Of a stretch of 64,000 bases of DNA, positions 1 through 64,000 are shown in pieces (position 1 is the first letter of the stretch; the number at the start of each line of letters is the position of its first letter). Under the pieces are notes generated by a model. That model saw only the letters and a program-made list of their open reading frames with translations. It did no database searches and was not told where the DNA came from. The stretch is from assembly GCA_964016885.1 (NCBI GenBank), contig OZ024742.1:107384001-107448000 (forward strand). Reading direction: 5' to 3'. This stretch comes from Eledone cirrhosa (lineage: Eukaryota). A program made the translations under genes and the position numbers.

Positions 1-211
1 GCTGTTGTTAAACATTGCCTCAAAAGTCCTGTCTAACCCATGACAACATGGAAAAGTTGGTATAAAAACGCTGATGTATATATCATCATCACCGTTTTAT
101 GTCCCTTCTTCCACTCTAGCATGGGTTAGACGAGTTGTCCTGTTGTTAGCAATGCTAGGTCAGGTGAACATGTCTTGCTTATACAGAACCGATTTTGGCT
201 TCATTTCTACA

Positions 212-247
<36 letters not shown>

Positions 248-1007
248 GTACACACACACACATCCGCTTTTTTTGTGTTTCTATGGATACTGGTATATAC
301 CACTAAACATTTATTTTCCAGCGATACTGCTATACATTTTTTTTATAACTAGCATAAACTGTCACTGCAGGTTTTAAATGGTGTCGATATTGAGTTCCTG
401 GTAGCTGGCATGCACAATATATATATATTGTGGTTGGCATTAGGAAGAGCATCCAGCCATAGAAACCAAGCCAAAATCAGTTCTGTGTGAGCAAATTCAC
501 TGTCCCCCCGAACTGATTTCTCACAAAGGGACAGCCCATGATAGCGTGGAAGAAGATGATGATATATATAAAGGTGTACCACACATACACACATGACAGG
601 CTTCCTGCCTGCAATTTCCATCTGTCAGATTCACTCAAGGCATTAGTTAGTACAGGGCTAAGGAAGACTCCCCAAGGTACCTTGTGTTGGACTGAACACA
701 AAACATGGTTCTGAAGTGAACTTCATAATCACACAACCATCCTTGCACCTACTATATGAGCATGGAAAGCAGACTTGATATTAGCTGCTTTGTACTTCAT
801 ATGTAGCTACCTGCACTAGCTTAGGCAGCATATGCTCCTGTGCTAATTCTAATTTACTAACTTAAATAGAAAAATATTGTATAACTATCCTGTTTTAAAA
901 TACTTTATGGCAAAGTAAATCAAAATGTCTTGCAGTTAGTCGTGTAAATTTCATTGTCTTTATCTGTCAAAGCCACTTCACAACAAAGATCTATTTTCTT
1001 GTGTTAG

Positions 1008-1120
1008 ACGATGATGTGGACGACTGCATTACTAAAGACCAGCTGGAGCAGGCTGCTAGCATGCTTTATGGACTAATTCATAATAGATATATCCTAACCA
1101 ATGCTGGTCTCAGTACTATG
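1008..1120 (+). CDS. CSNK2B: CK2beta alternative (duplicated) exon, paralogue of exon 2289-2404
   Basis: Acceptor ttttcttgtgttAG (ends 1007), donor ATG|GTAAGA (1121). 113 nt, phase 1 to phase 0, no stop. Translates (D)DDVDDCITKDQLEQAASMLYGLIHNRYILTNAGLSTM, homologous to CK2beta residues ~59-97. Confidence 0.8.
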
Positions 1121-2288
1121 GTAAGAATTTGTCTGCTTCCTGCCATGATCCTTTTGTATGTTTAAAAAAAATTGTTCTTCCTATTTTTTTGCCTTGCATA
1201 CTCTGACATTCTCAATCTGAAATGCCTTCGGCTGTGTTTGTTTTTCCTGCCTAACTTTAATACCTATTTGAGAGAATTTAGTTCAGGATAGCTAAATTTT
1301 ACATTTTTGATGCTTCTGTCTATATTATTTACTGTATTGTGTCTGGAGAAAAAAAGTTGCTAATAGACTATGCTGGATTAGAACTGTCAATTCATGTAAA
1401 ATTGGTGCAGTCAGTATGAATCTTGAAGAGTTAACATTTAGGATGTTGTGGGGTCAGATGAGGAAGTGTTGGTGCCATGATAAAAAGCACACAGTTCACC
1501 CTATAATGGTTATGCCAGAGTCGCAGTAAAATGCCAAAAACGGAGTATACGAGCAAGATGTAGTCACCTCACCTGTCTAACCTCAGTATGTGACTTCCCA
1601 TCTAATTCATGCAAATATGAAAAATAAACGTTAAATGGTGATGATGATATCAATAGAATACATACTCCAAGATGGAATTTTGATTAATAGACAGTATATT
1701 TCCCTTTTTCCTGTTAAAGAAACTATACTTTCTAAACAGTTGTTCAGCCAATTTTGGCAAAAGGATTTCCAAAGGTACATGAAAATAGATGTTTGGCTGA
1801 GTAACAACACTTAAATATCTTCAAAACATTTGTTGTAAATACTTATATATTTAATTAATAAGCAGTTATAAGAAATAGAGATAATGACATAACTAGCTTA
1901 TAAATATCAACTAATTAGAATAAATCTAAGTGATCATTTAATTAAAATCTGAAACATCATATAGTACTTAGAGTTTACTGCTATTAATAGCATCAATTGT
2001 TTATATAGAATTTAGATTTGATTGAAGGACTTGGGTTATGTGTTTTCTCCTCATAATTTTTGTGGTGGTGTTTATTTTCTGATGAATGTTTTAAGTTTGC
2101 ATCTAATTCCTAAATACTTTTTTTTTCTATTTATATTTTACACACACACACACACATATATACATATATACAAAATGTGTGTAAAATAAAATTGTTTATA
2201 TATATATATATCAATTGATTCTGAAGAGTTATTGATCAGAATTGGTTGAGTGAGAGTTGATGGCTGTAAATGATTTATCGTTATACAG

Positions 2289-2404
2289 ATGATGAACTTG
2301 AAGATAATCCAAACCAAAGTGATTTGATTGAGCAAGCTGCTGAGATGCTGTATGGTTTGATCCATGCACGTTACATAATGACTAATAGGGGCATAGCTCA
2401 AATG
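2289..2404 (+). CDS. CSNK2B: CK2beta canonical exon (acidic loop and following helices, human residues ~59-97)
   Basis: tatacAG|AT...ATG|GTAAGC. 116 nt encoding (D)[38 protein letters not shown], nearly identical to human CK2beta. Confidence 0.97.
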
Positions 2405-4751
2405 GTAAGCTTAGCCATCGACCAGCTTTTCTACTACTTTCTATTGCTCTTCTATTTAAAATATATTTTTAGTAGATATAGCTGATGACTTTCATTAGCA
2501 TGTTGAGTCTTCTCAATCATTTAATTCCTTTTGAAATCATTTGAAGAGGGGTTGGGGATTAAATGTTGTTAGACATTGTGCTTACGTTTGTTTAAAATTA
2601 TTCATCTCATTAATTGGAAATGAATGTATGGACCTGCAACTTCTGATGGAGTTGTAGGTGTGTCATGATGAGATACAGCATGTCTTAGGCATTTTAAAAC
2701 TAGTGGAGTCCATCCCCTCTCCAGGTCTGAACATGGCTGGTTTCTTTGAGAAGGAGGAAGTGATAAAAAAAAAGAAATATAGGGAGAATCAACTCGTGTT
2801 GAAATGATACTTTTTTTTATTGATCTCAGAAGGATAAAGGGGAAAGTTGACCTCAGGAAGTTTTGAACTTAATGGAGCAGAGAGCTGGAATGAATATCCC
2901 AAAACATTCTATCCAACATTCTAACAACTCTGCTAATTCACTGCCTTGTATATGAAACAATCATAGCTTTAAATTTTGAAGCCCTTTTTTCCCCCTGTTT
3001 AGTCAGATAGGTAAAAACAAGAGACATGACCACTTGAGGGGCCTCTGAAATTGGTGGGTGGAAGGAAGGGATCATCAAACTGGAGATTTTGAAACAATGT
3101 GAACTCCACTAAAAATACCCAAGAACCAGGTGCTGGTGTTAAACTGGACAATAGATTAAATTAGGCTACTGTGGGACTTGAACTCAAAATACAAAGAGGT
3201 GGGACAAATACCACAGGGCATCTCATCCAATGCTCTAACCATTCTGCCAAGCCACTGCTCTAGACAGATAAGTTATTTACCCAGAAAGGGAAGAAAGGAA
3301 ATGTTGATCTGGGCAGGATTTAATCTAAAGTACACAGAGCCAAAACAAATACTGCAAGGTATTTTGTCCTACTCTCTAACAACTCTGCCAATTCACTTCC
3401 CTATTCTACTTGTTTCAATCAGCCCAACTAATATATATGGCAAGACCAGGAATCAGAGAGGAGACGAGTGTTAGTAAATGTAAAAGTCAAAAGGAAGGCA
3501 GAACAACATTAATTTTTCTTTTCGTTGGTGTCATACTGGTTGAGATCATGTAGTATGAGTAGCTGATGAACAGAAAAGTTTGTTTTTGTCCTGTTTTCCA
3601 TTTGAATAATATATATATATATTTTTTTATTAACATCAGAATAGTTGATATTAAGGTAGGAAGCAGTTGTTAGTGAAACGTTCTATGTGTTGTGAGTAAA
3701 TGTTCAAATTTGACAGCAGTGTCCAACCCATTCTCGTGTGAACTGACTGATTATTGTAATAGTTTAATTAGTTATATTATCTATTGATTACATGATTGTT
3801 CTTTTTATATCTGCTTACTAAACTATCGATTTTAACCATTTTAAACTGTGGCTTATTTCTGTTTTCTACACCCAATAAATCGCAATTATAATACTAACTA
3901 TCTTCTACTTTAATCAAGTTTTTAGTATATTTAGGGCATGCCATACATTAGCCAATACTCCCTACAACCTCAATTTTTTGTTATTTCTATTAATTATATT
4001 TTTATCAAATGTGAATATTTGTTACTGTAACTGATTCAAACTTAATAACATTCAAAATATAGGTGGAAATTCATCATAATCACTGTGTTAATGTCCATTT
4101 TCCAGACTTGCATGGGTTAGATGGGTTGTCATGTTCTGAGACCAGGCGGGTCAGGTGTACACATCTTGCTCATATTTTCTGTTTAGGCATAGTTTCTATG
4201 GCTGGATGCCCTTCCTAATGCCAAACACTTTACAGCATGTACTGGGAGCTTTTGTTCATGGCACCAGTACTCCACCTTACGGGGTGAATTTGGTGTTTTA
4301 TGTGCTATGCGTCATGGGGTAGGTTTGAAGAAAGTGAGTTGCGTATCTTGCTTCCATACATGTATGGGTTGGACATGGTAGAGGAGGGAGCACATCATCG
4401 TTGCCTTGTAAAAAATACATTTACAGCTTGGTTCTGTTCTTTCCACTAATTCCAACAATTGGGGCTTCTATATGGTCGCTCAAGTTGCAAAAGATAACAG
4501 GCAGATCTTTTCAGATCACACCAGAGTGCAGGCATGGTAGAATGGTTTAAAAGTTTCCTTTGGATTCATAAGTGAGTTTCATTCAAATATGTAGCATATT
4601 AGGCAAATATCTTGTATCATAGCTTCATGTCAGCTCAAGCTGAATCTTCTGTGGAATGCTCAGACACTTGCATGTTAATTTCACAAGCAGGCTGTTCTAT
4701 TATTGTATAACTGGGATGCTCATTGGGACCAGCTAAGGTCCAATATGTGTG

Positions 4752-5138
4752 TCATCATCATCATCATCATCGTTTAACGTCCGTGTTCCATGCTTGCATG
4801 GGTTTGGACGGAGGGTTTTCCCACTTGAGGCAAGAGTGGTTATCTTGCTCGCATAGGACTGTCTGGCGGGCTTTCTACAGCTGGATGCCCTTCCTAACAC
4901 CAACCACATTTACAGTGTGGGGCTGGGAGGTTTTTACCGTGTTGCCTACACGGCCACATTACAGCGTGGACTGTGTGTTTTTTTGACGTGACACCTACAC
5001 GATCTCATTTGTTTCGGCCTGGATGTTGTGGCACCAACATAACTTTACATTGAAAGGGGCGGGGTGGGGGTGGTGGGACGGGGGTGTATTTTGTTAGAGA
5101 TGCCTACTGACTGTAGTAGGTTTTACTTTGTATTTAGG
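4752..5138 (-). mobile_element. RTE-type LINE 3' UTR copy with (GAT)n tail
   Basis: Reverse complement of 59556-59955 and of the 3' UTR that follows the RTE ORF at 41564-41953; (CAT)n at the left end. Confidence 0.85.
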
Positions 5139-5423
5139 TATATGTATATATATATATATATGTATATATACACACACACCTGCCTATGTATCAGCAAAGA
5201 AACTGCCAATTAATTGATTTGTTGAACAAAGAAGGTACCTTGTGGTATTTAGGCCATTGACTTGACCATTTGGTAAATGATCAATAAAGTACCAATGTAC
5301 TAGAGAAAGGTAATCAACTAAATCTTAGGAAAGTTATGCGATGTTCAAAAGTTTTTGCTTCTCTTCACTAGCAGTTGGATTTTTATTTTTACTTTACTAT
5401 TTTATATTTTAAAATAACATATA

Positions 5424-6119
5424 CAAGGTGTGTTGAAAAAGTATCTGACTTCCGTTTTCTCATATGAAGTGCTGGCATTAGGGAGATAAGTGGGCAGGGT
5501 GGAGCCACATACATTCATGTGCATGTATGGTTTGTGCTGAGCTCACTGGATGCATTAGTCGTTGTCAGGCAGCCAACATATGAGGTGTTGAATTTTCATT
5601 TCACTCGATACTGCTAACAAGGTTCCTGAGTTCATGAATACCTTGATAATTAGATATAAGTTGTGTATATAGGTACAACCTAGAAACCAAAGCTTAGTCA
5701 TGACTAGAAGCATCCAATATCACCAAGGCTCAAGAAAGCACCTTAGGTGCACAGCAAGGAATTCTTCTAGCATCTTGATGATGAATCATGACAATGGCCT
5801 ATCTCATTTGTCTCAACTGATCCAAAGTTTCTTGGCAAAGAAAGGTATTTCGCTTATTTGTGGCACCTTACCCTCCAGGCATGGCTCCTTCTGACTTCTG
5901 GTTGTTCCCAAAAATGAGAATGCCACTGAAAGGCTTAGAGAGCCAAGGAGGCGTCATGCAGACTATGACAGCAAAACTGATGGCCATTCCAGATGTGCTT
6001 TCAACAGTGAAAGGATCACTGGGCTAGGGGGCCTAATTTGAAAGAAATAAGCAATTTAACCCCACCGAGTATTTTTTCCACACGCACACCCAAGTTAGAT
6101 ACTTTTTCGATACACCTCA
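5424..6119 (+). mobile_element. Internally deleted mariner (Tc1/mariner) remnant in a CK2beta intron
   Basis: Imperfect TIRs aggtgtgttgaaaaagtatctgactt / aagttagatactttttcgatacacct. Decayed transposase motifs HDNG.SH (~5787) and PYPPGMAPSDFWLFP (~5866), corresponding to the mariner HDNA and YSPDLAP motifs. Confidence 0.8.
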
Positions 6120-6479
6120 AATACTAATGGACAAGGGTTTCTACATTTGCAACTTTATTTATGCAGTTCTTAAATTCAACATTTTTTTAAATTATAATTT
6201 TCATCTTATATTTTGAACAATTTAACCTAAAACACTTGATGTCATATATAGTTTTCGAAAACTTACTTTACTGTCACAAATAAACATTAAAATACTAACC
6301 CAGTATCTGAAAATTAAGTAGTATTAAATAATTATAAATATTCTAAGTATCCAATTATATTAACAGGAATATAGACAACTATAAAATTCCTGTTTAGAAG
6401 TGATTTACATTGAATTTGAATTACCATTTAGCTCTGCTATTAGTTGTCTATCATGAAAATAATGTTTTTTTTTTGACAG

Positions 6480-6555
6480 ATTGAAAAATGGCAGCAAGGT
6501 GATTTTGGTTACTGTCCTCGAGTTTATTGTGAGAACCAACCGATGTTACCTATTG
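6480..6555 (+). CDS. CSNK2B: CK2beta exon, first half of zinc finger
   Basis: ttttttgacAG|ATT...ATT G|GTGAGT. 76 nt encoding [25 protein letters not shown](G). Confidence 0.97.
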
Positions 6556-8928
6556 GTGAGTTTGTTAATTAAATCTTCTTGTTTCTCAGGGATGGAAAGG
6601 TATGCTGGTTCTCACCTGACTCTCACTTCTGGCTCCAGAACATTTTTTAAGTAACATCCCAATAACTGCTTCTGCTATCGAGCTACACTTAGTGTGTGTG
6701 GTGGGGCTTGGAAAAGAAATAGGCATCATCAAGCATTTCTAATGCCCACTGAAATGCCATAATGTCAAATGTCTGGAGTGGCACCCTAATAACTGGATGT
6801 ACCAGTTACAAAAACGTGATATTCATTTCAGTCATTTGTAAACATATTAGTTATCAATTGAAACTCTATTACTTTTTAAGTGTATTCCTGGCAAACGCAT
6901 TCCATTTATCTCTAAACTTATATTGAAGCTAATATGAGTCTGTCACCTAGTTTAACACCACCATCGCCTGATCAGTTGGTTCTTTGTTGTAAATATTTTG
7001 GTCAGTTCTCTGGTGTGAAGATAACCTCATTCTACCAGGCTTAAAAGCACTCATCATCATTGTACATTCGCTTTTCTATACTTGCATATGTTGGATGTGT
7101 CTTTTCCAGCATAGCACCCCTTCACTAATTGTGTTCTTTCGTTATCTCTTCTGTGAGCTTCAGCAATTTGAGATCAGCTCTCACTGCAGCTTCTTCACAC
7201 TAGGATATCCTCACTTAATGATATCATAATTGGTGCTGGACTTCCTCTTAAAAAGTAAAAAAATAGTTAAATGGAGTGCCAGGCAGACTGAAATAAATTT
7301 ATATGGATTCAAATTCTGTATTTCCAGATATTTTTGTAAATACTGATAAAGTATTGTGTTGGTCTGACCTATCCAACCCATGCTGGCATGGGAAAATAAG
7401 CATTAAATAATGATGATAGTGGTCTAATTGACTTTGAAGAACAGCAAATCATTAGGAATACAAATAGAATAGCTACAATTCAACTGAATGATCAGTATGG
7501 CTCAAGAAGCTTTATTCTAACCTACTTCTTTTGCCACAATAATAAATAGTAAACAGTGTTACAAAATGGTTGTTCAAACAATTCACATAAGCCCTTTTCT
7601 GTTTGTGATGGAAAGTATTTATTGAAAAGTTGAGAAGACTCTTAAGTTGTGTCATGGCCATGACAACAACGCTAGTGTTGGTTATCTACATGATAAATGC
7701 ATTAATGCATTCAATAAATTGGTTGGTGATAAATAGAGCACCCAGCAATGTAAGATCTGCCAAACCAAAGGGTCAGGAGGTCTTCTCAGGGATGTCAAAG
7801 ATGTGACAATGTCCTTAGTGCTGCTGCCACAATAAAAGGTACTCAATAGAGCACAGGATCATGTGTAAGATGTAGATCCCAGCCTGTCTGAGCATTCAGT
7901 AGAGTACAGAAATGTAAAACGCAGGCCCCTGGCCTGTGTGAGTACTTGGTAAAGTGTGAGGCCATATGTAAGTAGAATGCAAGCCTTGGGGCCCATCTTA
8001 GAAATCAGTATCTTCACTTGAGCACTAACTCAATCTGTGATACCCCATTCAATCCTTGCTATCGGGGAAATGATGCTGGTGGTGATGAAAGACATCAGTT
8101 TCTGGAAAGTTGTGAATGGATTCTGATTGGGAGTTTGTCAGAAAAGTGATAAATCTCAAAATCCTTTAATGATTTAACAAAAAAATGTCTAAGAATGGAT
8201 TTGTTAATTCAAATGTTTAGAGTACATTTACCGGTGGACAGATCTTTGTGAAAATTTGTAGTATTGAAGACTTTAATTTTTAATTTGATGCAAAAATCAT
8301 ACTTTTCAAAGAATGTCTTGCGAATGCAGTTTCATGTGATACAAGGTGTTAAGAATTGATTACATAATAACAACTTTTATATTGAACTTTAAAAGTCAGA
8401 TTTACTATGGTGAGTGAAAGTTATTTGTTGAACTATGTGTTGACTACTTTGCTGGTTTTTAACTGGGTGACTGATCCTTCACTCATTCTATTGATCACTG
8501 GCAGCTTCACTGATACACTGGCAAGCTAAACCTGTACTGAAAATAGGTCTGTGGGCATTGTCATCATCATGGGTTAGATGGGTTGTCACGTACAGTAGCT
8601 AGACTGGTCAAGTGATTATGTCTTCTCATATGCTCTGGTTTTTGTGGCTGGATCCCTTTCATAATGCCAACCACATTACAGCATTTTATTGTGGCACCAC
8701 CACTGGTGCATAGTTATGTATATGAAAAGCTGATGTAGAACCCATAAATATCATTTCTTGGGTTTGGATTTTTCATATCTTAACAGGTGTTAATGTATTG
8801 TTAGAGCTTATAGAAAAATTGTTGGCTAGTAGATGCTTTGATAAATTTAGCCTTTATTGTATTATAAAATAAAACATTTTCTCTTTGAATACTTCAGTTA
8901 CTTAAGTTACCTTTTTTCTATTTGATAG

Positions 8929-9118
8929 GTCTCACAGATGTACCTGGTGAAGCAATGGTAAAGTTGTATTGTCCAAAATGCCAAGATGTTTACACACCCA
9001 AATCTTCTCGTCACCACCACACTGATGGAGCATATTTTGGCTCTGGTTTCCCACACATGTTGTTTATGGTCCATCCTGAATACAGACCCAAGCGTCCTGC
9101 AAACCAGTTTATTCCAAG
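8929..9118 (+). CDS. CSNK2B: CK2beta exon, second half of zinc finger
   Basis: ttttttctatttgatAG|GT...CCA AG|GTAGAG. 190 nt encoding [63 protein letters not shown](R). Confidence 0.98.
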
Positions 9119-9832
9119 GTAGAGAGCTGTTCTCTTATATTTCATATTTTCAGCATCATCTACAAGTAGATGATGTGAACAGATACTAAAGAGCTGTGAC
9201 TGGTATAATGAGATTGAAATGAAGTGGGAGTGTTTCTGGATAGTGGGGGGGTGATGGTGAGAATAGATACTAAACAACAGTGACGGGAAGGGGCAAGATG
9301 TATATATATATAAACATATATACATATATATTACCGTCTAACCGATGCTAGTGTGAAAAATGGACATTAAACGTTGATGATGATATATTAATGTGGTAGA
9401 ATGATATACAAATAAGACTAGCCGAAACGTTCTGAGGGCAAAAAATTGCCCCCAAACTATATCACACTGTGTACAAGTGTTTACTTAGTAAGATTGTATG
9501 TTATCTCTTGGTAACATGATTTACATTAGTATGTTGATTTAAATCTGAATAGGTAAATGTGGGCAGTTAGTTTCAAGTTCTTTAAAATACAACAATGGAA
9601 CAATTTCAGCATGTAATGAAAACGTTAAATACTTGCATCTGTTTTTGTGGATCTCCCATCTGACTTACATTACTTACCCTCTACTTTATGATGTCCTTGT
9701 CTACTAGTGACAGCTTATTTCTGATATGGTTCAGACTTAGTGACTGGGATGTCTATCTCAGAAGTTAACCTTGTATGAACAGTAGACTATACCTATATAC
9801 CCTCTTTGTGTGCTATAGTTTCTAAAAATCTT

Positions 9833-10245
9833 GCTAGCGTGGAAGATAGACATTAAACGATGATGATGAAGATAGACGTTAAACGATGATGATAATGAAG
9901 ATAGACGTTAAACGATGATGATGATGAGTAGTTAGATTCATACATTTAGTAAATTCAGATAGTGCTGGTGCCACAATAAAATACATTCAGTACACCCTTT
10001 AAAGTAGTAGTGCTGGTGTCACGATAAAATTCACCTAGTCCACTTTGTAAAGTAGTAGTACTGGTATTACAAAAAATGCATCCAGTCTACTCAAGATGGC
10101 AGGTATTGGGAAGAGTATCCAGCCATAGAAACCATGCCAAATATAGAACGTATGAGGAAGATGATAATGTTCCGATCCATCTGGTTTCAGGCTGTGACAA
10201 CCCGTCTACCCCATTTCAGCACAGAAAGCAGACATAAAAACGATG
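9833..10245 (+). mobile_element. RTE-derived 3'-end fragments with internal tandem amplification
   Basis: aagatagac(a/g)ttaaacgatgatga x3 (9842-9927); ~48-bp module tagtgctggtgccacaataaaa...taaagtag x3 (9960-10090); then the ggaagagtatccagccatagaaac motif shared with other copies. Confidence 0.7.
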
Positions 10246-10444
10246 GGAATAGAAGAAATGTATTTTTGAGAAGCTGCTGATGGTGCTTCAAATATTCAGT
10301 ATGAAAGATCAGAGAGGGTTGTAAGACATGTTTAGGGTATATATATATAGAGATAGATTTATGGACAGTTTGAATTTGTTTGATGAAGTATTCAATGTTC
10401 TCACTTGATTATCATTTAATTTTGTGGTTTTCATCTCTTTCCAG

Positions 10445-10553
10445 ATTATATGGTTTCAAGATTCACCCATTAGCATATCAACTCCAGTATCAGGCTGCTG
10501 CCAATTTCAAAATGCCTATTAGAGGAATGGGACACAGTAATAGCAAAAGGTAG
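10445..10553 (+). CDS. CSNK2B: CK2beta last coding exon (CK2alpha-binding tail)
   Basis: tttcatctctttccAG|A TTA TAT GGT..., encoding (R)[35 protein letters not shown] with TAG at 10551-10553. Confidence 0.96.
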
Positions 10554-10566
10554 GCTACAGTGTCAA

Positions 10567-10655
10567 CCACATGTGCTGACTCTTGAGCAGACCAGCTGTC
10601 AGTTCCTGTTTAGCCACATGTGCTGACTCTGAGCAGACCAGCTGTCAGTTCCTGT
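10567..10655 (+). repeat. Tandem duplication (~47-bp period) in CK2beta 3' UTR
   Basis: ccacatgtgctgactc(t)tgagcagaccagctgtcagttcctgt occurs at 10567 and 10614. Confidence 0.9.
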
Positions 10656-10690
10656 GAAACAAAAAACAAAAATGAATCTTCGTTACTGAC

Positions 10691-11775
10691 AATAAAAACA
10701 CTTCCTGTCTTTTATTTTATATTTTTTTTATTTTTTATTTTTTTTATATCTAGCAATCAGTTTTGAACTCTCATCTAGCAGCAACAAACATTTGTAATTT
10801 TACTGGCTGTTACTATGAAAACTCCAGCTGGGTTGTTTTTTTTTTTTTGTTTTTTTTTTTTGTAATCTGCACGTGGAAGTGTCTGAAAAGATGGACAAAC
10901 AACTACTTTGGAAGTGGAAAGAAAAAACAATTACTGTTCTGTTACTTATATTAATATTCTGGAGGCTCTTTTTTTCTTTTTTCTTTTTTTTCTCCTGTTT
11001 CTATGGATCTTCTGGCTGAAATGATAAACTGTATTAAGTTGTTTTGATAATAATATTTGCATCTCTTCTTAAGAATGCTTAAGACGATATGGCATTTGAA
11101 ATAAAGAAGAATTAACATGGGAATGAGAAATATTGTGTTTGTGTGCATGAGTGAATAACGTTTATTTCAATAGCTTCAATTGGCATTATTGTCCAACATC
11201 ACCATCTCATTGGTGATTAATACAACTGGTACAGGACAGTTGTCAATGAAACATCACCATCTCATTGGTGATTAATATAACTGGTACAGGACAGTTGTCT
11301 ATGAAAAACTGAACAAATCTTACCCTTCCATAGTATTTGTTAGTCACCTAATCTTGACTCCGCATACTTATGGTGTGAATAAATGCAACATTATATAATT
11401 TCTCCATAAGTAATAGAAAAAACTTATTTTATTTTACTGTGACTTCATCTGGTTTCCTTGTTTTAGACAAGGAGTCTTTCACTGACCCTTTTCATCATTT
11501 CTACCTCCACCCCTTCATCATCAGGTGTGAACACACCAAAATGACTTACTACATTTAAAGCAAACTAAATTTGTATCTCTTAACTTATTTTCCCCCCCAT
11601 CAAGACTAACAACAGTGGATCTTAGACTGCAAGATCTAACCCAATTACACTTTTATATATATATGTATATATATATATATAGGTATGGAACTCACGTCTT
11701 CTCTTTCCTCTGAATTTCACTCGCGTTTTCCTTGCTAGAAAGCTTGCAGTGACTGTATATTTATGCATCAATAAA
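10691..11775 (+). promoter_or_regulatory. Candidate CK2beta polyadenylation signals
   Basis: AATAAA at 10691, 11378 and 11770 downstream of the stop; the first is followed by a U-rich tract. Which is used cannot be told from sequence. Confidence 0.45.
11195..11305 (+). repeat. Tandem duplication (55-bp period) in 3' UTR region
   Basis: aacatcaccatctcattggtgattaata(c/t)aactggtacaggacagttgtc(a/t)atga occurs at 11195 and 11250. Confidence 0.9.
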
Positions 11776-11823
11776 ATCAATTCTTCTATCTTTTAACACA
11801 TCTGACTTGCTTTAGCTGTTTTA

Positions 11824-11867
<44 letters not shown>

Positions 11868-13745
11868 GGTGGGGATTGGCAGAGTCATTAGAACATTGGG
11901 TAAATGCTCAGCTCAACAAATACTGCTGAACTCTGTTCTGGGGTTAAGTTTGCCTTTTATCCTTCTGGGGATCAATAAAATAAAGTACTGGGTTTGATTT
12001 GACTTTCTCCTTCCTTAAATTCTGGCATTGTGTCAATGTTAGAAAAATAATTACTAATCAACTCCAGATGCTTCCAACCAGCTTACATTAACTACAAACC
12101 ATGCTGTGCTGATCTTACAGGTATAATTTTTGTCGTTTGTTTGACTTAGAGGAAAAATGACACAAAATGAAGATGATGCTTGATATGTTGAAGTGGGGGG
12201 CAAATATTGTTACTAACAACTATTGTGTACATAATTGGAATAAAATTACAAATCTTATAAATTTGTCTGCTGCTACAGATAATTCTCCGTCTTTTTTTTC
12301 CTTTTTAATGATTTTTTAAAAACAAATTGCAATGATTATAGTTATTGATTTTAAACCCAAATAAAACCTATGATGGATGGAAATCTAGCAATAACTATTA
12401 CATCCTTTCCTTAGGAACTATATCCATATGTACATTACCCAATCTTGTACTGGTGAAAGGATTAATGTGGCTGCAATGAGAAAGATCCCTTTTTGGTACT
12501 TTCATATAACTGATTCAGAGAGAAAGAAAAATCAACTCTGACGGGATGAAAGACACAGGATTTGAACTTGACACAGAAGGATGGAACAAATATGGCTAAG
12601 GCATTCTGATGCTCTTCTGACTCTTCCAAATCATTGTCTATATTATCCAATGTCTTCCTTTTTCAAGAAAAATAATTTGGTAGCTTTTTCTAGCAGGTCA
12701 AATGACTTTGTAGAGGCTGTTGGGATTATTGCTTGATGGGTGTTCATAATGCTCCTTTCCTTGTTGCAATTATTGAATTGCAGGCATGCTGGTGCACTGC
12801 CTCCCAGGGCTTTAGTTCATCAGATTGACCATGTTACTTATTTCAGTAGTCTATTTACTTTGAGCAAACTACTAAATTACTAGATATAAAGAAATATGGC
12901 ACAAATAATGCCCTTTCTTGAGACCAGTATAAACATTAATCCACACGTGCCAGGCTTCTGCACAGTTTGTATCTATTAAATATACAAGAAAGTGAACACC
13001 TGAGGGTTATACCACACAGCCATAGTTAAGTCAATTAAGATTGATTTAACTAACCCATGCTAGCGTGGAAAAATAGGTGTCCAACGGTGGTGATGATAGT
13101 AGGTTGTATACATCAGAGTACTGTGGTAAAGGTTGATATATATCTGTTAGAATATCTTGCATTGATAAAATATCTAATTTACTGGTGAGAGTGAATATTC
13201 TATATGGACTGGGTGCATTTTATTTTGGCATCAATATTACCATTTTATTGTGGCATCAGTACTACCATTTTGCAGAGCTTACAAGAATATTTTCTTTACT
13301 GATGGTTCTTTTTCTTTCTTGAGCAAGTTGCATAATTCTTAAAGTTTAATACATAAATTATTTTATTGTACTGTCAATTTAAGGTCATTGGATTGACAGT
13401 TGTTAGAGTATCGGACTGCTTAACAGCATATGTTCTGGCTCTAACTTTCTGAGGTCAATTTGTCTTTCATATTTCTGAGATTTATATAATTGACATTCCT
13501 TTCACACATAGTCTCTCTCAATATACCTGTCTGTCTATTTAATTTGTTCATTTTATCACACATACATCATACCAGCAGAATATATTTATTTTCTGTTGCA
13601 CAAGCCAGCAATTTTATGTAGTCCTCTCAAGTTAAATCATGCAAAACTACAACTTGTCTGAGAGTTAAAGAGGTGAAATTATATTTGTGTGATCCTGTCT
13701 CATTCATATTCTTCCTTTGTTCCTTTCTTCCTATCACTTCTGCAG

Positions 13746-13761
13746 GCCAACACACTTGTAG
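13746..13761 (+). CDS. Candidate alternative terminal exon of CK2beta, (R)PTHL*
   Basis: Long polypyrimidine tract ttcttcctttgttcctttcttcctatcacttctgcAG (ends 13745). Phase 2 matches both the cryptic donor AAG|GTAGGC at 10549/10550 and the donor at 9118/9119. No transcript evidence. Confidence 0.35.
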
Positions 13762-15229
13762 CTACTGATTTCTGTCCTTTGAGGTAAAGTTTATCCGACA
13801 CTGTCATTGACAGCATTTTGCAGTTTTAACAGCTATTCTTGCATTGAGTTTTTTTCATTATTCTATGAATTCTAATACAACTGCACTTCAGCTCGAACTT
13901 CGAGAAAACTTTTATATATATATACAATCCATCCAAAACATGCCAGTGTGAAAAGTGCACTTAAAATGATGGTGGTCAGATTTTTTGCATTTAATATCTG
14001 CATGTTTAACTTGACAGTTCCATTTACATGCACCAAGCTGACTTTGAAATGTAAACTTGGGGGTTTGTTATATATTTTAATTTTTTTTGTGTGTACGGAT
14101 ATGGTCAGTTTAAATGCTAAAGGGTTAATAAAAATGTTTTTATAAAACTTTGTTTATATACTAATATATATATATATATTCTGTATTACATATATCAGAT
14201 CCTACTGGATGAGAAATTTGAGTCCATTAACTGTTTTCTTTCACTCTACCACAAATCTCACAATGCAAGACATTAACATTTTAAGAAGGTTATTTCTCAC
14301 AAGCAATTTTATGTTTGTCTGACTAGGTAAAAAAACATCTATTTCAGATGTTTTAAAAATTATGTGAGAATATAGATTTTCCTATTTAACACATCATAAC
14401 AACAATATATGAAAAGTATATTGTGGGTGGGGGAAGGACATTGCAGAAACATTTAAAATATAAGAATAATAAACAGCTCTCAGGCAAGCAATATTCTAAT
14501 ATTTTCAATGAATTGTTGGTTCAATAATGAAGCTACATTAGAAACAGGTAATTTACAAAACAGGTCATCCTAACAGCTGTTGAATACCTCTTCATTCGCG
14601 TGCATCCCACGCACTACCACATTGTGTTCTGTAGTGAGAGAGAGAGTGTGTGTTTGTATGTATGTGAGTTTGTATGAAATGTGTGTGTAATGACAGCTGG
14701 TTGAACTGAGCAACTTTCAATTTTGTTTTAAGATCAGATTCCTTAGATAAGCGATTTTTCAACTTTTACTGGTTTTCTGGACAAGATGAAAAACGGATTT
14801 TCATGTTTCAGGTAGAGTCCCTCATCATCAAAAAGGCCATAAAATGTTGAAGCTAACACATCTCAGGAATTCTTTTTTATGTGTTATGTGCAAGTATATC
14901 AACCAAAATTAGCCTTAGTTAAACTATATGTAAAATAACAATAAAGTGTGGTTTGTTAAATTGTTATTTATTGGATGACAAACATTGAGAAACAGCAATC
15001 TAGTCCTGAAGTTCAGGTCCTGTTACTTGTCTAACTGGAAGTCCATTTTCTGCTGACCAGTTCAATAACAAGTCTGCAGTAAAGGAATATCAGCAGTTCA
15101 TCTTTTACAAGCTCATGAGCAATGCTCTAGATAACTCCCTCTCAGAACTGTTGATTGTTATTCGAACCGAGAAGGTGTCTTTACCACCCAACTCATACGT
15201 ATGGTTAATTGGTTAATTGGTGACTATTC

Positions 15230-15807
15230 GTCATCAGGGGTCGTTGTGATTTGCCTAGGACAGCCTCAGTTTGGTGGTTAAGCTTCCTGAATGGGACTGC
15301 CAATGTTAAGATAGGTTAGTTTCAATCTATTGATGGAAACTGTGTCCTATCATCCTTCAGTCAGGAGTTGAAATGACTTATCTCCTGAATGAATCACTTT
15401 GTATGGTCCATCATAGGGTGACTGAAGGGGTTTTTGTTGTGCATCACGACAAATAAAAACAAATATTGCTTTGTAAAGGTCATTTGGACAGAGCACCTAA
15501 GTGTAGTGTGCATTGACATGAGAATCAGGTATAACTGGCCCATGTCTCTCAGTTGTTCAAGATACTTTTTAGCATCCAGGTCTAACTTCATGTTTGGAAT
15601 GAATTCCCTCAGTAAGCAGAGCACTGTACACCATTTCCACTGATAAAGTGTTAAGGATTTCCTGTGGGGCATGCAGATTCCCAACATCATCCACAGAAGC
15701 TGGTTGCTTCAGTTAGGACCATTAAGTCTAGTGATGGGGTTTCGTTCAAGCAGCGGTGAAATCTCTCCTCTAAGCCATTGGTCTGAGGGTGACTGGCTCT
15801 TGTGTGT

Positions 15808-15840
<33 letters not shown>

Positions 15841-17330
15841 TTCGTTTAACGTCCATCTTCCACACTAGCATGGGTTGCCAAAAAGCTCACACATGTCATT
15901 CCACAGCTTTGAGGTCCACGGTCAGATGAGATGCTGCCTGGGACACCGAAACAGGTGACTCAGTTTGTAATGAAGGCGCAGGTGATTTTCTGCGTTTCTG
16001 TGCTGCAGAGAAGTATGGTCTTAGGCCAACAAGTGAAACGGTCTCCCATGGTCAGTAGGTATGATCAACCCAGCAAAGTTGGTATGGGGCCAATGAGGTC
16101 AATATTGACTTGGCCAATGTAGGCCTATGGAGGTTTATAGCTGCTGAGAGGTGCTTTTACATGCCGATGGACTTTGACTCATTGTCAAGGCATACAGGTT
16201 TTGGCCCACTCCTCAATTTGCTTGACCATATCATACCAGACAAATTTGCATAACATCAGGTACCATGTGACTCTGGTACTCAGGTGGGTGAGTCTGTGAA
16301 GGATGTTAAAAACTTTTCAATGCCAGGCTAATGGAACGATTGGTCATGGTTTCCCAGTGGATACGTTCTTCTATTTGGAGCTAAAATGTATATCCTGCAA
16401 GGAAAGATAAGTGACAGTGGGGTGGTAGGCTCTGATATTCTCCATTTGTTAAGCTGCAGCCATAGTCTCATAGTCAAGACCTTCAGTTATTGAGGATATT
16501 TAGGCATCAGAGTCAATAGAGGCTAGAGAGTGCATCTACAACTACGTTGCTTTTTCCAGAGATCTGCTGAATGTCAGTAGTGTATACAGAAATGGCTGAT
16601 AACTGTTACTGTTGATGTGCAGACTGACTCTGATAGCTTGTTCATAGTAAAGATGAGTGGTTTGGGGTATGTGGTCTGTGAACATCATGAAAGGTCAACC
16701 TTCCAGAAGCTAGTGAAAGTGTTGGACACCTAAATGAGCAGCTGGCAGTTCTCTGTTGAAAGCATTATATTTCTGTTCAGGTGCTCATAGTTGTCGACTG
16801 AAGAAAGCTAGAGGTCATCACTGACCATTGTATTTTTCCAAAACACCTCCAACGGCTGTATCAGAAGCATCCACTGTGAGTGTGGATGATGCTGACATAC
16901 GAGGTTGAGAAAATATGGTTGCTTAGCAAGAGCTTCTTTGGTTGGAATGTGATATTTTACTCTGTGGCGAGTTGTGGGTTTGGAAAATAAACCTCAGGAA
17001 TTTCTGTGAGCCTTTGTGAAGGGAGAGAATGCAGTGTCTGTAAACTTTGCTTGGAGAACCATTGCAGCTGCCAAAAGTTGACCTTGGTTTCCACAATGGC
17101 AGTCCTTTGCAGATGCCGGGATGATGCTGACTTCTGCACCTGTCAATTAGGAATCTTTGCTGGAGATCTAATCATGGACATACAGGAGCAGTTGATCATG
17201 ATTACTAGCTACCAGGGTGTTTAACGGTGGCTAGCCTTGGAGTTTCCCAGAACTGATGATGAAAAGCTCTTGAAGTTGATCATAACAAACAGAAACAAAA
17301 AATTGTTTGTATGCTGATTTTGCTAACTCC
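15230..17330 (-). mobile_element. Decayed Ty3/Gypsy LTR retrotransposon (RNase H, integrase, possible gag remnant)
   Basis: Minus-strand motifs: LTVDASDTAVGGVLE (~16850-16880), YNAFNRELPAAHL, VNIDLIGPIP (~16090-16110), YLLTMGDRFTCWP, HPQTNGLEERFHR (~15750-15790), PLQSPYDGP and DTVSINRLK. Many stops and frameshifts; interrupted by a (TCA)n RTE tail at ~15810-15880. No RT domain seen. Confidence 0.88.
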
Positions 17331-17658
17331 CATAAGTCCTTGATCTCAGTCGGAAGCTAGATTTGAGGGAGGTGGGTACAGAGGAATATTTCCCTAAATA
17401 AAAAAAAAACAGGTGACAGGTGACTCACAAGGGGGCACTGATACCATTAATTCCAAAGGCTTGGAATCGCCTAATCCATTGGAATGCAATAATCTGGCCA
17501 CCGCTTCCCAATCACTCAAATATTGGAACCAAAATGTATATCCTGCAATAAAAAGTTTGCATTCGAATCACAAGGTCCTAAGTTATAAATGCTACATTTG
17601 TCCCTCTAAATAGTTCCCTGAAGTTACTCATATGTGTCATGTATAAGCAATAGCAATA

Positions 17659-18082
17659 GCACTGACATAGCGTGATTCATAATAGGGTTGCATATGAAAG
17701 CATATGCAATATGTTTATGTATAATAAACATCTTTTTAGCATCACTATGAGATTTTTTAATAAGCCATGATCATGTCACACCTATCTCAGCAACAAATTG
17801 ATTATTATCCACCTTCAGAGGAACTTATCCTTTGCTGTTGAGATGAAAATAAGCTGAAAGCTTAGATTTTTGCTTATGAACATCAGCTGATGATGCTCAT
17901 TTATATACAGCACAAATGCTGGCCAGCTCAGATTAATAAGCATTGACAGTAATAGCGTGATTTGTAATAGGATTTATATGGAAGCATATACGATATGTTT
18001 ATGTATAATAAACATCCTTTTAGCCTTGTTATGAGATTTTTTTAATAAGCTGTGATCATATCACAGCTAACTCAGTAATAAA
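17659..18082 (+). repeat. Diverged ~140-bp direct repeat (period ~280 bp)
   Basis: agca(c/t)tgaca...atatgtttatgtataataaacatc...gatcat.tcaca at ~17659-17797 and ~17939-18082. Confidence 0.75.
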
Positions 18083-18499
18083 GGGAGAGAACCTGACATA
18101 TACGCTAAACATTTATGTAATTATATCCGAGAAATAAATCATTAAAATATCATTCTATCTTTAATCACTTCTCTGTGCTTGCAATTAACATAAACTATAG
18201 GGTTTCTCTTATTCAAATTATTAATGTATCAAACCTCAAATTCCCCAGTTTGTATGATTTTTCATATATCTGGTATTCTTATTACATAGAATTATTTCAT
18301 CTGTGCTTTCTCCAAACTGCTGAAGGACTTTTGCTTATCCAACAACTCAGATTGGCCCAAACTGTTCTTATCCCCTCGCATTTCCCTCCATGTACCTAAT
18401 GTGAAAACTGGTTCCCTCACATTTTCTCTAAAATGATATTTTGAGTTGTTTGAGTTCACCCCAACTACTGTTTATCTCAGGCTGGAGATCAACACAGTT

Positions 18500-20125
18500 C
18501 TTAACAATGGATCATCATCAAACCTAAAGAAAGCTCTCAATGTTAAATTCAAAGACTTTGATATTTAAGGAGCTGTTCATTTTTTCTCTTCTCTGTCCTT
18601 CCTCACCCAGTGTAATACAGATTCTTTCCAGCGATTGACTGAGAAACATCCTTTGGCCCCTCTGGATGACCCACCAGGTTATTTACAACCAGTTTTCACC
18701 TCACATAACATCAGGAAGGCAATTGCACCCTTTTAGGTGGATTCTGGTGCAAATGATTGGTTTCTCCGTTGGGTGGAGATGCCGGCCTAGAGCTCTTGGA
18801 GAATCTGACCCAGTTTGTCAACATATTCTCGTCCAAGAGTGTCTCCCTTTGTTCTTTAGGGCTAAACTGTTTGACTTAGCAAAACCCAACAGCATTCTTC
18901 ACCCCATTGCGTTTGGGTGTGCTCTGCGATGGCTCAGAGCAAAAGTGTGTTTGTCATCAGCCTCAGACTACCTGTCAAGAGCTTTTATCAATTTGCCTCC
19001 TGAGGTCCCCCAATATTTTCCTCAAACTTGATCTCAAGAATGCCTTCAACTCCATCAAAAATGATGTCATCCTTCTCTCAGTAAAAAAGAAGGCTCCACA
19101 GCTCTACTTCTTTGCTTGGCAGGCTTATCAGGAGCCCCCTACCTCTCCTCTGGTGACAGATTCATCATATTTACCCAAGGAGTCCAACAAGATGACACGC
19201 TTGAACTTGCTCTGTTTGCACAAGGCATTGATGATGTTACTAAGGTAGAGGCTGACCTAGATTTGAATGTCTGGTAACTTGATGATGCTTGCTTGGGTGG
19301 TCCTACAACCTGTTGATGTGAAGCTTGATGGTTGATGAGCCATTTGGAGCTGTTGATAAGGAGCCCTCTATGACCAAGTTCTCAGAATCCTTCCCCTCTA
19401 TCGTAGTCTCTCCTTAATCGACAGTGTCCTCCCTATAGGCCTCAATTACTGATCTAGCTTTTGAACCCATCTTTCTATCCAAGATGGCTAACCTTAAGCA
19501 ACACTGAAATACATTGAAGTAATCGAGCCCCATCAAGGTTTTTTATACTTAGGAATGACCTATTGATTCTTGAGTTATTGTTTATGCTCAGAATCAGTCC
19601 CTCCTATAGATTCTCATCATTTCTCCAACACTTTTATGACCTAATCTTTGGTAAACTCGAATGCTTAGTGAATGTTAGACTCTTTCCAAGGCCTTGTAGC
19701 CAGGTAAATGTTCGTCTCTGTCTCTTCCCTGTTTTCTTTCTTCCATTCATGCTTGATTCCCTTTGGTGGGTAATATCCTCTCCTCTTCAACATGGACTAG
19801 TTCCAAGAGGGAGATGGATGAAGCTCTACTACAGTGGAGGGAGCTATGTTTGTCAGTTCTTAATACAGAGGAGGATTGACTGAAGCAGGAAGTTTGGGAC
19901 GATTTATGTTCGAGAGACACTTTCAACTCTCTCTTTGATTAATCTGATCAATTCTCAAGGTGCTGTCTATTTTTCATGAGTGCAAAATTCTCTGAGGACT
20001 GGGTTGATGTCCTGCCAACATTGGTGGCCTACTCCGCATCTCTACTGCATTCAAAGTAGGAGCTGATATCTGTGGTAGGTCCTTTGATTCCACAGGTCTT
20101 TATGGTTTGTCTTGCAAGACAAACT
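18500..20125 (+). mobile_element. Decayed CRE-like non-LTR retrotransposon, RT region
   Basis: LAKPNSILHPIAFGCALRWL (like KxxGGxRPIAVG), LKLDLKNAFNSI, GVQQDD (like GVQQGDPL), W*LDDA (like WYLDD), and a late GL.GLSC zinc-knuckle remnant. Multiple frameshifts. Confidence 0.8.
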
Positions 20126-22049
20126 ATGGAGATATGTGGAATCAAGGAGCCTACTACAGCAACATTTCAGTCCCCAACAGACATCGGCAATAGAGATTCA
20201 GAGTTTATCCAGACTGAGTAGCCCCCAACACTATTGCCTTCATTATTGGCACTGGTCCACTAGTTTCATTAAAAAAATATTACAAATTTTAAAATGATGA
20301 AAAGAACACGAAAAAATAAAAAAAATGAAATAAGAAAACTAAACAAAGTATCAGTGAAGTAGCGAACTCAATTATAATTGACTGCTCAGCCACAATATGC
20401 GTGCCTTTATTTCGTAATATAACACAGTAAAAGGACAAATAACACAATAAAAATGATCGATTCAATTATTTAATTAAAGTTATCTACTATTATAGTTATC
20501 TGCAATGTGGCGAATATATTTTCAAATTTCTCAAGGCTCCATAAGTTAACCAATCTTCATTATACTTCTAGCTACACATTTAAATCTTCAAAATAGGCGG
20601 TAACTGCTGGTCAGGGATCCTTTGGTGTAAGTGTTAAACGCCCTTCCCCACTGACATCCCTGTCCATTTTTTCCCCATTTCCAATAGTACTTTACATTAT
20701 ATATTCAATTATAGTTAACAACTATGATTACAGTTATTTGCATTGTGGCAGATATATTTTAAAATAAAAATGAGTTTTAAAAGAGGCATGCATATCTTCT
20801 CAGTTACCCAAACAACAAAGAATACTGGTGTTTCCTCATAAACATTTTTGAGCCAACCCCAAACACTCACACCATTACCACTGATCAATGCTGGCTTTAG
20901 GAGGTTCAGGGCCCAATTGGGTGTTACTAGAAAGTACATAATACAAGGGCTGCAGCATGACGTCCTTTCGCTCCTATACCAGTAATTCTATCAGGATGGC
21001 TGTTTGACTGAGTGTGCTAAGGTATAGTTTTGAAGGGTGTGTTTTTTTTCCTCTGATTATTTTCTGAATGCAAATCTTTAATCTTTTGATAAAGACCTAA
21101 TAAGGAACTATAAAAAATCCTAAATTTAAATGATCAACACTACAAGAAATATTTTAAAAAGACCTTATCAAAGAACATCTTTTCTCTGGAAACATTCATT
21201 CCAGAGTTACGACTGACAGCAACATTATTCATCCACTTTCTAATCTCTGTGAGAACAGAAACATTTTTAGGATAGCGATTCTTGTGATTTCTAAAATTCC
21301 CTTTTTGAAAGTGTTCGTAGTTAAGAAAGCTGTGCGATCTTTCTTTCTGTTCAGTCTGATATAAACGACATATATATGTATGTACAGATAATTGTTTCTA
21401 CTTTTGGCACAAGGCCGGCAATTACCCAGGTGCTTTATTTCATCGACGGGATTTGAATTCAGATAGTAAAGGGCCGTAACTCTACCAATACTGCCAATCC
21501 ATCATGAATGAATATACAGATATGTAGGTAGATAGACAGTGAGGTAGGCAGGTAGATAAGTAAATAGATAATGTAGGTAGACAGATATGTGCAAACAATA
21601 CATTTATGGAGATGCTCATATAGTGCGGGTATCACTTGCAAAATCCTATATAGCCTTAAGGAGAGGGGGTTGGAATAAACTGGGGGCGTGGGGGGAAAAT
21701 CGATAATTTTTAAAGATTGTCTCCGTTGATTTAAAAAAAAAAACAGAATTAATCGTTTAGTTTATATTATTATATTTCTTTTTATACAACAGTGAATAAA
21801 AGTTACTATTTATATATAAGCAGAAATATTGAGACCCCAACCCATCCTATTTATTTTAATACATATGGGATTTCTAGTGTATTTTTTTTGTCATGTATGT
21901 TTTTTAATGTCTAAAGAAAATTAATTGTCGCAGGAATGCTACCACTTAAAATCAAATTTCACCGGAGATAGATAAGCAAAATTTAATAAGCAGGGTGGGG
22001 GATCAATATTCGAGACCCGAAAGTATTTTGTTTCAGTATCGAGTGATTA

Positions 22050-22098
22050 AACGTCACTGAAGATGGATTAAAATCACGAAACAATTGTGTTTGGCGTT
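22050..22098 (+). ncRNA. Minimal type I hammerhead ribozyme motif (Penelope-like)
   Basis: Stem I AACGUCA/UGGCGUU; core CUGAAGA (22057-63); stem II (U)GGAUU-AA-AAUC(A)C; GAAA (22078-81); stem III ACA-AUUG-UGU; cleavage triplet GUU (22089-91). Confidence 0.55.
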
Positions 22099-22213
22099 CT
22101 AACACGGCTACCGTGGTATTTGTGATCTGTTCAGTAAAATTTACTACTTTGTATTCTACATTGAAACATAACATACTGTATTTTATACTTGCATCTCGTT
22201 ATTATTGTTGCAC

Positions 22214-22405
22214 AGGGCGGTGGATTGGCAGTATCGGTAGAGAGTCGGACACCATGCTTTCCAGCATAGTTACGTCCCTTTACAGTGTGAGTTCAAATCC
22301 CGCCGAGGTTTACTTTGCCTTTCATCCTTACGGGGTCGATAAAATAAAGTACCAGTAATACACTGAGTGTATTACTGGCCTTGTGCCTAAAGTAGAAACA
22401 ATTAT
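22214..22405 (+). mobile_element. tRNA-derived SINE
   Basis: A-box-like tggcagtatcggtagag, B-box gagttcaaatccc, central tttgcctttcatccttacggggtcgataaaataaagtaccag, tail ggccttgtgcctaaagtagaaacaattatt. Related copies at ~11870, 30160, 39530, 53080, 53415 (+) and 21391, 23661, 23846, 57742, 57941 (-). Confidence 0.85.
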
Positions 22406-22839
22406 TGCTGCACATGATTTCGAAGTAAATCACGTTATAGATAAAAACATTAAAATTAGTGGAGTCTTGTTCATTTGTTAATTCTCATCCAAGTGATTTG
22501 GAAAACCCCCTTTTTCTAACAGTAATATCACTTCACATCAGAACAAGCGAGTACAACTACTTGTTTACTTGAACATGGCAAAACTTTCGACTCACGCAGA
22601 CACACTACTTATTCACTTACAATTTCTTGATCAACAAGCTACTCACACATTCAACAACTTTGACAACATCATTTTCGCACTACAAATGAACAAATCCGTT
22701 TGGCAACTACCCTATTGCCAAACTAATATATATTCAATACCCTCGCTAAATATATATATATATATATATAATTTATATATATATGTATAGATAATTATAT
22801 ATGTATGTCATATTATAAAAACAAATCCCAAAATGCAAT

Positions 22840-23620
22840 TACAGAACTGGCCGACAGGACCGGCGAAGGCCTCTCTGTCCCCCAGTATACAAAGGTTATC
22901 AAGTGCATGTCTTCTGGCGGAACGAGTCTGGCTTGGACCAACAACGCTTCTACTGCTTCCGATCCACTTCGCTGCCAAACAGCGGTGCGTGGCTCAATTA
23001 GGTGCCCTCCTCATCAACCGGTACTCTTCTTGATGACGAGTACACTGGCATTGGAGTCCCCACCCCCGTTTGTGGACCTCACAAATTTCTAAAGAGGTAA
23101 ATCCTTCATCTGGGACGCCACATGGTGTGACCCGTTCTGCGCCTCCAACTTAGTCGCGTTGGCCACAAACCCCGGTACTGCGGCCCGCAATGCACAGGAT
23201 AGGAAGAAAACAAATACCGGGACTTGTCCGGCCGCTTCTCCTTTGCATCTGTCGCCGTCGAGATCTCAGGCGTCCCCGTACAGCCGACCTTCTCCGCAAA
23301 ATCGGAACGTTAGCAATCCGCCTGAGAAAGGAGCCACGCCAGGTGAGGGTGGCTGTTGCAGCGGGTGTCTCTGGCCATTGTCCGCGGAAATGCCTTTGCA
23401 ATTTTGTCCACGGGGCGCAGCCAAAACACCGCTCCGTCCTAGGCTTAGAGCCTGCCACCCTCTCCCCTCTTTTCCTTCCATGGCCTAATAGCCCTTACTC
23501 TTTCCCTCTTTTTCCTATCATTCATGGCATTTATAGTCCTTTCTTTTCCTTACCACGCAGCCAGATCTGTCCTTCTTTACCCCTTCACCCCATTTCTTTT
23601 CATTATTACTTTAAAAAAAA
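22840..23620 (+). mobile_element. CRE-like retrotransposon 3' fragment (restriction-like endonuclease region) with 3' UTR
   Basis: PNSGAWLN*VPSSSTGTLLDDE, then SFIWDATWCDPF and WLLQRVSLAIVRGNAFAI. GC-rich; followed by a pyrimidine-rich UTR and an A-run. The zinc-knuckle/RPD segment appears deleted. Confidence 0.78.
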
Positions 23621-23660
23621 ATAAAGTCGTCTTTTATTCACAGTTGGATAAAAATATAAT

Positions 23661-24016
23661 AATTGTTTCTACTTTTGGCACAAGGCCAGCAATTATCCTA
23701 GTACATTACTGGTACTTTATTTTATCGACCCCGTAAGGATGAAAGGCAAAGTTGACCACGGCGGGATTTGAACTCAGAATGGAAAGGGCCGTAACTCTAT
23801 GCGTCAAAGCATGACGTCCGACCCTCTACTGATATTGCATATAATAATTGTTTCTACTTTTGGCACAAGGCCAGCAATTATCCTAGTACATTACTGGTAC
23901 TTTATTTTATCGACCCCGTAAGGATGAAAGGCAAAGTTAACCTCGGCGGGAATTGAACTCAGATCGTAAAGGGACGTAACTGTGCTGGAAAGCATGTCCG
24001 ACCCTCTACCGATAGT
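23661..24016 (-). mobile_element. Tandem dimer of tRNA-derived SINE
   Basis: Two head-to-tail copies starting aattgtttctacttttggcacaaggccagc at 23661 and 23846. Confidence 0.88.
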
Positions 24017-24149
24017 AATATAATGCTTACAGAACGAAAACACAAACACATATAATATATACAAATATAAACACAAAGTTTTGTTTTTATCTTTTTTTTC
24101 TCCATATTTCCATCATTGTATAACTTCTGTTTGCAAACTAATTTATTTA

Positions 24150-24370
24150 GAATATCTTAATACAGAAAGAACGGAAAAAAGCGAAGATACGTCGTTAGTT
24201 GGATAGATTGTTGTCATATTTACAAAAATGATACGCGATGGGGCCCACCCACAGCCCCGGCGGACAGATGGAGAAGGCGTTTCCCCGGAGGACGGCAAGG
24301 GAGACGCGCTGGAAAAGCCACTCCAACTCGCGGGGCTCACACCTGCGGCTGGCTAGCTCAGCGCCTATGG
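24150..24370 (-). mobile_element. CRE-like retrotransposon C-terminal fragment
   Basis: Minus strand reads IGAELASRRCEPRELEWLFQRVSLAVLRGNAFSI, the FQRxSxAxxRGNA terminus also seen at ~23350-23400 and ~28345-28390. Confidence 0.75.
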
Positions 24371-24469
24371 TGGTGAGTAAGGAGGTTATAGTTGACGTAA
24401 TATGTTTATGTATAACACGTTTATTAAAATAAGATATACTAAAAAAGAAATAAGCATCAAGAGTTAAGT

Positions 24470-24520
24470 TTTCTTTAACGGAAGTAATGTCATATCATGC
24501 CATGCGCAGATGCTTATGTG
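24470..24520 (+). promoter_or_regulatory. Possible housekeeping promoter motifs upstream of NudE
   Basis: ETS-like CGGAAGT (24479) and NRF1-like CATGCGCA (~24501), about 570 bp before the ATG. Motif matches only. Confidence 0.3.
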
Positions 24521-25073
24521 GTGACTTAGAGCTGCCAACCCATCACTCGTCTTGCCGTTTGAATTTTGAAATACTCTTCTAGAAACATTTTTTATTTATA
24601 TTTTTCCTTTGGCCCGCCTCTCTTTCCTACAAATATTTCAATCTGGATTACAAAGCTGATAGATTTTCCTTCATCTGAGAGAGAGAAAAAAGTATTTTAG
24701 TATCAATTGTACCGATACCGAGTTTACCGACGCAACCAGTTTATATTTTGAGATCAGAGATGATTTAAACACCATCCAACCGTTATGTCGTGAGTTCAAT
24801 TTTCGTTCAGATATCTGAACGACAATCTCATCGTCAGTTTATTATCAGCAACAGCACTAACTCACTTCTATTAATATTCAGAAATTTCCTCAAGTGTACC
24901 TACCGCTTTGGTTTAATCTGTTAAAATCACTATAGATTGAAAATAATTATTATACACAGACCACACATAATATAATAATTATTGAGGAGGGCTGAAAGAA
25001 AGCCCGCAGTTTCTATCTTTATTTAGGAGAGAGGGTTTTTATTTGACCCTCTGGTTAAACTACGGACTTGGCG

Positions 25074-25162
25074 ATGGAGGTTCTAGAGTCGACTAAAAGG
25101 TTTGCTTCAGCTGAAGATGAGGCGAAGTACTGGCGGGCGAAAGCCGAGGAAACACAGAGAGA
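25074..25162 (+). CDS. nudE: First coding exon of nuclear distribution protein NudE homolog (NDE1/NDEL1-like)
   Basis: gcgATGG Kozak context. Encodes MEVLESTKRFASAEDEAKYWRAKAEETQR, which resembles the NDE1/NDEL1 N-terminus (FSSxxEExxYWK). Phase-2 donor GA|GTAAGT at the equivalent position. Acceptor ttctatctttatttAG at 25026 implies an upstream UTR exon. No further exon recognised in the window. Confidence 0.82.
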
Positions 25163-25202
25163 GTAAGTTTGTCTTCGATTTCCCTTTCGTGTGTGTGTGT
25201 GA

Positions 25203-25420
25203 CACAGGGTGTCCTTATATTATCTTAACAATTTAAATTCAGAACTCACAAGGTTTATTGGAGAAAATTAGTAAACAAATAAAGTTTTATCGGAACACCT
25301 CAATGTGGTCTTTATTGGTTGTACGCAACATATCTAAACGATGCTCACTTCCTGATCATGTACGTTGGAGCATCCTCATCAATGGTGGAAGTTGTAAAGA
25401 TAATTTATGGACACCCTGTG
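25203..25420. mobile_element. Tc1/mariner-like MITE
   Basis: ~30-bp TIRs cacagggtgtccttatattatcttaacaa / ttgtaaagataatttatggacaccctgtg. Confidence 0.8.
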
Positions 25421-27195
25421 TGTGTATATATATATATGTTTTGACAGTGGTGGTGTATTCAAACTGCTTGAATGTATCACCACAAGCCAAACATTAAGTC
25501 ACTGTCAACATTTTAATAAATATTAGATTCTACACACTTATTGACTCCTGTATTCAGTCGATGTTCATTATTTTGGGGGGTTATTTAAAACACTTATTCT
25601 TAATATATATTATTATTAAGGCCTATTCCTTTCCCTCGGCACAGGTTGAACAGTTGGTCCTCCTTCCTGTTATTGCTTGGCCTTGATATATTAAAACTCC
25701 ACCCCACGGACTTGAGTTGATCTATACCTTGGATATTTCTATCATTACCACTATATATATATATATAGATATTTATTAAAATAACAGATTAAAGTTTAAG
25801 CAAAGAATCGCTGCTTTCACCCTTAACGGGATCTTCTATATAAATATAAATTCAGCGGCTGGTAGATAAAGCGAAACGAAACGCAAAATCGTAGAAATGC
25901 TGGCAAGCGCTCCAATAGTTAGAAAAACTAGAGCCAAACAATATGTTAAAACGCCATACAAACTGAAAAGTGGTCAAGAAGGCATTAACCATCTAAGCCA
26001 AAAAAACAAATCAAGCTAAACAGGTCAAACAAAATAAAATGATAAAATATATATATATGCTTGCATGCACCTGTGTACTTGTGGAACTCTGATCGAGTAG
26101 TGCTATAATTAAAAGTATCCAGCCATAACCATCCCGATTTTTTTCAGCTTATTCAATTTGTCCCTTTTTTTAACAGATAGTGGCGATTTTGCTACTATTT
26201 TCGGGAGGTTGAGCGACTACGTATACACGCTGTCCGTTGACTTGCGTTCATGGAATAGACTTCCATCGGTTTTGACGATGAGCGTTCGAGTCCCATCAAC
26301 GGAACAGCCTATTCATGAAATTAACGTCTAAGTGGCTGAGTATTCCGTAGACGCTTGCATCCTTATTGTAATTCGCAAGGAGATGGAGATTCAGCGTAAC
26401 ACTGCTTGCGTACATACGTGAACAGGCAGGATCAGATAGACGGATGAGAGTCGAATCGATATTACTAAATCTATATTTGACTATTTTTTAACGTGTATGT
26501 ACTCACTCATATGTATACACATCATGGTCAGATCAAGTTCTTTTGAGGGCCTAAGCACTTAAAATATTATGGTACTATAAAGTTTGCAAAAAACATTTTT
26601 TGGTGAGACCATTTAAAATGAATAAAATGGTGCTCCTCTTTCTCAAGCATGTTTATTTTGCTTAATTGTTAATCGGACCCTGTTACACGTGTGTACCCTA
26701 TGTCTAATATCTATTCACATTTACATATTGTATGTATCGGACTGTGTATAAAGTTAATATTGATGTAAAAATTTCATTTATTAAGAGAAATATATATTTG
26801 TGAGATAGTTGTGTGTGGAGTTGCTGAAAGTAGTTTGGCATAGTTTTACTTTCGTCCCGTCTCCATATAATAAGTTTCCCCTTGAGACACAAAGCCAACT
26901 ATTTGGGGGAGCGAGGGCGGAGTCGGTGATATTGTCCTTAGTACATGACTGGTATAGAGCATTTATTTGAAGCCACAAATCCATTAAAAAAAAAATGTCC
27001 ATAGGTGTCTTAATCGTATAACCCTAAAATTTTGAAGGCAGTTCACTGCTGGTATATCGCTATGCACATGAACCACATTCAATAAATATTTTTTCATTAC
27101 ACGAAAACCTATTTCACTCTGTCACTCGACCTGTTAGAAATAGCAGTTAGATCTGTCTCAAATACCCACTCTCTCTCTCACACATACATACCCAC

Positions 27196-27243
<48 letters not shown>

Positions 27244-27599
27244 AAAATTAAGATAAATCAAATGAATTTAATCTAAATCAAAATTATGGGTGTCATGCCA
27301 GAAAGACATGCGCCATATCATTGGTGAAATATATTTCTTTAATGGAATATATAGCGGGGAGATTAATCATATTATAAGGTATCTATTTTTGAAGTTCTGG
27401 TCAACTTTATTTAGTTACCTACGTAGCTATGTGTGGTTACACACTTGTAAAAATTATCTCCTGTGATTATTCATGTTTATTTATATGTTAATCAATCTCT
27501 AGTTATTATATATATATATATATATAATGTGGGTGTGTATAATTATATATGTATAATTTTCTGGGGTTTTTTCTAGGCATATTTAATCTAATAATCTTA

Positions 27600-27681
<82 letters not shown>

Positions 27682-28239
27682 GCACACAATTAACCAAACC
27701 TATAATTGCTTGTCTCTTTGTCTCTGGGTATTCATCTCCCCTATCATTCTATACATAAAACAGTTTAGTGCTTTATAATTGTGAGATTCTGTAACTATGT
27801 ATTTAAAATATCAATTAGACTCGTCATAATGTGTCTAGGTAGGGTTAGACCGTCTGCATTTATTTATGTCTATGCATAATATTTACCTGTATTTTAGGTG
27901 TCTACGCACTAATATTAGTTTGCATGTGAAATCAATGTGTGTGTATGTACATACGTAATACAGTATGTGTACTATCGTGGGCAGCTATTACTCATAATCA
28001 GACACTTCAGATAATCAAATCTCTATATCTCTCTCATTAACTTCGATGAATTACAGATGTATATGTCATCATTTAACGGAAATGGTCGTTAATGATATAT
28101 GTACAATTGGAATTTATCGAAATCATATAGACGCTCGAAAGCAACACGAGTTGATATATCTGAGTTAGCCTAATCAACATTCAATTTGTTCGCGGTCCAG
28201 GGTTGTGAACAGTAGCAATGGATAACGTGTAGAGTTCGC

Positions 28240-28560
28240 CCATGGCCTTCTAGGCGTTTGGTGGAGTTGGGCCGCTGACAGAAGAGTTCTTGTCATCGTT
28301 GGCGGCTTGCCATACCGAGGTGTCAGGTGATGCCCATGAGGGTGTCTGGTTGTTTCAGCGTCTCAGTCTCGCCATCACCCGCGGTAATGCTTACGAGCGT
28401 GTTGGCTTGCCTCAAAAATTTCCATTTGACCCTTGTGATGTGCGGCCGGTTGACGCACTTTGTGATGAATTGATGGTCATTTTTTTTTGTTTTTCTTTTC
28501 TTCTTTCTCTCGCTTCGGTCGTATATTTTGGTGTGTTGTATTTCTAAGGTTCATAGTTAA
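28240..28560 (+). mobile_element. CRE-like retrotransposon C-terminal fragment
   Basis: VSGDAHEGVWLFQRLSLAITRGNA in the ORF at 28290-28547. Confidence 0.72.
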
Positions 28561-28900
28561 TTGGAATTATTAAATGTGTTTATATTTTCATTCCGAAAGA
28601 ATTGTGAACAATTAGTAATGTTATTTATACAACAGTGAATAAAATTGTAGTTATACTATAAAGAAAAAAAAACATATAATATAAATGTATATGGGTTAAA
28701 CGAAATGATTTGTGATTATGCATATTATAATCATATTCCGTTATGATGGAATATATATAATTTATTACACACGGATATGAATGAGTTAAACAAAATGAAT
28801 AGTGCATTTTTAAAGATATACATATAATAAATATATTTTCCATTATCACGATGAAATATATACTTATTTTAATCTGCGTGGCGGAATTTACATCCCAGTG

Positions 28901-28942
<42 letters not shown>

Positions 28943-31900
28943 AGTCAAATATTTAAAATTTGGCTTCGTTTATTAAAGATGTACTGCTATATATATTTCG
29001 GTGAACAGGTGTCGGTAAACAACCAACATACTCAAAATTTATATATATATTTATTTGTATATATATATAATTTTTTTTTCCTCGAAATTGGATTTCTGTT
29101 TTAGACAAAACAATACAAAAATAAAATGTAACAAAACTCCTTTCCCTAATGTGTTGGGAAGAATTTTAAGTACACACACTAAGTTAAGGTATCATAACAT
29201 ATATGTGTGATGATTGTTTCTCAGTAGAAAAGCTCAATGGACGTTTGCCTAGAACATCAATAATTCAAATTAAAACATATATGTAAATATATAACTTTTA
29301 ATATATATGTATATTGTACATATGCCTCTGTGTGTATGGATGTATTCATTCTCCCGCTACCTAATTTACTGTTGATAGTTGTGTTGGTGTATTTGGTGGG
29401 GTATAGGCCGCTTCGCCGCGACTCACCAGCTGTCTCAGTAGCTGTCTCAGTTACACGCGTGTGTGTTAGAAGAGAATGCGCAATGGTATCTCCCTTCCCA
29501 TCTCTTGTTCTCGCCACTCCGTCTTATGGTTAAAATTGGCACTACCAAATCAGCATACAACTAACGTCATAATAGAAGGTTTGGGCGAGGTTGCGTGTGC
29601 CTGAGGATGTTGAGTGCCGCTCCACCCAAACACTGACCCATTTCTCTCAACCTATTCTCGGGTCTCGAATAATCGCCCCCACTTATTTATTTTTCAGATT
29701 CTCTCTCCCTCCTTATTAAATTTTGCTAATCTATCTCCGGCGAAATTAATTTTCTTTAGACATTAAAAAACATACATGACAAAAATAAAGAACATTACGT
29801 TATAAAATAAATAGGATAGGTTAGGGTCTCAATATATAAACTAACCTACTAATTCTGGTTTCTAAAAAAATCAAGGGAGACAATCTAGAAAAATTACCCC
29901 CCCCCCATTATTTGTGACCCGAAAGAAGCTATTTTTTCGCGATCTCTTTCAATCAGAAGCTGCCGTTAGATAATGATACATAACTGTCTTTTTTGTTCTA
30001 TTGTGATGGCGTGATATTGACGTGTGCGTTCTTCGGGCTGCATTTATCCGCTGTCTCACAATTCTTATCACCATGATCAGCTGCTTTATGGCAGTTATTT
30101 TTAGCTAGTATTATGAAATGTAAACATATAAATTCAAAACTGACGTAGTTTTATCTGTCGCCGAGTTCAACTTTTCCTTTCATCCTTTCGTCGAGATCGA
30201 TAAAATCAAGTACCAGTGAAGCACTGGGGTCGATATGATTACCCTGCCCCCAACAAAAATTACTGGCCTTCTGCCTATGTTCATGAGATCATTATATGTC
30301 GTTTGTTTTGTTTCTCTCCTTTCTATCACCACCCTCAGCAGCCGAATTTAAAATTATATTGCTGTTTGTAACACTAACAAAGTATTTCCTCATCTCCTTC
30401 CCCGTCACTCCTTTCCACTGTATGTTATTTGTTCTTTGACTCCCCCCCAAACTCAAAAGTCAGACTGCTGTCTACTTCCTCCTCTTGTCTCACATACCAA
30501 AAAAACTACCATAAGTTAACATCGTCATTCTCTGACTGTCATGAAGAATATAATTGTTTAGATTGTCTATTGATGTGCCTACTATGAACAGATGTCTTTC
30601 TAGTGGGCTTATTTTAATTAATTGATTTTGTATTATTTAACTTAATTTTAATTATTCAGAGTGAATTGTTTAAAATATATATTTTTACATTTGGCCATGT
30701 TTATTTGTTTTCAACTGTTTGTACTTCCATTGTTCTATTTGGTTCTGTTTCATCATGGATTGCCTATGTTTGAGATATATATATAGAACTATGTATGGAC
30801 CTGTAACTCTCGATGGAGTCATAAGGGTGCCATCATGACATATGGTTTGTCTTGGGCACATTAAACCTGGTGGAGCCTATCCTATCTCCAAGCCAGAACA
30901 CAGCCGATTTCTTCCAGAGAAGGAAAGAGGGGAAGTGAGAAAGTGGTATCAAGGAAAAATGGATCCTAGTACTGGACTGGTACAATTTTTAATGAACTCT
31001 GACAACTCTGAATGGAGGTGTAGCTGAGTGATAAATTTGCATCACAATCATGAGTTGTCTGGATTGATCCCATTTCAGGGCATTTTAGGAGTTGTCTTTT
31101 ACAACCTCCTCCATTGGATACATGTCTTGTGAGTGAAATCTGGTAGATGGAAACTAGAAACTTTTCAGATGGACTATATCTGTATTTCAAAAGGTCAACC
31201 TTGTCTCACATAATGTTAGAGGTACAAGTGTGTAGGAAACTCATCAGTTATACCATAATTCAATGAGTAGGCTGTTCAGTTGATTTACAACAGAATACTC
31301 ATTGTGAAAAGCAAGAAATACATTTCCTTTTTTTGTATAACTATATAGGATTGTTCAGTTGAGTCAATGACATGACAATTTCTATGGTGTTGATTTACAC
31401 AATAAATGTACCCAGTGCACTCTGTAAATGGGTTGGTGATAGGAAGGGGATCCAGTTATAGAAAACCTGTTAAACAAAGGGTCAGGTGGACTCATCTGTT
31501 GTGTCCAGTTATGACAATCTCCTTAATTCTAGTGCCATTATAAAATGCACTCAGTGTGTGGGAATGTGAGATGTAGACCCCTGGTTCACTGAGTATGTGA
31601 CTACCTGTTAATGGATGTGAGTGATGCCGATCGTATACTTCTAAAGATATCTCATATCTGTTCTCCCTGCCAGAAGAGGGGGCGGCATCTCATTTACATA
31701 GGTTTCATCACAGAGAGGTTGTTATGTCTTTGACACAACTGAACTCCTCCCACCTCTTCCTAATACCATATCTAATGCACTATAAAATGGTTGTCTTGCT
31801 GCCACAATAAAAAGCATCTAGTCTACATTGTAAATGTGGTTGGCGTCAGTAACAGTTCTGTATGAGTAAGACATGGTCATCTGATCTGACATGTCTCACT

Positions 31901-33608
31901 ACAGGACAACTTGTCTAACTACTGCTAGCATGGAGAAATGGATGTTAAACGGTGATGATCATGAATGCACATGTGTGTGTGTGTGTAATGTGCTCGAGTA
32001 TGTGTATGCACATATATATTGAAATTGTCATTAAAACACACACACACTAAGTTGTAATTCATATTTATTGTAAATGAATTATTGATTGGTTTGTCAGTCT
32101 TTTGATTCAGTTGTGACATTCTTATTGACCTGCAGCTGGTTTTCTTACGTTTTTGTGCCTGGTATTTATATATAAAGTGTGTATATGAGATGGTGATAAT
32201 GTGTATGTTTAGTCTGAGCTTCTATGTATGTGTGTAAAAATAAACATGCACTTACTTACACACCACTAGGAAGGGCATTCATATATAGAAATCGCATGAA
32301 ACAATGGTTGAAAGAACTCTTTGGTTGTTTCAATGACCTGACATCCCCCAACAATAAAATACATCTAGTACACTCTTTAAAGTGGCTAGTATTAGGAAGG
32401 GCATCCTGCTGTAGAAACTTTGTCAAAACTGGAATATATGTGAGATGTGGTCCCCCGCCCATCTAGGATAGTAACTCTGATTACTGACTTGGTTTGTGAT
32501 CACCTGTCCAACACATGCATAAATCTTGTCTATAACAATCAAATTTCTCTCAAGCTCTCTACTGACTCATAAAAAAGGACGACTTTTTAATTCTACAAAA
32601 AAAAAAAAAAAAAAGAAACGAGAGCTAACTATGTTTATAGTTTCATTTGATCAGTGTCACAGGTTTACCTACTCACATACACAGTTTACCTAGGTTAGCA
32701 ATAACGAATTTAAATTGTCAATGATTGTGTCTGTACTGAATATAGACACAGTAACTGGAAACTATTGAGTTACCAGTTGATCAATGTTCGTCACATATTT
32801 TACATGATTGATCTGCCCTTGCTGATATTACAGCAACTAGAAAAATAAATATGCGACAAGTGGCATTTTTTACTACCACCACAACCCTTTGCTTAGCTCT
32901 GCCCTATTTAACCACAAGTATTCACACTATTTTCAATAAACCTGAATTTGAAAGCAGTTTGTTTATGACTAATAATTCAACTTGTTGGATGTTTTACGTA
33001 CATGCTGACTTCCCTTGTTGTTGCTTATTTTTGTAAATATATGAGGTTATTTAATTTGTTTTGTTTTGTTCAGAAGGGTATATGAACAGTGAGTACAGAC
33101 ATGATTGTGTGGGGAATGTCCTCTGAGCAATAATATAGTCCCAGGTTAGATACCTTTGTGCAACATTTTAAGCAAGTGCCTCCTAACATTGTGTCAAATT
33201 GACTAAAGCCTTAACAATGGAATTTCAGAATAAATAATTCTAACATTGACTCAAGGTCAGTTGAAATTCTTTACCCAATAGCTAAGCTTATACCATTTTG
33301 ATAGCAAATGAATGACAAATGCTGTCAGGCAGTAGAATCCCTATAACAATATCTACACTCTACTTTCCTTAACTATAGGATACTAAGTTGAATAATAGTC
33401 TTACTGATCTTAACTAGTAGCACCTTATTCATATATATTACTAGTTGTAGACTGGGGTTTTCTTCAGGTCATACAGAAATACACACACACACACGGGGTG
33501 GGGTGGTGTCCACATATGTTGACAAATATGCACTTATTAGCCCCTCCCCCCACCTGCGTTTTCTACCCAAACTCTTAGTGTGGTGACAACTGTATCTACC
33601 TATCTTTC

Positions 33609-33953
<345 letters not shown>

Positions 33954-36900
33954 TGCTTCTCAATAACCAACACCTGTCATAGTGAAAGTCTTTTTGAAGT
34001 CGTGTTGCTTGTCTATATGTTGGACATACAGAAACACCCCCCTGCCCCCCCCAAACAACAACAAACAAATCAAAACAAAAAACTGTATTCTTTTTGTTTG
34101 TTGGCAAGTTATGTTTTAGTTAAAAAATGGGGAGGGGGGGGGGTTATTATTTCCCTCCCTATATATAGAGTGACAAACGGACTGACAGACACAGTTCTAT
34201 TATAATTTTACCATTTCGATAACAAATGAGAAATGCTGTTGGGCAAAGAATCTCTGTAATAATATATACTCTCTAATTGCCTTAAGTATAGAATCATCAT
34301 TACCGTTTAACGTCTATCTTCCATGCTAGCATGGGTTAAACTAAGAATACTAAGTTGAATAAGTCTTACTAGTCTTAAATAGTAACATCTCATTCAGATA
34401 TGTGCATCCACTTTAGAATAGGTACATGTAAGAAGCAACTAAAAGTGTTGGTGTCAGGAAGGACATCTGGCTGTAAAACACTGTCTCCCAACTCGTACCA
34501 GCATGGAAAAGTTGATGTAAAAGGTGATGATGGTGATATGTAGTATGCTTGTGTTGGATGGCATATTCAAGGCATTAGACAAACATATATTGGTTAAACC
34601 CTTTCTGTCCTGGTTGATTTTGGCATTTAATTTTACATGGTTGATGAAATATATATTAGTACTGGGATTAATAGAGTTGAGTACAATTATAGAAAGTTTA
34701 GCCCCAGCATGACCACAGTCCAATAACTGTAACTAATAAAAGTTTATTACTAAGATGACTGTCAAGCTGAAAATGCTCTTTCAAGAGGCATGATTATTAT
34801 AATTTCCCATTATATTATATAAGGCTAAAGTATATTTTTGTTGTTGGTTGATGAAGTGTTTTTCTTCCTTTCCTCTTTCTGAAATTGTTAGCATTATTAC
34901 TAAGCCATGTTAAAGGGCAGATAGGAACAGTAGCTAGAATTGTTGAAGTATTCATATCTTAGTGACCTTATTCCTTTTTTTTTTTTAGTAGGAGGCCAAT
35001 GTGTTGAACTTTATTTAACTTCAGATTAATGCAGGCAATGAGTCAGTTTTGCTGGTTCAGTAGAAAGAATAATAAAACAAAAAAGGAAAAGGGGAAATTT
35101 CGTGTTTGTGCAGATTAGCCCTTAAATATGATTAAATATAGACATGACCTTAATGATCAAGTAATTATAAAAAACACTAAACCTGGGCAGAGAAAACAAG
35201 TTCAATCTTTGTTGTAAAATGGTATTATTATTGATGGAAGGTGGGAGGTATATCTCTAAATGTAGATGTATTATACCCAATGTGTTTTTAAGTTTCTATC
35301 TGCTGCTCTTTAACCCTTTAGCATTTAAACTGGCCGTATCTGGCTAGAATTCTCTCACCTCTCTCTGTTCAAACCAGCTGTAACTGGCTGCTCATATTCA
35401 TGTTAAGGTATTGTTCTCAAAATAAATATCAAAATCTCAGATTCGATATTATGTGAGATAATGCCTTTACCACAAAATTATAATATATCCATTTCTCACA
35501 CTCCACTCACCTTTTCTCCTATTCTGTGTAACTTGAGATTGCAGTGGATCTCCTGTTTACTTTTCCATGCTGTTGTAACTAGAGATGACATTTGATCTGT
35601 CGATCCTTCTCATCACTTTGTCACTCACCTTCTCTATCTTTCATTACACCATGCCACCCATGTAACAAAGGATGGCATTGTACCTGTCTGTAGTCAATCC
35701 TCTCTTACACCAGTTGAAATGGAGATTTAGTGGAGACAATGTAGGGTGGAGAGGACTCTTTAGTCATGCTGATGGCATAACAAACTTTCTTGTGTTGGTA
35801 CACACCACATTAAAATGTACCTAGTACACTCTGTAAAGTACTTGGTCTTAGGAAAAACTTCCAGTCATATAAACCATTCCCAAAATGGAATGTATATGGT
35901 CCTCTGACTTGTGAAGCCTAGAACAAGAATAATTCTAAATAAGGACTGATAGCCTGTTCAACTCATGTCATCATGGAGAGTAAATATAAAATGATTCTCT
36001 ATTAATTCAAGAGTAGAGGGTAAAACTAATGATTCAGATTTTCAGGGGCTAGGCTTATATAATTTAGCATTGGCTGCGGTATTGGACACATGCATGCAGT
36101 GTGTTGTATAAGGAAAGTAAATTATAAGTATGTTTTTTTGAGAGATCACTATCCTTCCTAATGGTGAAATGTTGTTATATGTTGTTAATTATATTACTCG
36201 TTAGGGTTGGACAGTAAGCAAGTGTTTTGTTACACAACTCAGGAAGAACACAACTAAAGCAGTAACTATTATTAATAGTATTGAACAAAATATCTATTGA
36301 ATTCTGTGTTTCAGTGTGTCTATCCATCATGCATGTATTTGTCCTGTAGGTTAGGTTCTGTGGTCTCTTATGAAACATGATACAAGAAACTATTGAAGAA
36401 TAATTATACTGATTGAAATATACTGTAAGTTAAAAAATATATATAAAAATGAAAATAAAAAAGCAAGAAAACCCCCCCAACATTATAAGATTAAATAGTA
36501 CAAATAAACTTATACCACTCTGGAAATAAACACCTTTTTGTTCTGTTGAAATAGCTGATCAATATAAGGTGAGGACTTCTTTTTTGTTGGTAAACATGCT
36601 GGTAATTATAAACTCCACTTATAAATTTCCAAGGTGTATTTAAACTGCTGTGCTGGATACTAAGCAAAGTTGTATACTTATTACTGTGACGTTAAGTGTG
36701 AAACTATAATAAAACAAAACCAATAAACTATATCCTGTTACACAAACAATTTCCCTTGATAAAAAGTATAGATATACTCTCTCCACTGTGTGTGAAATTT
36801 GTTATAATTGTTTAGTCCCCAAGTCAGCCCTGTAATGTTTGTTCTGCAAATTACCTAGTATTTCCATTTCATTTAATGTACATTGAAATAGTTCTATGCC

Positions 36901-38364
36901 TAAATTTCATTGATTTGTAACCAAAGCACAAAATCTCACAATCTGAAGGGGGATGGTTGATTAAATCAACTCAGTGATTGGCTGACACATTATTTTATCA
37001 CCCTCAGAAGGATGAAAAGCATAGTTGATCATAGTGAAATTTGAACATAGGTGAAGGTATGTAGCCTTGGTGGTTAGGGTGTTTGGATCACAATTATAAG
37101 GTCATGGATTTGATTCCTGGATTGGTCAGCATGTGTCTCTGTGAAAAATAAGTACCAGCTGCAGCTAGGGTTAACCCCTGTAATGGACTGAGATCTGGAG
37201 TCTTTATGATAGGACTGGGACCACTTATTAAAACACTAGAAACCTATGAGATGTAACTTTATAGAAGGCCAGCTAAACCTATATAGGTATGAGCTGTACA
37301 ACAACAATGGTATAAATGTAAAGTAAAGGGCACCACCCTGATACATGATGTCTTTAGTGTTTTAAAGCTGACAAAGTTAATTCTTCTCCATGTACAGCTG
37401 ATTTTTTTCTTGAGACTGAGAAAGTGATAGAAAAATAGGAAGAACCAACCCAAGTATTAGTACTTTATTTATTTAAGTATTAGTACTTTATTTATTGTCC
37501 TTGAAAGGATGAAAAAAAAAGACCATGGTGGGATTTCAATTCAGAGTGCAGTGAGCTGGAACAAATGCTGTGGCATTTTTAATCTTATGTCTGAAGGACT
37601 CTATCAGTTCATTGCATGTAAAGGACTCAAACTAAATACCACAAGATATTTTGTTTGACATTTTAATGATCCTACAAATCCACCTCCTTGTACCTAAACT
37701 GTGTTAATCACTTCTCTCTGCAGTTGCCTTTTTTGTTTAGTTTCCTTATCGCCCCCTCCTCTCTGTTCCAATCCATTTCCTCTTCTCTTGAGAATATAAT
37801 ACCTTGTGGTGAGATGGTTAACATGAACTGTGGGGAAAAAATGTCAGGCTGCATTTTCTTCTATAATACTTGAGAAATGTTTTTGTTAATCAGTGTAAAC
37901 AATTTTGGAAAAAAAAAATTGTTACATTGTTTTAAAGTATAGAGTTCAAGGTTTATTCTATTTCTAGAAAGATACAAGTGACACTCTCTTTCACAATGTG
38001 TGTGTGCATACACAAACATTGTTTTGTGCTTCAAATTATGTGGTTCAGAGTTCCACTCGAGTGTGATGCACTTTAACAGTTCTTTACAATATTTCTAATG
38101 AAATACATTGCCTATGGTTTTCAAATAATGAATTTGGAGGGATTTAGAAATGTGACTAAACTTTCTCATTGTTAAGGTTTTTATGTAAAATTATGAAGGG
38201 AGAATGTTAGATAAAAATAAACACATTAAAACAAATAATTTTATATTGTAAGACTAAGAACAGTTTCAGGTAGTTTAGTATCAAAAGTTGAGCAAGTGTC
38301 ATCTATATTCTTGGATTGACTTGTGAGTGGAATAAGGAGATGGAAACTGTAGAAGCCTTCATAT

Positions 38365-39130
38365 ATGAAGTCTGTTGAAAAAGTATTCAACCTTAAGCCG
38401 GGAAAAAAATTTATGTACTTGTTGGGGTTCAAATGCTAATCCCCTTCAAATAATCCTCTTGTGCTTCCACACATTTAGTCCAGCAATCCTTCTACTGCTT
38501 GATGCACATTTAGAATGCTTCTTCTCGAATGGCTCTCTGCTGATCACATTATGTCCTCTTAGCTCTCAAAGCAGGAGCCTTTCAGTGGCATCTTCACTTT
38601 TGGGGACAACCAGAAGTCAGAAGGAACCATGTCTGGAGAGTAGGGAACTTGGCAAATGTGCAAAATGTCTTTCATTGTCAAGAAATTTTGGATCAGCTGT
38701 GATAAATGAGCAGTGGCCTTGTCATGATGCAGCTGTCAGTTTTACTCCTTTGTAACTGTTTGTCCTTCTGGTGTATGTTCATCATCCACAAAGCTTTAGT
38801 AGTTGATGGAAACAATCCGCATCACCTTGATTTTGCTTCACACCTGACTTGCTTTTTTGGGGCCTTGGTGACATTGGATGCTTCCAGTGTTATGATTGAG
38901 CTTTGGTTTCTAGATTGTACCCATACTCCTATATCTTATCTCCAGTTATTTTGGTATTCAGAAACTCAGGATTTTGTTGGCTGTATCAAGTGAAATGAAA
39001 ATGTGACATTGGCTGCTGTACTACAACTGATGCATCCAGTAAACTTGCAAAACATCCAGCATTTGTATGTATGCAGTTCCACTCTGCACACTTTTGTTTT
39101 CCTGATGTTATTACTTCTCATCGGAAAAAA
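38365..39130 (-). mobile_element. Mariner remnant, related to 5424-6119
   Basis: TIR-like gttgaaaaagtatt at the left end; minus strand encodes LHHDK and PYSPDMVPSDFWL. Right boundary approximate. Confidence 0.7.
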
Positions 39131-41099
39131 TAAAGTGTGTATATGTGTGTTAATGTTGTGTTCCTTTATGTTCTAAAACTTAGTTGTTTGACAAATGAAA
39201 ATGAATAGATTGAGATAAGTATTGAAGTTGACATGGTCTAAAACTCTTTAAATCTTAATGTTCTGCACTACATGAAACATCAAGACATTCTCGAAAAGCT
39301 CAAAGTAGCATTATGACCATATCACTTTAAAAATTAAATCTTTACTCTAATATTGCAAATTTTCACAACAATCTGGCCAGAAGTAAAGATACTATAATAA
39401 ACTCATTTTTGAATATTTTTTCCCTTTATCATTACAACCTGCCCTGCACCCCAGTTTCTATGAAATAAAACCACTCTTTTTAAATGATTTGTATTTAAAA
39501 TATAATCTTCCAGCATTATTTATGGCCCTTTATGGTCTGAGTTCAAATCCTGCTGAGTTTAACTTTGCCTTTCATCCTTACGAGGGTCGATAAAATAAAG
39601 TACCAGTAATGCACTGGGATAATTGCTGGACTTGTGCCAAAAGTAGAAATAATTATATAATGATATTCTTAACTACTACTCTAGGTAACATCTATTATAT
39701 TGTATTGACACCAATGTCTTTGGGTCAACCTTAGATTGAAAGTTTCCATCTCAGAATAGACATCTTTCCTTTCAGCTCAGAATACTCTCCACTTTTCTCA
39801 ATTACATTGTCTCACCTATCTCTCTTCATCGTATTTATTGCATCCATTCACTAGTTTGTTACTACGTTCAACTTTTATATTCCCATTTGTAAGAATCCTT
39901 TCACACTTTGTTTTTGTTTTTTTATTACTATAACTTCATTGACTAGGCATTAGCTAAAATGCCTCTATGTGGGTTACGTTGTTGCTGTTTATATAGTGCT
40001 ACTAAATATAAAACAGATTTTGGCAATGTTTCTTAACTGCCCATTTGCTTTGAGACATAGCAATATAATCTGATTTATATAGCATAGGATGGTATGGTAA
40101 GATTGCTGGCTTTCTGAATTACATAACTGTCATTCTATATGTGAGTATACATTTCTGTGTAGGCAGGTCTACTTCTTGTACTGTTAAGGAATCACTACTC
40201 TATTTCAGTAAAACACTGTAGGGGTTTAAACAGTTTCTGACCGTACTTACAATGTCTGCTATAAATAACTATGTATATTGCCAGTCCTGATGTTACTGTT
40301 TGAGTACATAAAAAAAATATCTGAACACTGGCTGCTGTATACTTGAAAGTATAGCTTACTATATTTTATATGGCTTGCTTACATAATACTTTTTTAAATA
40401 TGTAGTATGTGCCAGTTGTTGTTCTTACTAATTCATTAATTTTCAAAAGGCTTTAAAAGTTGTCAGATGAAGTTGTTGGACTGTCAATGAAAGGTCATAA
40501 GTTAGTTCTTTTTTTTTCCAATGGTCAGTGTCGTACACATGCAGAAGTGTGATCAAAGCCAAAGAGGCATCATTGTGTAATGTTAATGCTCGTCAACTAT
40601 TCAACATTTCATGACATGTGTGCACATGTATATATGATGTGAGCCAGTTATCAGATTGGACCAAGCAAACAATATTTTCGATGATTGGTCTTTCCATTAC
40701 TGATACAATATGCTGGTTACAATTCCTGACAGAAAGAGAAACATGAAATAATTTTGCTCAGGAATCAAACACACGTGCGTGCATGTGTGTATGTGAGTGA
40801 GAGAGATAGAGAGAGAGAACATTTTTTGTGTGCGTATATCCAAATTTAAAGAACCATTCAACCAATGACAACACAGAAAAAATAGATGTAAAATATTAAG
40901 AAAAATAGAGAAGATTTTAGCACATATTATCTTTACAGCACTTGAAAAAAATGAGCATTCCCAATTACCATTACTCTCATTTGTGTATTAGTTGTATATA
41001 ATTTTTAGCTATCTAAGGCCAAGAGTACAAATTCTCAGTTATTGATATGAGTTCTTTATCAAGACACTTGATTTGTCTGATTTCAATATGCATGATTTT

Positions 41100-41953
41100 T
41101 AAGGCAGATTGTATGATGCTTGTATACGAACAGCAATGCTACATGGCAGTGAGACATGGGCATTGCGTGCAGAGGACCTGCGTAGACTGGAAAGGAACGA
41201 AGCATGCATGCTCCGTTGGATGTGTAATAGTAACATACGTGAACGGCAAAGCATAAATGAACTAAGTGAGAAATTAGGAATAAGAGGGATCAGATGCTGT
41301 TTACTTGAGAGAAGACTACGTTGGTATGGCCACGTGATGCGCATGAAAGACGACGACAGCTGTATAAAAAAGTGCAGGGCGATCAAAATTGATGGTAGTT
41401 ACGGAGTAGGTAGACCCAGAAAAACCTGGGACGATCTGATAAATTCTGACCTTACACACTTACACCTCTCTAAGACAATGTCACTGGACCGAGATCTTTG
41501 GCGCTACGCAGTAATACAGGAGACCCGCCTTGCCTATGTACAAAGCGAAACCTACAGCCAGTAGGCACCTCTTAACCAAATATACACCCCATTCCACTTA
41601 CCCCTACCCTATCCTCCCACTCCCACCAACACCACTCCCTCTCTATAAAGTTGGTACCACAACATCCAGTCCAAATAAATGAGATAAATGAGATTGAGAT
41701 CGTGTAAGTGTCACGAGAAAAAAAACACACAGTCCACGCTGTAATGTGGCCTTGTAGGTAGCACGGTAAAAAGTTCCCAGTTCCACACTGTAAATGTGGT
41801 TGGTGTTAGAAAGGGCATCCTGCTGTAGAAAACCTGCCAGATAGCCCTATATGAGCGAGACACGGTCACCTGACCAACCTTGCCTCAAGTGGGACAACTC
41901 CCGTCTAACCCATGCTAGCGTGGAAAGTGGACGTTAAACGAGGATGATGATGA
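41100..41953 (+). mobile_element. 5'-truncated RTE-clade LINE (ORF C-terminus, 3' UTR, (GAT)n tail)
   Basis: LYDACIRTAMLHGSETW, RRLRWYGHVMR and GRPRKTW; stop at 41564; ends ...ggacgttaaacgaggatgatgatgat. Confidence 0.9.
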
Positions 41954-42484
41954 TTTTTATATCATAGCTGATTAAATGATGTTAGCATGGCCTTGAAGCT
42001 ATAAAATGTTTCAACATCACTTCAACCTAATGCATGGATTTACACATTTGTCCATTGTACACAAATAAAATGAATATATAATCATCATCATGGTTTTTAT
42101 GTCAGACTTTTCCATGCTTGCATGGGTTGCCTGAGACTTTTTAAGGAAATCTTTTACAGCCGGATGCTTTTCCTGACACTAACCCTTTTAGCCGCTGCTT
42201 ATGACACGCAGGGATAAGGTGTACTGATGCTAAATCAGATAATTCAAATTGATCTATCCAGTTTCTTTAATCCCTTTGACACCAAACTGCCCATCGTTCT
42301 TTTATGTGAGAATCCCTGCTAAATTACATTCCAAACATCAACCCAATAAAGTTATTTTACTATATTCCTTCAAACTCTATCTAACTTTCAGAATCATTAG
42401 TCATAGGCAAGTTAAAAGAAATTCATCCCCAAATATTTTTAATTCTACAACTTTATGAAACATTTCTGGAATTTCCTTTTGAAC

Positions 42485-42703
42485 AACTCTTAATGTCCTG
42501 TACCACATGAAACTACATTAGCAAGATATTTTTGAAAAGTGCAGATTATGCAGCAATATGACTTACATCATATTAAAAATTGTTTTTTCTTCAATACTGT
42601 AAATTTTTACAAGCTGTCCTTTAGTAAGGATATTATGAACATTTGAATTAACAAACCCATTTTTAGATATTTTCTGCTAAATCATTACAGGACATTAAGA
42701 GTT
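42485..42703. mobile_element. MITE with perfect 18-bp TIRs
   Basis: AACTCTTAATGTCCTGTA ... TACAGGACATTAAGAGTT; a second copy lies at ~44962-45396. Confidence 0.8.
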
Positions 42704-42785
42704 ACTTTGTGCAATCTAGGCTCATGATTTTGGATTTGTTGGAAGTATGCAAATATGATTCATCTTTAATACATAAAGGTGAGTC

Positions 42786-42815
42786 CTCACCCAATGTAAT
42801 ATTACATTGGGTGAG
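42786..42815. repeat. Perfect 30-bp palindrome
   Basis: CTCACCCAATGTAAT|ATTACATTGGGTGAG. Confidence 0.95.
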
Positions 42816-43341
42816 CCTTCATCTAATGTAACATTACATGCAAATGCATGGAGTTGGAATATATAGCACAAGGCATTTCAATTCATTCATCACTGATGTT
42901 TCTGTCAATCCACCACATGGTCATTCTTCATTGAGCAGATTTAAGCCATTCTAGATGTGGCCATCCTGTTTTTAGAGGTATCTAAGAACTTAGTAACATG
43001 AATATTTGACTGCTATTTCTAGAAGGTTGATAGGCCACTGAGAGGCTCACTCATTTGTTTGAAAAGTGGATGTTGTAATAGTTGTTCTTGGCAGATAGAA
43101 CTATTGTTTGCAAATCTGAAGGGCCAAAAATACATGTTAAATTATAACTGAACTAAATATTTGTAATTTTACAATATTGTATGCCATGTACTTTATGAAT
43201 TCTTTGTAATGGCTAAAATTATTACCCCCATACTCATAGTATAGCATCATTTAAAATTGTGATTCATTACCTGCTTGATGATCATACCACAAGGTATTTT
43301 ATCTAACACCCTATCTGTTCTGCCATCCAATTTAGTATATA

Positions 43342-43964
43342 CTAGCAGAATGGCCTGGCGTTGCTCGGGATTTGCTCTAGGGTTCTTCTATATTTGATAT
43401 ATATTTATCCTTATCGAGCCTCGTGAAATAAATACGTTTGTTTATATTTTGTTATTGTGTGTGCAAAAATATCTGTACACGAATATATAATTATATATAT
43501 ATTAAAATAACAGATTAAAGTTTAAGCAAAGAATCGCTGCTTTCACCCTTAGCGGGATCTTCTGAAACTAAAAAAAATCAATCTGTGACCGCAGAAGTAA
43601 ATATTTCGAAAAACGTTACACACTATATATATATACACACACTATATATACATACACACACACATACATACACACACACAGCTACGTCATAATGTCGTAA
43701 TGCAGACAGCCAGACATACAGACATATAAGGGCACAATGTTATATCTATGTATCTATCTAAAAAGAGAAAGACTAAGCGTTATAGAGAGAAATCGCTAAA
43801 TCGCCTAATGTGGTCCGTAGGGCATTGAACATTTGAAATTTATTTGCTCAAAACACTCACAGGACCATAAGTATTACATGTGTAAAGTTTGAAAACAATC
43901 GGTTGGGTGGTTCTTGAGTTTTAGGGATCGGACAGACAGACATTCTCTGTTTTAGATATATAGA
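43342..43964 (-). mobile_element. Non-autonomous Helitron
   Basis: Minus strand starts TC(TATATATCTAAAAC) and ends with a GC-rich hairpin (cccgagcaacgccagg) followed by ...CTAG; inserted between A and T, no TSD. Confidence 0.8.
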
Positions 43965-45123
43965 TAAATCCTTTGTTAGCACATTTCTAATGAAAGACAA
44001 TGCTTATAATGTTCAAATACTTTTGAAAATAATCAAGAATTTGGATAAAGTAAAATAACTTTCTCATTATTAAGCTGGTGTTTGGAACATAACTTAGCAA
44101 AAGCTCTAAGATAAAATTATGATGTAAGGCGTATAAAATAAATATAAACACTTTAAAATAAACGGCTCTGTATAATAAAACCAGGGGTTGTTTCAGGCAG
44201 TTTGGCATAGAAGGGTCAAGTGGTGAAAGCTGATGTCAAGATGCTGAATCTCATAACAGATCATTAAAGAACACACAAGTACTGAGATGTTGTGATGGAG
44301 AGCATCTATCCAACTCATGCAAGCATTAAAAATAGATGTAAAAATAAATTATGGGTAAAAGTGTATTAATCCTTTTGATACTAACCTATCCAAAACTGCC
44401 TTTGGTACTATGAAACAAAACCACCCATTTTAAAGGGTTTTTATTTAACCTTCCAACAAAATTTTACCTTTGAGTTCCATTACAATAATGAAATAACTTT
44501 AGCAAATCCCTCTAAATTCTTGAATAACTAATTCAAATGCAGTGTAATTTCAATAGAAATGCAGTAATGAAAGGGTAAATACCAAGTTACCATCTGTCAT
44601 TGTTGATATATTTTCATATCTAAATATTCCATTGTAAATGAGTTATATGAAAGTGTTTCTTAGGTAATCTAATATCTATTCTTTTCATTGACATTTGAAA
44701 TCTTTCTTGAGCCACCTGTTATAAACTTCTGTTTGCCATAGAAACATTTATCTGTTTCCATAAAAGTCACGTAGTAGATTATATAGTAAATTCATTGTAC
44801 TAGATTCTGTGACTAACGTATTGTAATATAAATTCAATAAATGTCCGTTTCAATTGATTCTGATTTCCAACACACTGTATACCTTAGCATGTGTTCCTCA
44901 TGTAGTGTATTGACAACAGTTTATCAATGAAAGTTACAGTTTTATTAAATGTATCACATTGACTCTTAACATCCTGTACTGCATGAAATTGTATTAGTAA
45001 AACATTTTTGAAAAATACAAAATGGCACTACGACTGTATCACATAGATTATTATAGAAGCCTTTTAGTTTACTGCAAATCTTTCCATTGATATATCCACT
45101 AGAAAGATACTATAAACATTTAA

Positions 45124-45334
45124 CCCTTTAATTACCAACCCGACCAAAATTGGCTCTGGTTCTATAAAATAAACTTACCTATTTTAAAGGTTTCCAATTT
45201 AAATTAAAATCTTCCAACATAGTTTTATATAAGAATCTTACATTAAGTTACTATCTTAGTAATGAAATAATAATTTTAGTAAATCCCTAAAAATTCTTTA
45301 TTAATTAATTGAAATAGTGTATTTCATGAAAAAG
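45124..45334. mobile_element. piggyBac-like MITE nested in another MITE
   Basis: TTAA|CCCTTT...AAAG|TTAA; related copy at ~44370-44580. Confidence 0.7.
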
Positions 45335-46536
45335 TTAAATTAACAAACCCATTTTTAGATACTTTCTGCTAAATCATTACTGGATGTTGAGAGTTAATGC
45401 TGTTTTAACTACAAAGTATTAATGAGATAGACTGGAGCTGGAGCTCTTATGGTTTCTTTTAATGCTGTGAAAAACAGAATAGTTATCAGTTTTGTAATTT
45501 GCAAATAATACTAATTTTCCCTTGGATAAGTCATCATAATCATTGTTTGCGACAGTTTTTATATTGTTCGATACTCTTCATGATCTGAACTCATAGGGTA
45601 TACACCATTGAGGTTCAGGAAACCACTGCACAGGGAGACATTTTGTTTATGAAGGATATAAACTATTATTGCTTGCTTTAAACATATGAAGACACACATA
45701 CATGGGTTAATTGTTGGTTCACTGCATTTCTGATAGTGAGTGACAAGAGTCTGCAACATGGGAACAACAAATACCCCACAGGGTATTTTTATTTGAAAGC
45801 ACCAGTTGTTTTGACCCCCACCCCTCCACTGTTTACTTATTTTGCCAATATACATGAATAACATTTATACACATAAACATATAGAATGGGTTTCAGCACA
45901 ATTTCCAAGGCCTTGGTCAACCCGAAGCTATTATAGACATTTACCTAAGGTTCCATGCAGTGGTTACAAAGCTATTTTTTTAATCAGACAACCATAGTAG
46001 AGAAGTAAAATGTGTATCTCGTCCAGACTCGTACAATTTCTGAAGTTTGGCTGGCAGGGAACTTCTAAATTGATTGTTTGTATGTAGTAATGGATGCATG
46101 GAAGAAGTTTGTTTCTCAGTTACAAGAATCTGGGTTTGATCCCACTTTCCTGTGGACTGGACCAAGAGGCATTTCTGAAAAATGGGCAAAAAAACCAAAG
46201 CCCATATATATGCCAAGTCTGCTAATGAACACGTTTAGATTGCGCAGTTTTGAAATTCTCATGAGTGGAAAATATATTTATGAAGTTTTAATATTTTGAT
46301 ATTTAAAATGCTTTAAGTATCGTTGAGAGTATAGTTTTTGTTTCAAACTCCATTATGAAATGATTTTTTTTTACCTATTTCCAACCGTTTTGAAGGCCAT
46401 GTACATTCAAAACACATAAAAAATGAATTTCACCCCAAAGCGAAAATCTTTAACACCTCATTTATGTAGAATTTTGAAGTTGGTGAAAATTGTCAAAATA
46501 TTAACCTTGAATATAAGCCAACCATCATTTTACTAT

Positions 46537-46567
<31 letters not shown>

Positions 46568-48607
46568 GGTCACATATTTCTTGGCTTATAAACGAGTTTA
46601 TACAGTATATCCTAGAAATGAATTAAAATATCACTTATGTTTAATCACTTCCATGTGTCAGTAATCGATATAAACCATAAGGTTTTTTTTTTATGCAAAC
46701 CATCAATTTATCGAAACAAATTTCCAAAATGAATGTGCATATATTTGGTAATCTTGGTATATATGACATAATAATCCTGGATTCAAAAAATTAAATACAT
46801 TCAGTGCTATAGCTGTCATTATTGATGGCACTGGTCCACTAGTTTAAACTATTATGACTTCTTACTGATGATAGGGATTAATTTCATACTGGACTACTTA
46901 GATTCATTATACACAAATCTTCTAATCTTTGCTTCTCTGTAATAGTGAATTTATTTCTATAGTATGAAATGTAATACTGATAAAACACCAAGTAGTTTAA
47001 CTCTATGAGATGTTGATATTAGTTATTTTAAGAACAATACAGTAACATTAATATGAGCAGTCGGTTATAGATGGTTTGAACAGAGAGAGGTGAGAGAATT
47101 CTGGCCAGATACAACCAGTTTAAATACTGAAAGGTTAAAGCCATTTCCCCCACTAAAACAGGGGTTAGCATTGCAGGCCTCATGACAGGTTTCATACTCA
47201 TTATGGAGTCCTTTTTGAATCAGTGTTTTACAACCAGCTGTCTTTCATGGTATCAGTGCTTTACAACATGCAGGAATATTGTGGTGTACCTATTCTAAAC
47301 TGGGCATGTATACAGGCAAAAAATGTACTACTGACAGTTGGGAAAATCATTTTTATACCTAACTTAAGAAAAATTACTCTGATAAACAAATTACAATTTT
47401 GGAACCAGTTTTTCTTTCTTTCAGTTGTGCAACAATGCTGAGATACTTTTTTATGAAATGTCAACATTTTTGTTTTTGTTAATGAATAATCAAAATCCTC
47501 TTTGAATACCCATAATATTTGTTTATACCTGCAATAAGTGTTCGAAGCATTAATGTTTGAAAGTTTCAATTATTAGTATTTTCAGATAGCAATCATTTGG
47601 AATGAGTAAATTATTAATTCAAAGGACTAATTTCTATATATCTGAGGCTATTTGTATATGGCCTTGTAGAGATCAATATGAAACCGAACACTGGTGTTTT
47701 CATTATGCCTATTGACTGTTGTTTCTTTATGTTGGATATTTGTTTTATGTATACTTACTAATCAATAATAGATAGATATTTTTGTTCATTCTGTTTGTGA
47801 CAAGCTGGCAGGCTGGCTTGAATTGTTTTCTGGCTTAGTCGTTAGTAACCTTCCCAAACACATCTCATGAAGGCTCATTTTGATATGAATTCAATGATTA
47901 CATGACTCACTGGAACCACTGAAGTGCTATTCACCCTTTCATTATTGTATTTTTCATGAAATATGCTGTATTTGAATCAATAAATGATTTTACTAAAATT
48001 ATAAATTATTTCCTTAACATATTAAGTTAGGTTAGGTTGAAAATTTGAATTTAAAGAGGAACCCTTTAAAATGAGTTTCTTTTCCATATAACCAGAGGCA
48101 GTTTTTCACAAAAGTTTTTAACTTTAGCTAGATGCACAATCTGGAAACCTATAAAATAAAATGTAGATTTAAAAATGAGAATAAAAACAGCAAAAGTTTT
48201 GTGTGTTATATTACTTACTGATTACAAAATGGCTGCCTTTCCTTCTCAAAATTGTAAGAATAACATATGCTAATACTAAGTGACTAACAAATTATCTTAT
48301 GTCGGCTGGCAAAGATGAGTTTTGTCTGTATTTCAAAGAGCCAGCCTTGTCACACACTATGATACTGATTCGTTCTAGGAACTATTTTAAGGGTACACAT
48401 GTTTATGGAATGATCAACCTCTTGCATGTCAATTTCACAAGCAGATTCTGCTGTTTGAACACTTGAAATACTCATTGGAACTACTAGAGGGCACGCACGT
48501 GTGTGCATATGCGCACACACACACACCCACACACTCACACATGCGCGCACACACACACACACACACACATGCGCATACACACACACACACACACACACAC
48601 ACATGCG

Positions 48608-48638
<31 letters not shown>

Positions 48639-51114
48639 TATCTCTAACCCTGTTATATATTTTCACCCTTTCAAAATGACCTTGTTAATTTTGACAATTT
48701 AATAGCAACCTTTCCTCTTTTATTTGCCACCTTAATTTAAGACTAATGCATTTCCAGTACACTTTTTGCTGTTATTAAAAAGAGTAGTTTTGTTTTATTT
48801 TTCTTTCAATTGTCCAAACTAAAAATGTAATGTTATTGTTTTTTCCCTGTTGCTGTTCATCAAAGTATAGATATGGTTTGTTCATATGTTGATCATTCTT
48901 ATCATGTGTTACTTCTGCAAATTCCAACAATGCATGATTTGTAAGTAGTAGTTGACATAGTTGACAGCCATTTTCAACAGTAAAATAATTGGAGTATCTG
49001 AGCCAATTAGATATACAATGCAATATTAGAAGTTCAATATTTGAATCACTTGGACATTCTTCTTTACAAAAGGATGGACTCAAATTATATGGCAACTCAA
49101 CTATGTAGGTTACTATCAAGCATTTTATTGATTGTGAATTAGTAAACATTTTATAATTATTCTCACTGTACTTGATAGCTGATGTGTAGTGAATTGGCAA
49201 ACTCATTAGAATATCAGATAGAATGCTTTGTAGTATTTATTTCTGCTCAAGTCTCAACATGAGTCAACTTGGTTAACTTTGCCTTTCATCCTTTCAAGGT
49301 TGATAAAAAAACATACCAGTAATTGGGGTTAGTTCTTCCCCTATATCGTTTTCTCAATTCCTTTCTCTCATTCTCTTTCTACTTCTCTACAGAAATGGTT
49401 TCCTTTTCATGTGATCAAACTGTTACTACTTCAGATTGCTTATATAAAATGTTGATCTCATAGCTTGTTGCCTTAAAACTGTTTTTCATTTGCTGTTGTA
49501 ACACAATTCTACACTGTTGGCTAAAAAAGTAGGACAGTTGAATTCTAATTTAGATATAGCTTTTTTTTTTTTTTTTTTTTTAGTTTTCCCTTTCAATGCA
49601 AACTTTGAAATCTTTGTATTTTATGTAACATAGCTGACTTCTTTGAAAATTAGTATTTCAGCTATGTAGCTTAGTAGAGGGCAGGGTCCATATACATTGT
49701 GTGATGGAAACTTAAGTATTTGTTTGTTTGAAAATTGTTGACCTCAACAAAGTTTGATACTAATCTTGGAGTAATTTAAGTAACTTTTGTTTACAATTAT
49801 CTTTCAACGTAAATTTCAGTCTTTACCATCTAGGAAATAGTTATGTTACTAAGTTAAGTTTCTATTTAAAGCCATAACAAACTTCATGCAAATGTCTTGA
49901 ATTTTGTTATTGACTATTAACTTTTAACATACTGGCATGATTTAGCTTAAAATATCTAAAAACAGGTATAATTCAAATGTTTATAGTATCTTTACTAGAG
50001 GGCAGAGCATTGTGAGAATTTGAAGTAAACTAAAAACTGTTTTCATGGGAGGCAGTCATAGGGCTGTTTACAAATTTCACCACTTAAAGCCGAGTCATAA
50101 TTTTAGCACTAGCTTGCTTAAATTATTGCTAGTTGTTTTTAAACGTCTAATGATATAAGGAATATCATTTTTATGGTTAGCTTTTGCAGGGTTGAATAAC
50201 ATTTTATGAACCAGTGTTTTATAGTTGGATATTTTTTTTGACATCAACCCTTTTGTCCACCTTATAACATGCAGGAATATGGTGTAACTATTAAAAAAGA
50301 AGTGGGCACACAGAATTTTAATGTAAAGAAACAAAAATGGAAAGGTCTGCAAGGACTGATCTGTGAAGGTTTGTCAATTTGCAGAGTAGTTTTTTGGAAT
50401 ATAAGATGCAACACACCTTTATTTTTTAGAAAAAAAAATTTGGTTATTTAATGCATACTCAATGTTTTTATTTAAGGTATAAGATACAGGAGGTTTTTGA
50501 CAATCAAATTTTGGGGTAAAAAGTTGTCTTGTACACTAAAAAACAGTTTTTTCGCATTTTAAAATCTTTATTGCTGGTGTGGGTTGTGAATGGTTTTATT
50601 ATCATCATACCATTTTACATCTGTTTTTTTCATGCTGGCATGAGTTAGACAGGTGTGTTCCAACACAGTCTCGCACCACTTTTTGCAGTCCTTACTTTCT
50701 TCTTTGTGAAGTCTGACATTCTGAGATCAACCCTCATCACTTTTTCATGTCTTCTGCAGATCTCTTCCTCTTAAATCAGTTGACACTTATTAACTCATTG
50801 TCATCTTTCATACACATCAATCTGCTTGGTTTGTTGTCACCGATATGATTCTTTCCTATCATCAATTATAGAAATCTGAAACAAGAGTAGTATTTGTTTT
50901 CATCAAAAGAAGCAAGGGCATAGATAACATAACTAGTCTAAATGTTACATTCATAGTGTGTAGCATGAGATCTCTTGCCCTTTATGTCAGTAAGCAAAAC
51001 ATGCTAATCAATTATTTGACAAGTGTCTTAATTGTAATTAAATACTTTAGCTGCCACTGTCAAAGACAATGACACTGTTATTGTCTTGTGAGTGAGTATG
51101 CATTGTGTAGATTA

Positions 51115-51152
51115 ATAGGTCATGATAAGAACAGCGTGTGTGTGTGTATATT

Positions 51153-51202
<50 letters not shown>

Positions 51203-51244
51203 AATATACACACACACACACACGCTGTTCTTATCATGACCTAT
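51115..51244. repeat. ~130-bp near-perfect palindrome centred on (TA)n
   Basis: ataggtcatgataagaacagcg(tg)n tatatttatta (TA)n taataaatata(ca)n cgctgttcttatcatgacctat. Confidence 0.95.
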
Positions 51245-54002
51245 ATATTGTGTGTGTGTGTGTGTGCTTGGTTGTTAAGTGATTATTGATAAAGATAAAC
51301 TGACATCATTTGACAGACTGAATTGTTTCTGAGTCATTCAAAACAAATAAAATTAAGATCTTCTTAGCTATTGTATACATTTTAAATGTTTCTTGATAGA
51401 CTCCGAATGTTTGGGGCTCTAAAATTCTAATCAGGTTATAAATTCAAAACCTGAAAGCATGGGTATTTCAAAGTATCACTAGACCTTACTCTCTTTGATT
51501 TCTGTAAAAAAAAAATATAACTTCCAAGCTAACTGAATGTCAGTGTAGCTAGTTAAGTACTAAATTGTATGTTAGAAGAAGCAAGTTATTGTTTAATCCA
51601 TAGTATTTAATTTGGTTTATTTATGTTATTTTATTGTAATCTATGACAGCAGTTCATTGAACTTCAACAAGATTTATTTTGTCATTGTCATCACAGTAAT
51701 TATCATCCTCATTGTGGTTATTTATTATTACTTTTTGTTATTGTCTTCATTATCATCTTGGTGTTTTTCTAATTAAACTTATTCCTAATATTAATTTTCA
51801 GCAAGTGTTTTAAAGCCCTACTAAGGCAGGGATTTGCCATGCAGACCCAATTGCAATATGCATGTTTAGCATTATATAATTTACTAGGTCATTGAACATT
51901 TAAAAAATCAGCTCATATCTTTGCTTGAACCAGTGCATTTTGTTGCTTAGCCATTCTGAAGACTACATATCGTAGCATTTAAAAAAATATTAATTGCTAC
52001 TACTTTGTTTTGGGCATCTGAAGAGTGGAAGCATTTGCTTTCACAATTCCTGCATTCTCTATGTTTAGAATGATAGTGTCTAGAACCACTATACATGGTT
52101 CATATTTGGACCTACTGATGATATCTTCATAGAATTTCTAGTTATGAATTCTATTGAAAAGTAAGGTTTATACCAAACCACCTGAAAAGGCCCCTGGTTC
52201 TATTATATATAGCTGTTTGAAGTTTGAAATGTAGTCATTCCAATGTAAATGACTAGTATGACCATATTTCAAATTTCCCAATGTTTCTTAAGTCACTTAG
52301 ATATTCACACTTCTAACTGCAAGCTTAAAATCTTCTAAAAGGCAGCAATTAGTTGCCAAGGACTCCTTAGCGTAATGGTTAATGCATTCATCTGAGAGAT
52401 GTGAGGTTTGATTTCCCACAGGTGTCTCTGTTCACTTTTTCTCAATCCCAAGAGCACTTGAATTTCTCAACTGCTATTTGTAGTGATCAGTTATTGTTAT
52501 AGTCATTTATGTTAGACAACATTTCAGATTTTCTGAATGTTTCTTATGTCAACTAGATGTTCTCATAGTTATTTTAAGGTGGTTTATATTTATCTAAAAA
52601 ACTTCCATAATAATTCTGTTAGAACCTTTATTATATTATGCTCCAAACACCAGCTTTATAGTTAAAAAGTTGATTTTCAAAATGATTTGAAAATTATAGG
52701 TAGTGTCTTTCATTAGAAATATGGTAATGATAGGGTTTTTGCCATACCAGAAAAAAAAATGGTATCTATAAAGATTATTTAAAGTTTGTTACCATTATAA
52801 TTGTATATTTCCCATATGAGAGCTGGTCAAAAATCTCTTTTCTCATTAACCATTACTAACAAAAGGAAGGAGAGTGGTCCATGATAAATTGGAACTTATC
52901 CAAGGAGGATTGCTGTTGTTTAACTTTTTGGCATTGGAAGAAATTGTGCGATATGGCATTTAAAAACATAGAATCATAGAATTTGAATTTGAGCACAATA
53001 AGGCAGCAGAATTTATACTTTCTAGTAACAATCATCATCATAACATTTGTTTTCTTTATATTGTTTGGCAGGTGGATTGGCATAATTGTTAGTGTTGGAT
53101 AAAATGCAATTGCAGTATTTGTTCTGACTCTTTATATTCTGAATTCAAAACCTTCCGAGGTTAACTTTGCCTTTCATCATTTTAGAGGCAATAAATAAAA
53201 ACAAAAAAGTACCAGTCAAATATTGGGGTTGAATTAATCAACTTTGCCTTTCTCTCAAAATTTGCTGCTCTTGTGCCAAAACTAGAATACAATATCAGTG
53301 TGAATTATAGCATCTTTTCCTGCATCTTAAAAATCCTCACAAAACTATGTTCAACTTTCTACCCCATTCATCTCAAGTAATTTTTGCTCTCTCTACTTTT
53401 TGTCCATATTATTACAAATCCCGCTGAGGTTAGCTTTGCCTTTCATCCTTTTGGGGTCGATAAAATAAAGTACCAGTAATGCACCGGGGTCGATTTAATT
53501 GATTTTTTCCTCTCTTCCCAAAATTGCTGGCCTTGTACCTATAGTAGAAATCATTATTACAAGTTAGGGTTAGACCTACCCATCATTAACAAATTGGAAA
53601 CTAAATTAGATGGCATACAATAGCAAAAAACACAGACATATTCTTTAAAATTGATTTGTTTAGAATATTAATTGACGTCAGTTTAATAATCATTAGTTGA
53701 AAATTGTAAGAGATTAATCATATTCAATATTATATAGTTGTTTATATGAATATTTTATTTATTATTATTTTTTTCCTTTTAGAGAGTTAACCATTTTTAG
53801 CTCCTTATTTGGCAGAATTGTTAGATAGAATACTTTGCTGTATTTGTTTTGGCTCTCTGTGCTCTGAGTTCAAATCCCCCCCTGAGGTCAAGTTTTCCTT
53901 TCACCTTTTCATGGTCGATAAAAAAATCGATTCTTTCTCTATATCTACCCCCCCCCCCTCTCTCTCTCTAAGAAGAAGAAATTGTGTTCACTGCAGGTTT
54001 AA

Positions 54003-54205
54003 CCCTTCAGTATTTACTTTACTCTATATTTTCTATTATATTTTCACGGTAAAGGCTTTACCTCACATAATATCAAAGCTATGACATTTTGATATTATTT
54101 TGAGAACAATACCTAACATCAGTATGAGCAGCTGGTTACAGCCAGTTTGAACAGAAAGAGGTTAGAGAATTCTGGCTGGGTATGGCTGGTTTAAATGCTA
54201 AAGGG
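54003..54205. mobile_element. piggyBac-like MITE
   Basis: TTAA|CCCTTCAGTATTTA ... TAAATGCTAAAGGG|TTAA; partial copies at ~35310-35400 (inverted), ~47050-47138 and ~14105-14128. Confidence 0.8.
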
Positions 54206-54680
54206 TTAAAGTGCCCACTGTACAACTGGCAGAAATTTCTGAACTGTTAAAGAGTTGTAAGCTATATTAAAATCATACGAATAAACTATATTATATGTAT
54301 AAGCTATATTAATATTTTTTGGCAATATTAGGACATGACCCTCCCCAAATATAATAATATATTAAAATCATATGTATAAACTATATTAAAATCATATGTA
54401 TAAGCTATATTAAAATCATATGTATAAATTTCAATTGTCTGCTATACAACTTTATGTAGTTTGCTTGCAAGAATGTTTGATTTACACTTGTATATAAAGG
54501 AACATTTTATATATTAATAAAATTATCTTTTGATTAATGTTAGTCAACAAAATAATTCATTATTTACTAATGAGAGAGTGAAGAGCGTATGCTTCCATTA
54601 GAAAGATTTGTGTAGTTTGAGATATTTTGAATTGGCATTTGTATAAATGACACTGTAGTATTGATCAACTGGGAGGTGTA

Positions 54681-54934
54681 TTGTGTTTATGGTAGGCTTA
54701 TTGTGTTTATGGTAGGCTTATTGTGTTTATGGTAGGCTTATTGTGTTTATGGTAGGATTATTGTGTTTATAGTAGGCCTATTGTTTTTATGGTAGGCCTA
54801 TTGTGTTTATGGTAGGCTTATTGTGTTTATGGTAGGCCTATTGTGTTTATGGTAGGCCTATTGTGTTTATGGTAGGCTTATTGTGTTTATGGTAGGCTTA
54901 TTGTGTTTATGGTAGGCCTATTGTGTTTATGGTA
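54681..54934. repeat. 20-bp minisatellite, 12 full units plus a partial
   Basis: (ttgtgtttatggtaggc[t/c]ta)n. Confidence 0.97.
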
Positions 54935-56351
54935 ACTGGTATTTTTTTGTGGCTTTTCTGATGTCTTGAGTAAACTTTCACTTTGAAAACACACCTTATT
55001 GTTGCTTACTGCAACTCTGTTAATGTTGTCACTGTTTATTGTCAGATGACTTAGGTTATTTTACTAATATCACATAATTTCTTGTTAATTGCACACCTGG
55101 TAACTCCTATTTAACAATTCTTTTTACTCTTTCTGGTATGTCGTCTTTGCTTAGTCATATGATTGCAATTACTGTTGTCAACCTTTTTTAGATTAAAAGA
55201 AATTATTAGTTTCTGGTGAAAGTGCTAGTTGTGGCCAGTAATTGGTGTTTGCTCACTTTTGATGAATCATGTTTTGTAAGAAATACTCACCACTTGGCAA
55301 GTGAAAACTTAACTTTAGCTGGACATAAATAAAACAAACCAATAATTAACAGCAGCCTGCTGTTTCAGCATACAAATATTGTTGCAAAATGAAATTTAAT
55401 AAGCCTAATTTTCTCTCTTGACTTTTAAGATTTGAAATACTTTAGAAGATACTAGCAGTACATTCTAAGTATATTGAGTCTACCACCCAGTTTCAATATC
55501 AAGTGTGAATTACTGCCTATTGTTGCTAAAATACCCTTGAAAATAGTTTTGAGATCACATAATTCTGATTTAAGTAAAAGGAAAAGCAATACTCTTCACA
55601 TACACATATAATCTTTCTTCCCTTCCTTTGCTATCACTCAGAAAATTATATCATTATCAGTAAGGTTGAGTTTTATAGTGCCCCACCTCCTGAAACTATA
55701 TATATATTCCCCACTCCATCACTTCCTGTCTATTTAATGGCTCTCTTCAGATATATGTAATGCTGCATTATTCAATACAAACTAAGATATGTGAATAGTT
55801 TTAGTGTGTAAATTCTGTTTGAACTGGTAGGATTTGATGAAAGTTCAGCTGTGACATTTACACTGATTCCTCATCTATAGCTATACACACAGGAAAGGTT
55901 AATTATGTTACCACCCTTTAAGTATGTAGTTGTAGTAGTAATAGCATATTCATATACTTGTATTTAATTACATTGTGATGATTCTATTGCTGCTACTTTG
56001 GTCCCTCATTTTGCTACATTCTATAAGATCTTATTCTGAAATAAGATAACAGAGTCTCTTATTCCCAACTACTATCTTACTACTTTCTGTTCTGATATTT
56101 GATGATAGCTATAATCACATATTTACCTCTTTTGTATATCCGTGTGTATCATCGTCATCATCATCCTCATCATACGTCCGCTTTTCCCTGCTTGCAAGGG
56201 TGGGACGGGAACTGATTCTGGCTTGATTTCTACAGCTGGATGCAGTTCCTAACACCAACCTCATTTACAGTGAGTGCTGGGTACTTTTTTGCCGTAGCAC
56301 CTCCACGTCCACTTTGCAGTGGAATGATAGGGACCCCAGTCCTATCATCTC

Positions 56352-56485
56352 ATTTCTACAGCTGAGTAAACTGGAGCAATGTGAAATAAAGTGTCTTGCT
56401 CAAGGAAACAACACATCACCCAGTCTGAGAATTGAACTCACAACCTTTTGATTGCAAGCCCAATGCTCTAACCACTAAGCCATGT
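56352..56485 (-). mobile_element. tRNA-head SINE, second family
   Basis: Minus strand reads tggcttagtggttagagc (A box) and gagttcaattc (B box), then ccttgagcaagacactt...ctcagctgtagaaatg. Confidence 0.65.
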
Positions 56486-57681
56486 GCTTCCATGTGTATC
56501 TGGTTTAGAATAGGTACACTGTATCCCTGCATGTCATAAGCAATTTAAAGGGTTGGTGTCTGGAAGGGCATCCAGTTGTAAAACATTACCTCAAAAAGTC
56601 CCATCCAACCGATGCCAGCATGGAAAAGTCAATGTAAAAATGATCGAAATGATGAGTTTGCTTTTCTACTAGTTACATGAGCACAATCTTATCTCCTTTG
56701 ATATGAAATTGTCTGAAGCTGCTTCTGGTATTTTGATACAAAAATTTCTATTTTTAAATATTTATCCTCAAAACCTTTCATCGTAATTTTTAGAAATGTT
56801 TCTTAAACAACGTTCTAAATATCGGTTACTTATGAAACAGTTGTTTTATTAAATTCCTCTAAATGTTTGGTTATTTTCAATATTAATTGAAACACATAGG
56901 TAGTATTTTCATTAGAAATAATTATGAAAGGGCTATACACAAAGAAAGAGCCTCTATGTACTCACTTAACCTAGAAACTAGCAGCTAAATCCCCCTCAAA
57001 CCACTTCACCATCTTCAAGAACACATTGAATAATGTAGTCTGGAGCAATCTGATGCTCGAGGAGAATGATAGAATGGTCATTGTAGGAATGTCTAAATGT
57101 TTAGTGACTGTTTAATAAGACATGACTTGGGGTGCAACAACAACACAACCATATCTGCTGAAAACTGCTTATCTGATCCATCCCATTAGTTGGTCTATTG
57201 CCTTTGAAAAAGCAAGGTTCATAGTATCAGCAATAGCAATGACTTTGGCATGGCAATCACAAATCTTGTTTATGGTTTCCACTCAGTTTCCACTCTATGC
57301 CAGTAATTTCCTGAGTTTTGCTATATCAACTTGAATGTAACTTATGATCCATACAACCACCAGCACCACCACTCTATAGCAGTCACACATTACTCTGCCT
57401 TACATATACCTTCGCTGAGTCCGGACCCTTCTCACCCAATAGGCCCAATTGCTATCTCTTTTCTATATTACAAAACTCTATGTAGCTGGTGCATAGCTCC
57501 AATTTCGTTATCATTTTTGTGTCTGCTTTCCATGTTGACATAGGTTGTCATGGTCTGTGATTAGAGAGACTAGAGCAATCTTATCCTGCTCATATGTATA
57601 CACACACACACACGCACACGCGCACACACACACGATGGCTGCCCCCTCGTTATCGAGTATGGCCATTGCACAAGGAGAAAA

Positions 57682-57712
<31 letters not shown>

Positions 57713-57741
57713 CACATATATACATTAATAACAATAATATT

Positions 57742-58093
57742 AATTGTTTCTACTTTTGACACAAGGCCAGCAATTATATCAGTGTATTACTGGTACTTTA
57801 TTTTATCAACCCCGTAAGGATGAAAGGCAAAGTTAACCTCGGCGGGATTTGAACTCAGAATGGCTAGGGTCGTAACTCTATGTGTCAAAGCATGGCGTCC
57901 GACCCTCTACCGATACTGCCAATCCACAGCCCTGTAATAATAATTGTTTCTACTTTAGGCACAAGGTCAGCAATTACCGAGTGCATTACTGGTACTTTAT
58001 TTTATCGACCCCGTAAGGATGAAAAGCAAAGTCAACCTCGTCAGGATTTGAACTCAGATCGTAAAGGGACGTAACTATACTGGAAAGCCCTGT
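57742..58093 (-). mobile_element. Tandem dimer of tRNA-derived SINE
   Basis: Two copies at 57742 and 57941, in the same subtype order as 23661-24016. Confidence 0.88.
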
Positions 58094-58215
58094 AATAATA
58101 ATAATAACAACAATAATAATGACAACAACAACAACAATAATAATAATATACATATATATATACACACACACGCGCACACATAAACATATCTATACACACA
58201 CACACACACACACAC

Positions 58216-59030
58216 GATAGCAACTAACAGCGCTGCGATCGAATGTGGCTTTTTAGCCCAGCCAATGATCTAAAATGTCTTGCACAGAGTCGGCAACCAA
58301 AACATTAACTGGGAATAGCCGGCTGTGGTTGGAGTTCATGTACTTTTGCATGTCACTTGAGCCCTCCTGCTGATTTACATTCTCTACCACATGTTTGGCA
58401 AGCATGATGAGTAGCATCTCCAACAGCAGCCTGGTCGTCAACCACTGGTCTTACTTTATGACTGCGAAGATGACTTTCGAGTCCAGCTTTGCTTAGGCAG
58501 AGTCTCGCACAGACGCTGCATGTCAGCGCCATAGGAGGACCCTCGCTGTCTGGAAGTGCAACAGTAATGCCCTTCCTCACATCCCGCTTTACTTTCTCGA
58601 ATGCGATTCGAGATGCCTCAAAGGCAACCTTTCCCTCATATACAGTCTTTCTCCATTTATTACGATCAGCAGCAATATTTTCCCATGTATCAGCAGAGAT
58701 GTTAGCGTCTTCCAAAAAGGCTTTCAAGGAATCGTTATACCTCTTTTTTGGTTTATGTGGCGGTCGTTTTCCTTTAACCAACTCTCCATAAAAGAGTTGT
58801 TTGGTATTCTAGAATCCTTCATCCTGGCAAGGTGACCACTCCACATAGAGCTTTCCAAAATCTCGACATCACTGATGTGGTCCCTCCAGTGAACGCCTTG
58901 GATCCGTCTGAGACACATCTGATGGAAACGCTCCAATTGCTTAAGGTGGTGTCGATATGTGACCCAGGTCTCGCAGGCATAAAGAAGACAAGAGAGCACC
59001 CATGCCTTGTACACCTTTACCTTTGTCCTC
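58216..59030 (-). mobile_element. 5'-truncated RTE-clade LINE with three C-terminal C2H2 zinc fingers
   Basis: [49 protein letters not shown] and WENIAADRNKWR, followed by three CxxC-x12-HxxxH-type units. Confidence 0.87.
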
Positions 59031-59047
59031 CTATATATATATGTGTG

Positions 59048-59143
<96 letters not shown>

Positions 59144-59290
59144 TATATATATATATATATATACACATATATATATATGTATATATATATATGTATATAT
59201 ATATATGTATATATATATGTATATATATATATGTATATATGTATGTATATATGTATATATATATGTATATATATATGTATATATATATGT

Positions 59291-59321
<31 letters not shown>

Positions 59322-59373
59322 TGTATATGTATATGTATATATATGTATGTATATGTATGTATATATATGTATG

Positions 59374-59420
<47 letters not shown>

Positions 59421-59555
59421 GTATATATATGTATGTATATATATGTTTATATATGTATGTATATATATGTATATATATGTATATATATGTATGTATATAT
59501 ATGTATATGTATGTATATATATGTATATATGTGTATGTATATATATGTATATATA
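59031..59555. repeat. (TA)n/(TATG)n microsatellite
   Basis: Directly visible. Confidence 0.98.
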
Positions 59556-59955
59556 TGTAAAACCTACTCCAGCCAGTAGGCATCTCTAACAAAATACACC
59601 CCGTCCCACCACCACCACCACCCCCACCCCATCCACACCACCCCGTTCTATGTAAAGTTATGTTGGTGCCGCGCCATCGAGGCCGAAACAAATGAGATCG
59701 TGTAGGTGTCACGACAAAAAAACACACAGTCCACGCTGTAATGTGGCCTTGTAGGCAACACGGTAAAAACCTCCCAGCCCCACACTGTAAATGTGGTTGG
59801 TGTTAGGAAGGGCATCCAACTGTAGAAAACCTTCCAGACAGTCCTATGCGAGCAAGATAATCACTCTTGCCTCAAGTGGGACTACCCCCGTCCAAACCCA
59901 TGCAAGCGTGGAACACGGACGTTAAACGTTGATGATGATGATGATGATGATGATG
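59556..59955 (+). mobile_element. RTE-type LINE 3' UTR copy with (GAT)n tail
   Basis: Highly similar to the reverse complement of 4752-5125 and to 41545-41953. Confidence 0.88.
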
Positions 59956-59969
59956 TATGTATATATATG

Positions 59970-60006
<37 letters not shown>

Positions 60007-60016
60007 GTATATATAT

Positions 60017-61796
60017 GTAACTTTGAATAACTTTGAAATGTTTTGGCCAGTATTGGCCCAGGCCATGTCTAACTTAATAGCACCACCTGGCGAAGTCTTT
60101 CAATTCAGGATTTGGGCACCATGGCCCATTCGAGAAGAGAATTACTGTTTGCGGAGACATATCCGGGTGTGGGTGGTTTGTCCGGGATTACTTGGAGGAA
60201 TTTGTCCAAAGACTTCTTGAATTTTGTGTGGTCAGTTTCTGTTTTGACGTGTCCTGGTGTGATGTTGAAGAGAGCAGGGCCGATTGAGGTGAAATAATTG
60301 TGCCGTATTGTTGTTATGAGTTGCGATTTAGATTTTTGAATGGGACGGATAGCACGGGGCCCAAGCCTTGGGTGTATCTTGAAGGCGATGCCAACATCAT
60401 TTGGCCAGTGATGATGGAACATTTTCCACATCATGCAGATAATATAACGCTCACGGCGACGTTGGAGTGAGTAAAGTTTCAGGTTTTCCAATCGACCCCA
60501 GTAGTCAAGGTCTGACATGCCATCTATCTTTTTCGTGATTGCCCTTTGAGGAGCTTCAAGTTTCATGATACTTTGTTTCGTGTGGGGAGACCACAGTGGA
60601 CAACAGTATTCAAGGTGTGGTCGGGCGAAAGTAGAGAAGAGAAGGATAATGGTGCGGGAATCTCTCGACTGGAAGGTTCTGAGGATCCAGGAACACATTC
60701 TGCGGGCCATGTCAACTTTGCTGCTTATATGCGTGGTCCAGCTTATGTTGCTGTCCACGGTTACTCCCAAGTCTCTGATGTTGTTAGATGCCACGAGAGT
60801 TTCCCCGGAGGGAAGGGAGTACGGGAGTTTCAGAGCATCCTCTTTTCCAAAGTGGATCAGTTCGAATTTGTCTTCGTTCAGTAACATGTTGTTCTTTTCT
60901 GCCCATTGGGTAACAGCCAGTAGGTCTGACTGAAGGCTTATCCGGTCATCCACGCCATTGATGACCTTTTGGAGCTTGGAATCATCAGCGAAAATTTTAA
61001 TGTTGCTGTGTTTAATGTTGCTGTGTTTGATGATGTCAGTGATGTCATTAATATAGATGATGAAGAGAAGTGGGCCCAACACAGTGCCTTGTGGGACTCC
61101 ACTACTGACTTTGGCTGGGCTTGATTTGACTCCCTCAACTACAACATGTTGGGTTCTGTTTGACAGGAAGCTCTTGATCCACTGCAGCAGCTTTCCAGTG
61201 ACACCAATATTAGACAGCTTTCTCAGTAGAATGTTATGATCAACCCTGTCAAAGGCCTTGCTGAAATCAAGGTAGATAACATCAGTGTTGGAACCCTCTC
61301 CCAAGGCTCTCAAAATGTCATCAAAGTGATGCAGTAGTTGCGTCAGGCAATCCCTTCCATTACGGAATCCATGCTGGTTGGAGTTCAGCATATTGTTACT
61401 CTCAAGGAAGTGGGTCATTCGCGATCTCACCACTCGCTCAAATACCTTAATGATATGAGAGGTGAGTGAGATTGGACGGTAATTCACGGCAAGGGATTTG
61501 TTTCCCTTTTTGAAAACTGGGACAACAGACTGGGATAGAAGGTTTTCTGGCACATATCCAGCATCCAGTGAGTTCCGCCACAGATTGGCAAGAGGAGAAG
61601 CAAGTTGGTGTTGACACGCCTTCAAGACACAAGCAGGGAACCTATCGGGACCTACTGCTGAATTATGCTTGATTTCCTTTATTGCCGCCAAGACATCAGG
61701 GGCGCCAAACGTTATGTCCGATAAGGTGTAATGGGGAGTAACATCGCCGATACAGCCCAGATCGGCCATATCAGGATTGCTGAAAACAGAGCAGTA
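60017..61796 (-). mobile_element. 5'-truncated CR1-group LINE with uninterrupted RT ORF (60105-61769+)
   Basis: [60 protein letters not shown] and SLQRRRER. The frame extends to YCSVFS at 61796. Short 3' UTR ending in (TTCAAAGTTA)2. No endonuclease domain present. Confidence 0.92.
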
Positions 61797-62018
61797 TGTA
61801 TGTATATGTATGTATATATATGTATATATATGTATATGTATGTATATATATGTATATATATGTATATATATGTATATGTATGTATATATATATGTATGTA
61901 TATGTATATATATATGTATGTATATGTATATATATATGTATGTATATGTATGTATATATATATGTATGTATATGTATGTATATATATATATATATATGTA
62001 TGTATATGTATGTATGTG

Positions 62019-62049
<31 letters not shown>

Positions 62050-62099
62050 GTGTGTGTATGTATGTATGTATATATATATATGTATGTATATGTATGTAT

Positions 62100-62135
<36 letters not shown>

Positions 62136-62508
62136 GTATGTATATGTATGTATATATATATATATGTATATATATGTATGTATATGTATATGTATGTATG
62201 TATATATATATATGTATGTATATGTATGTATGTATATATATATATGTATGTATGTATATATATATATGTATGTATGTATATCTATATGTATGTATGTATA
62301 TATATATATATGTATATATATATGTATGTATATGTATATATATGTATGTATATGTATATATATATATGTATATGTATATATATATATGTATATGTATGTA
62401 TATGTATATATGTGTATGAATATGTATATATATATATGTATATGTATGTATATGTATATATGTATATGTATGTATATGTATATATGTATATATATATATA
62501 TGTATATG

Positions 62509-62539
<31 letters not shown>

Positions 62540-62778
62540 GTATGTATATATATATATATATGTATGTATATGTATATATATATATGTATATGTATATATA
62601 TATATGTATATGTATGTATATGTATATATGTATATGTATATATATATATATGTATGTATATGTATATATATATATATGTATGTATATGTATATATATATG
62701 TATGTATATATATATATGTATATGTATATATATATATATGTATGTATATGTATATATATATATATATGTATGTATATG

Positions 62779-62817
<39 letters not shown>

Positions 62818-63132
62818 GTATGTATATGTATATATATATATATATGTATGTATATGTATATATATATATATATGTATGTATATGTATATATATATATGTA
62901 TGTATATGTATATATATATATGTATGTATATGTATATATATATATATGTATGTATATGTATATATATATATATGTATGTATATGTATGTATATATATATG
63001 TATGTATATGTATATATATATATATGTATGTATATATATGTATATATATATGTATGTATATATATATATGTATATATGTATATATATATGTATATGTATA
63101 TATATATGTATATATATATGTATATATATATG

Positions 63133-63163
<31 letters not shown>

Positions 63164-63608
63164 GTATATATATATATATGTATGTATATGTATGTATATG
63201 TATGTATATGTATATATATATGTATATATATATGTATATATATATATATGTATGTATATGTATGTATATGTATATATATATGTATATATATATATATGTA
63301 TGTATATGTATGTATATGTATATATATATGTATATATATATGTATATATATATATATGTATGTATATGTATGTATATGTATGTATATGTATATATATATG
63401 TATATATATATGTATATATATATGTATATATATATATATGTATGTATATGTATGTATATGTATATGTATGTATATGTATGTATATGTATGTATATGTATA
63501 TGTATGTATATGTATGTATATGTATGTATATGTATATGTATGTATATGTATGTATATGTATATATATGTATATGTATGTATATATATGTATATGTATATA
63601 TATATATG

Positions 63609-63641
<33 letters not shown>

Positions 63642-63680
63642 GTATATATATGTATGTATATGTATGTATATATATGTATG

Positions 63681-63713
<33 letters not shown>

Positions 63714-63741
63714 GTATATATTTTATGTATATATATGTATG

Positions 63742-63774
<33 letters not shown>

Positions 63775-63832
63775 GTATATATTTTATGTATATATATGTA
63801 TATATATGTATGTATATATATGTATGGATATG

Positions 63833-63864
<32 letters not shown>

Positions 63865-63902
63865 TGTATGTATATGTATATATATATATATATATATGTA
63901 TG

Positions 63903-63941
<39 letters not shown>

Positions 63942-63960
63942 ATGTATATGTATGTATATG

Positions 63961-63995
<35 letters not shown>

Positions 63996-64000
63996 GTATA
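61797..64000. repeat. >2.2-kb degenerate (TA)n/(TATG)n microsatellite
   Basis: Directly visible; runs to the window end. Confidence 0.98.

Follow-up and report, generated by a model that had tools for sequence, protein, structure and literature searches.

The window, a stretch of 64,000 nucleotides from Eledone cirrhosa, covers the 3' portion of a CK2-beta gene that is present in one copy and in which two consecutive homologous exons, named here A and B, encode alternative versions of the same protein segment. These exons are tandem duplicates, and the reading frame is kept if either is used without the other; A is likely a regulated, minor and tissue-restricted substitute for B that arose before cephalopods and gastropods split. 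The anatomy of the pair, its frame logic and the early stops left by the other exon combinations can be read directly from the genome, and an A-type exon is conserved in two octopus species and in caenogastropods.

Coordinates of the exons are presented in Table 1. Both A and B are flanked by AG and GT and have equal phases, and re-measurement agreed with the original prediction in coordinates, lengths (113 and 116 nt), AG/GT ends and phases. The two are alike in length and either of them alone restores the full open reading frame, as in tandem-duplicated mutually exclusive exons of a single gene. Genome-wide search with exon B gave two matches, namely B itself and A (E 2.5e-5), and therefore the likeness between A and B is not due to chance. 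Neither a third copy of the exon nor a duplicate of any other CK2-beta exon could be detected by tblastn in the window and 40 kb upstream.

Table 1. Exons of the E. cirrhosa CK2-beta gene and the intron between A and B. Positions refer to the window unless another sequence is named.
Feature	Position	Strand	Details
Exon A	1008..1120	+	113 nt; phase 1 to 0; residues 59-97 less one (human numbering)
Intron between A and B	1121..2288	+	GT-AG; 1168 nt; dispersed repeat near 1460-1650
Exon B (canonical)	2289..2404	+	116 nt; phase 1 to 0; residues 59-97
Next constitutive exon	6480..6555	+	76 nt; phase 0 to 1; encodes the first cysteines of the zinc finger
Constitutive exon	8929..9118	+	190 nt
Last coding exon, up to stop codon	10445..10553	+	
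Two upstream CK2-beta coding exons	L007:363-434 and L007:2386-2488		outside the window, from the same genome

Products were reconstructed by joining the two upstream exons of the same genome to A and/or B and to the three downstream exons. The B-only product consists of 221 aa and is identical (221/221) to XP_014774254.1 of O. bimaculoides, and the A-only product consists of 220 aa. CK2-beta protein P0002 matches the human CK2-beta structure 1jwh_C over its full length (E 4e-135), and the four zinc cysteines and the C-terminal tail expected of a CK2-beta family member (PF01214) are present. Joining of A and B leads to a stop after 108 aa (codon 109), which ends at nt 327 and lies 77 nt before the B-to-next junction, later junctions being at nt 404 and beyond. 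Skipping of both exons leads to a stop after 59 aa, which ends at nt 180 and lies 71 nt before the next junction, later junctions being at nt 251 and beyond. The frame shift predicted for inclusion of both or neither was thus borne out, and both stops are located more than 50 nt upstream of a later junction, as required where frame plus nonsense-mediated decay (NMD) enforces exclusivity.

In the models from O. sinensis, O. bimaculoides and O. vulgaris the N-terminus is extended by an upstream exon; no coding stretch matching these octopus extensions was found by motif search in the 40 kb upstream (L007:350-362 and upstream). Two short tandem duplications with units of about 45-50 nt are located at 10560-10660 and 11190-11300 of the window, in the presumed CK2-beta 3' UTR. 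Towards the far end of the window, a long open stretch on the minus strand (60105-61780) runs 5'-truncated into an AT-rich microsatellite; we take it to be the reverse transcriptase of a non-LTR retrotransposon, and shorter fragments at 18639-19883, 23093-23624, 41103-41564 and 58353-58808 are presumably retroelement-like as well.

The exclusivity of the pair had been called obligatory, which holds for productive mRNA, but the 1168-nt GT-AG intron permits inclusion of both exons in one transcript. Among the four mechanisms of exclusivity catalogued in PMC6071210, frame plus NMD is the only one for which positive evidence is present, the decay itself being predicted. The length of the intervening intron speaks against a steric block, and no distant branch point was found ahead of B, where the AG-exclusion zone is 30 nt. 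All six introns are GT-AG with ordinary donors, leaving no U2/U12 incompatibility. An inverted-repeat search of the E. cirrhosa introns alone gave no credible docking-selector pairing among the top 25 of 197 and the top 25 of 117 repeats, which are mostly dispersed repeats and microsatellites. In contrast to the exons that are held apart by other means, neither a competing RNA structure nor a short intron nor a mix of U12 and U2 was found in the CK2-beta pair. Exclusivity therefore probably rests on frame and NMD rather than on a physical block, and with this as the sole mechanism supported, the choice between A and B is most likely made by splicing factors. The 145 nt that follow the exon A donor (1126-1270) are free of AG and 67% pyrimidine, with branch-point-like CTGAC (1203) and CTAAC (1251) and the first AG at about 1270. 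This stretch could be a candidate silencer or a cryptic acceptor but is not significant alone; it shares 6th place among the 3265 AG-free runs of the window, and 3% of positions fall in such runs.

In the mechanism that we propose, B would be the default exon and a tissue-specific splicing factor would switch from B to A, while transcripts with both exons or with neither would be removed by NMD. Base rates are the only guide to the tissue in which A may be used. Human tandem-exon events surveyed in PMC9741552 are tissue-enriched in 57 of 81 cases, with 31 in nervous tissue, and by this measure nervous tissue would be the best guess; gonad would come second, with the testis paralogues of the fly as a second precedent.

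Search with exon A gave two matches among three candidates, one being an intron-flanked ORF and the other RefSeq XP_036361111.1, isoform X2 of O. sinensis CK2-beta, which uses A instead of B, whereas isoforms X1 and X3 use B. Exon A of E. cirrhosa is identical to the exon in this isoform at 32/37 positions. These three models place A and B alone in distinct predicted transcripts. In the 12-member protein cluster B is used in 11 members and A in one, and no A-form model was seen for O. bimaculoides, both of whose models listed in the cluster use B. The sole spliced A-form protein is this one computed RefSeq model and is thus a predicted one, as the A-type records from Logan/ENA are all intron-flanked ORFs. 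A second O. sinensis record (P0119, 'CK2 beta-like') on a 96-kb contig shows no difference from the main gene over the region of exon B and is probably a haplotype duplicate in that assembly.

Contigs of four sequencing runs (runs X1-X4, not to be confused with the RefSeq isoforms), which were guessed as RNA (share 0.05, 4/7 rows), were aligned to the region. In run X4 a single continuous contig of 1230 nt (depth 10.9) spans exon A together with the intron sequence on either side of it, and no junction read of A was seen. Exon B forms a separate 119-nt contig that ends at the donor, with a depth of 21.1 as compared to about 10 for intron-bearing contigs, and the start of this contig consists of three bases common to the end of the upstream exon and the end of the intron. 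This pattern fits splicing of B with A left unspliced in that sample. No joint into exon A was present among the 15 joints listed of 62 for the run contigs on the region. In runs X1-X3 the bin of exon A is uncovered at 85% likeness and exon B is hardly covered, and these runs are uninformative. The upstream-exon contig in runs X2 and X3 stops one letter beyond the exon end, and A and B begin with the same base; this contig end fits an A/B branch and equally a synonymous variant in B. As no spliced A joint was seen and A is unspliced in X4, exon A is at best minor or restricted. For the junction check suggested with the original prediction, the contigs fit splicing of B and no joint into A was seen among those listed. 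The predicted use of A in place of the canonical exon is supported by the modelled O. sinensis isoform X2 and by conserved copies in gastropods.

These gastropod copies were found by searches with the A regions of O. sinensis and Pomacea (120 matches listed of 288 and of 300) and by a profile search (150 matches listed of 1250). Pomacea canaliculata PVD21834.1 and Nucella lapillus KAL8561188.1 each have a further copy, shorter by one residue, that lies upstream of the canonical exon. Both models fuse A and B in one frame and are mis-predictions, which show the exon and not its use. A full A-type exon is present in six intron-flanked ORFs (P0133, P0317, P0318, P0320, P0321 and P0322), one of which matches the Pomacea model. 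Within the exon these are 32-37/37 identical among themselves and all end at an M/V boundary, as a donor would give, while for 14 of 15 pairs just 1-3 of 14 residues match in the downstream flanks. The ENA records P0133 (A type) and P0329 (B type) have the same longest contig of 166,591 and probably lie on one contig. Among the cluster representatives, one per cluster and with isoforms hidden, no A-type exon was recognised from a named bivalve or decapod cephalopod, from the limpet Lottia, or from an annelid or a nemertean. The double copies seen in Ancylostoma P0014 and Timema P0132 extend over several exons, for which reason they were discarded as model or assembly duplications, and P0319 and P0324 contain short internal repeats of other kinds. 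Lepidopteran 'CK2 beta-like' records (P0047, P0120 and P0123) have divergent loops in the same segment and are apparently separate paralogues.

In the EQAA..TN block A and B are identical at 16/19 residues with nine synonymous codon differences, exactly as had been counted. The 27 codons that align without gaps have a pS of 0.90 against a pN of 0.29 (Fisher p 5e-6), indicating that the duplicate is old. Exon A differs from run X4 at 12 positions, of which the 11 listed comprise 5 synonymous and 6 non-synonymous differences (6-7 in all), giving an omega of about 0.3 (0.28-0.33) with a borderline p of 0.048-0.071. Exon B differs at two positions, the one listed being synonymous. With its 11-12 differences from X4 as compared to 2 in B, octopus exon A is the faster-evolving of the two. 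Purifying selection on both copies is indicated by this octopus omega, at its borderline p, and by the likeness of the snail-type A exons. The proposal of an old duplicate under purifying selection is thus supported, with isoform X2 and the gastropod copies on its side; of the two comparative checks proposed, that for the exon in other species succeeded in O. sinensis, Pomacea and Nucella, and that of dN/dS is borderline.

Two of the changes in E. cirrhosa exon A, E77S and A85N, are private to it, and with them the predicted change of IHAR to IHNR; O. sinensis A has D77 and A85 (IHAR), and among the CK2-beta copies counted E77 is found in 304/308 and A85 in 303/308. Changes at such nearly invariant positions could reflect relaxed selection in the E. 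cirrhosa lineage. Along with the faster change of A, its unspliced state in X4 and the missing A-form model for O. bimaculoides, they are what an exon once functional and now decaying in this octopus lineage would show. However, the frame and both splice sites are intact, no stop or indel is present, all of L79-H84, R86-N91, G93 and M97 are retained and omega is below 1, though with borderline significance, which makes decay improbable. We give still less credence to A as a regulatory poison exon, which, joined with B or prompting skipping, would turn the transcript into an NMD target and lower CK2-beta, the A-only protein being a by-product. The splice sites of A are good, no physical bar to double inclusion was found and the A+B stop at codon 109 falls 77 nt ahead of a junction, all of which would suit such a role. 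A poison exon, however, needs no conservation of its peptide, whereas records whose flanks are unrelated keep 32-37/37 residues of the snail A peptide in common; the octopus omega and the RefSeq model of an A-only form also argue against it. Alternative use of A in place of B remains the preferred reading.

Octopus and snail-type A exons have 38 instead of 39 residues, L89 and R92A in common, and the upstream position of A is seen in octopus, Pomacea and Nucella. We therefore think that they probably have one origin. Residue 92 was counted in 448 segment copies from 455 proteins fetched, a set enriched by A-type queries. Ala92 is present in 12 of these copies, all being A-type records or members of their clusters, and is absent from the other 436, where the residue is R in 399, S in 34 and V, K or L in one each. 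Exon A has L89 where the B exons of molluscs, annelids and nemerteans have M89, which leaves open a still older lophotrochozoan origin. The ancestor of cephalopods and gastropods dates to more than about 500 million years ago.

It is rather unlikely that the exon was duplicated twice independently, in octopods or cephalopods and again in caenogastropods, and that the shorter loop and R92A are convergent, with the same splice mechanism. In the 38-column peptide tree octopus and snail A groups are apart, though no alternative grouping is supported, and are joined in only 0-8% of bootstrap trees, octopus A and snail A are only 21-24/37 identical, and their linkers differ strongly (CITK or CVNK against NPSS). 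The failure to recognise an A-type exon in the named bivalve, limpet, annelid and decapod cephalopod points the same way, as do one-residue-shorter loops in Hydra and Thrips and the common convergence of tandem exon duplication described in PMC9741552. Convergence would however require the same exon, upstream position, 113-nt length, L89 and R92A to have arisen twice, the last with a residue that none of the other 436 copies has. A single A clade is not rejected by the AU test (p 0.28), and since the libraries searched hide isoforms within clusters, missing A-type exons elsewhere count for little. Peptide trees with and without Mnemiopsis are unresolved, octopus A being drawn to Mnemiopsis if it is present, and the 38-column tree neither shows nor rejects the one origin that we favour.

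CK2-beta's acidic loop comprises residues 55-70 and contacts a basic region of the neighbouring CK2-alpha, while E77 is located in a helix that extends the acidic groove (PMC9608649, PMC9983076); E77 and the loop are part of an acidic stretch mediating oligomer contacts (PMC9608649). The remodelled acidic loop of the original prediction did not hold in terms of charge, as residues 59-64 contain five acidic residues in B and in every A copy, with a net charge of -5 or -6 in A copies vs -6 in B. The predicted shortening by one residue is common with snails, where the linker is just shortened, whereas octopus A has CITK or CVNK for NPNQS; the predicted new Cys (Cys65) is present and octopus-only. 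The changes common to octopus and snail A are the shortening, L89 and R92A, and the neighbouring residues 94-96 are altered as well. No paper on CK2-beta Arg92 was found in the full-text literature searched, which leaves subscription journals and supplements aside.

The zinc finger and the C-terminal tail are encoded by constitutive exons, and the A/B segment lies outside both known interfaces. As these elements are untouched, the A form is expected from its sequence to dimerise and to bind CK2-alpha, and assembly of the holoenzyme should persist. It would keep the acidic charge of 59-64, with a 65-70 linker shorter by one residue, loss of the basic Arg92 and changed residues 94-96. Such changes may retune partner or substrate docking and self-association of the holoenzyme rather than abolish them. 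For the A form of O. sinensis, the model made by AlphaFold had a mean pLDDT of 52 from a shallow 33-row alignment and was set aside.

The pair resembles the tandem duplicated exon substitutions described in PMC9741552 and PMC6071210 in that two homologous exons follow one another with much the same length and matching phases, in the core residues kept, in having alternative use annotated and in a length that is not a multiple of three, which lets NMD enforce exclusivity. ATE1 7a/7b, OGDH 4a/4b and SCN 5a/5b are examples of such pairs, and CSNK2B has 0 mentions in the available main text of the human survey (PMC9741552). In Drosophila five splice isoforms of CK2-beta occur along with the paralogous genes CK2-beta', SSL/CK2-beta-tes and Stellate, so that a second regulatory subunit exists beside the conserved one, as is predicted for the octopus, partly testis-specific and functionally non-redundant in the fly (PMC5374408, PMC3359341). 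The fly splice isoforms, however, differ in the C-terminal tail only and keep the core, divergent fly cores being separate genes (PMC5374408), whereas in octopus the core itself is predicted to be swapped by splicing in a single-copy gene. Metazoans generally have one CK2-beta isoform, and splice diversity like that of the fly is described as unreported elsewhere in the available part of a 2016 review (PMC5374408).

The arrangement had been thought undescribed. We found no description of such a pair in CK2-beta of any animal in the full-text literature, a scope outside which subscription journals and supplements lie, but the arrangement is implicit in XP_036361111.1, where the orthologous exon, with its D77 and A85 in place of S and N in E. 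cirrhosa, replaces B. That annotation is automatic, comes without comment and holds nothing on gastropods; what is new beyond it is the depth of conservation seen in the gastropod A-type copies. Overall the A/B pair is real, likely functional and ordinary in mechanism, with its use in RNA and protein being predicted. More tentatively, and at somewhat less than even chances, the duplication of this exon, which encodes the end of the acidic loop and the helices after it, preceded the cephalopod-gastropod split and molluscs kept a cell-type-specific splice switch, neuronal or in the germ line, by which Arg92 is swapped, the loop is shortened and oligomerisation or substrate docking of the holoenzyme is altered.

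CK2 is constitutively active and its regulation is a long-standing question, and CK2-beta is nearly invariant. Exon A also flags a spot where gene predictors mis-join exons in snails. Human disease variants in the acidic loop and adjacent helices include E77K, Y80N, R86C and M97I (PMC9608649). If the proposed switch is true, it would be the first internal, core-changing splice isoform of CK2-beta known from animals, and, as a natural mutant, it would draw attention to an unmapped surface near residue 92. Such a conserved core-swap isoform would provide two naturally occurring subunits, set apart by a few residues in the acidic loop and the adjacent helices, which could be expressed and compared directly.
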